A stretch of DNA of 64,000 bases, taken from contig JACPKY010000002.1 in assembly GCA_016186795.1 (NCBI GenBank), positions 797,892-861,891 of the forward strand, in the 5' to 3' direction. Shown here one piece after another: positions 1 through 64,000 of this stretch (position 1 is the first letter of the stretch; the number at the start of each line of letters is the position of its first letter). The stretch is from Candidatus Gottesmanbacteria bacterium (GTDB lineage: Bacteria > Patescibacteriota > Microgenomatia > 2-02-FULL-39-11). The notes below the pieces were generated by a model. That model had not been told where the DNA came from and searched no databases. It saw nothing but the letters and a program-made list of their open reading frames with translations. The position numbers were made by a program, and so were the translations under genes.

Positions 1-1660
1 TAAGTTCATATAACCTGTCACTATCAATAATAATTTCTCCATTTTCTACATCACTTCCACTATTTGTTTGATCGACACTCTTTCCATCAATATATACTTT
101 CACCTCTCCTTGTATATTCTCGTTTGGTGGTCGCATGACTAAAAAGACCTTCTCAGCAGTGAAATGGTATTCAAGAATTGCATCTTTCCCGGCCATTGCG
201 TACTCATCAGTTATTTCCCAATTCCCTCCCAATGTAAAAGTATTTAAAGGAATAGAAGATGAGGAAGTAAAGAGTTTTTGTGTACCATTGGCAATATGAC
301 CTAAAGGATAGTAGTACTCCATTCGAGCCGCGCCGAGATACGTTTCTGGTGAAATACGTTGCCTTGGAGTCTCATCTGGCCTTTGTGAATAATTATTGGA
401 AACATCCTCGCCTCGCTCTTTCAAAAGTTTTTGTATCATCTCTTCCGTTTTTTGATATTCTCCTTCACCAAAATGGGTATAGCGAATTTTTCCTTTACTA
501 TCGATGAGATACTTGGCCGGCCAGTACCTGTTTTTATACGCTTTCCATGTCGCATAATTGTTATCCTGCATAATGGGATAAGTAAGGCCAAAATCTTTAA
601 TCGCTTTCTCAACATTTTCCGCATCTTTCTCAAATTCAAACTCAGGAGTATGGACGCCAATAATCACTAAACCATTGTCTTTATATTTCTCATACCAGTC
701 CTTAAGATATGGAAGTGTGCGAATACAGTTGATGCATGTGTACGTCCAAAAGTCTATAAGAACGACATTTCCTCGAAGCTCTCGAAGAGTGAAAGGTTCG
801 CTATTGAACCATTTCCCGCCAGCAATTAACTCAGGTGCGGTTCCAATGTTTTCTTCAATGACATCACTCATCGGTTTTCCAGATTCTATTTGGATACTCT
901 CTTGTGAGGATTTTGGTTGTAAATTTTTCAGTGCATTTTGGATTACAGAATTTTCTTCAAATCGTGTCAACCCTACTCCATATTGAGGAAATGTCTCCAG
1001 AATAAACGCTTGGAACGTTCGATCGACATTAAATTGAATACCAATTGCAGTTACAATCATCAATATACCGAAGACTTTTTGGATACGTCCAGTATTTTTT
1101 GTAAGCCATGGCGTCTTTGAGAGAAGTTCTCTCCCCCCGTACGTAATACCAAGCATAGGAATGGCAGTTCCCATGGAAAATGCGAGTGTTATAAAAAAAG
1201 CCTGGGCAGTTACTGATCCAGTCAAAGCAAGTGATATGACTGATGCAAGGATGGGGCCCACACAGGGAGTCCAAACAAGACCAAGGCTTATTCCGATTAC
1301 AATTCCTCCAATAAATCCGGTCTGCTCTCTACCTATTGACACTACACCACTCAACCTCGAAAAAAGTTGTTCGAGAAGTACCTGAAATTTCGGAATAAGA
1401 AGACTAAGTCCAAATGAAAAAACAACAACAACAGAAACGGTGCGAAGAGTATCTGCTGGTATTCCTGTTGCACGTACGATAAGAGAAAGAAAAAGAGTAA
1501 AGAAGGTAAAACTTCCTATAAAGCCAGCAACTATTCCAAGTGGCCTTTTTTTATCACCTGAAACCGTCCCAGAGAGAACAATTGGCAAAACGGGTAGAAT
1601 GCAGGGAGAAAGAATGGTTACAAAACCTGCAATGAAGGCGAAAATAAGAAGTAGGATCAC
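1..1660 (-). CDS. CcdA/DsbD-type transmembrane thiol-disulfide transporter fused to a C-terminal TlpA-like thioredoxin domain plus a further C-terminal domain (DipZ-like). Partial: the 3' end runs off the window start.
   Basis: Manual minus-strand translation from a GTG at 1660-1658. It reads (M)ILLLIFAFIAGFVTILSPCILPVLP, then LVWTPCVGPILAS (the two CcdA Cys motifs), then REL RGNVVLIDFWTYTCINCIRTLPYL (a redoxin CxxC). The frame is open to position 1. It is absent from the ORF track because it has no in-window stop. Confidence 0.6.
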   Translation of the reverse strand, partial: MILLLIFAFIAGFVTILSPCILPVLPIVLSGTVSGDKKRPLGIVAGFIGSFTFFTLFLSLIVRATGIPADTLRTVSVVVVFSFGLSLLIPKFQVLLEQLFSRLSGVVSIGREQTGFIGGIVIGISLGLVWTPCVGPILASVISLALTGSVTAQAFFITLAFSMGTAIPMLGITYGGRELLSKTPWLTKNTGRIQKVFGILMIVTAIGIQFNVDRTFQAFILETFPQYGVGLTRFEENSVIQNALKNLQPKSSQESIQIESGKPMSDVIEENIGTAPELIAGGKWFNSEPFTLRELRGNVVLIDFWTYTCINCIRTLPYLKDWYEKYKDNGLVIIGVHTPEFEFEKDAENVEKAIKDFGLTYPIMQDNNYATWKAYKNRYWPAKYLIDSKGKIRYTHFGEGEYQKTEEMIQKLLKERGEDVSNNYSQRPDETPRQRISPETYLGAARMEYYYPLGHIANGTQKLFTSSSSIPLNTFTLGGNWEITDEYAMAGKDAILEYHFTAEKVFLVMRPPNENIQGEVKVYIDGKSVDQTNSGSDVENGEIIIDSDRLYEL

Positions 1661-1666
1661 GCTTTT

Positions 1667-2155
1667 TTATTGGACATTTGCTATTAACGTGTCTATTCCA
1701 CCACCATTCCACTTGGTAAGTTCGTTTCCCACCTCGTCTACCTGGACAAATGTATGTTGATAGGTAATACCGTATTTCTTTTTGAGATCTCTCTCAGTAT
1801 CATAATCAGTTTTGAAGATAATAATATCATTTGGAATTTTCTCACTGTTTTGCAAAAACTCCTCATTGGTAGCTTTACATGTCGGACACCACTTCGCGTG
1901 AAAGAAGTATATTCTCTTTTTACCTGCTGCCGCATCAAAAACTGTTTTACTATACTCAACATATTGGTTTTGCACTCTCGATGGCGCTTGCATATCTTTT
2001 TCTGTCTCGTTTTGTGGAGTACTTTGCAATATTGAAGGTTTCTCTTTTTTACCGACTGTAAATATGACAGCCCCAACAATAAAAATTACCACAACAGGAA
2101 TGAGAAGTAATTTACTCATATCTTCAAGGATAGAAGTAATAACGAAGATTGTCAA
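1667..2155 (-). CDS. Membrane-anchored thioredoxin-family protein
   Basis: N-terminal TM helix; FFHAKWCPTCKATNEEF contains the WCPTC thioredoxin active site. It sits immediately upstream of, and is co-oriented with, the CcdA-fusion gene. Confidence 0.7.
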   Translation of the reverse strand: MTIFVITSILEDMSKLLLIPVVVIFIVGAVIFTVGKKEKPSILQSTPQNETEKDMQAPSRVQNQYVEYSKTVFDAAAGKKRIYFFHAKWCPTCKATNEEFLQNSEKIPNDIIIFKTDYDTERDLKKKYGITYQHTFVQVDEVGNELTKWNGGGIDTLIANVQ

Positions 2156-2159
2156 AAAT

Positions 2160-3215
2160 TCATTCGTAAATTTTCTGGGCTACTTTCTGGCATATCCTTT
2201 CTCCACCAATATTTTCTGGACAAAGAAATTTTGCTTTTTCCTTCTGACTTTCTACCGCAGTAAATACCCAATAAGCTCCAGAAAAACAAAAAGTTCTATC
2301 ACTTTCCTCCCGAAAAGCACTGCACTTTTTTTGCACACCATCTATATCAAAATTTGTTAATTGACCTATGGCTCTTCCTATACCTGTGAGACACGCTTCA
2401 TATATCTCCTTATTCAAAAAGCGACAATGTGTACGAAGTTGTTTAAAATCTGGATCAATACTTTCGTTCCACCATTCTCCTAGTTCGAAATAACACGAAG
2501 CTTTGTGCTCAAGAGGAATTTCATCACAGGGGGCAAACGGCTTTGTCACATCTTGTGTACGTCTCTCACTTGTACTCGTATCAGTTCTCTCTGAGGAGGG
2601 AAAATTGTACTCCATAAAAACTCCCTGTGTGCATCCAAGTATTGACGGGGTTTGAATTTTTTTGCAGGTGTCGAGCGCTTGAAAAACAGCCTCAATACTC
2701 AAATTTCCTAAATGTTCCAGCACTCCATGCCCGATACCATGTCGGCAACCTGTTTCGTTCACTCCACCTTTTTCAATACATTGTGTATTTGCCTCTCCCA
2801 CTATATCCAACCCCTTTTCCTGAATTGCATTGCCGAAAAATCCATGGAAACATCCGTATGCATACCTACTATCACATATCAGTATTCCGGGAACACCATC
2901 AAAATTATAGAGGAGTTCACCAAAAATATGAGCCGCAAGATGTTGACTTCTATTATATCGACTGGGAATACCAGTTAACTCGCTATATGCCTTCTCTGAA
3001 CTAACAGTTTGAATTCTCTCAGTCCAATACTGTGTGAGGAGTGTTTTCTCATCTTGTATTCCTTTTCTACTCTCTTCAACCAGTGAAGGTTCGCTTAAGA
3101 CCATTGAACTTGATCTCGTTGAACTCCTTCCATTGGTAAAAAATACAATAACAAAAAATAGGCTAATAAACATTAATACTAATATGACGAGAAAAAAAGT
3201 CTTATGACGATTCAT
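2160..3215 (-). CDS. Membrane-anchored Cys-rich hypothetical protein, likely extracytoplasmic
   Basis: N-terminal TM segment followed by a domain with more than 15 Cys. Same orientation as the Trx/CcdA genes. Confidence 0.45.
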   Translation of the reverse strand: MNRHKTFFLVILVLMFISLFFVIVFFTNGRSSTRSSSMVLSEPSLVEESRKGIQDEKTLLTQYWTERIQTVSSEKAYSELTGIPSRYNRSQHLAAHIFGELLYNFDGVPGILICDSRYAYGCFHGFFGNAIQEKGLDIVGEANTQCIEKGGVNETGCRHGIGHGVLEHLGNLSIEAVFQALDTCKKIQTPSILGCTQGVFMEYNFPSSERTDTSTSERRTQDVTKPFAPCDEIPLEHKASCYFELGEWWNESIDPDFKQLRTHCRFLNKEIYEACLTGIGRAIGQLTNFDIDGVQKKCSAFREESDRTFCFSGAYWVFTAVESQKEKAKFLCPENIGGERICQKVAQKIYE

Positions 3216-3285
3216 GGAGTAAAACCATTTTACTTTTATTTAAGAAATAGTAAATTTTACGTATAATGCAAATACGTGTATTCCC

Positions 3286-5625
3286 ATGAAAAAGACCTCA
3301 ATCGGAGGAGTAATCCTTACATTTCTTCTCTCCCTTGCTGTTTATACCGCCACTCTCCCTCCCTCAATTACATTCGGAGACTCAGGAGAGTTTGTAACCG
3401 CCGCTTACTTTTTAGGTATACCTCATCCCCCAGGAGCACCATTCTGGGTTATTCTTTCTCATTTTTTTACGTATATTCCTTTTGGCTCAATTGCTTGGAG
3501 AGTAAATTTTTCAAGTGCATTTTTTGCATCGTCAACGATCGCTATTCTCTATATCCTCATGTCAAACGTTCTTGATAGAAAGAAAAAATTTGTCCTATCA
3601 GAAATCTTCCTCATCATGTCTACCGCACTAACGTATGCATTTACAAGATCATTCTGGGCTCAAGCGATTATTGCTAAATACTTTACTCTCAATACATTTC
3701 TTTTTGGAATACTTTTATTTCTTACATACAAATTTACCGAAACAAAAAAGCCTCTCTTTTTCTACCTTTTCTTTTTATTGACAGGATTTTCAATTGCGAC
3801 ACATTACCTTATTTTTCTTGTCATTCCAGTTCTCCTTTTATGGATATTTCTTGTGAATCGAAGAGTCATTTGGAATAAACGAATCCTTTTTATTAGTTTC
3901 ATTTCTTTTGTAGCAGGTCTTAGTGTTTTTCTCTATCTTCCAATTCGTGCCAATGCAAATCCTCCTATTAATTGGGGGAACCCCAATACGCTCTCGACAT
4001 TTCTGTATCACGTAACTCGGCAACAATTTCAAAGAAGTTTTGTCTCTGAGGCAACAAACTTAGGTGTGTCACTTCCCATTGCATCATTTGCAGGTGAAAA
4101 AATCTCCTTAAGAATATTTACGTCCGCCCATGCATTTGGTGCCGCCGTAATTTATGAATTCCCATTCTATATACTTATCTTTACTATTGTGGGGGGTATA
4201 TTTCTTTTAAAAAACTCCCGTACGAGAAGCTGGGCCATCCTTCTTTTTCTTCTTTTTCTGGCAAGCGGTTGGGGATTTGCGTTCCTTACGAATGCTCCTA
4301 TCCCAAACCCTTCTGACAAACACGCCGAATACTTATACGCGTATCTACTTCTCACTCTATTAACAGGATATGGAGTTCTTTTTTTATTCGAGAAAGTACG
4401 TAATCGGTTTTCCCACATATTCGAATATCTATTTCTCGCATTAATAGCCACTTCCCCATTTCTCCTTTTGATAAATAGTTTTAAAATAAACAATTGGAGC
4501 AATAATACGGTTGCGTACGATCATGCCATCAATATTTTGAAAACCTTGGACCAAAATGCCATTTTGATTGCGGATAAAAACAATTGGGTATTTCCCCTGC
4601 TCTATGCATCGAAAGTCGAGCAAATAAGACCTGATGTTACCATCTATGATAGAACTGGGAATCTCTTTGAGAGAGTGTATAACTTTACGTCAAGTCAAGT
4701 ACATTCATTTGATGAACTAGAAACTTTTAGAGAAAAGGTAGAAAAAAATATACAAGAAAAATATCCTAATCGCCCATTTTATTTCGCTGCTGACAAAAAT
4801 TTTGAGAACTATCCGCGAGAAGTTTTGCAAGAAGGAATACTCTACAAACAGCGGACTTTTCCTCCGAAATCAATCGACTTTCCAATTTTCTACAAGAATA
4901 TTTTGGCTATCAATACGATCCCATATGACGATTTTGATAGTACGTACATGAGCGCGTATTATCACTTTCGGTTTGCCGATCAGCTCATTTCTGAGAATAA
5001 GAAAGAACAAGCCTTAGAAGAATTGGAAAAAGCAAAAAAGATTGGGAATGATAACACACTTGTTTTGACAAACGTTGCAAAATATTTAGGAGAACTTGGA
5101 AGTAAAAACGAAGCAATTGATATATATAGAAATCTTATTGACAGAAACTCAGCAAATGATGTTGTCCACTTTAACCTTGCAGTACTTCTTGAAGAAAAGA
5201 AAGAGTATGATAAGGCTTCCGCGGAGTATAAGAAATCTATAGATATAAACCCCAAAAACTTCCAGGCAATTTTTCGCCTTGCACAACTTTTCGAACTTGG
5301 GAAGAAATATCAAGAAGCCCTTGACCAATACATGTCCTTGGTAAATTTGAACTATGTGACTAATTACACGATTGAAAAAATAGTTGCGCTCGCTACACGA
5401 ACAGGTCAATGTGATCTTGCAGAAATGTTCTATGGAAGATTAAGCATTACCTCAAATTTTAAAGTGTTTGCAAATAATATCGGTATTTGTTGGGCGCAGA
5501 AAGGAGAATATAATAAAGCAAAAATACAGTGGGAGAAAGCACTTGAAATTGATAACTCGTACGATCAACCGAAGGAGAATTTGAAACGGTTAGAGAGTCT
5601 TCCTCCTACCCTTAGGCAAAATTGA
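3286..5625 (+). CDS. DUF2723/TMEM260-like GT-C-fold membrane protein with C-terminal TPR repeats
   Basis: N-terminal GDSGEF motif, more than 10 predicted TM helices, and C-terminal TPR-like repeats (for example KAKIQWEKALEIDNSY). Confidence 0.55.
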   Translation: MKKTSIGGVILTFLLSLAVYTATLPPSITFGDSGEFVTAAYFLGIPHPPGAPFWVILSHFFTYIPFGSIAWRVNFSSAFFASSTIAILYILMSNVLDRKKKFVLSEIFLIMSTALTYAFTRSFWAQAIIAKYFTLNTFLFGILLFLTYKFTETKKPLFFYLFFLLTGFSIATHYLIFLVIPVLLLWIFLVNRRVIWNKRILFISFISFVAGLSVFLYLPIRANANPPINWGNPNTLSTFLYHVTRQQFQRSFVSEATNLGVSLPIASFAGEKISLRIFTSAHAFGAAVIYEFPFYILIFTIVGGIFLLKNSRTRSWAILLFLLFLASGWGFAFLTNAPIPNPSDKHAEYLYAYLLLTLLTGYGVLFLFEKVRNRFSHIFEYLFLALIATSPFLLLINSFKINNWSNNTVAYDHAINILKTLDQNAILIADKNNWVFPLLYASKVEQIRPDVTIYDRTGNLFERVYNFTSSQVHSFDELETFREKVEKNIQEKYPNRPFYFAADKNFENYPREVLQEGILYKQRTFPPKSIDFPIFYKNILAINTIPYDDFDSTYMSAYYHFRFADQLISENKKEQALEELEKAKKIGNDNTLVLTNVAKYLGELGSKNEAIDIYRNLIDRNSANDVVHFNLAVLLEEKKEYDKASAEYKKSIDINPKNFQAIFRLAQLFELGKKYQEALDQYMSLVNLNYVTNYTIEKIVALATRTGQCDLAEMFYGRLSITSNFKVFANNIGICWAQKGEYNKAKIQWEKALEIDNSYDQPKENLKRLESLPPTLRQN

Positions 5626-5640
5626 TACGAAATTCATTCT

Positions 5641-6417
5641 ATGAACTACATTCAAGTAATAATTCTGTCATTTATTGAAGGAATATCAGAGTTCCTCCCC
5701 ATTTCATCAACAGGTCATCTTATCTTGACATCATCACTTCTGGGTATTGAGCAGACCGAGTTTCAGAAAACATTTGAAATTGTCATACAAATGGGTGCAA
5801 TTTGTGCCGTAATACTTCTCTATTGGAAAACGCTTCTCTATGATTCCACCATATGGAAAAAAATAATCATCGCGTTCCTCCCCACTGGTATAGTGGGGCT
5901 TATTCTCTATAGAATTATTAAACAGTATCTCTTAGGAAATCCATGGATAACAATCGTGTCTCTTTTCATTGGAGGCATCATCCTTATTGGAATTGAAAAG
6001 GCAAACTTTGGCAAGATAACAAAGATAAAATCACTTGGGACTCTTTCATATAAGCAAGCATTTCTTATCGGTCTTTCTCAAACAATTTCGATGATCCCTG
6101 GAACATCTCGTGCTGCTGCAACAATCATTGGAGGACTCCTTGTAGGACTCAATAGACCACAGTCTGTCGAATTTTCATTTCTCCTTGCAATACCGACAAT
6201 GTTTGCGGCAACAGCTCTAGACCTTTTGAAAACTGGATTTTCATTCACCTCTCATGAATTCCTACTTCTTGGTATGGGACTTTTAGGATCGTTTATAACG
6301 GCTTATTTTTCAGTGAAGTATTTTCTGAGATTTGTTCAACTACACACACTTATTCCCTTTGGCGTTTACCGAATTGTTCTTTCACTTCTATTTACATTCT
6401 TTCTTCTCAATGTGTAA
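5641..6417 (+). CDS. uppP: Undecaprenyl-diphosphatase
   Basis: EGISEFLPISSTGH motif and multi-TM topology typical of BacA/UppP. Confidence 0.85.
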   Translation: MNYIQVIILSFIEGISEFLPISSTGHLILTSSLLGIEQTEFQKTFEIVIQMGAICAVILLYWKTLLYDSTIWKKIIIAFLPTGIVGLILYRIIKQYLLGNPWITIVSLFIGGIILIGIEKANFGKITKIKSLGTLSYKQAFLIGLSQTISMIPGTSRAAATIIGGLLVGLNRPQSVEFSFLLAIPTMFAATALDLLKTGFSFTSHEFLLLGMGLLGSFITAYFSVKYFLRFVQLHTLIPFGVYRIVLSLLFTFFLLNV

Positions 6418-6434
6418 TCATATTATTTCTTTGC

Positions 6435-8027
6435 ATGTATATAATGGGGAAGATGCCTCGTAAATCTCATCTTTCCCAAACCTTCAAACATTTCTGCAAA
6501 ACTCACCCTTTCCTTTCTCTCCTTATTACCATCATCATTTTTTTTAGGATACTCCTTCCAATTCGTGGGGGACAATTTGGACCGGATGAATCATTCTTTG
6601 CCCTTCGTGCGTACCAATTTTTTCACTGTGTCCATTCCCCTGAGCAAATGGTTATAGATCCGCAAAAAAGACAAGTAATCCAAGATCTCACCCAACCTTG
6701 TGGAGAATTACCATTGAAAGGACTGGTCGGTAGACTTGGATTTTTCTATGGGCCATACATCTCCTATATTCTTACCATTCTTTATGGGCTCACCCAGTTT
6801 CAATTCTTTTTCCTTTTTCTTCTCACCAGTGTACTTTTTCTTATGCCACCACTTCTTCTTGCTTTTTCCTTAAATAGAGTCAATAAACATGTGGCAAATA
6901 GAGAAACCGTGTGGACATTTCTTTTGGCAATCACATCACCTCTTGCGGTAAAATTTTCTCTTGAAGCTCTATGGGACACACCCTACTTGATGATTTTCGC
7001 AACTCTTTTCGTGTTTATTTTTTTCCTAACAATCTCTGATAAGATAAAGTTACCATTCTTTGGACTGATCTTGGGAACAAGCCTTGCAAGTCACATCCAA
7101 GCGTTACCGTTCATCCTTGGTTCTACTTTATATATATTCACCCACATACGCGAAAAACGCATAACGCGTATATTTCTTTTTGTATTCTTTTTCCTTCTCC
7201 CTCTTTTTCCGTACCTATTGTCTCTTTTTTTTGCAAGAAACTCACTTTCATTTCGATTTCGTGTGGTTGGCCAAGAAAACGTATTGCCAAATATTGTCCT
7301 TTTACTATCTGGTATTTTCCGATTTTTTGGAATGGACTATCCGCTCCCAGCACTAAGCGATTGGTTGAATGTCTCCTATTTTCTGAGTATCACCTTTTTG
7401 ACAATTTGTATTCGGTTAAGTATTTTTCTCCTTACAATTCTTTTTCTTTGGCGATCTTACCAAAAAAAAGAGAATATTTCTCCGATTATCTCTCTTATAG
7501 CCCATATTATCGTTTTTTATCTACCACTCTCACTCATCACAAATCTCTCATCTCATCCACAAGAGTACATGATGACGTGGTGGTTTTTCCCTGTTATTGC
7601 TCCAATTGTTCTGTACCACTCTTTCAGAAGGAAAATTGCGAATATACTTCTTGGAATTTTCTTGGTATTAAATATCCTCACAATCATACTTCAATACACA
7701 CCAAGATTAATTAAGGGGACTCAACTTGTTTACCCACATGGGCCATCATGGTGGGTACTACAACAAACATCTCGCGACCTTTGCGAAATTGCTCAAACGT
7801 ATAGAAACACCTTTGGAGAACCGTTATTTGTTACAATCTCACAATCTCCTCCAGAAAAGAACTACCACACGTATTCATTCATTTCCATGATTGCAATTCG
7901 TCACCCAGACTGTGTTTCAAATATCCGATTTAATGAACGAAAAAATGATTCACAGTATCTTATTTTACCTGATAAAAACGGACTGAGATTTACTCTGCGA
8001 GAAATCAGGAACTCTCTGAAGGAGTAG
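6435..8027 (+). CDS. Polytopic membrane protein, possible GT-C-like glycosyltransferase
   Basis: 530 aa with many hydrophobic helices; no specific motif recognised. Confidence 0.45.
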   Translation: MYIMGKMPRKSHLSQTFKHFCKTHPFLSLLITIIIFFRILLPIRGGQFGPDESFFALRAYQFFHCVHSPEQMVIDPQKRQVIQDLTQPCGELPLKGLVGRLGFFYGPYISYILTILYGLTQFQFFFLFLLTSVLFLMPPLLLAFSLNRVNKHVANRETVWTFLLAITSPLAVKFSLEALWDTPYLMIFATLFVFIFFLTISDKIKLPFFGLILGTSLASHIQALPFILGSTLYIFTHIREKRITRIFLFVFFFLLPLFPYLLSLFFARNSLSFRFRVVGQENVLPNIVLLLSGIFRFFGMDYPLPALSDWLNVSYFLSITFLTICIRLSIFLLTILFLWRSYQKKENISPIISLIAHIIVFYLPLSLITNLSSHPQEYMMTWWFFPVIAPIVLYHSFRRKIANILLGIFLVLNILTIILQYTPRLIKGTQLVYPHGPSWWVLQQTSRDLCEIAQTYRNTFGEPLFVTISQSPPEKNYHTYSFISMIAIRHPDCVSNIRFNERKNDSQYLILPDKNGLRFTLREIRNSLKE

Positions 8028-8487
8028 TGGGAGCGATACTCGTTGCAATTTTCTCCGCCCATGTACGAATAATTTGAGTATTTTTCTCTTGATCAAAGTA
8101 GAAACCATCAATTCGAAGAGGATCACCAACAAGTACTCCACCGAGATCCTTCACAAAATTCACGAGGTTATCGACTGACCCACAAAAATAGGTATAGGAT
8201 GTATCTCCTAAACCGAAAACTGCGAACTTCTTTTTCGGGAACGTTTTTCCCTTCATTTTTTCCATAAATCCTAAGTACTGTTCTTGCACCTGCCCTTGTT
8301 TCCCATGATAATCCCAGGAAGGGGAACCAAATACTACCAAATCAGCGGAAGATAACTCGTCGAAAGATACCTCAGAAACATTTTTTAGTGTCGTTGAATA
8401 TCCGTACTTTTGAAAAACAGACGTTATCTCCTGACTTGCTAAAAGTGTACCTCCAGAGTTGGTAGCGTAAACGATCAGTATATCCAT
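8005..8487 (-). CDS. Flavodoxin
   Basis: MDILIVYATNSGGT (FMN phosphate-binding loop analogue), SPSWDY, about 160 aa. Confidence 0.7.
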   Translation of the reverse strand: MDILIVYATNSGGTLLASQEITSVFQKYGYSTTLKNVSEVSFDELSSADLVVFGSPSWDYHGKQGQVQEQYLGFMEKMKGKTFPKKKFAVFGLGDTSYTYFCGSVDNLVNFVKDLGGVLVGDPLRIDGFYFDQEKNTQIIRTWAEKIATSIAPTTPSESS

Positions 8488-8538
8488 AGGAAAATGTAAC
8501 GAAAAAATATTAATCGAAATATGTATCTATTGCAACTT

Positions 8539-9369
8539 TTATTTTTGTATTGAAAAAAAATTATTAGAACAATAAATACTCAAAACAACAAACAAGAACG
8601 CCGCAAATAAAACGATAGTTGCCCCAGATGCGATATCAAGGTAGTAACTTATATACATCCCAGCAAAACTGCAAACTATCCCAATACCAACAGAGAGAAA
8701 AATCATACGATGAAAACTATTCGTGAGAAGCCGTGCGCAACTGGCGGGCAACACTACCATAGCAGCGACAAGAGTCACTCCCAAAACTTGGATCGATACA
8801 ATAATAGAAGCTGCAAGAATAAGTGAGAAAAGAATTTCCAGTTTCTCTACTGGTACTTTATACGCTCTGGCTATTTCTTCATTAAACGTCAAAAAGAGGA
8901 ATGAACGGTAAAAGAGAAATATGCAAAGCAGCGTTATCGCAAAAACCGAAACGATCACAGCTATATCAAGGGGTGTAACACCGAGAACATTACCAAATAG
9001 TGCTGCTTCAATATTCCTTGTAAAATATGGAATTTTACTGATGAGTGCAACTCCTAAGGCAAAACTTGCCGTCGTAACAATCCCAATTGCAGCATCAGCA
9101 CCCAGTTTATTCTGAGAAGAAATTCTACGTATGAGAAGTGAAGAAATAAAACCCCAAAGACTTGCACCAATGTAAAAATTTGTATTGAGTAAATAACTTA
9201 CTACCGCTCCTCCAAACACAGCGTGTGCTAAACCATGTCCTATAGAGCTCATTTTCCGAAGCACAATAAATGTTCCTAATAGGCCAGTCGTAGCACCAAC
9301 AAAAACAGCTGCAAGTATGCCATATACAAAAAATTGGTAATGGAATGGTTCAATAAAAAATGCAATCAT
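8539..9369 (-). CDS. Metal (Zn/Mn) ABC transporter permease, ABC-3 family
   Basis: Hydrophobic 276-aa protein with the ZnuB/MntB-like pattern. Its stop overlaps the ATPase gene by 4 nt. Confidence 0.8.
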   Translation of the reverse strand: MIAFFIEPFHYQFFVYGILAAVFVGATTGLLGTFIVLRKMSSIGHGLAHAVFGGAVVSYLLNTNFYIGASLWGFISSLLIRRISSQNKLGADAAIGIVTTASFALGVALISKIPYFTRNIEAALFGNVLGVTPLDIAVIVSVFAITLLCIFLFYRSFLFLTFNEEIARAYKVPVEKLEILFSLILAASIIVSIQVLGVTLVAAMVVLPASCARLLTNSFHRMIFLSVGIGIVCSFAGMYISYYLDIASGATIVLFAAFLFVVLSIYCSNNFFSIQK

Positions 9370-10172
9370 ACTTTCTCGAATCGTGCTGTAAATGGGTAGT
9401 GCGATGCCTCTGCAACCAATTTTAGATCACCCAAGACACCCGTATGTTGAATGATTGTAAGCGGTGCATCATAAAGTTTACTCAGAATTCTTTCTTTAAA
9501 AACCATATCCAATGGTCCTTGAGCGATAAGTGTTTGATTCAAACATATAAGCCAGGGTAAATGAGCGGCTACTGAATTTAAATCATGTGTTGTAAGAAGA
9601 ATCGTCATTCCACTTCTATTTAAATCCGCCAACAGATGCATTATGTCATGACGCGCTTTCACATCTAACCCTATTGTTGGTTCGTCCAAGAGTAATAATT
9701 TCGGTTTACCAACAAGTGCCCGGGCAATAAAAACTCTCTGTCTTTGTCCTCCTGATAGTTCACTAATATGCCGCTTACCAAATTTTCCAAGCCCAAGCAT
9801 TTTCAGAAGTGAATATACCTCCTGTTTTTCTTCCTCAGTCGTCCACGGAATTGACATTCTAGTACTTCGAATTCCCATGAAAACAATTTGCTCAACGGTC
9901 GTAGGAAAATTCCAATCAACTGTCTCCAGCTGAGGAACATATCCAATAGATCCAGGGAATACATCATGCACATCTTTCCCACCAATTCGTATCATCCCTT
10001 GATTTAGTGGAATAAGTCCAAGGAGCGAGCGAAGAAATGTTGTCTTTCCTGCACCACTTGGCCCAACAATACCAACAAACTGTCCGGATTTTACTGAAAG
10101 AGTAATATCTTTCAAGACCTCTTTTCCCGAAAAAGATACAGATACCTGCAGACATTGAATATATCGTTCCAT
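9366..10172 (-). CDS. Metal ABC transporter ATP-binding protein
   Basis: Walker A GPSGAGKTT, signature LSGGQRQR, Walker B LLLDEP. Confidence 0.85.
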   Translation of the reverse strand: MERYIQCLQVSVSFSGKEVLKDITLSVKSGQFVGIVGPSGAGKTTFLRSLLGLIPLNQGMIRIGGKDVHDVFPGSIGYVPQLETVDWNFPTTVEQIVFMGIRSTRMSIPWTTEEEKQEVYSLLKMLGLGKFGKRHISELSGGQRQRVFIARALVGKPKLLLLDEPTIGLDVKARHDIMHLLADLNRSGMTILLTTHDLNSVAAHLPWLICLNQTLIAQGPLDMVFKERILSKLYDAPLTIIQHTGVLGDLKLVAEASHYPFTARFEKV

Positions 10173-10192
10173 ACCGTGTTTTCGTTATGAAA

Positions 10193-10213
10193 ACTCATTA
10201 GAAATGAATGAGT
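10193..10213. promoter_or_regulatory. Candidate operator upstream of the metal ABC operon (7-7-7 inverted repeat ACTCATT-N7-AATGAGT)
   Basis: An AT-rich palindrome about 25 nt upstream of the ATPase start; the position suits a Zur/MntR-type box. Confidence 0.25.
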
Positions 10214-10310
10214 CGATAAATCCCATGAAATGGACTGTTCCAAGAAAGTATAGCAAAGAAAGAAGAGAGGAGGCACATCTGAAACCACTCAAAAGATCAA
10301 TTGTCTTTCC

Positions 10311-10679
10311 TTAGCTCATTTTTATTGGTGTTGTCAGCTGAAAATAATTCCCATCAACGTCTACAAATGTTGCGAGAGTTTCTTTTGGATCCTCTTTTGG
10401 ATGATACGGTTGAGCAATTACCTCAGCTCCAAGACCTTCCAATCTTTTCGTTTCATTCTCGACATTCTCGGTCTCGAGGTTGAACATAATTCTTTCAGGG
10501 TTTGCATTTTTTCCATGGACTTTGTCATGTGGCCCAATAACCATCATACCAACTCCAACATTGAAACCTACAAATTCACCGCCACTCCAATCCGGTTCTC
10601 TCTGAAATACCTTTTTATAAAAAGCGGTAAGATTTGCAGGATTTTCTGAAAAGAGAATAAGAGAATTTAAATTTAACAT
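10311..10679 (-). CDS. VOC (glyoxalase/bleomycin-resistance) family protein
   Basis: About 120 aa with the beta-alpha-beta-beta-beta VOC-like pattern (GFNVGVGMMVIGPHD). Confidence 0.6.
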   Translation of the reverse strand: MLNLNSLILFSENPANLTAFYKKVFQREPDWSGGEFVGFNVGVGMMVIGPHDKVHGKNANPERIMFNLETENVENETKRLEGLGAEVIAQPYHPKEDPKETLATFVDVDGNYFQLTTPIKMS

Positions 10680-10761
10680 AAATAGTCCTCCTTAGTGGGA
10701 AAAATATAATTAGTGATCTGTATCACATAATAATCTATCTAATCCTTCCTTTCAAGGGGAA

Positions 10762-11604
10762 TTGCAAACAGTGTTACATTCTCGTACACTACAAGCGATG
10801 GCACTACCAACAAATATGATGGTAAAGGGCCAAAGATACATTCCTGGTATCGTTGGGGGTGTTGGGCCACTATCCCATACTGACTTTGAGAAACTCCTTC
10901 TTCGATTGAATCGTTCAGCAAAGGCAGATCAAGAGCATCCTGTGTACCTTCTTGCAAATGCCACCGTAACTCCAAATCGACCACAAGCGGTCATGGAGGA
11001 AAATAAAGGGAATAAGATACCGGCTCAAAGAGTAGAAAAAACACTTATCTTTTTTGCAAAGCTCCTAGAAAAGGGTGGAGCAGATTTCCTTATTGTTCTT
11101 TGTAATGGAGCTCATTTCTGGTATAAGCGAGTCTCTGAAAAAATTACGATCCCATGGATCAGTATGATTGAGGAAACTGCTCAGTATCTAAAACGACAAT
11201 ACCCGACTCTGAAAAGAGTTGGAATTCTGGCAAGTGACGCAACACTTCTGGGGAAACTCTATCACAACGCCCTCTCTCGTGTCGGATTACAACCAATTGC
11301 TCCTGCTGTCGGATCGCCACTACAGTCAAAGGTTATGAATGCCACGTTTTATGCAACCTATGCAATAAAAGCAACAGGAGATTCGGTTTCTCCTCAAGCC
11401 AGAGATGAACTTATTCAGGCAGCACACTCCCTTCAAAAAGATGGGGCTGAAGCAATTATCACCGGCTGCACGGAAATTTCTGTTGCATTAACTCCTCAAT
11501 ACTACTTTGCAATACCACTTGTTGACCCACTAACTATTGTCGCGAAGACTACTCTTGATCTTTCAATGGGAAAAAGGGAAATTCCGCAAATTAAAGAAGT
11601 ATAA
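10762..11604 (+). CDS. Asp/Glu/hydantoin racemase family protein (aspartate racemase-like)
   Basis: Two catalytic Cys motifs, LCNGAHFW and ITGCTEISV. The start is more likely at 10816 (MMVKGQRYIPGIVGG). Confidence 0.7.
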   Translation: MQTVLHSRTLQAMALPTNMMVKGQRYIPGIVGGVGPLSHTDFEKLLLRLNRSAKADQEHPVYLLANATVTPNRPQAVMEENKGNKIPAQRVEKTLIFFAKLLEKGGADFLIVLCNGAHFWYKRVSEKITIPWISMIEETAQYLKRQYPTLKRVGILASDATLLGKLYHNALSRVGLQPIAPAVGSPLQSKVMNATFYATYAIKATGDSVSPQARDELIQAAHSLQKDGAEAIITGCTEISVALTPQYYFAIPLVDPLTIVAKTTLDLSMGKREIPQIKEV

Positions 11605-11608
11605 ACTT

Positions 11609-11806
11609 TTACTGTTTTGCATCTTTTCTTTCAAAAAGAGTCAAGTAGATAATTGGAAGTATTCCTGCGCTATTGAGAATAAGAAGAGCAATAAACCAGT
11701 TCCTTTGGTTATGTCGGGCTGCCCTCCAAAGTGCAATTCCTTTAAAAAGTAGATCTATGACTACAAAGGGCAATAACCAGTAAATATTGAAATTTTCAGG
11801 TGTCAT
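11609..11806 (-). CDS. Small membrane protein, PLDc_N-like (cardiolipin synthase N-terminal domain-like)
   Basis: The pattern IALWRAARHNQRNWFIALLILNSAGILPIIYL matches the PLDc_N small TM domain. Confidence 0.4.
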   Translation of the reverse strand: MTPENFNIYWLLPFVVIDLLFKGIALWRAARHNQRNWFIALLILNSAGILPIIYLTLFERKDAKQ

Positions 11807-11827
11807 AGTAATCGTGATTGCTCTTTG

Positions 11828-12079
11828 CTAACCTCTCTTAGTTTTTTTTCCTATCTGTTTTTTTACCTCTGTTTTTTGACTCAAATTTTTCACTTTTTGA
11901 ATCTCTTTCCTTATTCTTCCAACTTTTTCCTCTCCTTCTTCCAGTAATTTCCCAATCTCTTTCTTTGCCTTATCACGTTTTGTTTTATCGGAAAAAATAA
12001 CCGCTCCAGCACCAACTACTGCTCCAAGCACAGCTGCCGTGAAAGCGATCAATCCTCCTCCTGATTTTTTATCCCCCAT
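11828..12079 (-). CDS. Small Gly/Lys-rich membrane-associated hypothetical protein
   Basis: 83-aa ORF with a Gly-Ala-rich hydrophobic stretch and a lysine-rich tail. Confidence 0.35.
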   Translation of the reverse strand: MGDKKSGGGLIAFTAAVLGAVVGAGAVIFSDKTKRDKAKKEIGKLLEEGEEKVGRIRKEIQKVKNLSQKTEVKKQIGKKTKRG

Positions 12080-12156
12080 ACAATCACCTCCTTTATTCTT
12101 TTCCTATATTATATAATTAACCATACTATGATTGTATTTTCTATAAGGAGAATCCT

Positions 12157-12555
12157 ATGAAGAAACAACAAAGAACAAAACAAGAATTTGCAAAAACGAA
12201 ACTCACACCTGAGCAGTATGATATTTGTTTTCTGAAAGGAACTGAACCACCATTTTCGGGGAAATACTACAATACTCGTTCAAAGGGTGTTTATGAATGT
12301 GTTGTATGCAACCTTCCACTTTTTTCATCTGAGACAAAGTATGATTCAGGAACCGGATGGCCAAGCTTCTGGGATACGGTCAAGACGGAAAATATTCTTT
12401 TCCAAGACGATAGAAGTTTGGGGATGGTGCGAACTGAAGTACTTTGCAAAAAGTGTGGTTCACATCTTGGGCATATCTTCGATGACGGGCCGAAACCATC
12501 GGGAAAACGTTACTGTATTAATTCTCTTGCACTCTCCTTTAAGCCAGAAAAGTAA
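12157..12555 (+). CDS. msrB: Peptide methionine-(R)-S-oxide reductase
   Basis: CVVCNLPLF...GWPSFWD...[16 protein letters not shown]: two CxxC pairs plus the catalytic region. Confidence 0.9.
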
Positions 12556-12557
12556 CA

Positions 12558-13541
12558 TTAGTTTACAACATTCGATGGGTCGAGTCCGCGCAGGCTCTCA
12601 ATAGATCCGCCAAGAGGAATTACCATCTTCTCCATATTCTCGATCATCATGCCGATATATGTATGATTCTGTTCGGTCCCCTCTCCTGGTAGATCGTCAT
12701 CTCGTAATGTGGAAATAACCTTCGCACCTCCCTCTTTTGCGATCTGGTTAAGGACTTTACTTGGAAAGACTTCTGAACCGAAAATCGCTGGAACATTTTC
12801 TTTCCTTAGTTGATTAATAAGAGTTGCTACCTCTTTCGGATTTGGCTCGGTAAAATCTGATGGTTGAATGGCACCAATAACCGTCATACCATATCGTTTT
12901 GCAAAATAAGCAAATGAGTCATGATACGTAAGAAGTTTTCTGTTTTCTGGCGGTATCGTCTGAATAGCTCTCGTAATTGCACGATCAAGTTCATCAATTT
13001 TTGCCATAAATTTTCTTGTATTCTCTTCGTATTCTTCTTTATGCTTTGGATCATGTGAGACGAAAACATCTCGAATTATTTGGACATATTTCTTCACGTT
13101 GTTAGGATCCATCCAAAGATGAGGATTAGGATCCCCTTGCTCTTTGGGAAACGAAAAGTCATATATCCATTCATCCTCTGAAATTGTTTGATCGCCTAAA
13201 CGGACGACCAGTGCTGTTTTGGGTGCGTTTGTCTTTGCTATCTTTTCGATTGGAGTTTCTAAATGAAGACCATTAAGAAATACTATATCTGCTTTCGAGA
13301 GAATTTTTGCATCCGATGGAGCAGGTTCAAACGTATGAGAATCAACTCCCTCTGGCACAATTCCATACAGTGTAATATTTTTGCCCCCGACGTTATAGAC
13401 AATATTGGTTAAAGGAGAAACAGTTGTCACAACGAAAAGAGAAGAGGCTTTTTTGCTGTCACTTTGAAAAAGTCTATAAAACAGAAGAGGCGAAAGAATA
13501 AGGAATACTATTCCAATAATGAGAAACTTCAATCTCTCCAT
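12558..13541 (-). CDS. Metal ABC transporter substrate-binding protein (TroA/ZnuA/MntC family)
   Basis: Signal/TM N-terminus, HLWMDPNN and YHDSFAYFAKRYG motifs. Confidence 0.8.
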   Translation of the reverse strand: MERLKFLIIGIVFLILSPLLFYRLFQSDSKKASSLFVVTTVSPLTNIVYNVGGKNITLYGIVPEGVDSHTFEPAPSDAKILSKADIVFLNGLHLETPIEKIAKTNAPKTALVVRLGDQTISEDEWIYDFSFPKEQGDPNPHLWMDPNNVKKYVQIIRDVFVSHDPKHKEEYEENTRKFMAKIDELDRAITRAIQTIPPENRKLLTYHDSFAYFAKRYGMTVIGAIQPSDFTEPNPKEVATLINQLRKENVPAIFGSEVFPSKVLNQIAKEGGAKVISTLRDDDLPGEGTEQNHTYIGMMIENMEKMVIPLGGSIESLRGLDPSNVVN

Positions 13542-13587
13542 ATCTGTTTTCTCCTAAACTCATGCGTTATACCTGATATTGAATGAC

Positions 13588-13616
13588 TTGACAAGTAAAC
13601 GATCGTTTACTATACT
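13588..13616 (+). promoter_or_regulatory. Sigma-70-type promoter (TTGACA-N17-TATACT) with an embedded perfect 16-bp palindrome GTAAACGATCGTTTAC. Candidate LexA (Cheo-like AAAC-N4-GTTT) operator.
   Basis: Read directly: -35 at 13588-13593, palindrome at 13595-13610, -10 at 13611-13616. It points at the lexA operon and is divergent from the metal SBP gene. Confidence 0.5.
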
Positions 13617-13625
13617 ACCAATACT

Positions 13626-13799
13626 ATGACCCGCTCTTCTAAAAAAATATTCTCTCAGGAATATGTACGTTGGAAAAGACAACTTCGCGCCCTGCGGAAA
13701 GGAAAATATTCTGTTGTTAAAAAGCTTGCACTTGAGGCTCAGAAAGATCTTGAAATGAAAGCACTTACCAAACAGCTCAATTTATCTCTCCCAAACTAG
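13626..13799 (+). CDS. Small basic ORF (57 aa), leaderless, upstream of lexA
   Basis: The ATG lies about 10 nt after the -10 box. The product is MTRSSKKIFSQEYVRWKRQLRALRKGKY.... Its TAG stop is 6 nt before the lexA ATG, which has no SD of its own. Confidence 0.3.
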   Translation: MTRSSKKIFSQEYVRWKRQLRALRKGKYSVVKKLALEAQKDLEMKALTKQLNLSLPN

Positions 13800-13805
13800 A
13801 TTCCC

Positions 13806-14378
13806 ATGACGATTGATTCTGCCACAAAAAAATTACGATTGTTTTTCCGAGAACAAAGTCGACTCCCGTCCTATCAAGAAATGTGTATCCTTTTTGGATT
13901 TGCTTCAAAAAAAGCAAGTTTTGAACTTGCAAAGAAGCTTATTCATGCTGGTGTCGTCGAAAAGGATGCTTCAGGAAAACTTCGCCCGAAAAATCTCTTC
14001 TCACCCCTTCCAGTACTCGGATCAATCCAAGCCGGTCATCCGACTTTTGCTGAACAACACCTCCTTGACACGATGTCGCTTAACAATTACCTCGTTGAAA
14101 GACCAGATCATTCGTATATTCTTAAAGTGACCGGAGATTCAATGATTGAAGCAGGTATCTATCCAGGAGATATGGTAATCGTCGAAAAGGATCGGCAACC
14201 AAAAAACGGAGATGTTGTTGTAGCATTCATCGATAATGGTTTCACGCTAAAGTATTACAGGGAGGAAAACACTCATGTCTACCTTGCACCTGCAAACAAA
14301 AAGTATCCTCCTATGTATCCTCAAGAAGAACTTACTATTTTTGGTATTGTTGTTTCCGTTATGCGTAAATATTACTAG
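13806..14378 (+). CDS. lexA: LexA repressor (S24 peptidase)
   Basis: LGSIQAGHP cleavage region, VTGDSMIEAGI (Ser nucleophile), FTLKYY (Lys). Confidence 0.9.
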   Translation: MTIDSATKKLRLFFREQSRLPSYQEMCILFGFASKKASFELAKKLIHAGVVEKDASGKLRPKNLFSPLPVLGSIQAGHPTFAEQHLLDTMSLNNYLVERPDHSYILKVTGDSMIEAGIYPGDMVIVEKDRQPKNGDVVVAFIDNGFTLKYYREENTHVYLAPANKKYPPMYPQEELTIFGIVVSVMRKYY

Positions 14379-14403
14379 ACGAAATCTCACTATGGTAGAA
14401 TAA

Positions 14404-14703
14404 TTGACTATGCCAAAATACCAGAAATACTATCAAGATATGATTGATCAGAACCTGAAGATGTTCTCTTCATTTCAAACACTCCACGATAACTATGAGA
14501 AAAATCCTACCCTGTGGCAGATTCAATTCAATAAAGAAGGGGGAAAAGTTCTAGAAATTATCCGGGAATGGGAACGAAGACTCTGTCAACACTCGGAACG
14601 AGGACAGTATGGAAAATATTCACAACTTTTGGCAGAAAAATTCTGGAATACGATCCGTCTGGACTTTCCAAGGATTGATTTTATCGGAGTAAGTCAGACC
14701 TAG
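14404..14703 (+). CDS. Hypothetical protein downstream of lexA
   Basis: 99-aa ORF in the same orientation; no recognisable motif. Confidence 0.35.
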   Translation: MTMPKYQKYYQDMIDQNLKMFSSFQTLHDNYEKNPTLWQIQFNKEGGKVLEIIREWERRLCQHSERGQYGKYSQLLAEKFWNTIRLDFPRIDFIGVSQT

Positions 14704-15059
14704 CAGGAACTCTCACATAAAAAGAGCTTTTCCGGATCATCTTTATTATCCCTTTCGCAAATCTTGACGCAAGAAATACATTGCGCAAATCGTTGGTTTT
14801 TCATTGCAACGCACGATCCATTTTCTTCCCCGCATGAAACGTATTGTCGACACCTATCTCCAAGCATATAGATCTCTGTACACGCATCAGGTGGATTATA
14901 TCCGCATGTTATATCCATGCCATGACAGTTTGTCACCTGACACTGTTTTGGAGAAAAAGGATTTGGAACGAGGTTATTCTCTTCTTGCCAATAGTTGTAT
15001 CCGGAGTAAAAACCGATCCCCAAAACTATCAATCCAATAAAAAGGAAGAGAGAAAGCAC
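14700..15059 (-). CDS. Small membrane-anchored Cys-rich protein (10 Cys)
   Basis: The in-frame GTG at 15059 gives (M)LSLFLFIGLIVLGIGF... followed by a CxxC-rich domain. The longer track ORF would overlap the DsbA gene's end. Confidence 0.4.
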   Translation of the reverse strand: MLSLFLFIGLIVLGIGFYSGYNYWQEENNLVPNPFSPKQCQVTNCHGMDITCGYNPPDACTEIYMLGDRCRQYVSCGEENGSCVAMKNQRFAQCISCVKICERDNKDDPEKLFLCESSC

Positions 15060-15069
15060 GCTTGATGAG

Positions 15070-16230
15070 TTACTCTTCTTCACAATCGCTCCCAAGTCCC
15101 CCAACACAGTGTTCTGTTGGAGGTTTGCCGCGTTCAGGACATTTCTCTGAATAGATACATGCTGTATCTGAAATAGAATCAATTTGTTTCGCAAGTGCAG
15201 TACCACTTGTATCTCCAAAAGAAATAAGGATACGATCAAGATCAACAGGTTTATATGCGCCAAACTCTGGGCTTGGTTTGCCGTTTATCAAAAACTGAAG
15301 AGTATTTTTTTCACTTGAGCAGTATTTTTCATTTTCACTAAGTGTAAAACAAGTAGGAGTAAAACCAATTCCTAAAGAAGAAAAGAAATCTCCGATAGTC
15401 ATTTCTTCTTTGTGGAGATGGATAATTTCGCCATTACCATCATGAAGATGAATATTCTCATTTAATTCATTTCCCTCTTTTGATTGATATTTATCTTGAC
15501 TAAAATCAACTGTTTTCCCCAGTATGTAAACTTTAAATGCCACATGAGCATGGTACTTCTCTGTAGGAGAAACAGTAATAGGAGATTTAATAATTGCAGC
15601 TTTAATCAGTGTTTGAAAGTCTTCGTAACTTCTGGGGTTTTCAATCTCTTCGCCGTTTATATAAAATGTCGGTGTTGAGTTAACACCGAGAGCAAAACCA
15701 TCTTTCACGTCTTGATCAATTTTTTCCTTCACAGGAACAGATTCGATATCTTTCTTAAACATATCACTATTCAATCCAAGAGACTGTGCGTATTGCAGAG
15801 CTAAATCTTGTGCACTATTTGATTCAGACCACTCATTTTGTTTCTCAAATAAGATATCATGCATTTCCCAAAATTTTCCCTGTAGTCCTGCAGCTTCGGC
15901 AGCAGATGCTGCCAGAGAGGCATTTTTATGCTGCTGCAATGGAAAATTGCGAAATACAAATGTCAAATCAGTTGCAAATTCATTTTTGAGACGGGTGAGA
16001 ATCGGATAATATGCACCGCAAGCGGGACATTGGAAATCTGCAAATTCGACCAACGTCACAGTGGCAGATGGTGAGGAAACTTTCTGACTATCTGCACGAA
16101 CAAGAAGTGAACTATCCGCTTTTTGTGGTTGCGTTGGAGTACTTGAGGAAGAAAAGAAGAAAATTGCTGCAAGGAGAATCATTCCTGTAGCAAGAATGAC
16201 TCCAATAATAACCTTCACATCGTTGGTCAT
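15070..16230 (-). CDS. DsbA-family thiol:disulfide oxidoreductase with a C-terminal extension
   Basis: N-terminal TM; FADFQCPACGAYYP (CPAC active site); GKFWEMHD. Confidence 0.75.
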   Translation of the reverse strand: MTNDVKVIIGVILATGMILLAAIFFFSSSSTPTQPQKADSSLLVRADSQKVSSPSATVTLVEFADFQCPACGAYYPILTRLKNEFATDLTFVFRNFPLQQHKNASLAASAAEAAGLQGKFWEMHDILFEKQNEWSESNSAQDLALQYAQSLGLNSDMFKKDIESVPVKEKIDQDVKDGFALGVNSTPTFYINGEEIENPRSYEDFQTLIKAAIIKSPITVSPTEKYHAHVAFKVYILGKTVDFSQDKYQSKEGNELNENIHLHDGNGEIIHLHKEEMTIGDFFSSLGIGFTPTCFTLSENEKYCSSEKNTLQFLINGKPSPEFGAYKPVDLDRILISFGDTSGTALAKQIDSISDTACIYSEKCPERGKPPTEHCVGGLGSDCEEE

Positions 16231-16268
16231 AAACTCGGCAATTATATCATAGATGAGGGAAAAACAGC

Positions 16269-16649
16269 CTATTTTCCACCGATGATCTGGAGAATATTGT
16301 TATCAGGGTCGGTAAAAGTAGCAAAATACTTATCAAATGTCGGAGCTTTGAAAGGACTTGCGAGAAATACAACATCCTTCGCTTTCAACTCCTCGTATGT
16401 TTTGGAAACAGACTTAACCACAAAATTGATCATATGTCTATGTGGATCTTGGTTTTTCCCTTTCACTTTTGAGTGCTTCCCTATCCATAGATAGACAGTT
16501 CCTACCATAAATCCAACGCCAGTATCGTTGGGATGGTGAATCTCTTCAATTTTGTTAAGATGTAAAACATCTTGATACCACTTCGCAAGCTTTCTGTAGT
16601 TATCTGACCAGATAAGGACTGCTGAAATAGTCTGAAACATGTACCACAA
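16269..16649 (-). CDS. VOC (glyoxalase) family protein
   Basis: 126 aa with a VOC-like fold pattern. Confidence 0.55.
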   Translation of the reverse strand: MWYMFQTISAVLIWSDNYRKLAKWYQDVLHLNKIEEIHHPNDTGVGFMVGTVYLWIGKHSKVKGKNQDPHRHMINFVVKSVSKTYEELKAKDVVFLASPFKAPTFDKYFATFTDPDNNILQIIGGK

Positions 16650-16776
16650 TTATACCAAAAGGAGCATCCGTATTGATGCCGCAAACATTCGTAATAAAAC
16701 CCGTATATAGACAGTTCAGGAAATAAGATAGAATCTGGATACCAAAAAAATCCCTTTCGCTGTAAAATAACACTGT

Positions 16777-17307
16777 ATGACACGAATTTCACCTCATCAA
16801 GTCACTTTTCACACCTTCGATTCTCCTTTGGGAAAAATTCTTATTGCCATAATGAATAAACGTGTTTGTATGACAATGATTGGAAATAAAAAAGAGGTGC
16901 TTGAAAAAGAATTTCTTGGGAAATATCCGCAAGCCAGGATTCTTTCTGCAAATAAACTACATTCTTCTTACCACAATTCTATTCTTTCCTTCATTTCCGG
17001 GAAATTGAAAGTAATCAAGGTTCCACTTATCCTTTATGGGACTAGTTTCCAGAAAACGGTTTGGAGAGAACTTCAGAAAATTCCATATGGAAAAACCTCT
17101 ACATATAAAGAAATTGCGAAACGGATCGGCTTTCCGAGAGCTTATCGTGCCGTTGCCAATGCCTGTGCCGCAAATTCTTTGGCACTACTTATTCCGTGTC
17201 ATCGAGTTATTCGAAGCAACGGAAGACTTGGTGGGTATCGTTGGGGAATCGCTCATAAAAAAATGCTTTTAAAACTCGAAAAAGAACATACGGAAGCTCG
17301 CTTATAA
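16777..17307 (+). CDS. ogt: Methylated-DNA--protein-cysteine methyltransferase
   Basis: IPCHRVI active site and a YGKTSTYKEIA helix. Confidence 0.85.
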   Translation: MTRISPHQVTFHTFDSPLGKILIAIMNKRVCMTMIGNKKEVLEKEFLGKYPQARILSANKLHSSYHNSILSFISGKLKVIKVPLILYGTSFQKTVWRELQKIPYGKTSTYKEIAKRIGFPRAYRAVANACAANSLALLIPCHRVIRSNGRLGGYRWGIAHKKMLLKLEKEHTEARL

Positions 17308-17326
17308 TTCTCCGACAAAATTTATT

Positions 17327-18637
17327 TCAATAGTAAAGTATAAATGTCGGGTAATCCTCTACATTTATGAATTTTTTTCCAAGGAAATTTTCGATCGTTG
17401 GTAACCGTGGATATCCCATCTCCTCTTTTTTTCGAATAGCAATACGTATATCGTTTTTTATAAGATCACTCACAATCGTTTCTTCGTATTGTGGATAATA
17501 GGAGTCGATGAGGGGAAAATACAAAGGTAAATATGTTGGTGGCAAAACATCATAATGGAGATATTCAATCGTATGATTATTGAGAATATAGAAACGACGA
17601 TTCTCAATTTGAAAGTGACTAAGAAGTGGATAAATTTTCTGTGTGTCAATGAATTCCTCTCTCTGGGGAAGAGAACGAAGTGTCCGATACAAGTGAATAG
17701 TCTTTCGAAGTATCAAACCTGTGTAGAAAAATAAGAAGCAGAGAAAAAGAAATCTTCCCGTACCCTTCATTGATTTAAACGACCTACCATAAACAAGGAA
17801 TGCAAATGTGATAAAGGGGAGAAAATGGAGTTTAAGAACGTTCGTGAGAAGAAATACTGTCGATAGGAGAAGTGTCATTATTAAAAAAGAATCGTTTTTA
17901 ATCGTTTTCTTTCTTAAAATTTTAAAAATAGCAACAACGAGTAAACCCATTCCGAAAAGAAAATATGCCGTTAAGTCAGTACGGACTATACGATCATAGT
18001 TAAGGAAAAGATGTCTATTGAACGTAAAAAGAGAAAATACAAGTTGGGAGAGACTGTTTTTATAACTAAAGTACAGGAAAAGGAGTTCCCACCCTAAAAG
18101 AATTATTAAAAAACTGTGAATTCTTTTTGTAAAAAACAAAATTGGAATAAAAAGTAAACCAGCCGGTGGTTTTATAAATGAGGCAGAAAGAGCAACGAAT
18201 CCTAAAGCGATGCTTTTTCCGGCAGTTACTTTCCCAAATGTTATTGCATACGCAAGAAGAAATAGAGTCGTGATGACAACTTCATACCATACAAAATTTT
18301 CAGAAATAAAATAATTCATTAGGACAAATAGGAACCCAACAAGAAAAAATGTGCCCTTGGATGAAATTTTCCGTAAAATGGAAAGAAACAAGAGAAGATT
18401 AATCGATTGGAAAAGAAAGTATATCCATTTATACGCAGAAAATGAGAGATCATTTGCAATTGGAGAAAATACGAAGTAAAGAAGAAAACCGTGATGATCA
18501 AAAAAATCCCTGTATGGAAGGAGACCTTTCTGTATGAGCCAAGAGAATAAATATATTTCCGGAGGCACCTGAATATTGGTAGTCAGAATAAGATAGGATT
18601 GAATAAAAAAATAAATAATACTTATGAGGATAATCAC
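17327..18637 (-). CDS. Polytopic membrane protein, possible GT-C-like glycosyltransferase
   Basis: 436 aa with many TM helices; the conserved-looking LPYRDFFDHHG lies in the first loop. Confidence 0.45.
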   Translation of the reverse strand: MIILISIIYFFIQSYLILTTNIQVPPEIYLFSWLIQKGLLPYRDFFDHHGFLLYFVFSPIANDLSFSAYKWIYFLFQSINLLLFLSILRKISSKGTFFLVGFLFVLMNYFISENFVWYEVVITTLFLLAYAITFGKVTAGKSIALGFVALSASFIKPPAGLLFIPILFFTKRIHSFLIILLGWELLFLYFSYKNSLSQLVFSLFTFNRHLFLNYDRIVRTDLTAYFLFGMGLLVVAIFKILRKKTIKNDSFLIMTLLLSTVFLLTNVLKLHFLPFITFAFLVYGRSFKSMKGTGRFLFLCFLFFYTGLILRKTIHLYRTLRSLPQREEFIDTQKIYPLLSHFQIENRRFYILNNHTIEYLHYDVLPPTYLPLYFPLIDSYYPQYEETIVSDLIKNDIRIAIRKKEEMGYPRLPTIENFLGKKFINVEDYPTFILYY

Positions 18638-18725
18638 AGTATTTTAAGAGCAGGATTTTTGTACAAGATTCGTTAGTACGAACTTCGACAATTAATTTCT
18701 TGAGGGATTTTTTCTACAAAATGAA

Positions 18726-18998
18726 TTATTTTCTTTTATACATATATTTTATCCACTGCTGTTTGAAAAATGAAAGAGTCAATGTTGAGAGCATGAAACC
18801 AACCGATGGAACAACAGCGTTCAACCACGGATCTGGAATTTGGATTATCTGAAGATAAATAGCGATGGCAATATAGGTAAAAAGAGCTAGAAGAGATCTT
18901 CTTGCCCAACTTGCTTCCCATGCTTTATCAGTTTCAACATGTGCATTTCTCCTTTTAATTTTCTCCACCTCTAGACGGAGTTTTGAAATTTCCTCCAT
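18726..18998 (-). CDS. Small 2-TM hypothetical protein
   Basis: 90-aa ORF: coiled N-terminus followed by two hydrophobic helices. Confidence 0.35.
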   Translation of the reverse strand: MEEISKLRLEVEKIKRRNAHVETDKAWEASWARRSLLALFTYIAIAIYLQIIQIPDPWLNAVVPSVGFMLSTLTLSFFKQQWIKYMYKRK

Positions 18999-19027
18999 GG
19001 ATGTATTATACGATTCTTTTTGAAAAA

Positions 19028-19288
19028 TCAGGAAGACTTGCTAGACTTTTTCGCACGAGAGGCGCTCTTTCTGGTGGCTCTATATGTTTCTCTCCGTTTA
19101 ATCGATTTCCTTTGTATTTCCTCTAGATTTTCTTTCTTCTTCTTTAATTGTGCATCAACAATTTTTTGGCACTCAGGATCAGGACATACATTTAGAACGA
19201 ACGTGACCAATGAACTTCCCACGTATTCCGTCCATTTCTTGCCCACAATACGTTCCTTTCCACAGCGAATACATGCCGTATTACTCAT
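19028..19288 (-). CDS. Small zinc-ribbon protein with a basic tail
   Basis: CIRCG...CPDPEC followed by a K/R-rich tail. Confidence 0.4.
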   Translation of the reverse strand: MSNTACIRCGKERIVGKKWTEYVGSSLVTFVLNVCPDPECQKIVDAQLKKKKENLEEIQRKSIKRRETYRATRKSASRAKKSSKSS

Positions 19289-19321
19289 GATTTCCTGTTG
19301 ATTCAGGCAGAAAAGTGATGA

Positions 19322-19645
19322 TTAAAACCGGCGGTTACTATTCCTACGACCACCGAATCCTCGATGATCTCTTCCCCCACGACCATTTGTGTATGTCGGT
19401 TTTGGAAGGGCTTCTTTTACGATAATTGTTCTTCCTTCAAAATTGTATCCATTCAATTTCTCAATCGCGGTCTGTGCCTCTTCATCGGTGCTCATCTCGA
19501 CAAACCCAAATCCTCGGCTATTCCCTGAGAATTTATCCTTAATAATATTAACCGACTGGACTTGGCCATGTTGAGAAAAAAGCTGACCGAGTGCTTCCTC
19601 TGTAACAGAGAATGGAAGACTCCCTACGAATAAATTTTTTGCCAT
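19322..19645 (-). CDS. RRM-type RNA-binding protein (glycine-rich tail)
   Basis: RNP2 NLFVGSL and RNP1 RGFGFVEM, RGG tail; SD GAAGGGAG upstream. Confidence 0.85.
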   Translation of the reverse strand: MAKNLFVGSLPFSVTEEALGQLFSQHGQVQSVNIIKDKFSGNSRGFGFVEMSTDEEAQTAIEKLNGYNFEGRTIIVKEALPKPTYTNGRGGRDHRGFGGRRNSNRRF

Positions 19646-19714
19646 TATATATAACTCCCTTCATCCTATCTCTCACAAAAGAAACAGGGAAAATGCGTAT
19701 AAAAAAATTTAAGC

Positions 19715-19876
19715 GAATAAATCTGCCTAAACGAGAAGTCGTCAAAGGGGAAAAGATACGAAGAAATACTATGGGTATCTTTATCTTGCCTTTAGAACCA
19801 AATCCAATTTAAACAGATTTATTGGTTTAAATCTGTTAGTTTAACTAATCATATCAAATTTACCTCAAAAGGTCAA
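19715..19876 (-). promoter_or_regulatory. Promoter (TTGACC-N17-TATGAT on the minus strand) plus a conserved leader with a 5' hairpin AACAGATTTA-N6-TAAATCTGTT. This is copy 1 of a leader shared with the DEAD-box helicase gene.
   Basis: The -35 is at 19871-76 and the -10 at 19848-53 (revcomp). The hairpin is at 19812-19837. Blocks GAATAAATCTGCCTAAA and GGGTATCTTTATCTTG are shared with 40765-40898. Confidence 0.5.
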
Positions 19877-19927
19877 TAAATCATATGAGGCACGATCACG
19901 GTACAACCGCAAAAGTTGCCTTTTTAG

Positions 19928-21490
19928 GTGTATGATAAAAAAATGTCAGATACTCTACTTATGAGAACACTTCTTATCATATCACTTTTGTATTTTGTGT
20001 CTGGTTTGCTACTTCTTCCTTCCTATCAACATCAACTCAATCCGGACACGATCTCTTACATAAATATTGCCCGTAGATATATCGTACTTGATTTTAAAAA
20101 TGCTATTGATCCGTATTGGGGACCATTATTTTCATGGATGTTAATTCCACTCATGGTAGTCCACATTGAGCCAACGATTGCGGTAAAAATTACGCAACTT
20201 CTCATAGGATTTCTTGCCATCGTTGGAGTAAAACTCCTAATAAATCAACTACGTTTTCGGAAACACCTGCAAATATGGTGCCTCCTGACTGTAGCACCGT
20301 TAATACTGTATTTTGCCTATAGTGTAGGAACCCCTGATCTATTAGGGGTTACAATTACCCTATTCTATCTCTCGTTCGTCATTGATAAAAATTTCTTTCT
20401 GGGAAAAAAATCAGGAATATTTCTTGGCATTCTCGGTAGCCTCATGTATTTTTCTAAGAGTTATTTTTTCTTTTTTTTCCTTCTTCATTTTCCTCTTATG
20501 AGCGTTCTCCACCTACATGGAAATAGAGCAAGGAAACTTAAAAAGTCTATTGCTACAACAGTTGTATATGCCTTCATCGCCTTTTCCCTTCTCTCCGGTA
20601 TTTGGATAATTGCGGTAAGTATGAAATTACACACATTTTCAATTGGTACTGCAGGAGAATATAATTATCGTCTGGTAGGACCTCTTTCTCGTGGTCAACC
20701 AATGCACTATCAGGGATTTTTGAGTCCCCCTGCAGGAATTGCCACAAGCGCATGGGACAGTCCGAGTGATCTAATCCTTCCTTCCTGGAATCCATTCGAC
20801 TATCCACTCTACCAAGTATTTCTCCTCCAGAAAAATCTTGGGTTGACCGTTTCGTATTTGCAAACATTTTCTTCTTTTTCTCTTGGGGTACTTCTTCTCT
20901 ACTTCGTACTGATACTTTCAATTTACCGACGGGAACACACCTTTCCCTCGCACCTCTACATTTTTATTACTTTCATGCTCTCGATTCTTAGCTATATAGT
21001 AATTTTCCCGGAAGAACGGTACCTCTGGTTTGCCTTTCTGCTTCTTGTTATTATGGCAGCTCATATCATACAGAGTGCTACCGATCTTCCATTCTTTGCA
21101 TTCTGGCATAACGTGGCACTCCTTGTCTTTCTTGCTATTTCTTTCACTATTATGCCTACACAGCATCTTTTCCAAGGTAGAGATACCGGCAAAGATGTAT
21201 ACGAGCTAAGTCAATTCTTAAGGCAAAAAGACGAAATATCGGGAAATATCGCGTCAAATTCCAACTGGTATACTTCACTATATCTTGCATTCTATTTCGA
21301 TAGTAAATATTACGGGGAAAAAGGTGAAATCCCCCAAGACTCTATCGCTGACGCTTTGAGAGCCAATTCTATTGATTATTACTTCTACTGGTTAAATAGT
21401 GGAGAAAAAACTGACACAACTTTGAATAATTACAGTGATTTATATGTTGAATTACCGTTTCTACGAATTTACAAAGTGTCCAAAGAATAA
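19928..21490 (+). CDS. GT-C-fold membrane glycosyltransferase-like protein (ArnT/PMT-like)
   Basis: 520 aa, multi-TM. NPDTISYINIARRY resembles the DExxY..IAR first-loop motif of GT39/GT83 proteins. Confidence 0.5.
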   Translation: MYDKKMSDTLLMRTLLIISLLYFVSGLLLLPSYQHQLNPDTISYINIARRYIVLDFKNAIDPYWGPLFSWMLIPLMVVHIEPTIAVKITQLLIGFLAIVGVKLLINQLRFRKHLQIWCLLTVAPLILYFAYSVGTPDLLGVTITLFYLSFVIDKNFFLGKKSGIFLGILGSLMYFSKSYFFFFFLLHFPLMSVLHLHGNRARKLKKSIATTVVYAFIAFSLLSGIWIIAVSMKLHTFSIGTAGEYNYRLVGPLSRGQPMHYQGFLSPPAGIATSAWDSPSDLILPSWNPFDYPLYQVFLLQKNLGLTVSYLQTFSSFSLGVLLLYFVLILSIYRREHTFPSHLYIFITFMLSILSYIVIFPEERYLWFAFLLLVIMAAHIIQSATDLPFFAFWHNVALLVFLAISFTIMPTQHLFQGRDTGKDVYELSQFLRQKDEISGNIASNSNWYTSLYLAFYFDSKYYGEKGEIPQDSIADALRANSIDYYFYWLNSGEKTDTTLNNYSDLYVELPFLRIYKVSKE

Positions 21491-21493
21491 AAT

Positions 21494-22084
21494 ATGCCTC
21501 TTGATAATCCAAAAACTTCTCCATTAACCATGCAAGATAGAAGACTAGAAAAGGCAACCCTTGCAGGAGGCTGTTTTTGGTGCATAGAGACAGTGTTTCG
21601 AAGGATACGGGGAGTAGTCTCCGTAGTCTCCGGATACTCAGGAGGATCAATCAAAAATCCAAAAGACAGCGATATCTACAGTGGAAAAACGGGTCATGCA
21701 GAGGCGATACAAATTACATTTGACCCTTCCGTTATTTCGTTTGAGAGACTCCTGTATATCTTTTGGCATATGCATAATCCGACAACACTCAATAAGCAAG
21801 GAGCAGATATCGGAACACAATACCGATCAGTTATTTTTTATCACAGTGATGAGCAGAAAAAAGCTGCATTTGACTCAAAGCGCAAAATAGAAAAAGAAGG
21901 AATATATGAAGATCCAATTGTTACGGAAATTATACCGTTTAAGAATTTCTATCCTGCACCGTCATACCACCAGAACTTCTATGAGAAGAATTCCTACCAA
22001 CCGTACTGTTCAATAGTTATTGATCCGAAAATTCGCCAACTTGTAGAAAAATTTGCGAAAGATATGAAAGACGAATATCGATAA
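21494..22084 (+). CDS. msrA: Peptide methionine-(S)-S-oxide reductase
   Basis: GGCFWCIETVF active-site motif, about 190 aa. Confidence 0.9.
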   Translation: MPLDNPKTSPLTMQDRRLEKATLAGGCFWCIETVFRRIRGVVSVVSGYSGGSIKNPKDSDIYSGKTGHAEAIQITFDPSVISFERLLYIFWHMHNPTTLNKQGADIGTQYRSVIFYHSDEQKKAAFDSKRKIEKEGIYEDPIVTEIIPFKNFYPAPSYHQNFYEKNSYQPYCSIVIDPKIRQLVEKFAKDMKDEYR

Positions 22085-22225
22085 CCATATTGTTCCTCTG
22101 TAAACTATCCCACAAACCAGGCGGTTTCCATCACGAATATCAAAGTTCACTCAACTTGACATGTATATTCTCTCCTGTCACACTGGGTAGTAGATTATTT
22201 TCCTAGTTTAAATTTAAATAAGGAG

Positions 22226-22456
22226 GTGAATATGGGTAAAAAACTCATTGCTGGGTTTTTGGATTTTCTCATCGCTTTTATAGGAATCGGCTGGCTTCTC
22301 ACTCGAATCTCGGGAAGAGAAGGAACGGTCAGTCTCTATGATATTTGGCTTCTTATTTGGGTGGGATCGGTGGTTGCGTATTTCCTCCTAACGAAAAAAT
22401 ATTTAGGCCAGACATTGGGAAGTAAAATCATGGGAATCCCTGTTAAAAAGAAATAG
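22226..22456 (+). CDS. Small membrane protein
   Basis: Strong SD AGGAGG at 22221-22226. The likely ATG start is at 22232 (MGKKLIAGFLDF...), followed by two TM helices. Confidence 0.45.
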   Translation: MNMGKKLIAGFLDFLIAFIGIGWLLTRISGREGTVSLYDIWLLIWVGSVVAYFLLTKKYLGQTLGSKIMGIPVKKK

Positions 22457-22477
22457 GTTAGAACTTTTCTTTATTCA

Positions 22478-23968
22478 ATGAAAACTGTCCTGCGGTTACT
22501 CGCAAGTCTTATCTTTTTCCTCTCATTCTTTTCGTTTCTCCTCTTGACAGCATTTAAGACGAAACTTTTGACTCCAACCTTCTGGAGTGCTCCTTTACAA
22601 AAAGCAGACGTGTATATCTACATTGAGAATCAGATTAAATCACTGCCGTCAAATCAATTAGGATTTACCGTATCTTCAAAAGAATTACAAGATACGATTG
22701 AAACAAATATTGAGAGACTGATTGTGTACTTTTCCAAAGGGGAGAGAAAACTCACTCTCTACATTCCGATACACCAGTGGAGACTCCCGCAACAACTTCT
22801 CACCCAACCTCCCTTTTCGAAACTTACTGAAGAGACAGATTTTGAAACATTCGCAAACCTCATTCTTCCAAAAAATCAGGTGAAAGAGATTCAAACGTAT
22901 CTCAATCTTACGCAACAGATTGTTTTGATTCTTCCGATTATGCAAATTGTCCTCTTGATTGTTGGAGCTATTTCAATTGCTTCAGTGTATGCACTGGGGA
23001 AGGACACAGCAGGAAAAATACGAGGTACATTTGAACTGGTCTTCGTATCGGGACTTTTCACAACGCTGGGAAGTTATGGGGTATTAAAAATACTAGAAAA
23101 GATCATAAATGGTTACCCCGGAATGAATCCATATCTTAAAGAAGTTTTTAGCGATTGGATCAGCGATTTTTTAAGTATCGGTCAACTTGGAGGACTAACT
23201 GCCCTGATTGGAGGACTTCTGGGAATACTTTCTGTTTCATATCTGGTACGCACGGGGCATGTACACGTTGAGAAAGAATCCGAGCCACAGACAAATCAAA
23301 AAGGTGCAAAAAGCAAGAAAAAAATCATCATTGCAATTTTGGTATTTCTACTTCTTGCTTTTGTCATATCAAAAGGCAAATTCACCCTAACCATGACAAG
23401 AACTGGTCAAGATAGCCAAATTGCGCAAGATCAGAATATTAATGAGGAACAGAAAGAGAATAAATCACTCCAGAAAAATCTCATACTTTCAGATGCGCCG
23501 TATGTGAGCCAATTTGGCTGGTCAATGAAATATCCCCAGGGGTGGTCTATAAAAAAACACGATCCCTCTCAAACAGTCCTCATTCACAAAACATCAAACC
23601 AGACTGAAAGAGACTGGGCGTCACTTGCTGTTGAACCGTTCGATCGTGTAACAGGCGTAAAAGACGATGAATTCTTGAAAGTGTTATCAGATGTTATCTC
23701 AACAGGTCGACTTGAACGACATCCCAACTCAAAACTAGTTGGAACACCAATGGAAGATGAATGGAATGGTTTCAAACGGTTTATTGCACAGTTTGATTAT
23801 ACTGATAAGGAGTCTAGTCTTGCCCTTCGCCAACTCAGATGGTATTTACTACCTATCCAAGAAACCCGGCAAGGGTATTTACTCTATAGCACTTCACCGG
23901 TTACGAGATTTGACTCGTATGAAAGCATCTTGAAAAATGCAATGAGTAGCTTCAAAATAGATCAGTAA
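22478..23968 (+). CDS. Membrane protein, hypothetical
   Basis: 496-aa ORF with an N-terminal TM and further TM segments in the middle. Confidence 0.45.
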   Translation: MKTVLRLLASLIFFLSFFSFLLLTAFKTKLLTPTFWSAPLQKADVYIYIENQIKSLPSNQLGFTVSSKELQDTIETNIERLIVYFSKGERKLTLYIPIHQWRLPQQLLTQPPFSKLTEETDFETFANLILPKNQVKEIQTYLNLTQQIVLILPIMQIVLLIVGAISIASVYALGKDTAGKIRGTFELVFVSGLFTTLGSYGVLKILEKIINGYPGMNPYLKEVFSDWISDFLSIGQLGGLTALIGGLLGILSVSYLVRTGHVHVEKESEPQTNQKGAKSKKKIIIAILVFLLLAFVISKGKFTLTMTRTGQDSQIAQDQNINEEQKENKSLQKNLILSDAPYVSQFGWSMKYPQGWSIKKHDPSQTVLIHKTSNQTERDWASLAVEPFDRVTGVKDDEFLKVLSDVISTGRLERHPNSKLVGTPMEDEWNGFKRFIAQFDYTDKESSLALRQLRWYLLPIQETRQGYLLYSTSPVTRFDSYESILKNAMSSFKIDQ

Positions 23969-24011
23969 ACATAGTTGGTAAATCAAAAAGTCTTTATTAC
24001 TACAAAATAAT

Positions 24012-24812
24012 ATGGAGAAAGAGTTTAGTCGTAACAAAGAGAAATTGGAGGCCGCGTACCAACTACTTCTGGAACCTACCACAACATTTGAAAAATTTGA
24101 AAAAATCCGAACCTTACTCAAAGGAATAGACCCAACAATTGATAAAACCCTTACATCGTGCTCAAATGTCATAAAGAAACTCAAAAAGTTACAGAAAGGG
24201 GAAATTATCGAACTGGCTGTCGAGGCACTCCCAGACAACACCGAAAAAGAAAAAAAGAGGAAAAAATATTTACTTCTCTTTCTTTCCACCTGGAAGGACT
24301 TACGTTCCGAAGTGAAACGGGTAAAGGAACTTTCTCAAGAAGGACAAACCGATGGAAAAGCCACCTCCCAAGGACAGGTAATGACGCTTGGGAAAATATT
24401 TGCTCTCGCCAAAGGACCCCTCGGGGTAATTACTATTTCCGCAGTCGCAATTGTTGGAGTAATACAAATTCTTGAATCATCAGCAGTATCAATCATGATT
24501 AAAAATCGGGGATGTACTTCTCTTATGCCTATTTCCGAAATATCTCTCCCGCCAATTCCTGGGATAAAACTACCAAATGAAAGTATCCCTGATGGCGGAG
24601 ATGCAGAAGCAAAAATACCACCTCTTGAGGTTACTATTGATGGGACGAAGAGAGGGTTTGTCAAACTCTCTGCTTTAGGATTAAGTATGGATTATAATCT
24701 TCCTGGAACCAATGTAGATTTTCTTTTTAATAAACAGTCTCTTATAGGGAAACGCACCACCATAAGTTTGTCACAGTCTAAGGAGCATGAACTTGTAGTT
24801 CGATGCTTTTAG
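24012..24812 (+). CDS. Hypothetical protein
   Basis: 266-aa ORF; no recognised motif. Confidence 0.35.
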   Translation: MEKEFSRNKEKLEAAYQLLLEPTTTFEKFEKIRTLLKGIDPTIDKTLTSCSNVIKKLKKLQKGEIIELAVEALPDNTEKEKKRKKYLLLFLSTWKDLRSEVKRVKELSQEGQTDGKATSQGQVMTLGKIFALAKGPLGVITISAVAIVGVIQILESSAVSIMIKNRGCTSLMPISEISLPPIPGIKLPNESIPDGGDAEAKIPPLEVTIDGTKRGFVKLSALGLSMDYNLPGTNVDFLFNKQSLIGKRTTISLSQSKEHELVVRCF

Positions 24813-25645
24813 GAGAATCTCTTCGTTTTCCGGGCAATAACAAGATCCTGTTCGTGAACTGTCTCTTCCGTTTTCTCCCTCCCGCACCAGTAACCCCAGA
24901 CGATTTTTTCGATTGTTAATCCTGATTTCTTATATACGTTCTTCAACCAGCTTTCTTTCACCGCAATAATTCTCTCTTTTATAATTTTGTCACGAGACCA
25001 ATAATTTCTATACTCATAATTCAATAAATATTTTTTGCCCATACGTAACTCTTTTGAGGATAAACCTTGTCTATCAAGCTTGAGCGATTGATTATTGGCA
25101 ATGAAATAGGTCGAGAGGACTAATGCTTCGTCTTTTAATACTCTATGAATTTCTAGTAAGTAGTTTTCTATCTCTTTTGGCCGAAAATGTGTAAAGATTG
25201 AATTGAGAAATACTATATCAAATGACTCATTTTGAAAAGGGAAGACAAAATTTTCTGCTTTTATTTGCCCTTTCGGGTTGTAGTAAGCATGGTAAATATC
25301 ACGATGAAGGAATTGAAAATTCTTTTTCTTTACGTGACTTTTTAGATAATCAACAAACGATTTATTCACCTCAAATGTTGTGTACGACCCCTTTTTTAGG
25401 AAACTCGCAAGAGCTGAAGCAAAACGTCCATCACCGCATCCAATATCGAGAATGTGACTTCCTGGATTTGCCGACCCATATTTTCGAACTATATTAGCCT
25501 GCAGATTACCTGTTTCGATGTATGTTTCTATATCTTTCCCTGATCGCCGTAATTCAAACGGAGGAATAATTCGTGGAAAATATCTTAGTCTCTTAAGATA
25601 GTCACGAAAAGCTGAGTGGCTCTTACTCATAAAGCGAATAATCAA
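24809..25645 (-). CDS. Class I SAM-dependent methyltransferase
   Basis: ILDIGCGDGRFA (motif I). Confidence 0.7.
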   Translation of the reverse strand: MIIRFMSKSHSAFRDYLKRLRYFPRIIPPFELRRSGKDIETYIETGNLQANIVRKYGSANPGSHILDIGCGDGRFASALASFLKKGSYTTFEVNKSFVDYLKSHVKKKNFQFLHRDIYHAYYNPKGQIKAENFVFPFQNESFDIVFLNSIFTHFRPKEIENYLLEIHRVLKDEALVLSTYFIANNQSLKLDRQGLSSKELRMGKKYLLNYEYRNYWSRDKIIKERIIAVKESWLKNVYKKSGLTIEKIVWGYWCGREKTEETVHEQDLVIARKTKRFS

Positions 25646-25748
25646 CGGGATCGGAAAGGATAAATATTCTCACAATCGTATCAGCAAAAATACAACCGTT
25701 CAAACATACCAAGAAGAATGGAGATAAGTGATTAAATCTTGAATCTAA

Positions 25749-26204
25749 CTATTTATAATATGATCGGATTTGGAAAAGAATGTACAGAGGAAGTAGCGCT
25801 CCAAGCAACAGATTGCCGAGATTGTACGACAGAAGGTGCGAAACGATTCCAAGAAGGGTAGCGTAAAATACCAAGTTCCATGCTGATTTTTTCCGCTTCA
25901 TAAGTCCTGGAATAGCAAGTCCCTCAAGAATAAGAGTACCAGCCAAAATGACCAACGAGATCGTATACGTCGTACCGTATTGAACTCCGCCCATGTAACT
26001 AAATGGCATAGCCAGTGCTCCAACTCCGAAAAGAACAAGAACTGCAGGAAGACTCAAAAGAAGAAGAACAAGTGTAATCCACGGAGCATATGTAACTAAG
26101 GCCTCTTTTACATTTCCGGGAAGCTGAGGGGCTTTCTTCCCCAAGTATTCATTCAAGACATCCTCAAGGGAGGAAAGGTTCAATTGTGGGGATTTATTTG
26201 CCAT
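25749..26204 (-). CDS. Membrane protein, hypothetical
   Basis: 151 aa with about 4 TM helices. Confidence 0.4.
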   Translation of the reverse strand: MANKSPQLNLSSLEDVLNEYLGKKAPQLPGNVKEALVTYAPWITLVLLLLSLPAVLVLFGVGALAMPFSYMGGVQYGTTYTISLVILAGTLILEGLAIPGLMKRKKSAWNLVFYATLLGIVSHLLSYNLGNLLLGALLPLYILFQIRSYYK

Positions 26205-26302
26205 ATTTTTATGCTATGGTATGTTGTTCCCCCTTGTCAAGAACTTCTTTCGTAGAAAAAGAATGGACACGTGAGGATTCTACCTTTCGTCAATCACAAA
26301 AA

Positions 26303-26617
26303 CTATGATCGTAACTCCTGCTTTATCCAATTTTCTACTTCCACCGTTGTTTGAATGACTGGGGAGGAGAGTAAAACAAACGTTTTGTAACTGTGAATTT
26401 TGGCTACCTCTTTTCTGACTTTTTCAAAGTTATCACGTAGTGAATCCATGATAAGTAAGACTTCCTTTGAGGAATTCCGTTTCCCTTTCCAAAAGTATGA
26501 AGATGAAACAGGAAATCTCTTGGCACAGAAAATGAGTCTCTTTTCCAACAGAGTTCGTGTTATTTTATCTGCCTCCTTCATATTGGTACAGGTTAAAAAA
26601 AGAATACAAATTTCCAT
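26303..26617 (-). CDS. CutA-family (divalent cation tolerance) protein
   Basis: A CutA1-like pattern, FCAKRFPVSSSYFWKGK...IHSYKTFVLLSSPV. Confidence 0.6.
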   Translation of the reverse strand: MEICILFLTCTNMKEADKITRTLLEKRLIFCAKRFPVSSSYFWKGKRNSSKEVLLIMDSLRDNFEKVRKEVAKIHSYKTFVLLSSPVIQTTVEVENWIKQELRS

Positions 26618-26646
26618 TGCTAGATTATATCAGAGGGACGTTTGAG

Positions 26647-26907
26647 ATGGTAAAATGGATTGATGATACCAAAGAACAAATACTGGTCAGGAAAAGTCAC
26701 TCGGACAAGTTTCGCTCCCAGAGAAAATTGCATCAAGTCTCAAGCGCTCAGCGGAAAATAGTATGAGAAGAAAAGCACCCCCATTTCAATCCGCGATGAG
26801 TATGCTCAATTTCTACATTAATCGTGCAGGGAAAAATTTAAATCCAGAAAGGAAAAAAATACTCCAGAAGGCAAAAGATGAACTGAGAAAAATGTTTCAC
26901 AAATGAT
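26647..26907 (+). pseudogene. DUF3175-like small protein apparently split by a frameshift
   Basis: Frame A (26647-26766) gives MVKWIDDTKEQ.... The frame running 26667-26907 gives ...EKIASSLKRSAENSMRRKAPPFQSAMSMLNFYINRAGKNL..., whose only ATG is at 26763. Confidence 0.3.
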
Positions 26908-27010
26908 CAACTCCGATCGTAAGTAAAAAAAACCAATCGGAATTTGACCCTATTGACAAAGAAAAAACCTATCGCTATGCTGATTCAAAACGAAAGGAGG
27001 TGAAGAAAGG

Positions 27011-27313
27011 ATGATTAAAAAATTTCTCGTTGGAATATCTGCAAGTGCAGTGATACTTGGTTCGATGGCAATTCCAGCTTTTGCGGGAAACTCCGGTGAT
27101 GGTTCTGGATATGGAACTCAGCCTGGATATGATGTATCTGCAAGTCATACTGAATGTCAAGGTCATGGATCATTTGGCTATTTTGGTAAGAACTGGAATC
27201 TTGGAAATGAACAATCAGGACACTACCCAGGAGTATCTTATCCTGGACCAGGAGCAGATGGTCAAGCAACCGGGTACAATAACAGCCACCTTTGTGGCAA
27301 CCCACAAAATTAA
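27011..27313 (+). CDS. Small secreted Gly-rich protein
   Basis: Signal peptide MIKKFLVGISASAVILGSMAIPAFA. SD AAGGAGG, and a TTGACA-N17-TATGCT promoter upstream. Confidence 0.55.
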   Translation: MIKKFLVGISASAVILGSMAIPAFAGNSGDGSGYGTQPGYDVSASHTECQGHGSFGYFGKNWNLGNEQSGHYPGVSYPGPGADGQATGYNNSHLCGNPQN

Positions 27314-27322
27314 GTTTATTTT

Positions 27323-27362
27323 AAAAACAACCCATCAAGAAAAAGCGTGATGGGTTGTTTTT
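27323..27362. terminator. Bidirectional rho-independent terminator between convergent genes
   Basis: Stem ACAACCCATCA / TGATGGGTTGT followed by a T run. Confidence 0.55.
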
Positions 27363-27937
27363 ATATTGTGTATTACATTCTGAGAAATTTCAGTAAGCGT
27401 CCGTTTAGTTTTAGCTGAAAAATCATAATCATTTGCATTGTAGTCTTTTTGGACGTACTCATCTTTGTGCTTGATAAGAAGCCAGGAGTTTTTGGGGCCA
27501 AAACCCCGAGTTTTGATGAGTGCAAAAGAGCCTTTGAGTTTGCTACCAAAGAGTTGAAATTTTAGTTCTCCTTTTTTCATTCCCTCCTTCATCACTTTTT
27601 GCGCTACCTCCCTATCTTTCACAAGTTCCCGTCTCCCCTTTTCCAATTCAATTTCCGGAATATACGCACCTGTATCCCAAATCATCACAGTACCAGCACC
27701 ATAGTTGTCCGGAGGGATTATACCTTCAAAATGTCGATATGTAAGATCATGATCCGGTGTTTGCATCGCCAGGCGTTTAACTGTTGGATCCAATGACGGA
27801 CCTTTGGGAATAGCCCATGATGGCATAACGTTCCCTATCTGCAAACGGAAATCATAATGCAGGCGTGTTGCTGCATGCTTATGTATGACAAACACAAGCG
27901 AATCAGATTTTTTCCCGATGATAGCAAGTTGTTTCAT
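27335..27937 (-). CDS. Stand-alone DNA ligase D 3'-phosphoesterase (LigD PE) domain protein
   Basis: HYDFRLQ...SWAIPKGPS...GAGTVMIWDTG pattern of LigD_N/PE. Confidence 0.75.
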   Translation of the reverse strand: MKQLAIIGKKSDSLVFVIHKHAATRLHYDFRLQIGNVMPSWAIPKGPSLDPTVKRLAMQTPDHDLTYRHFEGIIPPDNYGAGTVMIWDTGAYIPEIELEKGRRELVKDREVAQKVMKEGMKKGELKFQLFGSKLKGSFALIKTRGFGPKNSWLLIKHKDEYVQKDYNANDYDFSAKTKRTLTEISQNVIHNIKTTHHAFS

Positions 27938-27957
27938 GAGGCTTAGGACTTTGTGTC

Positions 27958-28350
27958 TTAACTAGTTGGTTGGAGCATACTTATTAGATTACCCTCAGTA
28001 TCATGAAATGAAACATACCATCCAACGCCTGGAATTTCCATAGGTTTTCCAAGAATATGTCCACCAGCACTCTTTACTTTTTCAATATGTGCGTTGATAT
28101 CATCAACTTGAATGACAACAGATGGATATTTACTTGGATTGTCAACTGACTTTGGGAAAAATCCTCCGTTAATCGCTCCTGGTTTTAATGGGCCTTTTTT
28201 ATCTGATTCAGTTGTCATCACAACGACATAATTTCCCATTTCCGGACCCATCTTGTTGCATTCCCATCCAAAGACATTGGAGTAAAAATTCACCATGCGG
28301 TCTCTATCCTCAACAGGCATCTCAAAGTGGACAACAGGATTCATTTTCAT
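27958..28350 (-). CDS. VOC (glyoxalase) family protein
   Basis: 130 aa, VHFEMPV...GWYVSFHDTEGN. Confidence 0.65.
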   Translation of the reverse strand: MKMNPVVHFEMPVEDRDRMVNFYSNVFGWECNKMGPEMGNYVVVMTTESDKKGPLKPGAINGGFFPKSVDNPSKYPSVVIQVDDINAHIEKVKSAGGHILGKPMEIPGVGWYVSFHDTEGNLISMLQPTS

Positions 28351-28501
28351 AATTCCTCCATTTTTTTTCTTTAAATATTAATAATTACTTATGAGAATAT
28401 TTTATCATATTGTGTGATATGCATCACAGGTTAAGTGATTCTCGTGCCATGCAAAATCCCTCAAATTTTGATGTTGAGGAATTTTGCGAGTTTTTTCACT
28501 C

Positions 28502-29056
28502 TTATTGGATTACTAGTTTCGAAGAGTAATCAACTGCCCGTAAAGAATCTCTGGTGGGTGAAAGATCCTCAGCCATTTTTTTGACCTGTTCCAATTTCTC
28601 TTTGGGGGCTGCGCTTTTTACATAATGAGTCACTCGGATATTTTGGAATCCAGGGCGAATCTTCCCAGGTTCTGGTAATGCCAGCATTCCCTGAAGATCG
28701 ACATTGCCGGTAACCACAACTTTCAGACTATCGATGGGAACACCGAGACTGGCACCGTATGTAGCCCAACCTGAAGCGATGCAGTGGCCTAAACTTGCTA
28801 AAAGTAATTCAACAGACGTTGGCCCATACCCACTACCTAAAAGCTCTTTCGGATGATCCCCTTCGACTTTAAAGGTTTTGCTGTGTGCAAGTTTTGCTCC
28901 ACCAACAGAGAAGTTATTTATTTCCGCAACATTTCGGAAACCACTCTGCCAGTCGGTAGAAGCTGCAAAAGTTGCATATGCCGAAGCTGGATTTGCCTTC
29001 ACACCCTCAACCATAGCAGTTATGTTTTTAACTTCTAGTCCATTCACTTTTGCCAT
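28502..29056 (-). CDS. OsmC/Ohr-like family protein
   Basis: LLLASLGHCIASG resembles the OsmC Cys region; 184 aa. Confidence 0.5.
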   Translation of the reverse strand: MAKVNGLEVKNITAMVEGVKANPASAYATFAASTDWQSGFRNVAEINNFSVGGAKLAHSKTFKVEGDHPKELLGSGYGPTSVELLLASLGHCIASGWATYGASLGVPIDSLKVVVTGNVDLQGMLALPEPGKIRPGFQNIRVTHYVKSAAPKEKLEQVKKMAEDLSPTRDSLRAVDYSSKLVIQ

Positions 29057-29058
29057 AA

Positions 29059-29862
29059 TTATTCACCTCCTTTTTTTGCTTTAATGATAATTGAGTGAGC
29101 TTTATACTGGTTGGCTACTTCTTTTGTATTTTGGGAAGGGCTAAAATCAAAATAGTTTACTCGCTCAATAACTTCGATATCTTCAAACCCCGACTGTTTT
29201 ATCATTTCTATGTACCATACCTCTTGAGTTGCTCCAACAATACATTCTGCCCAAAGTTGAGGATCTTGCCGGGACTTTTCTGAAATTGCCTTGCCTAATA
29301 CTATATCGGCAAAATTAAATATGCCATTCGGTTTTAAGACCCTAAAAATCTCTCCAAAGACCTTTTTTTTATCAGGGATTAAGTTTATAACACCATTGGA
29401 AATGACGACATCAAAGGTTTGGGTTTTAAAAGGTAGATTTTCTGCATCTGCTTTTATAATAGTAATATTTGCAAGTCCATTCGTTTTCACTCCCTTTTTT
29501 GCCTTTGCAATCATGGCATCGGTTATATCAATACCACTCACTTTGCCTTTTTTGCCTGTAAGTATTCCTGCAATAAGTAGATCTGTTCCTGATCCAGAGC
29601 CAATATCCAAAACTGTATCCCCTGGCCCAATTGGGTTGGTTTTGAAGTGATATGCAACTCCGGCAAATGACTCAAGGCAGTAGGGAGGAATTTTATTTAA
29701 AACATCTTTGGGGTAGCCTAAGACCTCCGCAGCAGTTTTGCCTACCGGGAAGTGAAAGGGGAGATGGGGATGTGTTGAAACTTCCTCATACATCTGACAG
29801 ACTGCTTGACGGATCTTTTGTCTTAGCTTTTTTTTGTCTTTCATTTGCGCAATCATTACCAT
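29059..29862 (-). CDS. SAM-dependent methyltransferase, ArsM-like
   Basis: VLDIGSGSGTD motif I; C-terminal LWAECIVGA...GFEDIEV resembles arsenite methyltransferases. Confidence 0.55.
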   Translation of the reverse strand: MVMIAQMKDKKKLRQKIRQAVCQMYEEVSTHPHLPFHFPVGKTAAEVLGYPKDVLNKIPPYCLESFAGVAYHFKTNPIGPGDTVLDIGSGSGTDLLIAGILTGKKGKVSGIDITDAMIAKAKKGVKTNGLANITIIKADAENLPFKTQTFDVVISNGVINLIPDKKKVFGEIFRVLKPNGIFNFADIVLGKAISEKSRQDPQLWAECIVGATQEVWYIEMIKQSGFEDIEVIERVNYFDFSPSQNTKEVANQYKAHSIIIKAKKGGE

Positions 29863-29905
29863 AGGTTTTAAATATGCAGACGAAATTTGTTATAAAAAAG
29901 TTCCA

Positions 29906-30169
29906 TTAAAAGCTTTTGAGAAGACTATCAATTCTTTTCACCAGTCTTTTTGGTGTCTTTTCTTGACCACTTGCCTTCTGAAGCTTCTTTTTTAATAGCT
30001 CTTCAAACTCAAATCTATTACAGCAGTCACGGCATGTGGAAATGTGACCATCGAGTTCTTCTTTCTTTGTACGTGTAAGTTCTCCTTCAAGAAGTTCAAA
30101 GATTCTCTTTACTGCTTCATAACATGATATAGTCTTCATATGTACCGCCTCTCTTTGCCATATTCCCAA
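29906..30169 (-). CDS. Anti-sigma factor, ZAS (zinc) type
   Basis: H-x3-C-x2-C in HISTCRDCC. It overlaps the 3' end of the ECF sigma gene. The likely start is at 30139. Confidence 0.6.
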   Translation of the reverse strand: MGIWQREAVHMKTISCYEAVKRIFELLEGELTRTKKEELDGHISTCRDCCNRFEFEELLKKKLQKASGQEKTPKRLVKRIDSLLKSF

Positions 30170-30705
30170 AGTATCTTTTGCAAAATTGCTTTGCCCCGAT
30201 GCAATCTTGATCTGACTGTCCCTACAGGAAGCTTTAATATTTTGGCAGCCTCCTTATAGGGAATATCCTCAAGACAACATAGGGTTACAACTTCCCCGTA
30301 AGCTTCGGGAAGACTATCTACGGCTTTTTTTAAATCGATTGAAAAAATTTTGTTGAGAAATTCTTTCTCAGGATTGGTATTATAGAGAACGAATGGAGAT
30401 GATAACTGCTCAAAGAGGGAAAAATCTTCATTTTCTTTCAGAAATTCACTTTCATATATAGGCTCAGGCGTAGTTTTTGCTTTGCGATAATGACTTATAT
30501 ACGTATTGGTGAGGATTCTTAATATCCAGGATTTAAAACTTTTGTGATCCCGAAGATTCCCGAAACTTTTCCATGCCTTCAGACAGCTTTCAGCTACGAG
30601 ATCCTCTGCTTTTGACTTCTCGTTTGTCCGTCTTAGTGCTACTCTGTACATGACATCCATACAGTTTCTTAAAAGAATGCTAAATTCTTCCTTCTTTTTT
30701 TCCAT
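30136..30705 (-). CDS. ECF-subfamily RNA polymerase sigma factor (SigR/SigH-like)
   Basis: Region 2 (ILRILTNTYISHYRK) and region 4 HTH (GTVRSRLHRGKAIL). Confidence 0.85.
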   Translation of the reverse strand: MEKKKEEFSILLRNCMDVMYRVALRRTNEKSKAEDLVAESCLKAWKSFGNLRDHKSFKSWILRILTNTYISHYRKAKTTPEPIYESEFLKENEDFSLFEQLSSPFVLYNTNPEKEFLNKIFSIDLKKAVDSLPEAYGEVVTLCCLEDIPYKEAAKILKLPVGTVRSRLHRGKAILQKILWEYGKERRYI

Positions 30706-30813
30706 AATAAGATTGGCTCATTATACATAAAGACGCAAAAGTATAGAAAAAGTTTCATCGACAGACTCCTCAGGAATTTCAGGAGAATATCAGCTTTAGT
30801 GGAATAGATTTTT

Positions 30814-31044
30814 TCAATTTTTCCGTTCACTAATTCTTGGTGGGGAAACGGTAACGAGTGAATCAAGAAGTTTTTGAGAATCGATGGTTACCTTCTTTAC
30901 CGCTTGATTAAATGCTTTCTCATTTACTTTTGAAGGTTTTCTAAAGCCGGAAATTTTTCTTACAAATTGGAGCGAAGCTTCGCGAATCTCCTCTTTGGTT
31001 GCCGGTGGGTCGAAGTTAAACAACGTTTTGATATTTCTACACAT
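30814..31044 (-). CDS. DUF2277-like small protein
   Basis: Starts at an internal Met: MCRNIKTLFNFDPPATKEEIREASLQFVRKISGF.... Confidence 0.45.
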   Translation of the reverse strand: MCRNIKTLFNFDPPATKEEIREASLQFVRKISGFRKPSKVNEKAFNQAVKKVTIDSQKLLDSLVTVSPPRISERKN

Positions 31045-31160
31045 TCTTTGATATATTCGTTTTACTTCTCTATTTCTTTTTGCATACTTTGAGGAATTGG
31101 GCGACAGCCGCAGTTTTTGGCATGAGCTATGTGCCAGGCAATTCTTTGTTGCAGTGTTGG

Positions 31161-31176
31161 TCCGCCAGCTGGCGGA
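31161..31176. promoter_or_regulatory. 16-bp GC-rich perfect palindrome TCCGCCAGCTGGCGGA in an AT-rich intergenic leader
   Basis: Read directly. About 115 nt upstream of the DUF2277-like gene; no T run follows. Confidence 0.3.
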
Positions 31177-31341
31177 TTGGGCATCACATTCATCTTGTGC
31201 CACTCTGCATTTATCTTCATATGGAGATTATATCAAAAAAATAAACTCTTCTATACTATCTATGATGCTATCATCTCTTACTTCCTCCAAACTAAATCTT
31301 AACCAGCTCGCCTACAAAAACTCTAATTTAATCTTTTATAG

Positions 31342-31965
31342 TCATTTTTTAGCCTTTGTGTTCTTGGTGTCATCTTTTACAGTTTGAACGAACGTTTGTA
31401 AAACTGATTCGTATTGTGATTGAATAGAGTTCAGTAAAAATTTTATTGTAATCATTAATAGTAATATAAAAATAAGTGATTCGATTGGTCCATGTTCATA
31501 TAACAAAATAAAAATTATCACAAATAATCCTAATGATATATTGGCCCAAAAAGCAGCTCTTTCAGAATAATGATTGATTACGTGACATGAACTACTATTT
31601 CTTAAATAATTATCCATTGCGTAAAAGACATCTTTGGTGAAATCATCTTTTAAATCAATTCCATTTATTGATAGTTTTTTTACAGCTTCTTTGTAAATGG
31701 CGGAATTTTGTTTATGTGTCTGTATATTTTTAAATATATATTCGTTTATTACTCCGCCTTTCAATAATTTCATTACCCCTTGCCCAAAAAATCCTATGAA
31801 GAGACCAAGAATGATAACCCAAAATATTTGTTGACCATCATCTCCTGGAAGGCTTTGTAAGTTGAACCAATTCATCTTTAAGCTGTCTAACATTAACAGA
31901 AAGATTACTCCAGGAATAACGTTGTAGAAAAAAGCAGTTAAACCCCCTAAAGAATTCATGGGCAA
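31342..31965 (-). CDS. Membrane protein, hypothetical
   Basis: Multi-TM ORF. The track start is a TTG; the likely ATG is at 31959. Confidence 0.4.
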   Translation of the reverse strand: MPMNSLGGLTAFFYNVIPGVIFLLMLDSLKMNWFNLQSLPGDDGQQIFWVIILGLFIGFFGQGVMKLLKGGVINEYIFKNIQTHKQNSAIYKEAVKKLSINGIDLKDDFTKDVFYAMDNYLRNSSSCHVINHYSERAAFWANISLGLFVIIFILLYEHGPIESLIFILLLMITIKFLLNSIQSQYESVLQTFVQTVKDDTKNTKAKK

Positions 31966-31969
31966 ATTT

Positions 31970-32001
31970 TACGCCTTTTGGGGGATTTTAGCTAGAATTA
32001 G
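31970..32001. repeat. 32-nt intergenic repeat, copy 1 (TACGCCTTTTGGGGGATTTTAGCTAGAATTAG)
   Basis: A near-identical copy (30 of 32) lies at 33591-33622. Both lie directly upstream of minus-strand membrane protein genes. Confidence 0.6.
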
Positions 32002-32798
32002 CCTTTTATTGGATCGAGAGTTAAACAACCAGAGATACTTGTTTCATCGTAAAGTGATTGATCTCCTGTGTAATCCTCCCAGGATTTAAACAGGGAACCA
32101 ATTTTTCCCAGCGTATCCGTTTTGATACTTTCATCTAGATAGGCAAAAGGACAAACATGCTGAGGTTGCTGGCCACCTTTTAAAATACCTATTTCTACTA
32201 CACCAAATCCAGGAGGTGCGTTATTACCAAAATTACCAACCTCTGCAATAACTTGTCCTGCAGTCACCTGGTCACCTACTTTCACTTTCGGATTTCTCAC
32301 GTGTTCTGTTTCATAGACCCACTTTTGCAACTTTCCATCGGTGGTAACTTGAATGGAAACATCTCCACTCCAAAGTGTGGGTATCGCGGCGACTACTCCA
32401 TCAACTAGAGATCTGACTGGAGTACCTAAGGGAACTATAAAAGTGGGTTGGGGGGTGGATTTTGCTTGATTGTTACTAGATACGTTTGCTGGTATCACAA
32501 AACCAAACCCCATAAATAAACGATTAAATTCTAATTTTTGTTTGGTAAAGATAAAATCCCCGGCTTTATTTGTTGTGGGGTCATAGTAATCCAAGTTTAC
32601 CCCAATACTTTTTAGTTTCAGTGGGGGTTCATCTGGATTGGGAGGAGACTCTGGATTATTGAAAGCAGTTTGAAGATTTTGACTTTGAGGAGATTGTTTT
32701 AAAAATAAGAATCCTGCTCCTGCTACTAAGGAGATTAGGATAATTACCAAAACTATACTAAATCCCTGCCTGCCGGCAGGCATGGCTTTTTGGTTCAT
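31998..32798 (-). CDS. Membrane-anchored protein with a degenerate M23/LytM-like domain
   Basis: Start chosen at MNQKAMPAGR (an ATGA overlap with the upstream gene). Has PLGTPVRSLVDGVV and HVRNPKVKVGDQVTAGQVIAEVG, but no HxH. Confidence 0.35.
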   Translation of the reverse strand: MNQKAMPAGRQGFSIVLVIILISLVAGAGFLFLKQSPQSQNLQTAFNNPESPPNPDEPPLKLKSIGVNLDYYDPTTNKAGDFIFTKQKLEFNRLFMGFGFVIPANVSSNNQAKSTPQPTFIVPLGTPVRSLVDGVVAAIPTLWSGDVSIQVTTDGKLQKWVYETEHVRNPKVKVGDQVTAGQVIAEVGNFGNNAPPGFGVVEIGILKGGQQPQHVCPFAYLDESIKTDTLGKIGSLFKSWEDYTGDQSLYDETSISGCLTLDPIKG

Positions 32799-33502
32799 GG
32801 ATATTCTAGCACTCCCGGGCAATTTTTTTCTACCCATTTCTGTTCTTCGGCAGCTACCGGAAAAGTCTTTCCATTCCAATAGACGGTGGTAGGTTTGTCT
32901 TTTTTTGTGATCAAGCGCTCTGGGCAAGTGTTTGGTGGTAGCACCCGTACTGAATTTGAAGAGTCTTTATTTTTATGTAAACCACGGTAGGAGTTGTGCA
33001 AAACATAAATTTGGAAAGCAAAATACCCAAAAACTAGAATGTTTATTAAAAGTGTAATCAAAATGGCATTTCTGATACCTTTCCCTCCCCATATTTTATC
33101 TACCCATCTAAAAATAAAATATGGGACTAATGTAAGAAGAACCCAGAAAGTTGATGTAAAAACTATTGCATTAATAAGTGTCGGCCGTTGGTCTAGCGGG
33201 GTTAATGTTTGTTGCTCCAATACCCAAAGAGCGGCTCCAATAGTCCAGGCAACAGGCCAAAAAAATACTCTAAACAGTACCCAAATTACTGTGCCAATTA
33301 TTAGATAGGCGAAGGGTCTATGGAGGAGTCCATCACTTAAACTCAAATCTAGTATATGAAGTTTGTCAGGACCTTCCCCGCCTAATCCTGGCCCAAATAA
33401 ATAAGTCGGCAAGGCTGGAAACTGTTCTCCCAAAAGAAAGAACATAAGGACAAAAAATATAATAAAACTAGCTGGTAATTTGTAATTACTTTTCCAAGTC
33501 AT
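32795..33502 (-). CDS. Polytopic membrane protein, hypothetical
   Basis: 235-aa multi-TM ORF. Confidence 0.4.
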   Translation of the reverse strand: MTWKSNYKLPASFIIFFVLMFFLLGEQFPALPTYLFGPGLGGEGPDKLHILDLSLSDGLLHRPFAYLIIGTVIWVLFRVFFWPVAWTIGAALWVLEQQTLTPLDQRPTLINAIVFTSTFWVLLTLVPYFIFRWVDKIWGGKGIRNAILITLLINILVFGYFAFQIYVLHNSYRGLHKNKDSSNSVRVLPPNTCPERLITKKDKPTTVYWNGKTFPVAAEEQKWVEKNCPGVLEYP

Positions 33503-33590
33503 TGAACTTTTCCTTTATAATCTCCACTGCAAATGTCTAATAATATTGCCAGACCAATAATTTTAACTATTTTAGACATCAATTCTACTG

Positions 33591-33622
33591 TACGCCTTTT
33601 GGGGGATTTTGGCTAGATTTGG
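33591..33622. repeat. 32-nt intergenic repeat, copy 2
   Basis: TACGCCTTTTGGGGGATTTTGGCTAGATTTGG. Confidence 0.6.
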
Positions 33623-33651
33623 GTGAGAAATGCAACTGTAAAATAATTGAA

Positions 33652-34287
33652 TTACTTTATAAATTCATCAATTGGACTGGGGATGATATAGAGGATGGGA
33701 ATAAGAACGTATATGAGTAAGCTGATAAAAGGATTAAAGAAAGATACAACAATAGCGATGAAATAACTCATGGAAGCAAGAAGAATAATATTTAACGCCT
33801 TTTTGATCATATGATCATCAAGACTATCATCGATAAAATTCCTTTTCCGTGCAGCGTACCACCAGATGGTGGCAAATAATATTCCTACGATAAGGAGTGT
33901 GAGTCCATAAATTAAAATTGCTGGTTGTGCATATCCATATTCACCAAGTAACGCTGCGGGGAAAGGGATAAAAGATATCACCATAAGAAGAAAAATATTG
34001 AGCCAAATCAAATTCCTATCTATTTTCTTAATATATTGAAACAAGAGGTGGTGTCCAAACCAAAAGATGCCTATTATCGTGAAACTAATTCCAAAACTTA
34101 ATACTTTCGGAAAAAGAGCAATTAAGCGGTTGGTCAACTCTTCGTTTAGATGTGGACCTGGCATAACTTCAGGCACTGCTATACCAAGTACGAGCAGTGT
34201 AATTGCTATAGCAAATACACCATCAGAGAAGGCATTAAGTCTTTCTATAGATAAGCTTTTTAAAATATTTATTTTTTTGCTGGCCAT
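33652..34287 (-). CDS. DUF1211/TMEM175-like membrane protein (putative K+ channel family)
   Basis: Signature RLNAFSDGVFAIAITLLVLGI, followed by further TM helices. Confidence 0.65.
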   Translation of the reverse strand: MASKKINILKSLSIERLNAFSDGVFAIAITLLVLGIAVPEVMPGPHLNEELTNRLIALFPKVLSFGISFTIIGIFWFGHHLLFQYIKKIDRNLIWLNIFLLMVISFIPFPAALLGEYGYAQPAILIYGLTLLIVGILFATIWWYAARKRNFIDDSLDDHMIKKALNIILLASMSYFIAIVVSFFNPFISLLIYVLIPILYIIPSPIDEFIK

Positions 34288-34288
34288 A

Positions 34289-34951
34289 TTAGCTCGCTTT
34301 ATATTGCAGGTGAAAAACAGGATTTATCTCGGTGATATTGCCATCTTTGTCTAATCGAATTCCAAAGAATGTTTCATCTATTAGTTCTACCCCTTTTTCT
34401 TTTATTAAATCCTCAATGATACGAAAAACTTGGGCGCCTTCATTATTTTCATCTACGACTCCATTTTTTATTAGGTTTGAAATAGTCAGTGGCGTGTTAT
34501 TTTGATATAAAACAGTAGCCTGGTCTAAGCGTGTTTTTTCTTTCAAGTAGACATCGAACCGTTTTTTTGTAGCTTCAGAAAGCTTTAAGTCTATAGCTGC
34601 TCCTTTAGTGTGATAACTGATACTTGCAGCAAGATAACCTAACTTTTCCTTAAGAAGAATTTGAAGTTTTAAAAAGCGGGTTGCGGAGGAAATTTCAAGA
34701 ACATCTTTATAATCTTTAAGTTTTGGATCAAGATCGGTACTAATAAAGTTTGCAAGCTCGCTTGTAACATAGGATTTTTCAGATATTTTTATATTTTGAG
34801 TTTTTACCTCAACAAGCGTTCCTTTTTGAATAGCGCTGTTTATATCATCTTGTGTTTTAAAATGATTTGATATATCGGTATCTGGAGGAAGTTCTGCAGA
34901 GGGTTGTACCTTCTGGAGAGTAGTAACGACAATCTGCTTTTGTTTTTTCAA
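34289..34951 (-). CDS. Hypothetical protein
   Basis: 220-aa ORF. Its first 95 nt overlap the next ORF in a different frame. Confidence 0.35.
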   Translation of the reverse strand: MKKQKQIVVTTLQKVQPSAELPPDTDISNHFKTQDDINSAIQKGTLVEVKTQNIKISEKSYVTSELANFISTDLDPKLKDYKDVLEISSATRFLKLQILLKEKLGYLAASISYHTKGAAIDLKLSEATKKRFDVYLKEKTRLDQATVLYQNNTPLTISNLIKNGVVDENNEGAQVFRIIEDLIKEKGVELIDETFFGIRLDKDGNITEINPVFHLQYKAS

Positions 34952-35387
34952 GTTCTTCAGGTGTATTTGCCTGGACTAAAAGGACTTCATTCCAAATAAG
35001 ATTTAATTCTTCTTTATCAAAATTTGTAGTCAGGTAATGGACTCTCCATGGTTTCCCCCACGCGCCTAAAAATGCTTGGTACAATTCTACTTTGTCGGTT
35101 GGAACTGATAATGGCGCGACACCTTGATCTTGAAAATATTTTAAAACGCGCTGTGCAAGAGCTGGAAGTTTCTCGCCCCACTTCTCGCGAGGGATTTCCA
35201 GTGTATTTTGGGGGAGATCATCGGGTGTCTTGGTGGGAAAGAGAACATCCGCAAGTGGCGTGATTACCTGGGTTGGCTCTCCTTTAGTAGGTAGTGTGAT
35301 TTTCTTTTGCAGCATTTTTGAGGACAAAAAGAAGAGAAGTAACCCTCCGACAACTATTATAAGAAGGCCAAGCAATGCTGTTCTCAT
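34857..35387 (-). CDS. Membrane-anchored hypothetical protein
   Basis: N-terminal TM helix; 176 aa. Confidence 0.35.
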   Translation of the reverse strand: MRTALLGLLIIVVGGLLLFFLSSKMLQKKITLPTKGEPTQVITPLADVLFPTKTPDDLPQNTLEIPREKWGEKLPALAQRVLKYFQDQGVAPLSVPTDKVELYQAFLGAWGKPWRVHYLTTNFDKEELNLIWNEVLLVQANTPEELEKTKADCRYYSPEGTTLCRTSSRYRYIKSF

Positions 35388-35519
35388 AAAATGGATGCCT
35401 ATTGTAGCACCTTATACTCCCTTTTTATGTGTATTTCAAGGCTTTGGAAAAAAGGCATGTGTTAATGCTTCATTTAGTTTCTGGTTGGCAACGGTGTAAT
35501 TTTTGTTAAAATCAGCTAT

Positions 35520-36431
35520 ATGAATGACAAGAAGTATATTGCTCAACTTATCCAGAAACGAAATCAATATCGGAGAAAGAAACTATTTGATGAAGCGGAT
35601 CAAATACGTAGTCTTTTAAAAGAAAAAGGCGTACTTCTCGAAGATACTACTCAAGGAACGCTATTGAAGCAATTGGAGAAGAAAAAGCATGTAACCAAAA
35701 AAAATGCTTTTCTTCTGTTGTTTGGTTCAGGAGAGATCTCTTCCGTTGGAAGATCTATTCATGAATTCATATTTAAACAGATAGGACACAATATAAATGT
35801 CGCCATAATTTCTACACCCGCTGGTTTTCAACCGAACGTTAAAGTCGTACATGAAGAAATTGCTGAGTTTTTCAGAAATAAATTAAGAAATTATGTTTCG
35901 AACGTACACATCATATATGCAAATACTCATAAAGATGCTGATAATCCCCAGTTAATAAAATTTATTGATGAAGCGGATTACATATTTCTTGGTCCAGGTA
36001 GCCCCTCATATGCGGTGACTATCTTAAAAGATACGTTACTTTTTAAGAAATTATTACGTCTTGCACAAAAGAAAAAAGTGACTATCGGTTTATCATCTGC
36101 GGGAGTTGTAGCTTTTTCCAGTTTATGTCTCCCTGTATATGAAATCTACAAAGTGGGAAACCCTTTACATTGGTTACCAGGCTTGAATTTTTTCTCTACC
36201 CTATATAAAGAATTAACAGTAATTCCTCACTACAATAATAAAGAGGGAGGACCTAAATTAGATACATCCTTTTGTTATATTGGGGAGGTGCGATTTAATA
36301 CAATGTTAAAACTTATAAAGAACAAACATATCGTGTGGGGAATCGATGAAAACACATGCATCATAGTTGACTTGAAAAATAAATCTTTGACTATTAAAGG
36401 GAAAGGAAACAAGCATTCTATTGATTATTAA
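35520..36431 (+). CDS. Peptidase S51-like (cyanophycinase/dipeptidase E fold) protein with an N-terminal CysRS-C-terminal-like helical extension
   Basis: N-terminal ADQIRSLLKEKGVLLEDTTQGT resembles the CysRS C-terminal motif. GPGSPSY and GLSSAGVVAFS resemble the S51 nucleophile region. Confidence 0.4.
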   Translation: MNDKKYIAQLIQKRNQYRRKKLFDEADQIRSLLKEKGVLLEDTTQGTLLKQLEKKKHVTKKNAFLLLFGSGEISSVGRSIHEFIFKQIGHNINVAIISTPAGFQPNVKVVHEEIAEFFRNKLRNYVSNVHIIYANTHKDADNPQLIKFIDEADYIFLGPGSPSYAVTILKDTLLFKKLLRLAQKKKVTIGLSSAGVVAFSSLCLPVYEIYKVGNPLHWLPGLNFFSTLYKELTVIPHYNNKEGGPKLDTSFCYIGEVRFNTMLKLIKNKHIVWGIDENTCIIVDLKNKSLTIKGKGNKHSIDY

Positions 36432-36516
36432 ATTTTGAAAATAGGTCTTTGGGATGGAAAAATTTAACGAGAGAATGGACATAAAGTACGAGATACTACT
36501 ATAATATTGATAAACA

Positions 36517-36957
36517 TTGGTGGAGAGGAAGACTATGAAAAAATTGATTGATATCGAGGCGGAAAAGGCGAAGGTTAAATCGGTAATTGATCAGTTTCAG
36601 CAAATCTGGGAAACGAAAGATATGGAATTACTCTCAAAAATCATAGCCCATGATGCTGAGATGGTCAACTTTGGCACAGACGCTTTCGAACATTTCGTCG
36701 GCTGGGAGGCATTAAAAAAGGCCGTAGAGAAAATGCTACCGTCTTTTGAAAACATCAAAATCGCAGTAAGAAATCAAGTTGTCAAAGTCCATCCCTCCCG
36801 TAATGTCGCTTGGTTTTCACAAGTATGGGATTGGGGTCTGATGGTAGAAGGTAAACCAGTCCATAGTGAAGGCCAGAGGTTTACTGGGGTTTTGGAGAAA
36901 CGAAATGGCAAGTGGGTATTTGTACAATTCCACAATTCTGTTCCTGTATCAGGATAG
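36517..36957 (+). CDS. NTF2/SnoaL-like (DUF4440-like) protein
   Basis: Roughly 140-aa alpha+beta cone pattern. The likely start is at 36535. Confidence 0.5.
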   Translation: MVERKTMKKLIDIEAEKAKVKSVIDQFQQIWETKDMELLSKIIAHDAEMVNFGTDAFEHFVGWEALKKAVEKMLPSFENIKIAVRNQVVKVHPSRNVAWFSQVWDWGLMVEGKPVHSEGQRFTGVLEKRNGKWVFVQFHNSVPVSG

Positions 36958-36974
36958 CCCATTGTGAGGAGCTT

Positions 36975-37301
36975 CTATTCAAATCTAGTAATCTCGACGC
37001 AATCAACCGTTATCTTATCGTACGGGTGAATTTTTTTAATCGCTGCAACGACATCTTCTATTTTTTCCTTTGGGCATTCCATTTCAATTTTCACTTCATC
37101 AACTTTACTTAATTCTCCTACCGTTCCAATTGTGGGTTTTGCACCAGGTAACGGATACCACGTGCCATATCCTTCTGTAATAAATGCGCAATGAGTATAG
37201 TTACCTACAATTCCTGCTCCTTCCCTGGCTGCTGCATCAATAATTGATTGAATAATTTTTTCATCCCTCGGAGCATAGATAAAAAACTTAAACATTTTCA
37301 A
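36975..37301 (-). CDS. PII-like small protein (NIF3 insert-domain-like, COG3323-like)
   Basis: AGIVGNYTHCAFITEGYGTWYPLPGAKPTIGTVGE pattern. Confidence 0.4.
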   Translation of the reverse strand: MKMFKFFIYAPRDEKIIQSIIDAAAREGAGIVGNYTHCAFITEGYGTWYPLPGAKPTIGTVGELSKVDEVKIEMECPKEKIEDVVAAIKKIHPYDKITVDCVEITRFE

Positions 37302-38302
37302 TACTCCTTTCCTGCAAATATTTTTTCTTTTAAAAACGTATATTTCTCTAAAAGTTTTGCATCTTTCAATGCTTTTTCCCTAAACTCGTTTGCTAAAACA
37401 ACATAATATGTAAAATGTTCAGCAAAATTTTCTGCTTTATTTGCCGTAGCGTACAGAGATATATACCCTTGCGAGAGTGTTGCTGGCGGATATTGAATCC
37501 CCTGCATATCAAATATGCGATGATACTCTGATGCATACTGTTTAAACTGCGGATAGTTCTGATCGTAAATACCTTCTATACCATGATAGCCTACGATGTG
37601 ACCAAATTCATGAATTGTGTTGTGTATCCCCAGTGGATGTGTAAGAATAATACCCTCATTTAAACCCTTGAGTGTATCCAGGTAATCTCCGTTAAGAATA
37701 GTATACGGTCGTTCATTCAGAGTACTTATATACATCGTTTTTCCTTGCATCACAGTAAGTACTGAGTCGGGAATACGTTCCAAAGCATCAAAAACATTGA
37801 TAACGTATTCAATTTTTTCTAAATCAATATGATCTGTAGCAGGATCGTACTTGTTGTAATACAAAGAGTTGATATCTTTTGTAACGCCTTGCAATGTAAT
37901 ACCATGCATCTGTGCCCAAGCGCGAAAAGTTTCGAGCTGTTTTTCTGTTGCAAAGACATTTAAAAGAGGGGGTGTAACTGACTCACTATACAATTGCACT
38001 GGGCTAATAAATGAAGTAGTTATTTGAGATGAGGACGGTGGCGGAGGTGAAGGTGGAAGAGGTGAAGTTTGGGGAGAAAATGGAAGATACGAATAAGACG
38101 GAACAACTGAAATATACTGTATTGTATATACAGTAGGTTTTCTCGTATTATTTGATACGTATTGCATTCCTGCAAATGCTAGGGAAATTCCCAGAAGGAA
38201 AATCGCCAGTATTAAAATAAATAGACGAGGATGCTGAATTTTTGCCTCTTGCGGTGCGTTTTCTGATACTTGCGGCAAAGGATTTTGCTGGTTATCGACC
38301 AC
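37298..38302 (-). CDS. Membrane-anchored putative zinc metallopeptidase (HEXXH)
   Basis: TM anchor, Pro-rich linker, and HEFGHIVGYHG. Confidence 0.5.
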   Translation of the reverse strand: MVDNQQNPLPQVSENAPQEAKIQHPRLFILILAIFLLGISLAFAGMQYVSNNTRKPTVYTIQYISVVPSYSYLPFSPQTSPLPPSPPPPSSSQITTSFISPVQLYSESVTPPLLNVFATEKQLETFRAWAQMHGITLQGVTKDINSLYYNKYDPATDHIDLEKIEYVINVFDALERIPDSVLTVMQGKTMYISTLNERPYTILNGDYLDTLKGLNEGIILTHPLGIHNTIHEFGHIVGYHGIEGIYDQNYPQFKQYASEYHRIFDMQGIQYPPATLSQGYISLYATANKAENFAEHFTYYVVLANEFREKALKDAKLLEKYTFLKEKIFAGKEY

Positions 38303-38397
38303 ACCATTTAGTATTTCATGAAACTCAAAACAACGTCAAATTTTTATTGGGAAAAAAAGGATCGATATAACGGTCCATTCTTTGTTTTGCAATAAAA

Positions 38398-38919
38398 CTA
38401 TTTGTCTAATTGATTTATTTGTTCCTGAATTTGATTTTCACTTTGATCCCCGTACGTAATTAAGGCTTTATCTGTTTCTTCTATTTCTCTCGTTAATAAA
38501 TCATCAGTTTTGATTCCATTTAAGTAAAAACGTAATGTGCCTTTTTGTCCAGAACAAAAAGTTTCTTCAGTACCTGTGGTTAAGCAATCCTTAGTTAATT
38601 TAAATGGAAGAGTTTTGAAAAAGTCATCCCAAGTTATCCCTTCTTTTTTGACACGAACTACATTGGGACTGTCACCTTGAATATACACATCTTCTGAAAG
38701 ATTCAGATACATTGAGGCAGTGAACACTCTAAAAGTGCCATTGGTGTAAATTGCAAATTTAGCAGTTTTATTAACAACGAAAGAAGTGCTTTGGGTAGGT
38801 TGCACCTCGAGCGTAGTTGTTTGCTCTGTTATTCTTGGAGTTAGGGTAGAAAAGCCATACCAGCCTATTATTGCTATAGCTCCCAAAGCAACAAGTAAGA
38901 ATAAGAAGGACTTACTCAT
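38398..38919 (-). CDS. Exported hypothetical protein
   Basis: Signal/TM N-terminus; 173 aa. Confidence 0.4.
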   Translation of the reverse strand: MSKSFLFLLVALGAIAIIGWYGFSTLTPRITEQTTTLEVQPTQSTSFVVNKTAKFAIYTNGTFRVFTASMYLNLSEDVYIQGDSPNVVRVKKEGITWDDFFKTLPFKLTKDCLTTGTEETFCSGQKGTLRFYLNGIKTDDLLTREIEETDKALITYGDQSENQIQEQINQLDK

Positions 38920-39025
38920 ACATTAAGTATATCAGGGGTTCTAATCAGTCTCTGAGTCTAAAGAAGTTTGGATTGTTGCTGCAATAACCTGCTCAGGACC
39001 GATAAATGATATTAGAACGTATTAC

Positions 39026-39520
39026 TTAACTATATTTTATTCTAAATTCTCTCGACCTTTTGGTCATCGAGAAATCGGCAATCTTGTCTCTTGAAGGAAG
39101 GAGGGAAACGATATTCTTCCATTGTTTTTTTATTTTTCCTATATCTGCTTCTTTTGGCGAAAACTGTAATCTGGTATATCTACTTGGGTTTGATTCTACT
39201 TTTATTCCTAACAGGCTTAATTTATTAATAATTTCTTCAGGCAGCTGAAAATCACCCTCTATCATCTGGTCACAGCAATCATTTACAAAACCGGATAGAT
39301 CTGTAGAATATCCTTTTCTGTTCATTTCTAATACAGCCTGACGTACCTGTGGTTCCAGTTCTTCAATAAAAACGCCTAATCGGGATTCAACTTTATTCGG
39401 ATGAGGATTTATTCTTTCCCTTTTTTTTAAGGCTATTAATCTTTTTCCGTCGATGCTTTTTTTTAATGTGGAATATTTTTTTTGATCAGATAAAGTAGAA
39501 ATATGAATATAGGTATTCAT
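39026..39520 (-). CDS. Hypothetical protein
   Basis: 164-aa ORF. Confidence 0.35.
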   Translation of the reverse strand: MNTYIHISTLSDQKKYSTLKKSIDGKRLIALKKRERINPHPNKVESRLGVFIEELEPQVRQAVLEMNRKGYSTDLSGFVNDCCDQMIEGDFQLPEEIINKLSLLGIKVESNPSRYTRLQFSPKEADIGKIKKQWKNIVSLLPSRDKIADFSMTKRSREFRIKYS

Positions 39521-39550
39521 TTTAAGAAGACTAATTTCAGTATACTCTTT

Positions 39551-40741
39551 TTAGCTGACAAATGTCAGTGCTTTCCCACGTTTGTTAGCCCTACCGGTCC
39601 TGCCGATCCGGTGAATATAATCGGTATATGAAACCGGCTCATCAAAATTTATGACATGGGATACATCTTCAATATCCATGCCTCTAGCAACAACATCAGT
39701 TGCCACCAAAACCTGCAATTGGTTCTGCCGAAAAAGGGTGAGAGCTTTTAATCTTTGATTTTGAGTTTTATTCCCATGAATGGATGCAACTGAAAAGCCA
39801 TTTTGTTCTAAATGTCTCGATAAACGTTCTACTCCCCATTTTGTCCTGCCGAAAACCAATACCTTTTTAAATTCCTCCTGACGCAATAAATTCTGCAGTT
39901 TATTGATCTTTTCTTCTTTATTTTTAACATGAATAACATCCTGATCAATACCCTGGGCAGTTTCTCTTACTTTCACTGAGATGGTCACAGGGTTATGCAA
40001 AAATGTCTGAATGATTGTATTAACCTCCGGTGCAACGGTTGCCGAGAAAAAAAGAGATTGCCGATTCGCTGGCAAACGAGAGATAATAAATTTAATTTCA
40101 TTGATAAATCCGATATCTACCATCCTATCAACTTCGTCAAGAACTATACTATGGAAATGTCCAAGATCTATAAATTTTCTATTAACCATATCTTTTAATC
40201 TCCCTGGAGTGCTAATAACAAAATGCGGGTTTCTCTTCAGATCAGAAATTTGGCGGTTCATACTATTGCCGCCAATGACCAAAGAAGAGTAAATATTAAG
40301 TGACGTTGCAAAGAACTTCAGCTCGTCTTGTATCTGCACGGCAAGCTCCCGGGTAGGAACAACAATAAGTACCTTTTCACTTCTTTGATGAATAATTTTA
40401 TTCAGAAGGGGAATAAGAAAAGCGGCTGTTTTGCCTGTCCCGGTGTTAGCAATGCCAACGACATCTGCACCTTTTAGGATATGAGGTATCACTTGGTCTT
40501 GAATCGGAGTGGGTTGCACGTATCCTCGACTTGATATATTTTGCTTTAGAATCTGATCAATTGAAAAATCGTTAAAACTGTTTTTTACAGGAAGATCGCT
40601 TTCGATGGGTGAGGAAATTGCTCTATTGATATATTTTGAAGAATGGATACCAGACTTTTTCCTCTGATTTCCACGATGAAACCTAGATCCTGTCGAGTGG
40701 AAGTGATGGAATTTACGTTTGGAAAATGACCTATTGAACAT
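39551..40741 (-). CDS. DEAD-box ATP-dependent RNA helicase
   Basis: Q motif PTPIQ, Walker A GTGKTAAF, DEVD, SAT, HRIGRTGR. Confidence 0.9.
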   Translation of the reverse strand: MFNRSFSKRKFHHFHSTGSRFHRGNQRKKSGIHSSKYINRAISSPIESDLPVKNSFNDFSIDQILKQNISSRGYVQPTPIQDQVIPHILKGADVVGIANTGTGKTAAFLIPLLNKIIHQRSEKVLIVVPTRELAVQIQDELKFFATSLNIYSSLVIGGNSMNRQISDLKRNPHFVISTPGRLKDMVNRKFIDLGHFHSIVLDEVDRMVDIGFINEIKFIISRLPANRQSLFFSATVAPEVNTIIQTFLHNPVTISVKVRETAQGIDQDVIHVKNKEEKINKLQNLLRQEEFKKVLVFGRTKWGVERLSRHLEQNGFSVASIHGNKTQNQRLKALTLFRQNQLQVLVATDVVARGMDIEDVSHVINFDEPVSYTDYIHRIGRTGRANKRGKALTFVS

Positions 40742-40764
40742 ACTATCTATTGAAAAATTTAAAT

Positions 40765-40933
40765 GAATAAATCTGCCTAAATCGTGAAGTTGCTTTAAAA
40801 AAGGGAGAAAGACACACGTGGAAAAATTAGGGTATCTTTATCTTTGATTCGTTAAAACGAAATCCAATTTAAACAGATTTAATCATTTAAATCTGTTACA
40901 AACAAGTATACCATAAACGTATCTTCCCGTCAA
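40765..40933 (-). promoter_or_regulatory. Promoter (TTGACG-N17-TATACT on the minus strand) plus a conserved leader with a 5' hairpin AACAGATTTA-N6-TAAATCTGTT. This is copy 2 of the leader shared with the RRM gene.
   Basis: The -35 is at 40928-33 and the -10 at 40905-10 (revcomp). The hairpin is at 40872-40897. Shared blocks are at 40765-40781 and 40829-40845. Confidence 0.5.
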
Positions 40934-41002
40934 GATACTATAGGGTAGCCAAGCGTGTGAATTCAATCGTCAAAAGCGTTCTCTAATCTTCAGTGTTCGA
41001 GG

Positions 41003-41668
41003 CTATTTTGTGATGTAGCTTTCTACTTTACTTTTAAATTCGTCAAGATTTTCCATGTATCCTACACTATTGCCATTGACAAAAAATTGTGGAATTCCAG
41101 ATATATTTAGTGCCTCCGCATCTTCCACATCTCTTTTTATCTTTGCCTCAAACTTATTGTTCTGAATTGACTCTCTAAATCTCTCAACATTCAGGTTTAA
41201 TTCTTGCGCGTAACGAACAAAAATGTCTATGGCAGTTTCGCTTTCTTCCCAGTCCTTTTGTCTTGAAAGTAAAAGGTCATGCATCTCCCAAAACTTCCCT
41301 TGCTCACTTGCAGCTTCGGCAGCTTCTGCTGCAGTCTTCGCATTTTTGTGTTGATTTTCCAAAGGCCAATATCGAACAACTAATCGTAATTTACCTTGAT
41401 TATCTGAAAGGAGTTGTTTTACTGCGGGGTGCATATAAGCACAAGCCGGGCATTGATAATCCACAAATTCCACTAGAATAACCTGCGCACTTTGAGATCC
41501 AACAGTAGGACTATCTTCTCTTATAAGTAAATCTTGAGATGGAGCGCGAGATGGATTTTGTGCAGATTGCGATCTATAGAAGAATAACGCAAGGGCAAGT
41601 ACGATAACGATGCCAATTACAATAAGAAGTTTTCCCCCAAGAGGAGAAGCTTGTTTTGCAGTGACCAT
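41003..41668 (-). CDS. DsbA-family thiol:disulfide oxidoreductase (second paralog)
   Basis: VEFVDYQCPACAYMHP, GKFWEMHD; N-terminal TM. Confidence 0.75.
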   Translation of the reverse strand: MVTAKQASPLGGKLLIVIGIVIVLALALFFYRSQSAQNPSRAPSQDLLIREDSPTVGSQSAQVILVEFVDYQCPACAYMHPAVKQLLSDNQGKLRLVVRYWPLENQHKNAKTAAEAAEAASEQGKFWEMHDLLLSRQKDWEESETAIDIFVRYAQELNLNVERFRESIQNNKFEAKIKRDVEDAEALNISGIPQFFVNGNSVGYMENLDEFKSKVESYITK

Positions 41669-41784
41669 TAGTATAACGATACATACAACTTATCTACTTT
41701 ACAAGAGGAAAGCCAAGCACTTTTGCTCTCCTGAAGTCTTCTCTCTATATTATATGTCTATATTTTCTGAAATGTACTCTAAGA

Positions 41785-42265
41785 TTACTCTATACCAATT
41801 CCTTTATAAAAATAATAATATGTCTCCGCCTGGAAACTCTCTATCCACCTTTCATCCGGTGTGACGGTTGTTCTGGTAAAACCACTCTTTTCATAGAAAC
41901 GGACTGCCCGTGGGTTATCTTTGGATACATCAAGAATAATTTTTTTCACCCCTTGTGCTTTGGCTTCTTTTATAAGCTCTTCAAGTAGCTTTTGTGCAAT
42001 ACCTATTCCTCGATATTTTTGACTGATATAAAACCGTTTCATAAGAGCATCAGTCTTTGATAAAAAAAATAATTCCTGCTGTTGCGATAATCCTATCCTT
42101 TTCTTTCACGGTAAGAAGTAAACCTCCATGTGGAATATGGAAGAGTTTATGAGGCTCATCCATGTAATCAGATGGCCGTTCACTCCATCCCAATTCAGCA
42201 AAGATTTCCCGGAAGAATGCGGCAACTGAGGTACTATCTTTTTTATCATAGTGAACTATTTCCAT
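41785..42265 (-). pseudogene. GNAT N-acetyltransferase split into two ORFs by a single-base frameshift/stop
   Basis: 42050-42265 encodes the N-terminal half (...ATAGIIFFIKD*). 41785-42042 encodes the acetyl-CoA-binding half (MKRFYISQKYRGIGIAQKLL...). Removing one T at about 42046 would join them as ...FIKDDALMKRFY.... Confidence 0.5.
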
Positions 42266-42329
42266 AGGTCAATTATACAAAAAGTTTCAGTCCACATAGC
42301 TAAAGATAACCTCATGATATAATTTTTGC

Positions 42330-43178
42330 ATGAAAAAAAGTGCTATTCTTCTTGTCAGTTGTCCAGACCGGAAAGGAATTGTAGCAACGGTTGCCGATTT
42401 CCTCTATAAACATAATGCAAATATTTTACATGCAGATGAGCATATTGATGCGGATTTTAACCTATTTTTCCTCCGTGTAGAATGGGATCTTACCGATTTT
42501 GATTTGCCGAGAGATCAATTTGTGGACACCTTCAATCCTATTGCAAAGAAATTCCAAATGGAGTGGCGAGTGGAATATTCGCAAGATATCCAAAAAGTCG
42601 CCATATTTGTTTCTCAAGAATTGCATTGTTTGGAAGATCTTCTTTACCGCTATAGAAGTGGAGAATTGAAGTGCGATATATCACTGATCATAAGTAATCA
42701 TTCCCATGCAAACGAGTATGCAGAATTTTCTCATGTACCCTTTTTCGAAATATCTCATACCGATAAAGTGACTGCAGAAGAGAAGATAACTCAACTACTT
42801 AATAAAAATAATGTCGATCTAATTATTCTTGCTCGATACATGCAAATACTTTCACCAATGTTTGTCAAAAAATATTCAAACAGAGTTATTAATATTCACC
42901 ATTCTTTTTTGCCTGCATTTGTCGGCGCACGCCCGTATCATCAAGCACATGAGCGAGGAGTAAAAATAATTGGAGCAACGAGTCATTATGTCACTGAATC
43001 TTTAGATCAGGGACCTATTATCGAACAAGATGTAATAAGAGTATCTCATCGGGATGCTGTTGCCGATTTAATTCAAAAGGGGAAAGATTTGGAAAAAATT
43101 GTTCTTTCTCGAGCTGTCAGATGGCATTTAGAAAATAAAATACTGACGTATGCGAATAAAACAGTAATATTTGATTGA
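42330..43178 (+). CDS. purU: Formyltetrahydrofolate deformylase
   Basis: N-terminal ACT domain; NIHHSFLPAF and the SHYV...DQGPII formyl transferase core. Confidence 0.85.
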   Translation: MKKSAILLVSCPDRKGIVATVADFLYKHNANILHADEHIDADFNLFFLRVEWDLTDFDLPRDQFVDTFNPIAKKFQMEWRVEYSQDIQKVAIFVSQELHCLEDLLYRYRSGELKCDISLIISNHSHANEYAEFSHVPFFEISHTDKVTAEEKITQLLNKNNVDLIILARYMQILSPMFVKKYSNRVINIHHSFLPAFVGARPYHQAHERGVKIIGATSHYVTESLDQGPIIEQDVIRVSHRDAVADLIQKGKDLEKIVLSRAVRWHLENKILTYANKTVIFD

Positions 43179-43208
43179 GGGAATAGTTTCCGGATAGTAT
43201 CCGGACTG

Positions 43209-43961
43209 TTATCTCGGGTCATCTAAATAGACTGATTTATTATGGATTAAAGAATACTCAATAAATGGTTTAAAATATGAATATAATCCTTGAAATAAAC
43301 CTTTTTTAAATCTTCTTCCTGATACTATAACTGGTGTATTTCTTATAAATATAACTTTTCCAAACTTTTTTACTTTTTCACCTAACTCTATATCATCGTA
43401 CGTATTTAATTCTGAATTAAATCCTCCTGATTTTACATACACCGATTTTCTTATGGCAAAGTTAAAACCGCTTAACCAGTAGTATCCAAATAAAACTCTG
43501 TGCAAAATCATTCCAAACGGTTGGAACTGGTTCATAATAATTTTTGCGAACAAAGAGCAGTCTTCAAATTTACACGTCCCAGTCACAGCAACGACATTGT
43601 TATCATTGAATTTATTGGCTAGCTCCTCTACCCATGTGGGTGGCATTGTGGTATCTGCCTCTGTACCAAAAATTATATCTCCTGAAGCTTTCTGAAATCC
43701 CTGGTTTCTTGCAGCTCCTCTTCCTTTTTTCTTCTCGATAACTACTTTAAGATTTAATTTATCTTTGAATTTTTGTACTACCTGAATAGTATTATCTGTA
43801 GAATTATTGTCTACCACTATGACTTCCAACTTTTGACTGGTTTCCTGATGGGCAATTGATTCTAAACAATTCGAAATATATTTTTCTTCATTAAAAGCCG
43901 GAATAACTACTGAAATCATTTCTCCTATTCTATCATCATTTGAATGATACACGGAGCACAA
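43209..43961 (-). CDS. Family 2 glycosyltransferase
   Basis: MISVVIPAFNEE...VVDNNSTDNT. The likely start is at the internal Met near 43919. Confidence 0.75.
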   Translation of the reverse strand: MCSVYHSNDDRIGEMISVVIPAFNEEKYISNCLESIAHQETSQKLEVIVVDNNSTDNTIQVVQKFKDKLNLKVVIEKKKGRGAARNQGFQKASGDIIFGTEADTTMPPTWVEELANKFNDNNVVAVTGTCKFEDCSLFAKIIMNQFQPFGMILHRVLFGYYWLSGFNFAIRKSVYVKSGGFNSELNTYDDIELGEKVKKFGKVIFIRNTPVIVSGRRFKKGLFQGLYSYFKPFIEYSLIHNKSVYLDDPR

Positions 43962-44009
43962 AAAAACCTTGCATGAAGCAAGGTTTTTTGTTTCGCTTTA
44001 TCAACAATA

Positions 44010-44207
44010 TTAGGCAAGTTTTACATTTTTTGCACTTGGCCCTTTTTCGCCTTCTACAACGTCAAATGTAACGGCTGCTCCAACTTGAAGCGCATCAAAA
44101 GTAACACCGTTTAAATCTGTGGAGTGGAAAAAAAGATCTTTTGTTTCTCCCTCACGAGAAATAAACCCATATCCGCGATCTGTTTTTGTTTTAATTGTTC
44201 CGCTCAT
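44010..44207 (-). CDS. csp: Cold-shock protein (CspA family)
   Basis: RNP1-like RGYGFI and RNP2-like LFFHS; 65 aa. Confidence 0.9.
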   Translation of the reverse strand: MSGTIKTKTDRGYGFISREGETKDLFFHSTDLNGVTFDALQVGAAVTFDVVEGEKGPSAKNVKLA

Positions 44208-44219
44208 AGTATTTTTTAA

Positions 44220-44240
44220 TAGATTTATTTATTAAATCTA
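44220..44240 (-). promoter_or_regulatory. Hairpin TAGATTTA-N5-TAAATCTA between the SD (GGAGG, revcomp of 44245-44249) and the csp start codon
   Basis: Read directly. The half-site AGATTTA/TAAATCT is the same as in the RRM and DEAD-box leader hairpins. Confidence 0.45.
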
Positions 44241-44418
44241 CTTATACCTCCTTTCATTCTTTATATTATACTATTTCAGTCGATAATTATAGATGTTTAA
44301 CAGAATGATTACCAACTCATGCTCCCCAACGTTCATGCACTTCGAACGCTTTTTTCTAGAGACGGAGGAGAATTTTGAGCCGATATTTATATATCTGCAT
44401 AGTCGGAGATATTAGAAA

Positions 44419-45357
44419 CTACCTAATTTTAATGACAACTTTCCCCCGTGGATGAACTTCTTCCTGATAGGTAAACGCTTCCTGAACTTTTTCCAGTGGA
44501 AATACTTTATCAACATGCACTTTTATTTTCCCGCTATCGACAAGTTCTGCAAGATGATTTAAATGAGCTGTGTCTGTTTGAGTTCCTTGTCCAATGGCGG
44601 AAACTCCATATTTTTGTGCTAGATCTTGATTGGGTTGTCCTAACATTGAAACAAAGATGCCTCCTTTTTTGAGAACTGCAAAAGATTTGTCTGTTGTTTC
44701 GCCTCCAACCGTATCAAACACCGCATCAAAGTCTTTGAGTATATCTTCAAACTTTTGTGTTTTGTAATCAATGACCTCGTCTGCACCAAGATTTTTTACA
44801 AACTCCATATCCTCTGTTTTTACTGTTGTTACAACATATGCACCAAGTACTTTTGACAATTGGATCGCTATGTGACCTATGCCACCTGCTCCACCATGGA
44901 TAAGAATTTTTTGTCCACTTTGCAGTTTCATATGCTCTTCTAAAGCTTGCATCGCACTGACTCCAGCAAGCGGCAACGCTCCTGCTTCCTCGAAACTTGA
45001 TGTGTTTGGTTTAAGAGTAGTATTTGTAGCGTTTGCCGTAACATATTCTGCAAATGATCCAGAGCCACCATTTAAAATAATTGCTTGTCCATACACCTCA
45101 TCACCTACATTAAATTCGGAAACACCCTCACCTCCTTCTGAGATTTTACCTGCAAAGTCTCCACCGAGAGTGACGGGTAAAGGAACTGGTGCCATTTTCT
45201 GTAAATATCCTGCACGGAATTTCCAATCAATGGCATTAATACTTGCTGCAAAAACTTCAACTAACACTTGTCCCTGTTTTGGAGAAGGCTTGGGGATATT
45301 TTTATTTATTTGTATAACCTCTATCCCTCCATATGCGTTGATTTGTGCAGCTTTCAT
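44419..45357 (-). CDS. Zn-independent MDR-family NADPH:quinone oxidoreductase
   Basis: GGAGGIGHIAIQL Rossmann motif; N-terminal GroES-like domain. Confidence 0.8.
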   Translation of the reverse strand: MKAAQINAYGGIEVIQINKNIPKPSPKQGQVLVEVFAASINAIDWKFRAGYLQKMAPVPLPVTLGGDFAGKISEGGEGVSEFNVGDEVYGQAIILNGGSGSFAEYVTANATNTTLKPNTSSFEEAGALPLAGVSAMQALEEHMKLQSGQKILIHGGAGGIGHIAIQLSKVLGAYVVTTVKTEDMEFVKNLGADEVIDYKTQKFEDILKDFDAVFDTVGGETTDKSFAVLKKGGIFVSMLGQPNQDLAQKYGVSAIGQGTQTDTAHLNHLAELVDSGKIKVHVDKVFPLEKVQEAFTYQEEVHPRGKVVIKIR

Positions 45358-45512
45358 AGGGTTACAATACCACCAAAATTATAGCGCGTAAAGAAGTTAA
45401 GAAAATAAAGTGGAAAAAGTTAAAAATTGTTGCGCCCCCTGTGGGATATTATCCGAATAATAGAAAAATCCCAGCAGGTTCTATTAAGAAATAGTATTAT
45501 CAGACTTTATAT

Positions 45513-45698
45513 TTATCCCAAATCATTAAATAGTTTGTAAGCAACTACTATTCCGAGGATTCCACCAATAGCATTACCAAATAGTGATGAAAAAGATAAT
45601 AAACTTGCGCCAAAAAATACAGGAATATAGCCACCTATTAATGAGCCTATTATCAGACCAATCATTACCCATGATTTAGTAGACATATATTTAAACAA
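45513..45698 (-). CDS. Small membrane protein
   Basis: 61 aa, two Gly-rich TM helices. Confidence 0.35.
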   Translation of the reverse strand: MFKYMSTKSWVMIGLIIGSLIGGYIPVFFGASLLSFSSLFGNAIGGILGIVVAYKLFNDLG

Positions 45699-45946
45699 TC
45701 AAATTAAGCTATACAAAATTAGATATTTCTACCTAAATTATATCAGAAGCTCTAACCGTCCAAAGGGGTTTATCCTGAGCGCAGTCGAAGGACTAAAGAA
45801 GTTTAGATTATTATGCTAATATGCTCCCCTTGATAAACGCATTTAAGAACCGAGAAATAGAATTCGGGATCAGTCTGCAGAACATACAGACTGTATTCGA
45901 GACGTTCCAAGTACAGCCCACTTCATTTTACATTTGCGATCAGTTC

Positions 45947-46414
45947 TCAGCTCACCGCTTTTTTCACGAGTGCCTTGATCTTTGCCTCTTCGGTAGCAGT
46001 CAACTCCTTCAACGCGAAGGAAGTCGGCCATATGGCACCTTCGTCGAGGTTAGCCTCGTCGCTGAAGCCGAACGTCGCGTACCTCGACTTGAACTTATAC
46101 GCGCTTTGGAAGAAGCAGACGACCTTGCCGTCCTTGGCATACGCGGGCATCCCGTACCAAGTCTTTGGTGAGAGTGTTGGGACGCTAGTTTTGATGATCG
46201 TATGAAGCCGCTTGGCCATGGTGCGATCCGGTTCCGGCATCTCGGCGATCTTCGCGAGCACGGCTCTTTCTCCGTCTTGTCCGCTAGCTTCCGCCTTCAA
46301 TTCTTGGGCGCGCTCCTTCATCGCAGCCCGTTCCTCGTCTGTGAATCCTTTGAACTTCTTGTTGATCGCGGTGGCGCTCTTGGCGGTCTTTTGCGCGTCC
46401 TTCTTTGAGCTCAT
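45947..46414 (-). CDS. DUF1801 (YdhG-like) protein encoded by a GC-rich segment
   Basis: The C-terminal [18 protein letters not shown] pattern matches DUF1801. The coding DNA is markedly GC-richer (around 55-58% by eye) than its surroundings, and it has a good SD AAGGAGG in the AT-rich flank. Confidence 0.55.
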
Positions 46415-46655
46415 AGAAACCTCCTTTTATTGCTATGAATGTTGTTCATACTTTTATAATATCTGCCTACAATTTCTTTTTCTTCTCTGGCTTTGGCTCC
46501 CCAAGCCTTGATACATTATACCAGCCTATTCTAGATACATTCTCTAATAAAAGTTATATGGGTGAGCTAAAACAAAGATGGTTGGAGATTAAGAAGCTAC
46601 AGAATAGCCCCCATAAACTTTACGGTATAATACCTTAGGAGGAGGTGAATTTCGT

Positions 46656-47087
46656 ATGAAATGGGTCACTAGAGAAAAAGCAAAAGTTGATCGAATTGCT
46701 TGTCCATGGTTAATAAAAAACTTTATTGACAAAGAGGCAGAGTTTCTATTTGTTCCAGCAGACCAAGTTCTGACTGTTGCGGAAAAAGAACAAGCTATTT
46801 CCTTTGATGCTCCAAATGCAAAATTCAAGCACACAGTAGATGGCAACTGTACCTTTGAAGTATTAGTTGAACACTACAAAATAGATGATCCTGCAGTACA
46901 AAAATTAGCAAAAATTGTACATGGAGCAGATGTTCCAAAAGATGTTACTCTTACACCAGAGTCAGCAGGGTTGCAAACCATTGCAGAAGGTTTTAGATTG
47001 ATCTCAAAAGACGACCATGACAATATGGCAAAGCAATTTGCAGTATATGACGCACTGTATGCCTACTTTAAAGAGCCAAGCGAATAA
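46656..47087 (+). CDS. ChrB C-terminal-domain-like (chromate resistance family) protein
   Basis: KWVTREKAKVDRIACPWLIKNFIDKEAEFLFV resembles the Chrome_Resist domain. Strong SD GGAGGAGGTG. Confidence 0.45.
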   Translation: MKWVTREKAKVDRIACPWLIKNFIDKEAEFLFVPADQVLTVAEKEQAISFDAPNAKFKHTVDGNCTFEVLVEHYKIDDPAVQKLAKIVHGADVPKDVTLTPESAGLQTIAEGFRLISKDDHDNMAKQFAVYDALYAYFKEPSE

Positions 47088-47089
47088 GT

Positions 47090-48277
47090 ATGCTTACATG
47101 GTTATCAAAAGACGGAAAAATCATTTTTGCAAGCAGAGCGATTCGATCCTTTGCATTTGGGTTTATCAGCATCATCATCGGTATTTACCTGAAGGAAATT
47201 GGCCTCTCTGTATCTTATATTGGTATTCTTTTAAGTTCGTCTATTTTTGGTGGAGCACTCTTTTCAATCCTTGTAGGTCGTTATGCAGCAAAGCATGGAC
47301 TAAAAACAATGTTTCTGCTTTCTTCTTTAGTAAGCTTAATAGGAATAACCTTCTATATACTTACCAATAACTACGTAATTCTCGTACTTGCCTCACTCAT
47401 TGCATTTATCAGTCCAAGCGGAAGGGAGATGGGCCCGTTTTTATCGCTTGAACAAGCATACTTGTCTTTTACAAGTAAAAATAGAGCAAGAACATTTTCT
47501 TTTTTTAACATTACCTCAAATCTGGCTATAACCTTTGGAAGTCTACTGGGTTTTTTACCCTCTACCTTACAAAACTACAGTCATATGAATATAGTTACCT
47601 CATTTAAGACAGTTTTTATACTCTATCTTCTGCTTAACCTTATTACGCTTTTCCTTTACAGCAGAATATCAGAAGTAAAATTTGAGCAAGAACGAATAAA
47701 ACTTTCTGATAGAAGCAAGAAGGTTATTACAAAGTTATCTCTGTTATTCTGTGTAGACTCTTTTGCTGGAGGGTTCGTTATTAGCAGCATTATCTCCCTT
47801 TGGTTTCATACCAAGTTTAATCTAGCATTGTCAACAATATCTGTGATTTTCTTTGTGGGAAATTCTATTGAGACAGTATCGTACTATTTATCGGGAAAGT
47901 TGGCGGAGCGACTTGGACTTATTAACACAATGGTTTTTACCCACATTCCCTCGAGTATATTTTTAATTCTGATGTCATTTATGCCAAGCGCCTACCTTGC
48001 TTCTTTATTTTACTTCTTACGATTATCTCTTTCTGAAATGGATATACCTGCTCGTCAAGCATATGTCGTTTCCATTGTTGAACCTCAAGAGCGATCGCAA
48101 GCCGCATCTATTACCACAACTGCAAAACTAATAGCTTCCTCAATCAGTCCATCAATTGCCACAAGAGTGCTCCTTTTACCCTTTTTATCGCCCTTTGTGA
48201 TAGCAGGAGCATTAAAGATTATCTATGACCTAACGCTTTTCTATAACTTTAAGAAGATAAAACCAACTGAGGAGTGA
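47090..48277 (+). CDS. MFS transporter
   Basis: 395 aa, 12 predicted TM helices; GRYAAKHG-type loop. Confidence 0.75.
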   Translation: MLTWLSKDGKIIFASRAIRSFAFGFISIIIGIYLKEIGLSVSYIGILLSSSIFGGALFSILVGRYAAKHGLKTMFLLSSLVSLIGITFYILTNNYVILVLASLIAFISPSGREMGPFLSLEQAYLSFTSKNRARTFSFFNITSNLAITFGSLLGFLPSTLQNYSHMNIVTSFKTVFILYLLLNLITLFLYSRISEVKFEQERIKLSDRSKKVITKLSLLFCVDSFAGGFVISSIISLWFHTKFNLALSTISVIFFVGNSIETVSYYLSGKLAERLGLINTMVFTHIPSSIFLILMSFMPSAYLASLFYFLRLSLSEMDIPARQAYVVSIVEPQERSQAASITTTAKLIASSISPSIATRVLLLPFLSPFVIAGALKIIYDLTLFYNFKKIKPTEE

Positions 48278-48288
48278 GTTTATCTTAT

Positions 48289-48320
48289 TTAGATTGTTAC
48301 GACAATCTAAACTATTTATT
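48289..48320 (+). terminator. Rho-independent terminator after the MFS gene
   Basis: TTAGATTGT-tacg-ACAATCTAA followed by ACTATTTATT. Confidence 0.5.
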
Positions 48321-48321
48321 A

Positions 48322-48339
48322 GCTCCCCCGCGTGGATTC
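48322..48339. repeat. 18-bp direct repeat GCTCCCCCGCGTGGATTC, identical to the 3' end of the tRNA at 50379-50396 (distal att-like copy)
   Basis: Exact 18 of 18 match; the sequence diverges immediately on both sides. Confidence 0.6.
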
Positions 48340-48365
48340 CCTTCGGTAAACTCAGGGTAAACTTC

Positions 48366-48653
48366 TCATCCAGAGAGAAGAGCTTCGGCAAATTCAGTAC
48401 AGGCATTGATCCCAAGTCTTCCATCAACTAACATCTGCTTCTTTGCTCGATTCCAACCTTTTAATTGCTTTTCTCGCTTTGCTGCTTCACTTTCTTGAGC
48501 GTATTTCTCACAATACACTATCTTGATTTGAGAAAACTTTTTGGTAAAAAAAGAATTTTTATTTTTGTGCTGTGCAATTCTTTTTACTAAATCATTGGTG
48601 ATCCCGATGTAAAAAGTTTTCTCATCGCAAAGAAGTATATATACAAACCACAT
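48366..48653 (-). CDS. GIY-YIG nuclease family protein (small, stand-alone)
   Basis: WFVYILLC...TFYIGITNDLVKRIAQH. Confidence 0.8.
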   Translation of the reverse strand: MWFVYILLCDEKTFYIGITNDLVKRIAQHKNKNSFFTKKFSQIKIVYCEKYAQESEAAKREKQLKGWNRAKKQMLVDGRLGINACTEFAEALLSG

Positions 48654-48963
48654 TGTATTAGTATTTTATAATATGTGGCCTGCATTGAGCTTGCCGAAGT
48701 GCTCGCTAAATGGGACGATTTTAGACAGACGAATTGGGATGAAATTATAGAATATCCTGAAGAAACACTAAGACAAACAAAATATCTGCTTTCGGGTATA
48801 TCTGCCTAAATAACTAACTTATGGAATAATTCTTTTTCCGGTAGACTTTTTAGTTAGTCCTATCATTTCTACTAAATATCCCCTGAGCGATAACATTCAA
48901 AACTATATAATTTTATTTCCTATTCCAGATCTTCAATTTTGATCACACTTACTTTTACTTTTA

Positions 48964-49545
48964 TTAACTAATAATTTGAGCACCACAACTAGGACAAACG
49001 TTAGATCCAATAAGTATGCCTATACTTGTTCCACATTCGCTACAAACTATATTCGGATGGACTTCGTTTATTGATTCTGAAGGCGAAGGCGATGGAGAGA
49101 AAGATTTAGAGGGGGAAACAGAGGCATTAGCAATTCCAGAGGCTGTGGTAACTGCAGTTCCTAGAGTCATATTATTAATCGTTTCATTAGCGAACTTTTT
49201 TAACTCAAGTTTAAAATCCTCAAGATTGATCTGGTTCTGTTGGAGTTTATCTAGTTTGTTGCTCATATCTTCTAACCGAATTACCTCTCGATTATCTGGA
49301 AACATTTTCTCTACCATTTCAAACCAATTATCTCTTGCCTCAATAATTCTTTTCCTTTTATTTGGGTCATTACCGAATCTTTCGTGACAATTGGGACAAA
49401 GCGGAGCCGCGTTACTTATATCATTTGATCCCCCTTCTTTTTCAGGTTTAATATGATGAACTTCAATATCAAGACTTTGACAAAAGCAACATTTAAACAT
49501 TGCTTTTTTTCTTATTACTTTTTTTGTTTCTTCTGTAAAATCCAT
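48964..49545 (-). CDS. HNH endonuclease with a C-terminal zinc ribbon
   Basis: CCFCQS...HHIKPEKEGGSNDISNAAPLCPNCHE; C-terminal CSECG...CPSCG. Confidence 0.7.
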   Translation of the reverse strand: MDFTEETKKVIRKKAMFKCCFCQSLDIEVHHIKPEKEGGSNDISNAAPLCPNCHERFGNDPNKRKRIIEARDNWFEMVEKMFPDNREVIRLEDMSNKLDKLQQNQINLEDFKLELKKFANETINNMTLGTAVTTASGIANASVSPSKSFSPSPSPSESINEVHPNIVCSECGTSIGILIGSNVCPSCGAQIIS

Positions 49546-49556
49546 ATTGTTGTCAA

Positions 49557-49802
49557 CTACGAGTTCTTAATTAATTCTCTCATCAGCGCAAAATCCGAAT
49601 CGCTGAACCATACGGTATTAAGAGACCATCGAATTGCTCTACCAATTTTACCTCTAGGGTGGACATATCCCTTACGATATAACTGTTTGACGATTGCTCC
49701 TTCTGATTTTCCCGATACCGTTGTCTCTTTATTGGGACTGTCTGCGATTTTAAGCAGCAGACGTATCTGATTGAGTGGCATAAAAGTGATTTTTTCTCTC
49801 AT
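49557..49802 (-). CDS. Small hypothetical protein
   Basis: 81-aa ORF between the HNH and GIY-YIG genes. Confidence 0.3.
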   Translation of the reverse strand: MREKITFMPLNQIRLLLKIADSPNKETTVSGKSEGAIVKQLYRKGYVHPRGKIGRAIRWSLNTVWFSDSDFALMRELIKNS

Positions 49803-50017
49803 ATTTATTACCTATTCCAATATAATTTATATATTATATCATACTACAGCTTCTATTGCAAGCACTTCATACGTAATAATCTACATCCACGACATCCATT
49901 TAGTGAAATGTTATAATGCTAACAAACAGAGCGAGAAAATACCTTTGGCGTGGTCTTGAACCCTGAAAGGGGGGCTTCTCGTAAGGGGACGGTTCTCAGC
50001 TACTGTTTTGATAAATT

Positions 50018-50284
50018 CTACTTTTTCCAAGGAGACTTTTTGAAATAATCCTTCAACATTTTTTCTATCTCCTTCTTACCATTTCCTCCTTTTAAATAGA
50101 CTTCTCTTCTTTTTGCATCTGATTCTATCAAAAATGCTTCGTAATAAATAAGTGTAAGAGGAAGACGATGTTTAGTAGAAAATACAAATCCGTTTTTATG
50201 CTTCTTAATTCTTGTTTTTAAATCCTGGGCATATCCTGTATATAATTTCCCATCTTCACAATGGAGAATATAAACGTAATACAC
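50018..50284 (-). CDS. GIY-YIG nuclease family protein (second paralog)
   Basis: YYVYILHC...KLYTGYAQDLKTRIKKH. Followed upstream by the hairpin GCCCCGTTTAACGGGGC and a T run. Confidence 0.8.
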   Translation of the reverse strand: MYYVYILHCEDGKLYTGYAQDLKTRIKKHKNGFVFSTKHRLPLTLIYYEAFLIESDAKRREVYLKGGNGKKEIEKMLKDYFKKSPWKK

Positions 50285-50376
50285 ATAATAAGTATAACAA
50301 TAATAAAGCCCCGTTAAACGGGGCTATATTTTTCAGTAATGGCTGTGCGCTTAGCGCACTATCGCCACGCTGAGCG

Positions 50377-50645
50377 TGGCTCCCCCGCGTGGATTCGAAC
50401 CACGAACCTTCTTCTTACAGAAATCCTCTTGTTACCAAAAGGGCTGGACTATCTTATTACCGACTAGGTCGGTATCAGGTATATAGTCTCTACACATTTA
50501 TTCCGACAATACGTCGGAAACTTAGCTCGGGATTACCCCACATAAAATGTAGGAGTCCCCCGAATTAGCCTGATTTTCGATACGCATTGCTGCGTAAAGC
50601 TGCCAATAAAGACAGGAAGCCGCTCTACCGTTGAGCTACAGGGGA
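50377..50645 (-). tRNA. tRNA-Asn(GUU), interrupted in the anticodon loop by a 194-nt intron
   Basis: Exon 1 (50645-50612) is TCCCCTG-TA-GCTC-AACGGTA-GAGC-G-GCTTC-CUGU. Exon 2 (50417-50380) is UAA-GAAGA-AGGTT-CGTGG-TTCGAAT-CCACG-CGGGGGA-G, with an encoded CCA at 50379-50377. The acceptor pairs 7 of 7 and the anticodon is G34-U35|U36. Confidence 0.65.
50418..50611 (-). other. Group I self-splicing intron (no ORF)
   Basis: 5' exon ends in U and the intron ends in G. The IGS GCAG pairs with exon CUGU. P2 is UACGCA-GCAA-UGCGUA. P7 is GACUA/UAGUC, with R-like GUAGAGACUA and S-like AAGAUAGUCC. P8 is ACCGAC-cuag-GUCGGU. P3 is GGCU/AGCC. Confidence 0.6.
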
Positions 50646-51344
50646 ATGTAAATGTACGGATGGCATTTTAGCACCAAACAACGCAAAAATCCACCCTATA
50701 ATTCGCCTATGAATTTCAGAGTCATTCACTCGAATTGCAAATACACCATATTGGTGAATATTTTTCCGAATTTTTTTAGAATCTTTTTTGTCGGAGGCAA
50801 TATATGTTTTATAAAAATTTTTCCTATCAATACCAGTTAATTGCGACCAAAATAATTTTGCTTTTTTCTCATCTCTTCTTTCATGCAACCATATAGCTCC
50901 TCTATATTTAGAATTTTCTATATCACAATATTTTCGAAACCATTTCATCATAAACCTAATAAGGGTCGGATTTGCATTTGAAAAGCCTATTTGACCATCT
51001 GTCTTATCACCTTCTCCTGCATACAAAGCAACTCCAGCTATAAACTCTTCTCTACTATTTAATTGTCCAATATCCTGTTTAGCTCTTTGGTGAATACTAG
51101 CAATTTTTTGATGTCGCCTGCGCCGTTTATTATCTGCTGCAATTATTGATCCACGACGCTGACCTAAATTTCTCATAGAGATAAGCCTTTGTTTTTGAAC
51201 CACTGAAAGTTCAATATCTTTACACCAACGACTAATTGTATCTTTGGAAACATGAATTTTTTGCAGAATTTCCCCATAAGATAGGCCTTTTTTACGTAAC
51301 GATTGCGCAATATTTTTCTCATTTAACTTTCCGAAATATCCCAT
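50625..51344 (-). CDS. HTH-containing protein with a LAGLIDADG-like motif (possible homing-endonuclease-like)
   Basis: N-terminal HTH (LSYGEILQKIHVSKDTISRWCKDI), then IAGVALYAGEGDK resembling LAGLIDADG. The 3' end overlaps the tRNA 5' end by about 20 nt. Confidence 0.3.
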   Translation of the reverse strand: MGYFGKLNEKNIAQSLRKKGLSYGEILQKIHVSKDTISRWCKDIELSVVQKQRLISMRNLGQRRGSIIAADNKRRRRHQKIASIHQRAKQDIGQLNSREEFIAGVALYAGEGDKTDGQIGFSNANPTLIRFMMKWFRKYCDIENSKYRGAIWLHERRDEKKAKLFWSQLTGIDRKNFYKTYIASDKKDSKKIRKNIHQYGVFAIRVNDSEIHRRIIGWIFALFGAKMPSVHLHSPVAQR

Positions 51345-51449
51345 ACTTCTATGCTAATAATCAAACCTACAATTGTCAACTATTCATCTATCTATTCTTT
51401 GTTTGGTTTATGTTAAAATCGTCTCGCTTCTTTCACTCAATTTGACTTA

Positions 51450-52328
51450 TTGATGTATAATTGCCATATGAGACGGCTACTCGCAATGACTGCAGGAATC
51501 TTCTCCGTATTTGTTTTTGGAATTTTCCTTACCGGATATGCCGGAGCCGTGCCGAACCTTTCGAATGCCCAGTTACAAACTCCTGGTACCTCACGGACAC
51601 TTACTCTTCCCCCAGAAGCAGACCACTCTTCAGTTATTTCTCTTGGAACGGCTGTAGATCCGGGAACAGGAAAAAAAGTTGAAGGGTACGCAATCATTCA
51701 CTACAAAAACCAGCCAGCGAAACCATCAAAACCGCCTCGGGGAGGAAACACTCAATGCTATTCATTTTTAGCCCAAGGAGCAAAATGGAAGACAGTTGAG
51801 CCATGGATTGTGAATCTTTCCAACATTGATGGTCTCTCTGAACAATTTGTCGCAGATAATCTTGCCACCGACATCACCAAATGGGAAGATGCAACAGATG
51901 GGATACTCGGGAATGGAACAAGTGGTGACATTCTGGGAAATGGAAGTACAACCAATGCCGTATTAATAGCAGATACCACTTCTCCTGATAATAATAACGA
52001 AGTGTATTTTGCAGACGTATCTTCAAGCGATGCAATTGCAGTCACAATCGTCTGGGGAATTTTCTCAGGACCACCGTTTGGGAGAGAACTTGTGGAATGG
52101 GACCAAGTGTACGATGATGTCGATTATGACTGGTCAGCTAGTGGTGAAGCAACAAAAATGGATTTTGAAAATATCGCAACACATGAACTTGGGCATAGTG
52201 TCGGACTTGCGGATCTTTACGAACTCTCTTGTAGCGAACAGACGATGTACGGCTACGCAGAAAATGGGGAAACCAAAAAGAGTACACTTGAGTCTGGAGA
52301 TATCGCTGGCGTAAACGCCTTGTATTAA
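51450..52328 (+). CDS. Secreted zinc metalloprotease, metzincin/snapalysin-like
   Basis: HELGHSVGLAD (HExxHxxGxxD) plus a Met-turn QTMYGY; signal peptide. The likely start is at 51468. Confidence 0.65.
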   Translation: MMYNCHMRRLLAMTAGIFSVFVFGIFLTGYAGAVPNLSNAQLQTPGTSRTLTLPPEADHSSVISLGTAVDPGTGKKVEGYAIIHYKNQPAKPSKPPRGGNTQCYSFLAQGAKWKTVEPWIVNLSNIDGLSEQFVADNLATDITKWEDATDGILGNGTSGDILGNGSTTNAVLIADTTSPDNNNEVYFADVSSSDAIAVTIVWGIFSGPPFGRELVEWDQVYDDVDYDWSASGEATKMDFENIATHELGHSVGLADLYELSCSEQTMYGYAENGETKKSTLESGDIAGVNALY

Positions 52329-52332
52329 ACGG

Positions 52333-53430
52333 TTATTCCAGATAATCTTTTAGTTTTTTACTCCTTGAGGGGTGGCGTAATTTCCGTAGTGCTTTTGCCT
52401 CTATTTGTCTGATTCTCTCCCTGGTCACACCAAATTCCACACCGACTTCTTCTAGTGTTCGAGGACGACCGTCTTCAAGACCAAATCTAAGTATCAGGAC
52501 GCGCTTTTCTCTATCTGAGAGCGTTTGGAGAACCTCTTCCAGATGCTCTTTGAGAAGTTCTCTCGATGCAGAATCATATGGAGATGGCTGCGATGTATCT
52601 TGGATAAAATCACCAAGGAGTGAATCCTCATCATCTCCAACAGGGGTTGCAAGGGATGTTGGCTCTTGCGATACTTTCATAATTTCGCGGATTTTGGTGA
52701 CATCCACTTGCATGGCTTTGGCCACCTCTTCAGGCATCGGCTCACGCCCCAAATCCTGCATGAGTTTTCTGGAAATCTTTAAGTATCGATTGATCGTCTC
52801 AACCATATGGACCGGTATTCGGATTGTCCTAGCCTGATCTGCAATTGCCCGGGTAATTGCCTGTCGTATCCACCATGTAGCATAGGTTGAGAACTTATAC
52901 CCTTTTCTCCAATCATACTTTTCAACTGCCCGTATTAACCCTTGGTTTCCTTCTTGGATAAGATCAAGAAGAGAGAGCCCGCGCCCTATATACTTTTTGG
53001 CAATGGAGACGACAAGACGAAGATTTGACTCGATCAGTTTCTGTTTGGCCCAGCGTTCGCCTTTTTCGTAGTGCTTGGCAAGACTTATCTCATCTTCAAA
53101 TTTTAGAAGAGGGATTCTCCCAATTTCTTTGAGATACATCCGTACTGGATCAGAAATTCCCCCTTCGTGGATGATAGCAAGAGACTCAAGTTCCTTTTCT
53201 AGTTCGGTAACAGTTTTTTGGGCATCCCGCTCCTCCTCATCTGAGAGGTTTTCAAATACATCAACCTCAGCTTTAATAAGCTGCCCATACAGTTCATCTA
53301 CTTCTGTTAAATGTTCCTCGGGTTTGGGGAAAAGGACAAGAATATCATCTTGGGTAATAAATCCATTCTCTTTCCCCTGCTTGATGAGTTCTTTGACAGT
53401 CTTGGATACTTTGGTCGTCATAGCCTTCAT
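52333..53430 (-). CDS. rpoD: RNA polymerase primary sigma factor
   Basis: Regions 2-4: [54 protein letters not shown]. Confidence 0.95.
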
Positions 53431-53439
53431 ATTGTACTT

Positions 53440-55221
53440 TTACCGGAGTGCTTTATCAACCTGGGAAAGACCCACTAATAGGTCGCGAAGTTCTTCTTGG
53501 AGTTTCTCATTTTCTTTCCCTTCTTCCTCCGATAATCGTATCTTAGTCGTAAGATCTGCTACTCTCCTTCGGAGTGCATTTTTCTTGCATTCGTAAAGAC
53601 TTTTTGTGAGTTCGTCATGGTAAAGTTGAGGATTTTTTAAAAGAACATCAAGTCCCACAAGATATGCCCGATCGAATGTTTCGGAAATCTCAGGAGTGAG
53701 GGTTTTTTCAAATACTTTTACATCAAGCGTTTCATGTGATTGGAAATACGCATTGAGAAGTTTCATAATTTGGGCAACAGGTGGTATAGAAAAATCACCT
53801 GTATCAACTATTTCAAGTGCGTGTAAGAAAGCTTCTTTGGGATTTGCACTTTGAAGGATAAGAGAAAGAATATGTTCTTCCAAAAGGCCACTTCTGTTAC
53901 CTACTTTTTTTTCATCGAAAACGACGTGTTTTTGTGGCCGTTTCTTGACGTGAAGATCAATTGCTATCTCAATTGATTCCTCCGTTACTCCCAGTTCACG
54001 CGCTACAAACTTTACGTAATGAGAAAGAACAATGGGGTTTGTGATTTTCGAAAGAAAAGGAATAATTTCATCTCCAACTTTTTTCTTTGCCGAGACATCA
54101 TCTTTCCCGTATTTTTTGATGGCAGTCTCGATGATGAAGTCATAGATGGGAAATGCGGTACTTACTGCTTTCTTCCATGCATGAGGCGCTTCGGAAATAC
54201 ACTCTGCCGGATCTTTCCCTTGCGGAAGTTGTACAATCTTGACTGTTAACCCTGCATTTTCGGCAACTTCAATTCCCCGTCTTGCAGCTTCGTTTCCTGC
54301 AAAATCACTATCAAGAGCAAGAAGGAGTGTCTCGGTATATCGCTTCAACGTCAACACCTGTCCTTCTGTAAGAGCTGATCCTTTGATTGCAACAACATTC
54401 GTCACTCCGGACTGGAAAGAGGCAAGAAGATCGAACTCACCTTCCACAACAATTGCTTCTTTTACCTTTTTAATAGAATCTCGTGTTACATCTAACCCGT
54501 AGAGATTATTTCCTTTGCTATATATGGGCGTATCTGATGTATTGACGTATTTTGCCTCTCTGTCATTTTGGGGAGGGAGCTTTCTTCCGGAAAATCCCAA
54601 AACATTTCCTCTTGGGTCTTTGAGTGCAAACATGAGGCGGCCTCGGAATCGATCGTAGTATCTTCCCCCATCTGTTTTGATAATAAGTCCTGCGGTATAG
54701 ATCTCATCAGAAGTGTACCTTTTTTTTAATAGAAACTTGTGCAAACTGTCCCAACTATTTGGGGAATATCCCAAACTAAATGTTTTAATAGTTTCGTCTT
54801 TTATCTTTCGATCTTTGAGGTATTCTCTTGCCTTATTCCCTAAGTTGTGGGAGGTAAGAATGTAGGAAAAAAATTCAGAAGCCAAGTGATTTATTTCATA
54901 GAGCTTTTCTTTCCTTCTTCCTTCATCTGTAGGTGTGTATCGGGAAAGCGTAACTCCGGTTTTGCCTGCCAATATTTTGAGTGCCTCCAGAAAATCGATA
55001 TTTTCCCACTTCTCCAAAAACTTCACTACGTCTCCGCCCTCTGCACATGCCCCAAAGCAGTGCCATGTCTGCCGTTCAGGAGAAACAACAAATGAAGGGG
55101 ATTTTTCACTATGAAATGGGCAAAGCGCTTTGAAGTTTCTGCCGGCTTTTTTTAGCTGTATATAATCGGAGAGGAACTCAACAATATCTATTTTTGATTT
55201 TACAAGTTCGACATCTGTCAT
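53440..55221 (-). CDS. dnaG: DNA primase
   Basis: Zinc finger CPFHSEKSPSF...HCFGC; TOPRIM VVEGEFDLLAS. Confidence 0.95.
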   Translation of the reverse strand: MTDVELVKSKIDIVEFLSDYIQLKKAGRNFKALCPFHSEKSPSFVVSPERQTWHCFGACAEGGDVVKFLEKWENIDFLEALKILAGKTGVTLSRYTPTDEGRRKEKLYEINHLASEFFSYILTSHNLGNKAREYLKDRKIKDETIKTFSLGYSPNSWDSLHKFLLKKRYTSDEIYTAGLIIKTDGGRYYDRFRGRLMFALKDPRGNVLGFSGRKLPPQNDREAKYVNTSDTPIYSKGNNLYGLDVTRDSIKKVKEAIVVEGEFDLLASFQSGVTNVVAIKGSALTEGQVLTLKRYTETLLLALDSDFAGNEAARRGIEVAENAGLTVKIVQLPQGKDPAECISEAPHAWKKAVSTAFPIYDFIIETAIKKYGKDDVSAKKKVGDEIIPFLSKITNPIVLSHYVKFVARELGVTEESIEIAIDLHVKKRPQKHVVFDEKKVGNRSGLLEEHILSLILQSANPKEAFLHALEIVDTGDFSIPPVAQIMKLLNAYFQSHETLDVKVFEKTLTPEISETFDRAYLVGLDVLLKNPQLYHDELTKSLYECKKNALRRRVADLTTKIRLSEEEGKENEKLQEELRDLLVGLSQVDKALR

Positions 55222-55230
55222 GCACTGGTA

Positions 55231-56673
55231 TTATACAGCTGCCTTCCCCAAACGATAGAGGCGATAGTTTCCTTGTATATCCCAGGTTTTTTCTATAGTA
55301 AAGGCACCAAAAGAGGTAACTTCAAAAAGTTGAACCTTCGTTAAATCTTCATGAGATCGCGCTACGACATAAAGGTGTTGCGGTGTGTCATACTGTTCAA
55401 CTGGCAATGGCTGTTTCCCCCAAACGGTAAGGAAATATCGTAGGGGATACCCCTGATTTTCAGCATCAACCAGCATAACAAGATTAAAGTCGGTAACTGT
55501 TACGTCCTCGAAAATAATTCTGCTTGCTTTCTCTACTCCTGGTAAATTCCAACCTGGATCCATTGTCCAACCATTCACATCGCCGAATCCATAGGAAGAA
55601 AAACTAATAAGGAAATACATCATGGCAAATAGAAAATACGCGAAGATTCTCTTACTTGAATACAAGATTCTATCGAGAACGGTAGAGAATAAAAGAGCAA
55701 AAGGAATTACCGCATTAATGATGTAATGAGGAACTGTTTGGCGAACGAAGAAAATAACAAAAAGAATAGTACCTACTATTTGAAGCAAGAATACCGCTTC
55801 GTTTCTCGTCAGTCTCTTTTTTTGTAAGTGAAGAAAAAATAACAATAAAGAAATTGCAACAACGGTCAGAATTATTTTCCCTCCGAAAAAATATTGACTC
55901 ACTGCATCAACAAGATATAAAACACTTCTTCCAATCTCAATAGTTTCGGACTCACCACGTGATATATGAGCTACAAGCATTTTTGTATTGAAAAACTCAT
56001 GGCGGAATTCAAAAAGGAGCAGTGGAAAAAATCCTACAAGAAAACCGATTAAAAGAGTCAGGAAATATGTGGTTTTTTGCCTCGTCGTAAAAAAGAATAT
56101 CGGAAATAACGCTGCAGCGACAAAAAGTGACAGTGTGGAGTAATGAACTTGTAATGCTACTCCTAAAATAAAACCGAGAAACGCAGCATAATACCATCTG
56201 TATTGCTTCGCAAGTAATAATAGTACATAAAGGCTAACTGCCGAAAAAATCAATGGAGAAAATGCGAGAAGATTTTGGCGGGAAAATTTTACAAGGAGGG
56301 GAGATGCTGCGATAAAAAAGGCAGCAAGCAATCCTACCCGAATATTTATAAATCTCCTCCCAATACGGTACGTAACAAAAACCGCACTCAAGGATAATAG
56401 AATTTCTACTATTCCCCCTGCAATGGGATTGTAATTGAATAGATAAAGAAACGGCGCATATATGTAGTACATAACAGCTCCGTTCCTTACTTCGGAAATT
56501 GATGTCTTGATACCAATGAGTGTAAATTTCCCTTGGAGAATTTTCGCTGTTGATAGTAATTCTATGGCCTGATCACCACGGAAAGTCGCAAGTTCCTTTA
56601 GACGATACGTCCTTAGGGTTGTTCCCAAAAGAAGAATGGAGCTAATAAGTATAATTCCTACATACTTTTTCAC
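55231..56673 (-). CDS. GT-C-fold membrane glycosyltransferase (ArnT/PMT-like, GT39/83-like)
   Basis: YRLKELATFRGDQAIEL first-loop motif; 480 aa, multi-TM. Confidence 0.55.
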   Translation of the reverse strand: MKKYVGIILISSILLLGTTLRTYRLKELATFRGDQAIELLSTAKILQGKFTLIGIKTSISEVRNGAVMYYIYAPFLYLFNYNPIAGGIVEILLSLSAVFVTYRIGRRFINIRVGLLAAFFIAASPLLVKFSRQNLLAFSPLIFSAVSLYVLLLLAKQYRWYYAAFLGFILGVALQVHYSTLSLFVAAALFPIFFFTTRQKTTYFLTLLIGFLVGFFPLLLFEFRHEFFNTKMLVAHISRGESETIEIGRSVLYLVDAVSQYFFGGKIILTVVAISLLLFFLHLQKKRLTRNEAVFLLQIVGTILFVIFFVRQTVPHYIINAVIPFALLFSTVLDRILYSSKRIFAYFLFAMMYFLISFSSYGFGDVNGWTMDPGWNLPGVEKASRIIFEDVTVTDFNLVMLVDAENQGYPLRYFLTVWGKQPLPVEQYDTPQHLYVVARSHEDLTKVQLFEVTSFGAFTIEKTWDIQGNYRLYRLGKAAV

Positions 56674-56725
56674 CGTTTCATTGTATCATTCGCGTGAGTT
56701 AATGGATTGGGTCGACTAATACACT

Positions 56726-57565
56726 ATGAATGAAGGAAAAGCAGTTTCTCCGGCAAGTATAAGTTTCATTTTCAAAGTATGTAAAAATAGGCAAGGCGAA
56801 ATCGTAGGTTCAATCGGAGTTGGGGCAACAATTGATAAATCGGTGATGGTTGCGGTAAAAAAATCCACCCAATTGTCTGTGTACTTTAATGGGGAGAGTA
56901 TTTCTTTCCCAACGGTGGAAACTGTAGTCCAAAAACTTACAAAGAATCCTGTTGAAATCTCTGTTACATCAGAGGTCCCACTTGCTTGTGGTTTTGGTGT
57001 AAGCGGTGCATCAAGTATTGCGACAGCCTACGCACTCAATGCTCTCTTTCAATTGGGAAAAGATCCCGATACTCTTGCCAACATCGCACACACGGCCGAA
57101 ATAGAAAACCGTACAGGACTAGGAAGTGTCGCAACTCAGATAACGGGTGGCTTTTTGGTGAAACGCGCTCCGGCAATTCCAGTTGATGCCGTGAAACTCC
57201 CTCTTCTCCACACCCCGTTGTTTGCATTGGTTTTGGAAAAATACGAAACAGCTAAGATTCTCAATGATCAACATAAAACATCCCGTATAAACCGGGCAGC
57301 AGAAAAAGCACTTCGGACAATCACTTCTATTCAAAATCTTGGCATATCGAAGATTCTTGATATAAGTTATGAGTATGCAATAGAGAGCGGAATTTTGGAA
57401 AACTCCGAAGTTCAGCTCGTCATTGAGAAAGTAAAAAGACAGGGAGGGCATGCAACGATGGCAATGATTGGTCATACAGTTTTTAGTACCATTCCCCCAC
57501 CGGACTACTTTGGAGGAAACGTCTATTCACTTCGCATTTCAAAGACAATCGCACATATACTATGA
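56726..57565 (+). CDS. GHMP-family kinase, pantoate kinase (PoK, COG1829)-like
   Basis: GHMP motif PLACGFGVSGASSIATAYAL; about 280 aa. A 4-nt overlap with the next gene. Confidence 0.5.
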   Translation: MNEGKAVSPASISFIFKVCKNRQGEIVGSIGVGATIDKSVMVAVKKSTQLSVYFNGESISFPTVETVVQKLTKNPVEISVTSEVPLACGFGVSGASSIATAYALNALFQLGKDPDTLANIAHTAEIENRTGLGSVATQITGGFLVKRAPAIPVDAVKLPLLHTPLFALVLEKYETAKILNDQHKTSRINRAAEKALRTITSIQNLGISKILDISYEYAIESGILENSEVQLVIEKVKRQGGHATMAMIGHTVFSTIPPPDYFGGNVYSLRISKTIAHIL

Positions 57566-58320
57566 AGATAGACAAAAACCATCCCCGATTTCTCGCTCTT
57601 TCTGTCCGTGAACGGCTTGTTGATGGTGTCAAAAAAGGAATCACATCTCATGCCGGACTTATCGCCCATGGGAGAGGAGAAGCATTCGATTATCTTCTTG
57701 GAGAAAAAACACATGGGTTTGCCAAAGAGTCAATTACTGCTGCCGCCTGTTACCTACTTCTTGCAAAAAATCCGATACTTTCTATCAATGGGAATGCTGC
57801 CGCACTTTGTGCCGAAGAATTTGTGAAAATTGCAAAATTTCTGGATTGTAAAATTGAGGTCAATCTTTTCCACTATACGAAAACGCGAGAGAAATGTTTA
57901 GAAGCGTGTCTTTCGAATCTCGATCCCTCAGTTATCCTTTCATCGAAAGGTCGGAAAACGCGTATTCTTCCCAATGTAGCAAGTCCTAGAAAAATTATCT
58001 TGCGAGATGGAATCGGAAGAAGTGATACTGTTTTTGTTCCCCTTGAAGACGGCGACCGCTGTGGTGCACTTGTCTCACTTGGGAAAAAAGTCATAACCAT
58101 TGATCTTAATCCCTTATCCAGAAGTTCACAAACAGCAACAGTCACCATCGTTGATAATATCACCCGAGCAATGCCGAAACTTCTTTCGGAACTTCGCCGA
58201 CTCCAAAAATTCAAACCGTACCAAAAAAAAGAAATTGTTCGCGATTTCGACAATAAAACAAATCTTGCTCGCTCGTTTGCTACAATTCAGAAAAATCTTT
58301 CACGATTGGCCATTCCATAA
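57562..58320 (+). CDS. Archaeal-type phosphopantothenate synthetase (PPS, COG1701/DUF137)-like
   Basis: HPRFLALSVRE...AGLIAHGRGEAFDYLLGE pattern recalled from the archaeal PPS family. Confidence 0.5.
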   Translation: MKIDKNHPRFLALSVRERLVDGVKKGITSHAGLIAHGRGEAFDYLLGEKTHGFAKESITAAACYLLLAKNPILSINGNAAALCAEEFVKIAKFLDCKIEVNLFHYTKTREKCLEACLSNLDPSVILSSKGRKTRILPNVASPRKIILRDGIGRSDTVFVPLEDGDRCGALVSLGKKVITIDLNPLSRSSQTATVTIVDNITRAMPKLLSELRRLQKFKPYQKKEIVRDFDNKTNLARSFATIQKNLSRLAIP

Positions 58321-58335
58321 GACTCCTGTGATATC

Positions 58336-58713
58336 ATGGATATGATGAAAATCCTGAAACGGCTATTCCTTATTGGCGCCATTTTGGGCATTGGTGCTCT
58401 CGGAGTTGTGTATACTGGAGTATTAAAAAACCAACCGATCTTAGAGAAAAATATTACCATCAATCCCAATATTTTGGGAGAAAATATTTCTCTAGAACCC
58501 ACAATGAGCTCGCAAATAAATCAATTTGTAGGGGAAACATTCCAATCAACCAAAGAAACTGTTGGCCAAAAGGTTGAGGAGGTAGAAAAAACCATTGTGA
58601 AATCTGTCGAAAAAGAAGTTACCAATCTCACACAGTCGCAAATCACTGTGCTCCAAACCAAGATTTGTCAGGATTGGGGAATCATCACTCCAGTTCCAAC
58701 CTCAAATCCGTAA
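58336..58713 (+). CDS. Exported hypothetical protein
   Basis: Signal/TM N-terminus; 125 aa. Confidence 0.35.
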   Translation: MDMMKILKRLFLIGAILGIGALGVVYTGVLKNQPILEKNITINPNILGENISLEPTMSSQINQFVGETFQSTKETVGQKVEEVEKTIVKSVEKEVTNLTQSQITVLQTKICQDWGIITPVPTSNP

Positions 58714-58725
58714 GTATACTACTGG

Positions 58726-59553
58726 TTATTTCACCTCAAGAGTTTGTTCATCACCCCAGTAGTTTTCGCCGTTGATGATGGCATGTACACGGTAATAATA
58801 GGTACCGGCTGTTGTAAATTTTGGAGTATTTCCAACAAACCGAAGTGGAATATTGTACTTGCCGTTTGAAAACTCAGTCACTAGATCTTCATATGTCGTA
58901 TCATCAGGTTTTACATTTTTCCCTAATACTCCAGGATTTGACTTGGTTCCAAAATGAACTGATGTATGAGGAATGGTTGTTGGAGGACCATCAACAGTCC
59001 AGGTAAATGTCACAACACTCCCAACCCCTACTTCTTTTGGAGAATCGACAAGAGACACTTTGTAGCCTGGAACAGAAACATCGAGTGAATACTCATCCGT
59101 CCAGTAGTGTTTGTCTTTTATAAACGCATAGACTCGATAGTAGTATTTCCCAGTTTGAGTCAATGAAACATTTCCAACAAATGTCAGCGGAACTGCATAG
59201 TTGCCGTTGGAGAAGTCTTTCAAAATCTCGGTATACTTGGTATCAGATGGCTGGACTTCTTTTCCCAACTCACCGGGAGTTGATTCTTGGCCCAAATATA
59301 CTTCTGTTTTGTTTATCGTTGTCGGAGGTCCTTCCACCTTCCAGGTAAACGTTGCCGGAACTGTTGTTGTCACGTCCTTTGGCGCATCAACGAGCGATAC
59401 TCGATAATCTTGCGCAGGAGATAGGAGCATTTTCAGGCCAAAAAGTCCAACGACGAGAAGAATAACCGCACCAATGATCCACAACACTTTATTCTGCGAA
59501 GCATCGAGTACTTCCGTTTCTTGGGTTTCTTTTCTATCTTTATCATTTTCCAT
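58726..59553 (-). CDS. Membrane-anchored protein with two tandem homologous beta-rich domains of about 110 aa
   Basis: Internal duplication: YRVSLVDAPKDV...YYYRVYAFIKDKHYWTDE and YKVSLVDSPKEV...YYYRVHAIINGENYWGDE. Confidence 0.5.
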   Translation of the reverse strand: MENDKDRKETQETEVLDASQNKVLWIIGAVILLVVGLFGLKMLLSPAQDYRVSLVDAPKDVTTTVPATFTWKVEGPPTTINKTEVYLGQESTPGELGKEVQPSDTKYTEILKDFSNGNYAVPLTFVGNVSLTQTGKYYYRVYAFIKDKHYWTDEYSLDVSVPGYKVSLVDSPKEVGVGSVVTFTWTVDGPPTTIPHTSVHFGTKSNPGVLGKNVKPDDTTYEDLVTEFSNGKYNIPLRFVGNTPKFTTAGTYYYRVHAIINGENYWGDEQTLEVK

Positions 59554-59786
59554 AGATTCCTCCTCTTATGAATGTGTAACAACTATACTCTCTATAATAC
59601 CAAAAATTTCCAAAGTGCAATAGCCCATTTGAGAGGAGCTGTGACACGAATCACAATAATAATTTGACAAAGATTACCTCCGTTCACTATAATTCCCCTA
59701 CCATTCTTATCTTAGTGGCATTGTGATTGATAAAAAACATGGATACGTAAACCTAGTTTATTACAAAGAGGAATAAACGGAATGTT

Positions 59787-60320
59787 ATGCTTGAAAAAAC
59801 TCAATCCCAAGAAACTCCAATTATTCTTCGACAAAGCGTCATCTGCCTCTCTATTCGTCTTATTGTGCTACAACTTCTTTTTACTACTCTCTATATTCTC
59901 ATCCTTCTTCCCGTGAATATACTCAGTTTATCCCCACAAATTCGACTTCTTTCCTACCCAGTAATTAGTATTGCATTTATCCTAGTACTTGTATTCCAAC
60001 TCTATCTGACATTGAAAATAATCCTTAATTGGCTCGGCGAATACTATATCGTCGGATCCAGAGAAATAATATTTCGAACAGGTATTATCGACCACAAAGA
60101 AAAAATCTATTCTCTTTCCCACATCGAGTCTATCACCTACAATCAGAACTTCTGGGAGAGACTGTTTAACTACGGGACTATAAGACTTTTTAATCCCGTC
60201 CTGAAACAACATATCCATCTTGACTGTATAAAAAATCCTGGGAAATATGTCCGTGTGCTTGAACAGACTATGCATGATATGACAAAAAGACCTGCAGATA
60301 TACTATTCACGCGAGCATAA
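59787..60320 (+). CDS. Membrane protein with a bacterial PH (bPH_2, YdbT-like) domain
   Basis: Two TM helices, then YYIVGSREIIFRTGIIDHKEKIYSLSHIESI. Confidence 0.5.
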   Translation: MLEKTQSQETPIILRQSVICLSIRLIVLQLLFTTLYILILLPVNILSLSPQIRLLSYPVISIAFILVLVFQLYLTLKIILNWLGEYYIVGSREIIFRTGIIDHKEKIYSLSHIESITYNQNFWERLFNYGTIRLFNPVLKQHIHLDCIKNPGKYVRVLEQTMHDMTKRPADILFTRA

Positions 60321-60323
60321 TCT

Positions 60324-60674
60324 ATGACCGGACTACTCATAATTATTCTATTTGGTATCGGATTTGCGTATTTTGCCACTCAAAATACATCAGGGGTCAC
60401 AATCTATGCGGATAGCTATGTTTTTTCAGATATTCCGCTCTATGTTGTCATTTTGGGCTCCCTGCTTCTTGGTATACTCCTTGCTTCAATTATTAGTGTT
60501 GTGAACTCTCTCTCGACATACTTTATCCTTCGCAAAAAAGAAAATACGGTCAAAGAGCTTAAACGGACAGTTGCCGAGCTTATTAAGAGAGTACATCTTT
60601 TGGAGCTAGAAGGTGAAAAGAGGAAAGAGGGAAATAACCAGAAAGAACTCGATGAATCTCGTGACACTCTATGA
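60324..60674 (+). CDS. LapA-domain-like small membrane protein
   Basis: Two TM helices followed by a coiled-coil tail. Confidence 0.45.
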   Translation: MTGLLIIILFGIGFAYFATQNTSGVTIYADSYVFSDIPLYVVILGSLLLGILLASIISVVNSLSTYFILRKKENTVKELKRTVAELIKRVHLLELEGEKRKEGNNQKELDESRDTL

Positions 60675-61219
60675 CTGGTGTTCTCTACAAACTATGGCGG
60701 ATGTTGCATCTTCCAAAGGATACGCAAATCTCTTTGATGCGGCTCCTCCAGAACCAGTTTCTTATAGGGGTCACCGGACTTATCTTTAACGAGAGCGACC
60801 AAGTACTTTTATTTAAACACACATATCGCCAGACACCCTGGGGGTTACCTGGAGGGTATCTGAAAGCAAAAGAACACCCTATTTCTGGATTAGAAAGAGA
60901 AGTGGAAGAAGAATCCGGACTTATTATAAGCGTTGAGGAACGACTGAAAATCAAACTGGATAAAGACCTGTCGTACCTGGATATCTGCTACATTGGTACA
61001 TTTATTGGTGGAGAGTTTAAGCCAAGTGACGAAGTCTCCAAATACGGTTTATTCTCTTTACATACAATGCCACTCCTTCCAAAAAATCAACTACATCTTA
61101 TTATGGAAGCGTTAAAGCAGAGACAGCTACACCGAAAATCATCAATAGTCCCCTATCTTGAGGAAACGCCTTATACCCCAAAAAGCTTTTTTACGAAAGT
61201 ACGACAGTTCATCACCTAG
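60671..61219 (+). CDS. NUDIX hydrolase
   Basis: Nudix box GGYLKAKEHPISGLEREVEEESGL. Confidence 0.85.
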   Translation: MTGVLYKLWRMLHLPKDTQISLMRLLQNQFLIGVTGLIFNESDQVLLFKHTYRQTPWGLPGGYLKAKEHPISGLEREVEEESGLIISVEERLKIKLDKDLSYLDICYIGTFIGGEFKPSDEVSKYGLFSLHTMPLLPKNQLHLIMEALKQRQLHRKSSIVPYLEETPYTPKSFFTKVRQFIT

Positions 61220-61318
61220 TAGAAAAGAGGTGGTTAGGAGACTTTGTTGGACGTACGGGTAGGTATTGTATTTACAGGATGTACTTGCAATAATGAATTG
61301 AAAAGGGGGTGAAAATGC

Positions 61319-61912
61319 ATGAAAGTTTATTCTTTTGGGCAAAAAATAGCCTTATCGGCATTTGTTGCGGGAATATCTTGGTTTCTCTACGCATATTTTT
61401 TTGTCATAGCCCGAGACACTTTAGTAAGTAGTTTAATGCTGACTCTCGCCGGTCTTGCCTCCCTTGAAGTATTCGTTGGGCTATACATTAAGCTGAGAGA
61501 TATTGACCAAGGATGGGCACTGATCGCCCTGCTTCTCGGAGTAGCAGGAACACTTGGCACAGCCATCCATGGCGCCTATGATTTAGCAGTTGCATTAAAT
61601 CCGCCACTTACTATCAATGTGGATTTACCAAACCAAGTAGATCCCCGAGGATTTTTAGCTTTTGGCCTTACCGGATTTGCTCTTTTAAAGATCTCCTATC
61701 TTATGTGGGTTGGTAAAAAATTTACACAGAACTTGAGTCTGCTTGGTTTTGGTTCTGGCGTACTCCTTATTATCATCTATCTGGGTAGACTCATCGTTTT
61801 AAATCCAGCTGAACCGATATTAAAATATCCCATATTAATTGAAGGATTTCTTGTAAATCCGTTGTGGTATTTGTGGATTGGTTATCTATTTTGGACAAAA
61901 GCAAAAGAGTAA
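61319..61912 (+). CDS. Membrane protein, hypothetical
   Basis: 197 aa with 5-6 TM helices. Confidence 0.4.
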   Translation: MKVYSFGQKIALSAFVAGISWFLYAYFFVIARDTLVSSLMLTLAGLASLEVFVGLYIKLRDIDQGWALIALLLGVAGTLGTAIHGAYDLAVALNPPLTINVDLPNQVDPRGFLAFGLTGFALLKISYLMWVGKKFTQNLSLLGFGSGVLLIIIYLGRLIVLNPAEPILKYPILIEGFLVNPLWYLWIGYLFWTKAKE

Positions 61913-61946
61913 AACTCAGGTGAATACGATCGTATAACTGGTGGTT

Positions 61947-61993
61947 GCTGGTTGACTATGTGGGAACACCAGCTTTCGCTTTTGTGAAGTACT
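61947..61993. terminator. Hairpin plus T run between convergent genes
   Basis: GCTGGTT...AACACCAGC followed by TTTCGCTTTTG. Confidence 0.4.
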
Positions 61994-62009
61994 TTAACTC
62001 CCATCATTC

Positions 62010-62615
62010 TTACTCAGCCTGACAAGATTCTATCTGACAGCGTTTACCTCTGAATGGACCGGTAGATTCGCGTCCTCCATCACAACCACGCCACTCATTT
62101 TCAAGAAATTTCACGTAATATGTTCCATTCATTGTTTGATAATCAGAGCTTAAATCAGCTGAGATGTCCACTTTTCTGCCTTTACGATAATCATTGTCAA
62201 AAAGATTAAGATGTTTTCCGTCATATTCTCCGGTAAAGCGTACTTTCTCATCATAGATTATGGTAGCAGACACATCTATAGGTTTACCTTTCAGGAATTT
62301 AATTGCGTATGAGTCAATTTTAGTACTATTGTCCCCCTCCGATAGTTTAAGACAATAAGGTAGCCCATAAGTGATGACCCACGCATCACAACTCAGATCA
62401 GCCGGGTTGCAGGAAGTTGAAGATGAATCAGAGTCTGTATCTTCTTTTGACTGGCTTTGAGAGGAATTACCAAAAAGGGCAGACAACTCTCTTTCTCTAT
62501 CTTCTTCCGGTTGGAGAAACCAAAGAATCATCCCTATCACACCCAGGAAAAATACGAGAACCAGAATAAGAAGAGCTATATTCGTAACCCCTAAATTTTG
62601 CTTGGGTATTTTCAT
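62010..62615 (-). CDS. Membrane-anchored exported hypothetical protein
   Basis: N-terminal TM; Cys-containing C-terminal domain. Confidence 0.4.
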   Translation of the reverse strand: MKIPKQNLGVTNIALLILVLVFFLGVIGMILWFLQPEEDRERELSALFGNSSQSQSKEDTDSDSSSTSCNPADLSCDAWVITYGLPYCLKLSEGDNSTKIDSYAIKFLKGKPIDVSATIIYDEKVRFTGEYDGKHLNLFDNDYRKGRKVDISADLSSDYQTMNGTYYVKFLENEWRGCDGGRESTGPFRGKRCQIESCQAE

Positions 62616-62683
62616 GAAATATCGCCCTCTATAATTATATTCAATACCTTGTATGAAAATATTGCAAGTATAGTGGAAAGAAA

Positions 62684-62782
62684 TCCCGCCGTCGCTAAAG
62701 CCATGGCGGGCGAAGGCGGGAACCGGAGCGGAAAGGACGATTTTCCTTCGATTTCACTCAGGATGGTGAGCCTGTCGAACCA
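62684..62782 (-). ncRNA. GC-rich, potentially structured leader element (candidate cis-regulatory RNA)
   Basis: A roughly 100-nt GC-rich island in an AT-rich intergenic region. It has nested inverted repeats CCCGCC...GGCGGG and CGCC...GGCG, upstream of the 62010-62615 gene. Confidence 0.25.
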
Positions 62783-62789
62783 CAAGTTT

Positions 62790-62810
62790 TTCTTTGGCGG
62801 CAAATTCTTT
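62790..62810. repeat. 21-nt motif TTCTTTGGCGGCAAATTCTTT, copy A (abuts the stop codon of the 62810-63175 gene)
   Basis: Three exact copies of the 21-nt core, at 62790, 63200 and 63861. Confidence 0.6.
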
Positions 62811-63175
62811 CAAAAAATCCCGTTTTCGTTAGGCGAATCTTTCAGCGCCTCCTGCGACGCCTCCCATTCTTCTACAATTTTACTTCCTTCAAAAAGGAAA
62901 ATATGGATAACGGAAAATATTTTATCGGCTGCAAGCGTTACCTTCCCGTGTACGGTAACAAGGTCGCCGTCTTCAAGCATGCGCAAGGTCTCGTATTTTT
63001 TATCGGGAAATTGCTTTGCATTCTCTTCCATGCCAGCCAAAAGTGTCTCGCGATCTCCTTTGTAGTAGGCGTTGTGGTGGATAAAATTTGGATGCACATA
63101 TTTTTCGTACGCCTCGCGCACTTTACCGGAGGAGGCAAGTGTTAAAAACGATGTTGCGATGTCTTTTTTGCTCAT
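62810..63175 (-). CDS. NTF2/SnoaL-like small protein
   Basis: 121 aa with an alpha+beta cone pattern. Confidence 0.5.
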   Translation of the reverse strand: MSKKDIATSFLTLASSGKVREAYEKYVHPNFIHHNAYYKGDRETLLAGMEENAKQFPDKKYETLRMLEDGDLVTVHGKVTLAADKIFSVIHIFLFEGSKIVEEWEASQEALKDSPNENGIF

Positions 63176-63199
63176 AGTCTAAATTTTAAGCCGATTTTG

Positions 63200-63220
63200 T
63201 TCTTTGGCGGCAAATTCTTT
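63200..63220. repeat. 21-nt motif, copy B (19 nt after the stop of the 63240-63833 gene and 24 nt before the ATG of the 62810-63175 gene)
   Basis: The same 21-nt sequence. Confidence 0.6.
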
Positions 63221-63239
63221 GAGTTCAGAAAGCTGCGCC

Positions 63240-63833
63240 TCAAGCTCCAACAGTACCTGTCTTGACTTTTCCAGTTCGTTTGTAATTGACAATAATCACT
63301 CCGGTTGGAGTAACCGAACTTTCTATTAATACAAATGCTGCCGGAATCGTGCCATTGTCAAACAACTTTTTTCCTTTACCAAGAGTCAGCGGGTAAATTT
63401 TGAGCCAGAGTTCGTCCACTAAATCATTCTTAAGTAGCAGCTGAACGAGCTTACCGCTGCCCCAAACTTGAATGTCAGAACCTTCTGAATTTTTGAGCTT
63501 TTCGATATCTGCCAAGCTTTTGAGGAAAACTGAGTTTTTCCAATCTGACTTTCTCATGGTCTTGGACATGACGTATTTTGTGACATCATTGATACCTGGC
63601 CATGCATTTTCATGCTCTGGCCAGTAATTAGCAAAGATCTCAAATGTTTTTCTGCCCAAAAGAAGGTCTGCAGGTTTCATCTGTTTTTCCATGACCTTAC
63701 CACCAACATCGTCAAAATAAGGCGCAACCCAACCGCCATATTTGAAACCGCCCGATGTATCTTCCTCAGGTCCACCAGGTGCTTGCATTACTCCATCTAA
63801 TGTAATAAATGATAAAACAATTATTTTTCTCAC
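63240..63833 (-). CDS. Dihydrofolate reductase-like (RibD C-terminal domain/YwjB family) protein
   Basis: IVLSFITLDGVMQAPGGPEED...FKYGGW pattern. Confidence 0.75.
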   Translation of the reverse strand: MRKIIVLSFITLDGVMQAPGGPEEDTSGGFKYGGWVAPYFDDVGGKVMEKQMKPADLLLGRKTFEIFANYWPEHENAWPGINDVTKYVMSKTMRKSDWKNSVFLKSLADIEKLKNSEGSDIQVWGSGKLVQLLLKNDLVDELWLKIYPLTLGKGKKLFDNGTIPAAFVLIESSVTPTGVIIVNYKRTGKVKTGTVGA

Positions 63834-63860
63834 ATATTGATTTAATTATTTTACCAGTTT

Positions 63861-63881
63861 TTCTTTGGCGGCAAATTCTTT
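63861..63881. repeat. 21-nt motif, copy C (16 nt after the stop of the partial gene at the window end)
   Basis: The same 21-nt sequence. Confidence 0.6.
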
Positions 63882-63897
63882 TGACAAAGAAGGGTTT

Positions 63898-64000
63898 TCA
63901 AATCTCAAAATGTTTACCAACAGCTAGCGGCACTAACTCATTCATAAATTCATCAGCCAAAGCATTTACTGCTCTCCAACCTGTACAGTGGCCAGGAGCA
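63898..64000 (-). CDS. Partial CDS (C-terminal end only; the gene continues beyond the window end)
   Basis: The open frame on the minus strand ends at TGA (63900-63898): ...APGHCTGWRAVNALADEFMNELVPLAVGKHFEI*. Confidence 0.3.
   Translation of the reverse strand, partial: APGHCTGWRAVNALADEFMNELVPLAVGKHFEI

Follow-up and report, generated by a model that had tools for sequence, protein, structure and literature searches.

Three genes on the minus strand of a 64,000-nt stretch of DNA (the window) from Candidatus Gottesmanbacteria, uncultured Microgenomates of the candidate phyla radiation (CPR), are preceded by the same short inverted repeat, which raises the question of whether this repeat acts as one free-standing hairpin on three mRNAs or belongs to a larger structure. 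Pfam searches upheld the gene identities proposed in an earlier note on this DNA: a 107-aa RRM RNA-binding protein (19322..19645; RRM_1, E = 3.6e-24), a 396-aa DEAD-box RNA helicase with a basic N-terminal extension of ~70 aa (39551..40741; DEAD and Helicase_C, with orthologues) and a 65-aa cold-shock-domain protein (csp, 44010..44207; CSD). Proteins identical to all three carry annotations in a Candidatus Gottesmanbacteria genome. AGATTTA-N3-9-TAAATCT occurred 3 times in the 64-kb window vs. 0.01 expected, with 0 of 100 shuffles reaching 3, and the third copy was located at 44221-44239, ahead of csp. A relaxed hairpin with 5-nt arms (AGAT[TC]...[AG]ATCT) was not enriched in a scan of the window (9 matches vs. 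18 expected). At the RRM and DEAD-box genes, the hairpin is one half of a folded mRNA leader of 130–150 nt that has its own sigma-70-type promoter.

Leaders, promoters and gene context

The upstream regions of the RRM and DEAD-box genes were 78% identical over ~270 nt by alignment, and the sequences that had been quoted as their common promoter and leader were all present. The quoted blocks had been assigned to the minus strand; their letters are those of the plus strand, and it is the transcripts that run on the minus strand. A promoter scan recovered both predicted sigma-70-type promoters, TTGACC-N17-TATGAT for the RRM operon (19848..19876, minus strand; 10/12 consensus matches) and TTGACG-N17-TATACT for the DEAD-box operon (40905..40933, minus strand), each with TG before the -10 hexamer. 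Adjoining the -35 hexamer of the latter on its upstream side was a DNA box, CCTATAGTAT (40935..40944, minus strand), which was conserved across leader promoters (~22 of ~37). The hairpin arms, AACAGATTTA and TAAATCTGTT, were located at 19837-19828 and 19821-19812 in the RRM leader and at 40897-40888 and 40881-40872 in the DEAD-box leader (all minus strand). In both leaders the first arm began 7–10 nt past the -10 hexamer, a promoter geometry that would place its start at approximately +1 to +5 of the transcript. Because the same leader was found behind at least two unrelated promoter types (with the CCTATAGTAT box upstream of the -35 hexamer, or of the TTTATTGGACTAATT...TGTTATAAT form), it behaves as an independent RNA module.

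The RRM gene is the first gene behind its leader and is probably co-transcribed with a small Zn-ribbon-like gene (19028..19288, minus strand; CxxC...CPDPEC, no Pfam match). Homologues of the latter follow the RRM gene at loci L078 and L079, and at L044 one has a leader copy of its own. Directly 3' of the helicase gene, and probably in its operon, is an uncharacterised conserved gene of 164 aa with no Pfam match (39026..39520, minus strand), the homologues of which lie 3' of either a DEAD gene (L004, L006, L012, L034, L075 and others) or an RRM gene (L002, L032).

Further copies of the leader were found in relatives, giving a sample of 36 distinct homologues from Candidatus Gottesmanbacteria genomes and from metagenomes, with covariation in the long-range helix described below and with DEAD-box and RRM genes as the main context. 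When one genome per species was scanned with the pattern, there were 17 matches, which comprised 10 chance matches in unrelated taxa and 7 full-length homologues; 5 of the 7 were in Candidatus Gottesmanbacteria and 2 were in MAGs labelled Gammaproteobacteria and Bathyarchaeia, which we take to be mis-binned contigs. The metagenome pattern scan gave 29 loci, and the genome and metagenome scans jointly yielded 29 distinct leaders. Since the scan patterns fixed AATCTG, GATAAAGATAC and GGCAGATTT, which inflates the apparent invariance of these segments in the 29 loci, loci were also fetched via their proteins alone. These 4 helicase orthologues (61–66% identity) and 3 RRM orthologues, retrieved with no DNA pattern, all possessed the leader (7/7). 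The sample as a whole comes mostly from one candidate phylum, and its pattern-derived part is ascertainment-biased.

More than half of the pattern-derived leaders (16/29) preceded DEAD-box helicase genes, all of which encoded the basic N-terminal extension, while 3 preceded RRM genes and 1 a small Zn-ribbon gene of the kind found elsewhere 3' of the RRM gene. A further 4 preceded ABC-ATPase, NUDIX, PHP-like or Fic genes and 5 had no nearby same-strand ORF; thus, the leader is not confined to RNA-chaperone genes.

Searches for a named element were negative, in agreement with the earlier note, which had been unable to match the repeat to one. At the gathering threshold, Rfam 15 returned no match in the window and only tRNAs in 14 related loci, and at E ≤ 10 the two leaders gave only chance matches far below threshold, such as mir-268 (22.8 bits vs. 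47) and L20_leader (19.2 bits vs. 58.7). Neither leader belonged to any Rfam 15 family, including cspA (RF01766), Chlorobi-RRM (RF01697), ROSE, fourU and the r-protein leaders. A description of the motif was not found in a literature search, and the main text of Weinberg 2017 (PMC5737381) contains no mention of DEAD, RRM, cold shock or Microgenomates.

One strand shared by a long-range helix and a 5' hairpin

The hairpin was absent from the single-sequence MFE fold of each leader, which was a long-range helix (z = -3.8 for RRM and -6.7 for DEAD) in which the loop, the 3' arm and the following UUUAAAU paired with a distal block (UUUAGGCAGAUUUAUUnnUUUA in transcript letters). Block 3 of the shared upstream sequence, UUUAGGCAGAUUUAUU, is complementary to the 3' arm and loop of the hairpin, forming a helix of ~23 bp (P1). 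P1 encloses a domain of ~95 nt that usually contains two more helices, P2 and P3 (AAGAUAAAGAUAC with GUAUCUUU), and the structure as a whole is a rod. The sequence CAGAUUUA occurs twice in sense orientation, in the 5' arm and in block 3, and both copies are complementary to the lone UAAAUCUG of the 3' arm. Thus, the hairpin and P1 are mutually exclusive, as both need the same 3' arm.

The leader can therefore be described as three regions: region 1, the 5' arm ACAGAUUUA at ~+1; region 2, the 3' arm together with the "loop" and the following UUUAAAU; and region 3, AUUUAGGCAGAUUUAUUnnUUUA, ~100 nt downstream. Pairing of regions 1 and 2 gives a 10-bp 5'-terminal hairpin, and pairing of regions 2 and 3 gives the ~23-bp P1. 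In the RRM leader (all positions on the minus strand), region 1 is the 5' arm AACAGAUUUA (19828..19837; conservation and compensatory changes), which competes with block 3 for the 3' arm, and region 2, the 5' strand of P1, runs through the loop AACCAA, the 3' arm UAAAUCUGUU and UAAAU (19807..19829; single-sequence and alignment folds, pair counts). The inner domain (19744..19793; folds and pair counts) consists of P2 (AAAGG 19793-19789 with CCUUU 19748-19744) around P3 (GAUAAAGAUAC 19785-19775 with GUAUCUUUU 19759-19751) and a U-rich terminal loop, and folding placed region 3, the 3' strand of P1, at 19710..19732 (GUUUAGGCAGAUUUAUUCGCUUA, which holds the block quoted earlier as GAATAAATCTGCCTAAA in plus-strand letters).

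The DEAD-box leader, also on the minus strand, is built in the same way. Its region 1 is again AACAGAUUUA (40888..40897; conservation and compensatory changes), its region 2 comprises the loop AAUGAU, UAAAUCUGUU and UAAAU (40867..40889; folds, z as above), and in its inner domain (40792..40858; folds and pair counts) P2 pairs GUUUUAA with UUAAAGC around P3 (GAUAAAGAUAC 40842-40832 with GUGUGUCUUUC 40817-40807). Region 3 (AUUUAGGCAGAUUUAUUCAUUUA, 40760..40782; folds) ends 19 nt before the DEAD AUG; the corresponding distance to the RRM AUG is ~65 nt. Conserved unpaired nucleotides, UUGAUU and CUUCUCA, lie between P1 and P2. Neither helix includes the SD of the RRM gene (GAAGGGAG), any other SD or a start codon. 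We also considered whether the hairpin or P3 might serve in intrinsic termination or attenuation and rejected both (AU-rich stems, no proper U tract, negative terminator scan), as well as the 3' strand of the rod as an antiterminator, which would be made too late.

Conservation of P1 was strongly backed by covariation. Of the rod cells in the alignment of 29 sequences, 95.3% were paired, vs. 36–50% when the 3' partners were slid by 1–3 columns; 7 pairs were changed on both sides, and the covariation score was reached by 0 of 500 shuffles. P1 itself, with 23 predicted pairs and 95.8% of cells paired, was a continuous duplex of ~20 bp or more. Its two most variable pairs, which occurred as all six types (CG, UA, AU, GC, GU and UG), sit in what had been read as the hairpin loop, and the positions of this "loop" pair with the segment 3' of GGCAGAUUUAUU. 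The earlier note had made much of a variable loop size. Both leader loops are in fact 6 nt long, only the csp loop differing (5 nt), and the variation of the loop sequence reflects covariation with a distant partner. Whole segments were replaced in some leaders, for example in the L019 group, where GAAGGAA pairs with UUCUUUC. At two positions of P1 a U.G pair was invariant or nearly so; hence, P1 exists only in gene-strand RNA. P3 was 98% paired across the family, and its 5' strand, GAUAAAGAUACC, was invariant, including in those protein-retrieved loci that have P3. Among RRM-linked variants, L078 lacked P3 and L079/80 lacked both P2 and P3, so that the indispensable core is the 5' arm, P1 and the flanks of P1.

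Pairing of regions 1 and 2 was also conserved, with modest support from covariation. In the unbiased alignment, 96.8% of hairpin cells were paired, the variation was mostly from A-U to G.U, and covariation did not exceed that of shuffles. A second alignment of the arms was anchored by hand from the outer C-G pair inward and included L070, L073, L075 and L077, all retrieved via proteins, giving 20 distinct arm pairs, of which 93% of cells were paired (15/200 arm cells being G.U); this hand-made alignment leans towards the structure. In it, both partners had changed in four pairs (two from A-U to G-C, one from U-A to C-G and one from U-A to A-U), and only 1–6 of 500 shuffles reached the observed counts of cells or pairs changed in this way or the observed covariation score. 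Individual variants were informative. The arms of L077 (CAGACU/AGUCUG) were perfectly compensated and its P1 had wobble pairs; in L021 (CAGAUUAA/UUAAUCUG) a deletion in one arm and a substitution in the other restored 10 bp; and in the L019 group the arms had changed on both sides (GCAG/CUGC). The spacing between arms was 5–8 nt in most copies, and the 3' arm was shifted by an insertion of 24 nt in L073 and of ~125 nt in L070, the 5' arm remaining promoter-adjacent. In L081 the hairpin was intact and the core of P1 had two mismatches. The cases of L077, L021, L073, L070 and L081 argue for selection on the region 1:2 pairing itself. The hairpin that had been treated as a unit is therefore real, but it is not free-standing, since its loop and 3' arm pair with GAATAAATCTGCCTAAA in P1. 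One leader thus contains two alternative and mutually exclusive conserved structures, rod and hairpin, as does a two-fold element of the cspA type.

The rod was more stable than the best hairpin-containing fold by ~15 kcal/mol on average at 37°C and by ~16–17 kcal/mol at 25 and 10°C. By itself, the hairpin had a free energy of -8.3 kcal/mol at 37°C and -14.3 kcal/mol at 10°C. As the energy gap kept its sign between 10 and 37°C, with no inversion of the order of rod and hairpin in the temperature-dependent folding that had been recommended, an equilibrium thermometer was rejected. In neither leader does a helix hide the SD or AUG, as it does in classical thermometers (ROSE, fourU, prfA), and a simple equilibrium thermosensor, one of the roles named in the earlier note, is unsupported on both grounds. 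Because the rod wins at every temperature computed, the hairpin state needs kinetic trapping or a bound factor. When folds of the growing transcript were computed, the hairpin was the MFE structure up to 120–130 nt and the rod was so afterwards, as block 3 appeared. For the DEAD leader, a heuristic path search put the barrier from hairpin to rod at a rough ~7 kcal/mol at 37°C and ~11 kcal/mol at 10°C; its values for the RRM leader were inconsistent.

The insert upstream of csp

The csp copy of the repeat folds as UAGAUUUA-N5-UAAAUCUA (44220..44240, minus strand; fold and repeat count) within an insert of ~33 nt between GGAGG (44251-44247) and the AUG (44207), and it has the same 7-nt arms as the leaders. 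The location between GGAGG and AUG that had been reported for this copy is correct, but its homology to the leaders was not supported, as an nhmmer search with a leader profile, which covered the window and all loci, found only two copies in the window and none at csp. Matches of this profile on the reverse strand merely mirror the self-complementarity of P1.

Among 10 distinct csp upstream regions from relatives, 6 had an insert of ~33 nt (UAGAU..N..AUCUA, UCAAAAAA) between GGAG(G) and AUG, while the other 4, including one from Gottesmanbacteria (L065), had an ordinary arrangement of GGAG, 5–9 nt and AUG. Within the insert hairpin only the outer 5 bp (UAGAU/AUCUA) were conserved, and the inner pairs decayed without compensation. 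We conclude from these comparisons that the csp hairpin is a separate, optional insert and no homologue of the leader. The exact 7-nt match of arms between csp and leader in this genome is statistically unlikely, yet it is no family-wide property; a trans-acting factor common to the csp and leader hairpins is possible. With or without the hairpin, the csp GGAGG is too distant to serve as an SD, since it lies 38 nt from the AUG.

Two further pairings of the csp hairpin were considered and set aside. Extension of the stem by GGUAU, in the SD region, with AUACU before the AUG occurred in the window fold and lacked conservation in relatives, and CAGATTTA in the csp coding region (44112-44119), as a long-range partner, would pair over only 7 bp. 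CAGATTTA was not over-represented in the window (7 occurrences vs. 4.4 expected), and 6 of the 7 were inside the two leaders.

Candidate mechanisms and known systems

The reading that we prefer, and to which we give an even chance, is that of a bistable cis-regulatory leader RNA through which RNA-remodelling proteins would be expressed according to the conditions for RNA folding, for example cold or the level of chaperones and helicases. In this two-state model, the hairpin would form first during transcription and cap the 5' end, leaving region 3 unpaired, together with the A/U-rich segment ahead of the AUG, in a stable, translatable mRNA. Region 3 would then invade via the UUUAAAU toehold to give the rod, which would expose the 5' arm and place a long duplex, one that RNase III might cut or a protein might bind, 10–25 nt ahead of the start codon. 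How fast and how far the RNA converts would be set by temperature and by the RNA-remodelling proteins that the leader controls, and the outcome would be cold induction and/or feedback in the manner of cspA mRNA. Which of the two states is "on", and hence the direction of regulation, is a guess, and the 5' arm could be conserved for another cause, for example as an initial transcribed sequence or a protein site. That 9 of the 29 pattern-derived copies stand before unrelated genes or none is a point against the two-state model. More tentatively, the leader might act as a sensor of RNA-unwinding capacity, with hairpin and rod interconverted by the DEAD-box helicase, the RRM protein and perhaps Csp, an elaboration that we think unlikely to be correct in this form.

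The main rival, which we doubt, is that the rod alone is functional as a static processing, stability or operator element, with a 5' arm conserved for an unrelated reason and an incidental hairpin. The ~23-bp duplex might be cut by RNase III, as are the E. coli pnp and rnc leaders, or it might be a site for autorepression by the RRM protein, the basic tail of the helicase or Csp. Such a role would suit a P1 that is long, nearly continuous and strongly covarying within a rod that is the equilibrium fold at all computed temperatures, and the invariance of GAUAAAGAUACC in protein-retrieved loci suggests sequence-specific recognition. The terminal loops are U-rich, and RRM and Csp proteins prefer U-rich RNA. 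It fits poorly with a conserved 5' arm that keeps its complementarity via double changes, at the transcript start and despite large insertions, with the absence of P3 from L078 and of P2 and P3 from L079/80, by which the inner helices are non-essential, and with the intact hairpin of L081, where the P1 core is mismatched. The converse proposal, a free-standing 5' hairpin common to the RRM, DEAD-box and csp mRNAs that serves as a thermosensor, a stabiliser or the site of one factor, is in our judgement improbable. A 5'-terminal hairpin is a known mRNA stabiliser (e.g., the ompA and cspA cold-box stem-loops), and this one has identical 7-nt arms at three genes, far above the chance expectation of 0.01, and forms in each of the three contexts. 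In the leaders, however, P1 also takes up the loop and 3' arm, the csp hairpin is away from the 5' end, is missing from several csp orthologues (including L065) and shows decaying inner pairs, the csp upstream region is unrelated to the leader by nhmmer, and the hairpin contributes only -8.3 kcal/mol at 37°C.

Two other explanations seem very improbable. AGATTTA-N5/6-TAAATCT might be a DNA operator through which a dimeric repressor co-regulates three promoters, as it is a perfect palindrome at or just past +1 of two promoters and in the early transcribed region of csp, and CPR genomes encode small helix-turn-helix regulators. Yet the spacing of its half-sites is not fixed (5–8, 24 and ~125 nt), many variants retain complementarity only through G.U pairs, which would be mismatches in DNA (15/200 arm cells are G.U), the repeat is at ~+1 in the leaders vs. 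~+18 in csp, and covariation ties the loop to a site 100 nt distant, for which only RNA offers an explanation. The invariant G.U pairs, wobble-only changes and large inter-arm insertions bear out the view, already expressed in the earlier note, of an RNA-level element on the gene strand rather than a fixed operator. We would be equally surprised if the rod were the aptamer of a riboswitch for a small molecule or ion: the leader is in the 5' UTR and has conserved unpaired nucleotides between P1 and P2 (UUGAUU and CUUCUCA), but the downstream genes are heterogeneous and mostly of RNA metabolism, with no single metabolic or transport pathway, the rod is simple and lacks a multi-helix junction, natural variants do without P2 and P3, and no expression platform is evident, neither a terminator nor SD sequestration.

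We class the leader as a new RNA family of a known kind, the cis-regulatory mRNA leaders, with an unusually clear three-segment architecture. The family is well defined, having 36 distinct examples, a covariation-backed structure and natural deletion and insertion variants, and it brings together the genes of a DEAD-box helicase, an RRM protein, a small Zn-ribbon protein and an uncharacterised conserved protein in one putative post-transcriptional regulon. Hardly any regulatory RNAs have been described from the CPR, and little is understood of RRM proteins in bacteria. Should the two-state model prove right, the leader would be a second, independently evolved case of cspA-like kinetic RNA control, and it would offer a handle on cold and RNA-folding stress in uncultured groundwater bacteria. 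If the unwinding-sensor version were true, expression would be set by the difficulty of RNA unfolding at the prevailing temperature, an RNA-level homeostat in bacteria with few transcription factors, and the AGAUUUA/UAAAUCU stem on its mRNA would join csp to the same circuit.

By analogy, the nearest functional precedent would be the cspA mRNA thermosensor with its cold box, followed by RNase III-controlled leaders. The pnp and rnc leaders of E. coli are autoregulated RNase III substrates and, like the leader described here, have a long, near-perfect duplex (≥20 bp) in the 5' UTR of an RNA-metabolism gene; the gene product could, by the same analogy, act on this duplex. The leader has a conserved competing 5' arm, which pnp and rnc are not known to have, and it has no sequence relationship to them. 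The Chlorobi-RRM motif (RF01697), which consists of two stem-loops and a terminator and occurs in Chlorobi only (Weinberg et al. 2010, PMC2864571), is likewise a structured RNA with a proposed cis-regulatory role that lies in the 5' UTR of genes for bacterial RRM proteins, although neither leader matches RF01697 even at E ≤ 10. The DEAD-box helicase CrhR of Synechocystis is under temperature control via transcript stability, with an autoregulatory component (PMC3485376); it belongs to another phylum, and that paper describes no comparable defined leader structure. The mRNA of cspA has a cold form and a 37°C form (Giuliodori et al. 2010, as summarised in PMC9947658), and the fold favoured in the cold resembles co-transcriptional intermediates, the other fold being more stable and less translatable (PMC9947658). 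The leader differs from cspA in its CPR host, in having no sequence or covariance-model similarity to it, in a three-segment competition (1:2 vs. 2:3) in which neither the coding region nor the SD/AUG takes part, and in a temperature dependence that is predicted from computed folds. Like E. coli cspA, it has a long 5' leader with two alternative folds and a stem-loop at the extreme 5' end, and a sequence element that is common to the leaders of several RNA-chaperone and helicase genes.

Leader promoters and the spread of the leader

A conserved DNA box, (A)TCCTATAGTAT, was found in approximately 22 of approximately 37 promoters of the leader, the 130–150-nt structured mRNA 5' region that mainly precedes DEAD-box helicase and RRM genes. 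In these promoters it is located 2–6 nt 5' of the –35 element TTGAC; the window copy, in front of the helicase gene, occupies 40935–40944 on the minus strand. The other carriers, among the related loci (L-numbers) collected from genomes and metagenomes, were L003, L004, L006, L008, L012, L020–L023, L025, L026, L030, L038, L040, L070, L073, L075 and L077–L079. The box is itself nearly palindromic (ATnCTATAGnAT) and is degenerate in the promoter of the window RRM gene. It could be a transcription-factor site or an UP element, through which leader genes would be co-regulated at the DNA level. A second conserved promoter type, unrelated to the first (TTTATTGGACTAATT..CAGTTTGTGTTATAAT), was observed 5' of the leader in L027, L033, L036, L037 and L043. 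Since the same leader thus stands behind two unrelated promoter types, it behaves as a module that moves independently of the promoter.

Leader copies with good promoters and no nearby same-strand ORF were present in L019/L031/L042, L033 and L037/L043; these copies could be either decayed or small RNAs in their own right. Two GC-rich hairpins come after the leader in L019 and L042, as does a further, incomplete copy of the 3' strand (UUUAUUCCUUUAAUUGG) of the long-range helix P1. Leaders of the Gottesmanbacteria type, together with RRM or helicase genes, were also found on contigs in MAGs labelled Gammaproteobacteria (L002) and Bathyarchaeia (L005, a 99.6-kb contig, the leader region of which is identical to metagenome locus L018). 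Both contigs were probably mis-binned into MAGs of unrelated taxa.

Natural variants of the leader and hairpins elsewhere

Minimal leaders were identified 5' of RRM genes in L078 (531–636), which lacks the inner helix P3, and in L079/L080 (556–633), which lack both inner helices, P2 and P3. These leaders retain only the 5' hairpin arm, P1 and a loop of ~25–45 nt, and are useful as natural deletion mutants. In L070–L072 and L073/L074, large insertions place the two arms of the hairpin ~125 nt and 24 nt apart, respectively, and the insertion in L070 contains an additional CAAAUCUG, a perfect complement of its own leader 5' arm, CAGAUUUG.

Many promoters of csp, the cold-shock-domain gene, in relatives (L052, L055, L061, L062 and L069) contain AATCTG(T/C)TATAAT, i.e., an extended –10 element after AATC. 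This string resembles the leader 3' arm, a likeness that is probably trivial. Just 3' of csp in the window is a strong, bidirectional, terminator-like hairpin of 12 bp (43961–43989; AAAAAACCTTGC...GCAAGGTTTTTT). A perfect 7-bp hairpin at 48291–48308 (AGATTGT-TACG-ACAATCT) also starts with AGATT; past this pentamer, its arms are unrelated.

Proteins encoded with leader-linked genes

A small Zn-ribbon-like protein (CxRCGK...CPDxECQKIV), with no match in Pfam, is encoded in the window (19028–19288, minus strand), L044 (1724–1987), L078 (1074–1307) and L079 (1054–1284). Its gene lies 3' of the RRM gene in several genomes and has its own leader copy in L044, which makes the protein a probable member of the leader regulon. 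An uncharacterised family, likewise without a match in Pfam, is encoded directly 3' of the DEAD-box or RRM gene at many loci (window 39026–39520, minus strand; L032 5448–6446; also L002, L004, L006, L012, L034, L075 and others). The window protein showed 51% identity (E = 2e-50) to one repeat of the L032 member, and the L032 and L002 members contain two such repeats each. The window helicase and all of its orthologues begin with a basic, aromatic-rich extension of ~70 aa (MFxxSFxK/R...RF..R..; window 40531–40741, minus strand). This extension is a candidate tail for RNA binding and, potentially, for recognition of the leader.

Follow-up and report, generated by a model that had tools for sequence, protein, structure and literature searches.

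The window analysed here, the whole stretch of 64,000 nucleotides from a Candidatus Gottesmanbacteria contig, contains a tRNA-Asn(GUU) gene whose 3' end occurs a second time on the same strand, together with several small nuclease genes (Table 1). The repeated 18-mer, GCTCCCCCGCGTGGATTC, is present in exactly two copies, and a third copy is absent from the window even when 3 mismatches are allowed. The bases flanking both copies diverge at once on either side, in agreement with the earlier note, which had described an exact 18-nt repeat of the tRNA-Asn 3' end with immediate divergence. The gene content given there, consisting of two GIY-YIG paralogs, an HNH gene with a zinc ribbon, an 81-aa ORF and no integrase, was confirmed by a Pfam scan; no integrase or recombinase was found among the four island ORFs in Pfam, NCBIfam or PHROG.

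Table 1. Features at the tRNA-Asn locus, in window coordinates
Feature	Position	Strand	Basis or remark
239-aa HTH and LAGLIDADG-like protein, outside the island	50625-51344	-	another tRNA-linked gene family
tRNA-Asn(GUU) 5' exon	50612-50645	-	positions 1-35, last bases CCUGU; exact match to intron-less tRNA-Asn genes elsewhere
Group I intron, anticodon loop	50418-50611	-	194 nt; last base U in the 5' exon, G in the intron
tRNA-Asn 3' exon	50380-50417	-	in-silico splicing
DR-L, left repeat copy	50379-50396	-	tRNA-Asn G57-G73 and C74 (T-loop to discriminator plus one base)
Two small hairpins, CCACGCTCAGCGTGG and GTGCGCTAAGCGCAC, leader of GIY#2-type cassette	50345-50379	-	sequence
Intrinsic-terminator-like hairpin following the tRNA	50307-50325	-	predicted
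GIY#2, 88-aa GIY-YIG protein, second subfamily, without C-terminal extension	50018-50284	-	Pfam PF01541, E 2e-13
GAACCGTCCCC motif 3' of GIY#2	49985-49995	-	common to the L096 cassette
81-aa ORF	49557-49802	-	own promoter-like site at 49861-49833
Free-standing HNH endonuclease (predicted), C-terminal zinc ribbon	48964-49545	-	Pfam HNH, E 3.5e-10
GAGC, tRNA-tail remnant joined to the left end of the element	48701-48704	-	sequence
LE, left end of the GIY#1 element, ACTTCGGCAAGCTCAATGCAGGC	48678-48700	-	includes a -35-like hexamer
GIY#1, 95-aa UPF0213/Slx1-like GIY-YIG nuclease (predicted)	48366-48653	-	Pfam PF01541, E 5e-18
IRi, internal inverted LE copy	48382-48404	-	within the GIY#1 C-terminal coding region
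RE, right end, GTTTACCCTGAGTTTACCGAAGGG	48339-48362	-	hairpin CCCT-GA-G-TTTAC-C-GA-AGGG; DR-R begins with its last G
DR-R, right repeat copy of the tRNA-Asn 3' end	48322-48339	-	exact 18-mer

The intron of the tRNA gene, which had already been noticed from the sequence, matches Rfam RF00028 over the full model (1-253) with 68.6 bits (threshold 50; E 1e-16), and its boundaries were fixed from intron-less tRNA-Asn alleles. With default settings ARAGORN called no tRNA in the window and missed the intron-bearing tRNA-Asn; in intron mode it returned Val(aac), a call that was overruled in favour of Asn(gtt) by the intron-less alleles. When exons 50645-50612 and 50417-50380 were spliced in silico, ARAGORN identified tRNA-Asn(gtt), and the tRNA is intact. 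An Rfam scan of the window gave no other useful score; the hairpin ends described below do not belong to a known RNA family. The neighbouring 239-aa protein has a weak HTH and no Pfam LAGLIDADG match, and its family profile matches I-DmoI weakly, with E 0.005 in a stretch of about 50 residues that includes LYAGEGDK; in L135, L104 and L102, among others, homologs are found close to tRNA-Asn on its 5' side. Exact look-ups of this protein and of the HNH protein returned only short Logan contigs, with the same arrangement, ending at the tRNA or intron. No record was found by exact look-ups of the MFS protein and the ChrB-like protein.

The 1.67 kb between the tRNA and LE contains the GIY#2 cassette, the 81-aa ORF and a mobile HNH gene, and of the tRNA tail no more than GAGC is left where this DNA meets LE. 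In the leader of the GIY#2 cassette, the C at 50379 is both the first base of the first hairpin and the last of DR-L. L096 and L169 have similar two-hairpin leaders directly behind tRNA-Asn; in L054 a related hairpin leader stands behind DR-R. GIY#2 is 40% identical to GIY#1, and its nearest relatives are located directly 3' of tRNA-Asn (L096) or tRNA-Ser (L104), or behind the repeat copy of another element (L022, L054). For the 81-aa ORF no family match above noise was obtained in Pfam, NCBIfam or PHROG, the best being PF07508 'Recombinase' with E 0.046, and its single relative, a weak one, is in L212. HNH homologs, 72-84% identical, occur in unrelated contexts with a different small ORF before each; the 72% identity to the L210 homolog exceeds that of sigma-70 (65%) and DnaG (39%). 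The same cassette was sought elsewhere, and HNH and the 81-aa ORF appeared in 0/200 of the GIY or tRNA-Asn loci checked. Because of this absence and the unrelated contexts of the HNH gene, the 2-kb block is not a recurring cassette.

The earlier note had treated the locus as one 2-kb island bounded by the repeat. This view was not upheld, as the right copy physically belongs to the distal GIY-YIG unit (48339-48704, minus strand). The proposal of a minimal mobile element holds for this unit of about 360 bp and fails for the 2-kb segment. The sole ORF of the unit encodes the GIY-YIG nuclease, and no DDE, HUH, serine or tyrosine transposase is present in it. GIY#1 matches PDB entries 1zg2 (E 3.5e-7) and 1ywl (E 1.2e-6), and scores 19.9 bits with TIGR01453, under the 56-bit cut-off. 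Residues Y5, Y15, G17, R25 and E61 show no variation in 38 sequences of the family, whose members are 93-110 aa long. The protein consists of the nuclease domain and a tail of about 25 aa; a separate, linker-joined C-terminal DNA-binding domain is absent.

The ends of the unit are structured and mutually related. In the window, the LE core CTTCGGCAAGCTCA agrees with RE (reverse complement CTTCGGTAAACTCA) in 12/14 positions and with IRi in 12/14, so terminal inverted repeats are present, and the inverted-end pattern recurs across loci and in subfamily 2. IRi is complementary to LE at 18/23 positions in the window and at 75% across 30 loci, with 72 G-U-compatible against 34 incompatible transitions among the mismatches. 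In the RE hairpin, compensatory changes occur at all five pairs and 99.3% of cells are paired across 30 loci, a value equalled in 0/500 shuffles. The placement of DR-R relative to RE is identical in more than 20 loci. A promoter-like site (48697-48668) overlaps LE. A self-cleaving ribozyme was considered for the right end on account of a CUGA...GAA motif; this idea was dropped because Rfam gave no match and the motif is accounted for as the inverted LE copy.

The same unit was found behind tRNA genes in many other genomes. Among close relatives of GIY#1, 23/34 have a complete same-strand tRNA within 130 nt upstream; such a tRNA was found at 10/17 loci of the second subfamily, which shares the plan of the first, against 1/25 in a control set of distant non-CPR GIY-YIG genes. 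From the tRNA onwards, the parts are the left end (ACTTCGGCAAGCTCAGTGCAAGC), which is strongly conserved, then the ORF and two copies of the LE core in inverted orientation, the first within the 3' end of the ORF and the second forming the covarying right-end hairpin, and finally a copy of the tRNA tail. In 35/37 close relatives the LE consensus is present with at most 4 mismatches, and in about 21 loci it directly adjoins the end of the tRNA. Nothing but the unit of about 360 bp lies between the tRNA and the tail copy in more than 20 independent loci. The tail copy, 16-22 nt in length, corresponds to the 3' end of the tRNA of its own locus and starts at T-loop position 57; in the general plan of the element it spans 17-19 nt and ends 1-2 nt beyond the discriminator. 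The start is at -17 in most loci. At least 14 matching bases of the own tRNA tail were found in 23/31 loci, compared with 0/29 in a control shifted by 1 kb. The tRNAs used are Asn, Glu, Gln, Ser, Arg, His and Asp, each paired with its own repeat, and the orientation of element and tRNA is always alike. As the tail copy is carried at the far side of the element, the tRNA stays intact. Elements also bear their own promoter-like -10 boxes just 5' of the ATG.

Tandem copies occur in L031 and L040, decayed copies in L167 (RE only) and L150 (an LE stub), and one genome can carry several copies at different tRNAs (L014 and L049, which share a contig). In L167, L010 and L013 the repeat copy differs from the resident tRNA at 4-5 positions and resembles another genuine tRNA-Asn allele. 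The split state of the window was also seen elsewhere: in L026, L033, L035 and L037 the tRNA and the repeat copy are parted by about 0.35-5.5 kb of unrelated DNA without an integrase, and the unit stays with the displaced DR-R, away from the functional tRNA. The tRNA tail kept before the displaced LE is 4-8 nt long in L026, L033 and L035, and is a full 17-nt copy in L037. Near-identical copies in different species were not seen, the closest protein being 78-79% identical, so recent mobility is not evident. Viral contigs contained no GIY#1 relative, so no phage vector is evident.

The 18-mer was found at no fewer than 120 metagenome loci; the earlier note had raised the case of chance occurrence at many loci, but here it is the genuine 3' end of element-free tRNA-Asn genes. 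Among these at least 120 loci there is no orthologous site of the same species in an empty or simple state, and none has the right flank of the window, TAATAAATAGTTTAG. Since an orthologous empty site was not obtained, it is from the other genomes that we infer insertion at the window locus. The earlier reading of the repeat as a signature of insertion at a tRNA 3' end is supported, and the locus as a whole is, as had been suggested, a pile-up of selfish-looking nuclease genes.

These observations indicate, with a probability of roughly 75%, that the 18-bp repeat flanks a mobile element of about 360 bp, a member of a family widespread behind tRNAs in CPR/Patescibacteria, and that the 1.67 kb was inserted later. 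In the window, the element would first have stood directly behind tRNA-Asn; the GIY#2 cassette, the 81-aa ORF and HNH would then have been inserted between the tRNA tail and LE. Such a later insertion would give the false look of a single 2-kb island.

Mechanistically, the nuclease would most likely drive the insertion, or the homing, of the element into the T-loop and 3' end, as SegB does, and the repeat would be either a target duplication or a portable homology arm. The nuclease may recognise the conserved T-loop of tRNA genes; the cores of the element ends, CTTCGG/CCGAAG, resemble the palindromic T-loop TTCGAA. It would cut at about position 56/57, and the break would be mended from a filled copy, with the tRNA body providing homology on the left and the repeat copy acting as a portable arm on the right. 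A portable right arm from a cut at 56/57 would explain why position 57 is the constant start of the repeat. Fill-in of staggered cuts at 56/57 and 73/74 could instead produce a target duplication of 17-19 bp. Plain target duplication was not adopted outright as the whole story because the copies in L167, L010 and L013 look like a different allele. Further points count against the proposal: the nuclease is a 95-aa single-domain protein without an obvious DNA-binding or strand-joining module; the intact tRNA tail, which is the target, is restored after insertion, and this is awkward for simple homing; the 1.67-kb insert joins LE with no more than GAGC of the tail; and the G-U-tolerant and tandem G-A hairpin pairs also fit a role at the RNA level.

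It is possible, though doubtful at present, that these units represent a new class of prokaryotic mobile element, in which a minimal Slx1/UPF0213-type GIY-YIG nuclease is the sole enzyme, the hairpin ends mimic the T-loop and the tRNA-tail copy, carried or created by the element, serves as a portable right arm. If so, the sequence downstream of the tRNA gene would not matter, and the element could enter that gene in any genome. Later arrivals between the tRNA and the element, of which the 1.67 kb of the window and the 2-6 kb in L026, L033 and L035 would be examples, would have an arm on either side and might travel with the element as integrase-free genomic islets.

Other origins of the repeat and its unit were weighed against the mobile element. 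Chance can be discarded, as two matches of the 18-mer occurred in 0/100 shuffles and the design recurs in dozens of loci. A decayed integrase island, in which a phage-like or integrative element entered the T-loop and 3' part of tRNA-Asn by site-specific recombination, left the 18-mers as attL and attR and later lost its integrase, would fit a repeat that begins in the T-loop and restores the tRNA, the usual pattern at integrase targets. L006 has a large element with a serine recombinase upstream of a related GIY-YIG unit, and the 81-aa ORF has its very weak 'Recombinase' match, which is under any threshold. In about 20 loci, however, the repeat encloses the 360-bp unit only, with LE fused to the tRNA, no integrase and no space for one; the right copy is always fused to the RE hairpin, and the inserted DNA in L026, L033 and L035 likewise lacks integrases. 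The simple loci largely refute this reading, and a decayed island is very improbable.

A further, unlikely alternative is an immobile, tRNA-linked cellular module, in which the GIY-YIG protein acts on the tRNA, its precursor or another RNA, and the hairpins and tail copy are RNA signals of a co-transcript for processing, stability or decoy. The constant orientation with the tRNA, the LE adjoining the tRNA end, the bias of LE-IRi mismatches to G-U-compatible changes, the G-U and tandem G-A pairs of the RE hairpin on the sense strand, an RNA fold z-score of -3.25 and the fusion of Slx1-like domains to TrmH (PMC1564403) are all consistent with such a module. They are opposed by the patchy distribution, with most same-tail tRNA-Asn genes lacking the unit, by the many different tRNAs involved, by tandem and decayed copies and repeat copies that mismatch the resident tRNA, by the elements' own promoter-like boxes, and by the retention of the unit with DR-R after other insertions. 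Mobilisation in trans, by a host or foreign transposase (for example of the HUH/RAYT type) acting on the hairpin ends with the GIY-YIG gene as cargo, deserves hardly any credence. Covarying hairpin ends do recall those of IS200/IS605 and REP sequences, but only the GIY-YIG ORF is always there, in two subfamilies whose ends differ, neither an HUH nor a DDE gene was found near any locus examined, IS200/IS605 elements make no target duplication, and small CPR genomes are unlikely to share one trans-acting enzyme across phyla.

Annotations everywhere give small UPF0213/Slx1-like proteins the generic name 'GIY-YIG nuclease family protein', and these proteins have been taken for housekeeping ones. 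Full-text searches of the open-access literature brought up no description of GIY-YIG elements linked to tRNA tails. To judge from sequence, at least two large subfamilies of these proteins have the behaviour of self-contained selfish elements, whose target (T-loop to tRNA 3' end), ends and flanking repeat are all defined. If the mechanism is confirmed, a nuclease-only, tRNA-targeted type will join the catalogue of mobile DNA; it would account for many integrase-less 'islands' by tRNA genes in CPR genomes, and would offer a small natural system, about 360 bp with a protein of 95 aa, for the recognition of a near-universal sequence. For annotation, partial tRNA copies by these genes should be regarded as element borders, and not as pseudogenes or att sites.

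Several known systems share some of these properties. Islands and prophages with tRNA-targeting integrases also insert in the 3' part of the tRNA, with a repeat that starts in the T-loop and an intact tRNA, and there, too, each further insertion at a given tRNA moves the earlier ones farther out; the GIY#1 family differs in having no integrase, a unit of about 360 bp, a repeat fused to conserved ends, and many tRNAs each with a matching repeat. IS200/IS605 and REP/RAYT systems, which transpose as single strands, likewise have short, conserved, structured hairpin ends and precise placement by a specific target, but they use an HUH tyrosine transposase and make no target duplication, whereas the GIY#1 unit has only a hydrolytic GIY-YIG nuclease and a tail repeat of 17-19 nt. 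In Penelope-like retroelements, which combine a GIY-YIG endonuclease with a reverse transcriptase (PMC8557442), the nuclease also serves integration and target duplications arise; these elements are eukaryotic, need the reverse transcriptase, which the GIY#1 element lacks, and do not target tRNA tails. Stand-alone UPF0213/Slx1-like proteins (YhbQ-like; 1zg2, 1ywl) equal GIY#1 in family, size and catalytic residues and are treated in the literature as inherited vertically, with roles in repair or RNA metabolism (PMC1564403), but the GIY#1 gene is embedded in a unit bounded by a repeat and inverted repeats and tied to tRNA tails; distant non-CPR members of the family lack this link (1/25).

Homing endonucleases of the Seg/I-TevI type have about 200-250 aa and a linked DNA-binding domain, which GIY#1 lacks, although it has the catalytic Tyr, Tyr, Arg and Glu. 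Among them, SegB of phage T4 is a free-standing GIY-YIG enzyme encoded within the T4 cluster of tRNA genes; its recognition site holds the conserved 11-bp motif of the TpsiC stem-loop found in tRNA genes, and the SegB gene spreads through cleavage of copies without it (PMC2330249). SegB is a two-domain, I-TevI-like phage protein without inverted-repeat ends, hairpins or a flanking tRNA-tail copy, unlike GIY#1, a 95-aa single-domain protein of UPF0213/Slx1 type from bacterial chromosomes. Both are encoded by GIY-YIG genes lodged by tRNA genes, and SegB is the best functional analogue for the targeting of the T-loop.

Two exact copies of the 18-mer GCTCCCCCGCGTGGATTC are present in the window (coordinates of this and other features are collected in the table), and the bases next to them are unlike on either side, as the earlier note had read from the sequence alone. 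No further copy was found within the window with up to 3 mismatches tolerated, and two matches were reached in 0 of 100 shuffles. The 18-mer covers the tRNA from G57 in the T-loop to G73, plus one base. The intron proposed inside this tRNA-Asn was recovered as a match to the Rfam group I intron model (68.6 bits against a threshold of 50, E 1e-16) in a search confined to the region; the whole-window search at gathering thresholds overlooked it. Because the gene is interrupted, default ARAGORN reports no tRNA in the window. The exons joined in silico are called tRNA-Asn(gtt) by ARAGORN, and the Val(aac) identity from its intron mode was dropped as a miscall. The intron sits between anticodon positions 35 and 36 of tRNA-Asn(GUU). 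Similar introns occur in tRNA-Asn genes of many CPR metagenome contigs and at the comparison loci L021, L033, L013 and L167, and the same exons are found without an intron in other contigs; the intron-bearing genes are invisible to default ARAGORN and misnamed by intron mode.

Table. Features of the tRNA-Asn region and other window features discussed in the text.
Feature	Position	Strand	Remark
DUF1801-like gene	45947-46414	-	
18-mer, distal copy	48322-48339		exact
GIY#1 element	48339-48704		~360 bp
RE copy of LE core	48341-48354		12/14 match
GIY#1 gene	48366-48653	-	95 aa
IRi copy of LE core	48383-48396		12/14 match
LE	48700-48678		
HNH/zinc-ribbon gene	48964-49545		
GIY#2 gene	50018-50284		88 aa
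18-mer, tRNA copy	50379-50396	-	3' end of the tRNA, exact
tRNA-Asn exons	50645-50612 + 50417-50380	-	by comparison with intron-less tRNA-Asn genes of other genomes
Intron	50611-50418	-	194 nt; exon boundaries from intron-less alleles
Group I intron model match	50425-50626		
HTH/LAGLIDADG-like gene	50625-51344	-	239 aa
Weak match to subfamily-2 LE core	62767-62780	-	2 mismatches
36-nt repeat family	62782-63888		three copies

The gene content described earlier for the segment between the repeats was reproduced: two GIY-YIG ORFs (GIY#1 and GIY#2, 40% identical), an HNH gene with a zinc ribbon and an 81-aa ORF, the last without a family match, and family scans of the segment's ORFs detected no integrase. 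The base-composition profile has no step at the borders. The reading of this segment as a single 2-kb island bounded by the repeat did not hold, since in about 20 simple loci the repeat encloses only a 360-bp unit, represented in the window by the GIY#1 element.

Relatives of GIY#1 gave 461 matches with identity up to 79%, and no near-identical element copies across species were seen among them. At L006, one such locus, a tRNA-Asn-like tail (GAATCCAGCCGGGGGAGC) lies about 25 nt past the stop codon, and an upstream motif, GAGCACTTCGGCAAGCTCAGTGCAGGCC, is nearly identical to window positions 48704-48677 (-) and is the reverse complement of the C-terminal coding sequence of its own gene. The flanks of 80 loci, fetched via the family alignment from species-representative genomes (taxonomic naming may be unreliable for several of the assemblies), were inspected, and one plan recurs: a complete tRNA gene; directly after it the left end (LE), ACTTCGGCAAGCTCAGTGCAAGC; the ORF, 20-90 nt past LE, with an inverted LE copy (IRi) near its end; the right end (RE) past the stop codon, for example GTTTACCCTGAG..CCGAAGGG; and the final 16-22 nt of the locus's own tRNA, repeated. 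Among loci with sufficient upstream sequence, a same-strand tRNA ends within 130 nt of the gene in 23 of 34 closest relatives, in 10 of 17 members of a second subfamily with the same plan and different ends, and in 1 of 25 distant, mostly non-CPR GIY-YIG genes. LE starts 0-1 nt past the tRNA end in about 21 loci. Of 31 tRNA-adjacent loci, 23 have a tRNA-tail repeat (score of at least 14) just past the ORF; a control search displaced by 1 kb gave 0 of 29. The repeat starts at -17, that is T-loop G57, in nearly all.

The tRNAs occupied by the closest relatives are Asn (the commonest), Glu, Gln, Ser and Arg, and those of the second subfamily are His, Glu, Ser and Asp. ARAGORN identities are unreliable for interrupted genes, because the intron-mode "Thr" calls at L011 and L013 look like intron-containing tRNA-Asn by their 3' exons. 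In a neighbour-joining protein tree most elements sit with others of the same tRNA type, in one clade each for Glu and Gln and more than one for Asn, with a few switches. Two elements stand at different tRNAs on one contig (L014 and L049), tandem copies occur at L031 and L040, and decayed copies are represented by L167 (RE and repeat only) and L150 (an LE stub only). Chance occurrence of the 18-mer at many loci had been suggested as a refutation of the tRNA-linked repeat; a metagenome scan found it at 120 loci or more, but nearly all are tRNA-Asn genes in which the identical tail is followed by unrelated sequence, and therefore the target lacks the element in most genomes. Protein look-ups and the same scan yielded no orthologous empty or simple site for the window species. 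Patchy presence and element-free targets are the behaviour of mobile DNA, and the fetched loci establish the architecture and show that it recurs at many tRNAs.

On the right-hand side, IRi and RE each contain an inverted copy of the LE core, CTTCGGCAAGCTCA. The ends of the second subfamily are different yet analogous, LE being CCTTCGACAAGCTCAGGG and RE GGTGAGCCTGTCGAACCATCC, which directly abuts the repeat. RE forms a hairpin with a 4-bp stem, tandem G-A/A-G, one further pair and a 4-6-nt loop, and its final base is the first base of the repeat. Across 30 loci 99.3% of cells are paired, a level reached by 0 of 500 shuffles, and compensatory changes occur at 5 of 5 pairs (37 cells); sliding the partner by one column lowers pairing to 51-69%. 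LE is almost invariant across loci. IRi is 75% complementary to it, and mismatches are skewed to G-U-compatible changes (72 versus 34 incompatible transitions). This bias, with the long-range stem predicted by folding, would fit pairing in RNA; the symmetry by which both DNA strands carry a G-A-type hairpin at their 3' ends would suit an inverted-repeat function in DNA. The cores CTTCGG/CCGAAG (TCGAAC in the second subfamily) appear to resemble the palindromic T-loop TTCGAA. Elsewhere in the window, a weak match to the second-subfamily LE core adjoins a 36-nt repeat family, TTCTTTGGCGGCAAATTCTTT.

In the window, LE stands 1.67 kb from the tRNA, and all that remains of the tRNA tail in front of it is the final four bases, GAGC. 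Comparable split loci are L026 (tRNA-Glu, 1.8 kb, LE, element and an exact copy of the repeat), L033 (tRNA-Asn with an intron, 5.5 kb, element), L035 (tRNA-Gln, 2.8 kb, element) and L037 (tRNA-Ser, a gene like GIY#2, a full copy of the repeat, element). Their inserts are unrelated to one another and include hydrolases, a transketolase-like gene and unknowns. LE usually retains 4-8 nt of tRNA tail, with a full 17-nt copy at L037, and the intervening DNA of the split loci encodes no integrase, except at L006, where a large serine recombinase element is present. With this arrangement recurring around varied inserts, the tRNA-LE junction is a site where secondary insertion has taken place repeatedly. 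The inserted 1.67 kb in the window is itself a mosaic. At L035, an ORF-less unit of about 130 nt with tRNA-Gln-tail copies on both flanks follows the tRNA, and the whole block of 163 nt (1546-1708) recurs past the repeat copy of the GIY element (4748-4909); it may be a non-coding passenger that uses the same target, or else insertion may have produced a long duplication.

GIY#2 belongs to a subfamily distinct from GIY#1, whose members lie directly 3' of tRNA-Asn (L096) or tRNA-Ser (L104), or behind a different element's repeat copy (L022, L054). Its two-hairpin leader has counterparts at L096 and at L169, known solely as tRNA-downstream sequence, and a related hairpin leader is found at L054; the downstream motif GAACCGTCCCC is common to the window and L096 alone. 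The 2-kb block itself, sought as a cassette elsewhere, does not recur, and neither the HNH gene nor the 81-aa ORF is present in the other fetched GIY or tRNA-Asn loci. HNH homologs (72-84% identity) occur in unrelated neighbourhoods, each behind a different small ORF, and between the window and L210 genomes HNH identity (72%) exceeds that of sigma-70 (65%) and DnaG (39%); the HNH gene, too, looks mobile. In the window and at L208, L210 and L212 an unrelated small ORF always lies 11-37 nt upstream of it, and one such partner is a protein of 373 aa that carries an NmeDI_C restriction-enzyme domain; this looks like a mobile module with a variable partner. The 997-aa DnaG primase at L210:1-2208 has a faint internal LAGLIDADG_3 match, which suggests an intein or endonuclease insertion.

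On the other side of the tRNA, the HTH protein described as LAGLIDADG-like was confirmed in position, its ORF extending 8 codons into the tRNA; the likeness itself is a weak profile match to I-DmoI (E 0.005). Homologs (L135:6599-7315, L104:6641-7351, L102:200-916, L043:3099-3764) are conserved immediately 5' of tRNA-Asn in several genomes and elsewhere adjoin the 5' side of other tRNAs; they may represent another tRNA-linked selfish gene family. At L210:4140-4530 an 83-aa GIY-YIG gene is found 5' of a tRNA-Asn that has no intron, and the left flank of this gene is a hairpin-interrupted copy of the tRNA 5' part (TTCCGCGGTAGCTC..TAGAGC); this arrangement mirrors the 3'-tail elements, and L096 has a similar ORF reaching into the tRNA 5' end. 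A motif of about 70 nt, CAG(T/A)..GGACG(A/G)GAG...ATCGCTCTTTTC..GGTTCGAA, recurs just 3' of tRNA-Asn in many metagenome contigs (L112, L117, L122, L166, L124, L135, L175, L187) and may be the end of another element, or a small RNA. The DUF1801-like gene of the window, with 55-58% G+C against about 35-40% regionally, was probably acquired recently.

GIY#1 is a member of the UPF0213/Slx1-like family (PDB 1zg2, 1ywl), and its catalytic residues are conserved. How the element moves is, at every step, an inference. The reading we favour, at a probability of roughly 0.4, is homing. By analogy with SegB of phage T4, the nuclease would cleave the T-loop of an unoccupied tRNA gene near 56/57; on the left, the broken end would copy from a filled donor through homology in the tRNA body, and the right break end (positions 57-73) would anneal to the donor's repeat copy. 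Such a route would account for the constant start of the repeat at 57, for the intact tRNA, and for entry into the same tRNA of genomes whose downstream DNA is unrelated. It also permits repeat copies unlike the resident tRNA yet resembling genuine tRNA-Asn alleles. The repeat copy at L167 (reverse strand, about 400-840) has five differences from the resident tRNA and equals a widespread allele, the window's 18-mer exactly; those at L010 and L013 likewise differ from the resident tRNA-Asn tail (4-5 positions across the three loci). Such copies may have moved together with the element, or else the sequence of the resident tRNA may have been replaced, intron homing being one way.

Staggered cleavage at 56/57 and 73/74, with fill-in producing a target duplication, seems a less probable course, although it would account more simply than homing for the colonisation of new tRNA types with perfect repeats. 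Both models face the difficulty that insertion restores the target, and as a 95-aa nuclease lacks joining activity, host repair would have to finish the event. Mobilisation by another enzyme is unlikely because no gene but the GIY-YIG ORF is constant in the two subfamilies, whose ends differ, and a decayed integrase island is contradicted by the simple loci, where the repeat encloses the 360-bp unit alone. A purely cellular role at the RNA level would suit the hairpins' sense-strand features and the unvarying orientation, but we consider it improbable: it leaves the patchy distribution, the tandem and decayed copies and the mismatched repeats unexplained, and after DNA insertion the unit stays joined to the displaced tRNA-tail copy, apart from the functional tRNA. 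The probability beyond homing and the staggered cut is left to other routes or a non-mobile role.

In a superfamily survey, small bacterial Slx1-like proteins were regarded as vertically inherited (PMC1564403), and no report of tRNA-tail-linked GIY-YIG elements was found in the full text of open-access papers. The element merges features of free-standing homing endonuclease genes with tRNA-targeted insertion, and, should nuclease-only mobility based on a portable homology arm be confirmed, could constitute a new class. The closest worked example for how the element may move is T4 SegB, a GIY-YIG homing endonuclease that recognises a site containing an 11-bp motif of tRNA genes, the TpsiC stem-loop (PMC2330249).

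Follow-up and report, generated by a model that had tools for sequence, protein, structure and literature searches.

Does the minus strand of the window (the whole stretch of 64,000 nucleotides of Candidatus Gottesmanbacteria DNA analysed here) carry a tRNA gene interrupted by a group I intron, and if so, which tRNA does it encode and does a neighbouring gene bear on the mobility of such introns? The reading that we favour, with a probability of roughly 0.9 from sequence analysis, is that a compact, ORF-less group I ribozyme of 194 nt splits a tRNA-Asn(GUU) gene between its anticodon positions 35 and 36. The parts of this locus are the following:

50645-50612, minus strand: tRNA-Asn exon 1, 34 nt (TCCCCTGTAGCTCAACGGTAGAGCGGCTTCCTGT), tRNA positions 1-35, ending in G34 U35
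50611-50418, minus strand: group I intron, 194 nt, ORF-less, the last base (50418) being the terminal G
50417-50377, minus strand: tRNA-Asn exon 2 with encoded CCA; the exon, 38 nt, runs from U36 to G73 (50417-50380) and CCA is 50379-50377
50307..50325, minus strand: intrinsic-terminator-like hairpin 3' of the tRNA, AGCCCCGUUUAACGGGGCU then UUAUUAUU, from a consensus scan only

Default ARAGORN called 0 tRNAs, and the Rfam model RF00028 (Intron_gpI) gave no match with the Rfam default filters, in the whole window or in 2 kb, nor in E-value mode over the whole window; the tRNA and the intron therefore both escape standard annotation. However, when 451 nt were searched with lax filters, the same model aligned over its full length (1-253) to 50626..50425 of the minus strand with 68.6 bits (E 1.9e-17), a significant match above the gathering score of 50, so that the null runs have to be seen as failures of the filters and not as absence. 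Because the default Rfam pipeline is silent, the intron call rests on this lax-filter search, backed by the comparative analysis described below. ARAGORN in intron mode recovered the right outer coordinates but called Val(aac) with a misplaced intron, and its call was set aside for the boundaries that P1 and the terminal G define. In blastn searches with the unspliced locus, no match was obtained among plasmids and only the last 27 nt (tRNA-Asn) matched among phages; to judge by these searches, the phage and plasmid collections contain no relatives of the intron.

The spliced exons plus CCA make up 75 nt, which ARAGORN identifies as tRNA-Asn(gtt) when given the spliced sequence. The canonical cloverleaf that the initial annotation had assembled from the two exons (50645-50612 and 50417-50380) is borne out by this call and by blastn, in which the spliced sequence aligns over its full length to intron-less phage tRNA genes with 75-80% identity; of the best 25, 24 are annotated tRNA-Asn and 0 tRNA-Thr. 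The acceptor stem pairs at 7/7 positions, one of them a U.G, and the D stem (GCTC/GAGC), the T arm (CGTGG-TTCGAAT-CCACG), the 7-nt anticodon loop CUGUUAA and the discriminator G73 are all as that annotation described them, although it left unmentioned a G27.A43 mismatch that tops the anticodon stem. Relatives with the same exons share this mismatch, and exon sequences identical in this respect and throughout were found again in independent contigs. G73 is an identity element for AsnRS. No repeat of the tRNA 3' end, the mark of an integrated island, was found within the window.

The secondary structure was assessed with a covariation alignment of 38 distinct related tRNA-Asn introns, the splice sites of the relatives being assigned by a caller that uses P1 and anticodon-stem pairing. 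The helices of the window intron are:

50600..50615, minus strand: P1, exon CUGU and intron C1 (50615-50611) with the internal guide GGCAG (50604-50600)
50582..50595, minus strand: P2 hairpin, ACGCA-GCAA-UGCGU, with a GNRA tetraloop
50569..50574, minus strand: 5' strand of P3, AUCAGG, pairing with 50479-50474, placed here by the Rfam alignment
50527..50563, minus strand: P4 enclosing P5; P4 is UCGGGG/UCCCGA, P5 has 7 bp (50554-50536), J4/5 is GAC and J5/4 is UAA
50494..50526, minus strand: P6 (GC/GU, 2 bp) and the P6a hairpin UUCCGAC-GUAUU-GUCGGAA
50484..50490, minus strand: 5' strand of P7, G(A)GACUA, inside the conserved GUAGAGACUA
50474..50479, minus strand: 3' strand of P3, CCUGAU, from the Rfam alignment and covariation
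50459..50473, minus strand: P8 hairpin, ACCGAC-CUA-GUCGGU
50446..50451, minus strand: 3' strand of P7, UAGUCC
50425..50442, minus strand: P9 hairpin, CCUUUUG-GUAA-CAAGAGG, with a GNRA tetraloop, followed by AUUUCUG to the terminal G

All base pairs of the P1-P9 model (57/57) are canonical in the window sequence. Across the alignment 92.1% of the cells are paired, compared to 76.4% in shuffles and 30-45% with slid partners; in 35 pairs both partners have changed, and none of 500 shuffles attained any of the five measures used. The helices fall into those that covary (P2, P3, P5, P6a, P8, and P9) and those that are invariant (P4, P6, P7, and the U.G at the splice site). P2 and P8 change on both sides in 5/5 and 6/6 pairs, respectively, P5 covaries in 6/7 pairs, P6a in 6/6 aligned pairs (99.5% of cells paired) and P9 in 7/7 (96.6%), while P3 has compensatory changes in 3/6 pairs, e.g., UA in 22 introns and CG in 15. 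P4 and both strands of P7 are the same in 38/38 introns, P4-P5 also appearing in the Rfam alignment. Left unaided, the minimum free energy fold of the window intron yields P2, P3, P4, P5, P6a, P8, and P9, with z = -3.99 against shuffles. The conserved P3-P8 core, in the P3/P7 pseudoknot topology, is present and supported by covariation, and the presence of all core helices, the 68.6 bits of RF00028 and the covariation in 38 relatives together uphold the group I character claimed for these 194 nt.

At the 5' splice site, U35 forms a U.G wobble with the guide; four pairs of P1 (C-G, U-A, G-C, and U.G) are invariant (38/38) and the fifth covaries (CG 25, GC 8, AU 3, UG 2). The other end of the intron is a G at 50418, where 'UG|UAA' does not vary among the aligned introns. 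The junction reads ...CUGU|C...CUG|UAAG.... The P1 U.G, the terminal G and the spliced tRNA-Asn all agree in putting an ORF-less intron after U35, as first proposed. Most structural details of the initial annotation also stand, namely the 5' exon ending in U and paired with GCAG, the final G, P2 with its GCAA tetraloop, P7 (GACUA/UAGUC) and P8. Its P3 (GGCU/AGCC) had to be replaced by AUCAGG/CCUGAU, as the AGCC lies 3' of the second P7 strand, which is the wrong topology; GGCU is invariant in the 38 relatives, whereas its proposed partner varies without compensation.

Judging by this anatomy and by what has been published from experiments with homologous introns, splicing would begin with transcription of the precursor, possibly jointly with the upstream gene ORF239 described below, followed by folding of P1-P9, in which CUGU and the first intron base would pair with GGCAG and U35 would be held in the U.G wobble. 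A free guanosine bound at P7, the predicted guanosine-binding helix, would attack 3' of U35; the terminal G (50418) would then occupy the same site and the 3'-OH of exon 1 would attack after it. By inspection, the P1 loop UUUAUU could pair with the first bases of exon 2 (UAAG with UUUA) as a P10, which may assist exon alignment, and the GNRA loops of P2 (GCAA) and P9 (GUAA), likewise judged by inspection, probably clamp the core through tetraloop-receptor contacts. Ligation of the exons would give a tRNA with the loop CU-GUU-AA, whose 5' end would be trimmed by RNase P, the CCA being encoded in the gene. According to Nakagawa et al. (2026, PMC13011429), a single tRNA-Asn gene per genome is usual in Patescibacteria; if the gene described here is the only one of its genome, splicing would be essential for the cell.

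An Asn host was initially thought unusual, but this view is outdated. Class 'Asn.4Ug' already figures among the 21 classes of intron-split bacterial tRNA (Williams, 2020, bioRxiv 10.1101/2020.01.27.920355), and Nakagawa et al. (2026, mSystems, PMC13011429) report, for the same phylum, Patescibacteria, 15 genes of tRNA-Asn(GUU) that carry a group I intron at 35/36. There, such introns self-spliced precisely in vitro and the sequenced products have the 35/36 junction, a terminal G-to-C mutant was blocked in exon ligation, and 25 of 28 introns at 35/36 were assigned to subgroup IA. The window intron shares with the published class the host tRNA, anticodon, 35/36 site, phylum, U at -1 and terminal G, it is likewise ORF-less, and its 194 nt lie within the published size range of 184-894 nt. 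The published loci also resemble ours in that standard tools miss the gene or call Thr(UGU) 33/34; the window genome (protein tag HYW55_05475) was not found in the tables consulted. This kind of intron is known, and the present one adds no new biology to what Williams (2020) and Nakagawa et al. (2026) describe. It does add one more tRNA-Asn gene missed by default ARAGORN, by default-filter Rfam and, by report, by tRNAscan-SE; misses of this type make Patescibacteria genomes seem short of an essential tRNA and lower their completeness estimates.

In the window intron, only UAUA (intron 129-132) lies between P7 and the 3' strand of P3, and the extra P7.1/P7.2 helices of subgroup IA are absent, whereas an insert of this type is carried at this place by L003, L204, L207 and the seed Pam37.Asn.4Ug. 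[quoted passage not shown] It has 72% identity and an alignment score of 182, with eight other seeds at 128 or below. Both have in common P1 (cuguc...GGCAG), CUAAUUCGGGG, GUGUAGAGACUAUAUACCU, AUAAGAUAGUCC and a compact architecture, but the host of the seed is tRNA-Asp(GUC) and its P2, P5, P6a, P8, and P9 sequences differ. The intron of Azoarcus pre-tRNA-Ile(CAU) (IC3; seed Aol6.Ile2.5Ug, ~205 nt) is also very small, ORF-less and situated in the anticodon loop, with GNRA-capped P2 and P9, a short P5, no P5abc and an AAUUCGG and GUGUAGAGACUA core as in the window. In contrast, its insertion site is 36/37, following the anticodon CAU, its P1 pairs CAU with GUG, its J7/3 and P3 sequences differ, its host belongs to the Pseudomonadota and its identity to the window intron is ~61%.

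Such loci are numerous, with at least 120 in one metagenome scan and at least 51 related tRNA-Asn introns among the matches listed. Matches obtained with nhmmer include tRNA-Asn loci of Patescibacteria (L003) and Saccharibacteria (L069), and two metagenome contigs (L090 and L135) have two split tRNA-Asn copies apiece. The best RpoD relatives are Patescibacteria, and in the relatives L003 and L139 the intron-split tRNA-Asn directly follows rpoD. Where the splice-site caller gave two candidate sites, the first one was in some cases spurious and lay within P9, which accounts for some 'Tyr' and 'His' calls; tRNA-His is therefore not claimed as a host.

With the intron already known in kind, the gene next to it could matter more. 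Its surroundings comprise:

51344-50625, minus strand: ORF239, 239 aa, with an N-terminal helix-turn-helix and a LAGLIDADG-like C-terminal domain, directly 5' of the tRNA
51351..51379, minus strand: promoter-like site TTGACA-17-TAGCAT, 5' of ORF239, from a consensus scan only
50284-50018: GIY-YIG gene
49545-48964: HNH gene

ORF239, to which a protein annotated as Candidatus Gottesmanbacteria is identical, belongs to an unannotated family of Patescibacteria with at least 489 members, which combine the helix-turn-helix with a divergent LAGLIDADG-like domain. A member of this family stands directly 5' of the intron-split tRNA-Asn in the window, in all eight loci tested (8/8) and in 12 further metagenome loci, and the position holds across wider genome contexts and intron forms. 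The gap between ORF and tRNA is 3-59 nt where measurable, the exception being a locus that has an inserted duplication. The alpha/beta fold of LAGLIDADG proteins was recognized in ORF239, although the domain lies outside every Pfam LAGLIDADG family: for the window protein and 40 aligned members, Pfam returned only N-terminal HTH families and no LAGLIDADG family, and PHROGs gave only DNA-binding and HTH families. The motif of the family, FIAG(I/V)ALYAGEG.K, can be aligned with GLYVAEGDKT, the second I-DmoI motif, in a weak match (E 0.06-0.19). This I-DmoI motif contains the catalytic Glu117. In 40 sequences of the family, E111 is conserved in at least 90%, and G104, Y108, G112, and K114 are invariant.

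How the locus is read depends in the first place on the splice boundaries. Exon 1 ends in ...CUGU and the intron in ...CUG, and a 2-nt shift of both boundaries gives the loop CU-UGU-AA, that is, a tRNA-Thr(UGU) gene with its intron two bases further 5', between 33 and 34. With its intron search, ARAGORN assigns many of the homologous loci to Thr(tgt) i(33,..), tFind often does likewise, and this Thr(UGU)/Asn ambiguity is documented by Nakagawa (2026, PMC13011429). We nevertheless give tRNA-Thr hardly any credence, since its boundary would leave an intron ending in C and not G, U33 pairs with an A in P1 and it is U35 that makes the invariant U.G (38/38), the tRNA body and G73 fit tRNA-Asn (24 Asn and 0 Thr among the best 25 matches), and the in vitro products of homologues were sequenced with the 35/36 junction in the same source. 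Even with these boundaries the intron could be a decaying relic that does not splice, the tRNA gene being dead and another tRNA-Asn gene serving the cell. The G27.A43 mismatch speaks for this, as does the occurrence of multi-copy cases (L090 and L135). It is very unlikely, however, given that all core helices are intact, that 37 relatives have exactly the same invariant core elements (GUAGAGACUA, UAGUCC, UCGGGG/UCCCGA, U.G pair, and terminal G), that the locus has both CCA and a terminator-like hairpin, and that the same exons, mismatch included, recur in independent contigs.

The intron might also be a true group I intron that needs a protein helper in the cell, with ORF239 acting as a maturase instead of, or besides, a nuclease. 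In organelles, the classical maturases of group I introns are LAGLIDADG proteins, the homologues of ORF239 sit directly 5' of the split tRNA-Asn in the eight tested loci, and ORF239 and the tRNA may be co-transcribed, which is a weak argument. We consider such a helper unlikely as, of 56 related split tRNA-Asn loci whose upstream sequence was long enough, only nine have the ORF, two of these nine copies having internal stop codons and one being a mere fragment. Moreover, the nearest RpoD relative (L139, 91%) has no homologue of ORF239, and therefore the intron clearly persists without that protein; according to PMC13011429, homologous ORF-less introns self-splice in vitro free of protein.

Tentatively, and with more doubt than confidence, we suggest for ORF239 the role of a free-standing homing endonuclease with the tRNA-Asn gene as its target, which would travel together with the ORF-less intron (collaborative homing); alternatives are the maturase considered above or a WhiA-like regulatory role, and ORF239 could be linked to the tRNA-Asn gene itself and not to the intron. 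The family is patchy among close relatives, being missing from most related loci and decayed, with internal stop codons, in some copies. The system with which it was compared is that of a phage, whereas the host of ORF239 is a bacterial chromosome. If ORF239 were active in homing as an endonuclease, it would provide a case of collaborative homing on a bacterial chromosome and would supply the missing mobility mechanism for the ORF-less tRNA introns of Patescibacteria; if true, this would run against what has been inferred in print, namely that these tRNA introns are for the most part immobile for want of endonuclease genes. The GIY-YIG and HNH genes on the other side of the tRNA were discarded as specific partners of the intron, with homologues in only 4 and 0 of the fetched loci, respectively.

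The TTGACA-17-TAGCAT site may serve ORF239 and the tRNA as a common promoter; promoter-like sites in the region were not more numerous than expected from shuffles. The reading frame of ORF239 extends 21 nt into the tRNA. An ORF end inside the tRNA was rejected as a conserved trait, the stop codon being located 3-33 nt before the tRNA in most relatives, and the impression of a conserved overlap was traced to tblastn alignments that pass through stop codons. The called ORF overlaps the tRNA in three loci.

The split tRNA-Asn(GUU) gene with a 194-nt group I intron, as proposed in the initial annotation, was confirmed: ARAGORN reads the joined exons as a tRNA-Asn(gtt) of 75 nt and the Rfam model RF00028 recognizes the intron with 68.6 bits. 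The parts of the gene, as read from the sequence, are the following:

50645-50612, minus strand: tRNA-Asn exon 1, TCCCCTGTAGCTCAACGGTAGAGCGGCTTCCTGT
50611-50418, minus strand: intron, 194 nt
50417-50380, minus strand: tRNA-Asn exon 2, TAAGAAGAAGGTTCGTGGTTCGAATCCACGCGGGGGAG
50379-50377, minus strand: encoded CCA

In the ARAGORN fold the acceptor stem of the spliced tRNA is completely paired (7 of 7, one of them U.G), and the molecule has a GCTC/GAGC D stem, a CGTGG-TTCGAAT-CCACG T arm, the anticodon loop CUGUUAA and G as discriminator. The anticodon stem is topped by a mismatched pair, G27.A43 (50618 and 50410), absent from the initial description; since this mismatch recurs in independent contigs of relatives with the anticodon stem GCTTC...GAAGA (L084, L097, L111, L118, L120, L124, L141, and L167), it is a feature of the lineage and not damage. 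The joined exons align end to end with intron-less phage tRNA genes at 75–80% identity, 24 of the 25 best matches being annotated as tRNA-Asn, a validation that follows the logic described by Nakagawa et al. (PMC13011429).

The RF00028 match (50626-50425, full-length model, E 1.9e-17, gathering score 50) was reported solely when a stretch of 451 nt was searched with lax filters. Gathering mode missed the intron at both lengths tried, 64 kb and 2 kb, as did E-value mode on the whole 64-kb window. Default ARAGORN called no tRNA in the window, and its intron mode gave the right outer coordinates of the split gene with a miscalled isotype. With both Rfam default filters and default ARAGORN blank, ordinary annotation would miss this tRNA-Asn gene and its intron, and routine use of Rfam can be expected to under-report this intron lineage systematically.

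The anatomy of the intron is as follows; subtracting an intron position from 50612 gives its window coordinate (minus strand):

8-12 (guide): P1, exon CUGU plus C1 with internal guide GGCAG, U35.G9 wobble
17-30: P2, ACGCA-GCAA-UGCGU
38-43 / 133-138: P3, AUCAGG / CCUGAU
49-54 / 80-85: P4, UCGGGG / UCCCGA
58-76: P5, 7 bp
within 86-118: P6, GC / GU
within 86-118: P6a, UUCCGAC-GUAUU-GUCGGAA
122-128 / 161-166: P7, G(A)GACUA / UAGUCC
139-153: P8, ACCGAC-CUA-GUCGGU
170-187: P9, CCUUUUG-GUAA-CAAGAGG
188-194: tail, AUUUCUG, the last base being the terminal G

All 57 pairs of this P1–P9 model are canonical in the window sequence. A thermodynamic fold of the intron alone recovered P2, P3, P4, P5, P6a, P8, and P9, and none of 200 shuffles was as stable (z = -3.99). 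By inspection, a P10 pairing between exon 2 UAAG and intron UUUA is possible. Most elements named in the initial annotation (P1, the P2 loop, P7, P8, the terminal G, and the insertion between anticodon positions 35 and 36) are correct; its P3 (GGCU/AGCC) is wrong, as AGCC is located 3' of P7', and the proposed partner varies opposite an unchanging GGCU.

A metagenome collection was searched with a pattern of two core blocks, CTAATTCGGGG and GTAGAGACTNNATACC, separated by a 45–75 nt spacer, which retrieved at least 120 loci; splice sites were placed by P1 pairing together with the complement of the anticodon stem. Among these loci, tRNA-Asn(GUU) genes interrupted at 35/36 number at least 51. 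Among metagenome loci L083–L202 the same intron lineage occupies this site in tRNA-Asp(GUC) (e.g. L100, L123, and L156) and tRNA-Tyr(GUA) (e.g. L126, L160, and L176). Exon 1 ends in UGU in Asn, Asp, and Tyr hosts and pairs with the guide ...CAG, so a single guide sequence suits several tRNAs with GUN anticodons. The few tRNA-His calls are probably artefacts of the splice-site caller. Many Asn loci were called 'Thr(tgt) 33/34' by ARAGORN, and Thr(UGU) miscalls by annotation tools are a known artefact (PMC13011429). Two contigs, L090 and L135, each carry two intron-split tRNA-Asn genes on opposite strands, a few kb apart.

When 38 distinct tRNA-Asn introns among the matches listed were aligned, 92.1% of the cells were paired under the structure model, versus 76.4% in column shuffles and 30–45% when partners were slid by 1–3 columns. 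Both sides had changed in 35 of the 57 pairs, and none of 500 shuffles reached the observed value on any of five measures. Across these introns P2, P3, P5, P6a, P8, and P9 covary, and there is no variation in P4, P6, P7, or the U.G pair at the splice site.

The initial annotation regarded an Asn host as unusual, which reflects the view before 2020. Williams (bioRxiv 10.1101/2020.01.27.920355) increased the classes of intron-split bacterial tRNA from 4 to 21, Asn.4Ug, Asp.4Ug, and Tyr.4Ug among them, and Nakagawa et al. (mSystems 2026, PMC13011429) report 35/36 group I introns in 15 tRNA-Asn(GUU) and 3 tRNA-Asp genes from 95 complete Patescibacteria genomes. From 4,934 complete bacterial genomes they list 28 introns at 35/36 (19 in Patescibacteria), 184–894 nt long. 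The window intron therefore joins a class that is already published, experimentally validated and common in Patescibacteria; the split-gene and group I reading stands, and the claim of novelty does not. Among nine Williams seeds compared, Wba81.Asp.4Ug is the clear best, with 72% identity. Most 35/36 introns were classed as IA by Nakagawa et al. (PMC13011429), whereas the window intron has no P7.1/P7.2-type insert and its architecture resembles small IC3 introns such as that of Azoarcus (61% identity).

Anatomy and covariation are directly observed, and from the family and published assays on homologues we infer the splicing chemistry. A transcript may start at a promoter-like site (51379-51351) upstream of ORF239, the neighbouring protein gene, and end at a terminator-like hairpin (50325-50307), both consensus matches only. 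The intron would then fold, and guanosine bound in P7 would attack after U35, held in the P1 U.G wobble; the terminal G would next replace this guanosine, exon ligation would restore the GUU anticodon, and RNase P together with the encoded CCA would complete the tRNA. For 35/36 introns, precise in vitro self-splicing has been reported, with exon ligation blocked by a terminal G-to-C change (PMC13011429).

The gene directly upstream belongs to a family whose description we did not find in the literature:

51344-50625, minus strand: ORF239, 239 aa, helix-turn-helix plus LAGLIDADG-like domain

Here its last 21 nt (S-P-V-A-Q-R-stop) overlap the tRNA. Most relatives have a stop codon 3–33 nt ahead of the tRNA, which makes the overlap incidental. 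The family has at least 489 members, none with functional annotation, and 11 of 11 organism-named members are Patescibacteria. HTH_23 matches the N-terminus, a helix-turn-helix, in 39 of 40 members; for the C-terminal 130 residues there was no match in Pfam or PHROG, and Foldseek gave nothing at E <= 1e-3, with only weak I-DmoI and OmpA-like matches. Against all PDB sequences, the family profile matched I-DmoI only (E 0.06–0.19), placing FIAGIALYAGEGxK on its second LAGLIDADG motif (GLYVAEGDKT), and Glu at 111 is at least 90% conserved. With these modest scores the protein is a putative LAGLIDADG member; it may be a homing endonuclease, with a maturase or a WhiA-like DNA-binding protein as alternatives.

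Homologues lie directly 5' of an intron-split tRNA-Asn in 8 of 8 loci tested, including a complete Daviesbacteria genome (CP066688) and a Saccharimonadales MAG, with differing intron forms and wider genome context. Relatives with the gene include L204–L212, L111, L141, L148, L152, L154, and L162. Among the matches listed, just 9 of the 56 related split-tRNA loci that have 750 nt or more of upstream sequence carry it; two of these copies have internal stop codons, a third is a fragment, and the closest relative, L139, lacks the gene. This fixed position, patchy presence and decay fit a selfish homing endonuclease that is free-standing and tied to the tRNA-Asn gene, perhaps in partnership with the ORF-less intron on the lines of 'collaborative homing' (PMC3984707). 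We consider this gene family the lead most worth pursuing from the locus. In L205 (3696-3830), an insert of ~110 nt separates the homologue from tRNA-Asn. On either side of this insert the opening ~20 nt of the tRNA, together with its leader (TTAATATTCCTCGATAGCTC), are present as a direct duplication; it looks like a small element inserted into the tRNA 5' part with target duplication.

The neighbourhood is a bacterial chromosome: dnaG and rpoD closely precede the split gene on the minus strand, and other genes in the area encode an MFS transporter, a zinc-type alcohol dehydrogenase and a PMT_2-family glycosyltransferase. A protein identical to ORF239 is annotated as 'hypothetical protein HYW55_05475 [Candidatus Gottesmanbacteria bacterium]', and a comparison of RpoD with 185,579 species genomes gave as best relatives a 'Patescibacteria group bacterium' (70% identity) and a Roizmanbacteria MAG. 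Together these place the host in the Patescibacteria (CPR, Microgenomates). In L003, L139 (RpoD 91% identical), L137, L107, and L141, too, rpoD is followed by tRNA-Asn(intron). At the same site L003 has a different intron form, of 218 nt with an extra hairpin between P7 and P3'. This form (187–233 nt, with GCAGAGACUAG and the extra hairpin) was seen at 35/36 of syntenic or ORF239-linked tRNA-Asn genes of other Patescibacteria (L003 11226-11516, L204 3707-3966, and L207 3700-4005), meaning that the phylum has two intron forms for a single site.

Just downstream of the tRNA-Asn gene lies a group of small genes of nuclease type (48366-50284, minus strand):

50284-50018, minus strand: GIY-YIG, 88 aa
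49545-48964, minus strand: HNH endonuclease, 193 aa
48653-48366, minus strand: small ORF, 95 aa, GIY-YIG-like as judged by eye

L097 has an 83-aa ORF, GIY-YIG-like by eye, immediately upstream of tRNA-Asn, and in L053 a tRNA-Ser is followed by a GIY-YIG homologue; small GIY-YIG genes seem to gather beside tRNA genes in these genomes. Directly 3' of the split gene and on the other strand, L097 (4495-5994, by eye), L207 (3953-5491), and L209 (2507-3771) have large serine recombinase genes, those of L207 and L209 with Resolvase/Recombinase/Zn_ribbon_recom domains, which suggests that the tRNA-Asn 3' end is a mobile-element integration site in these bacteria; no repeat of this 3' end was found within the window. 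Elsewhere in the window, a GHMP-family kinase gene (56726-57565, plus strand) adjoins an archaeal-type phosphopantothenate synthetase (seen as PF02006 PPS_PS in L001, 1111-1869), a pair reminiscent, in this bacterial genome, of the way archaea make coenzyme A through pantoate kinase and PPS.
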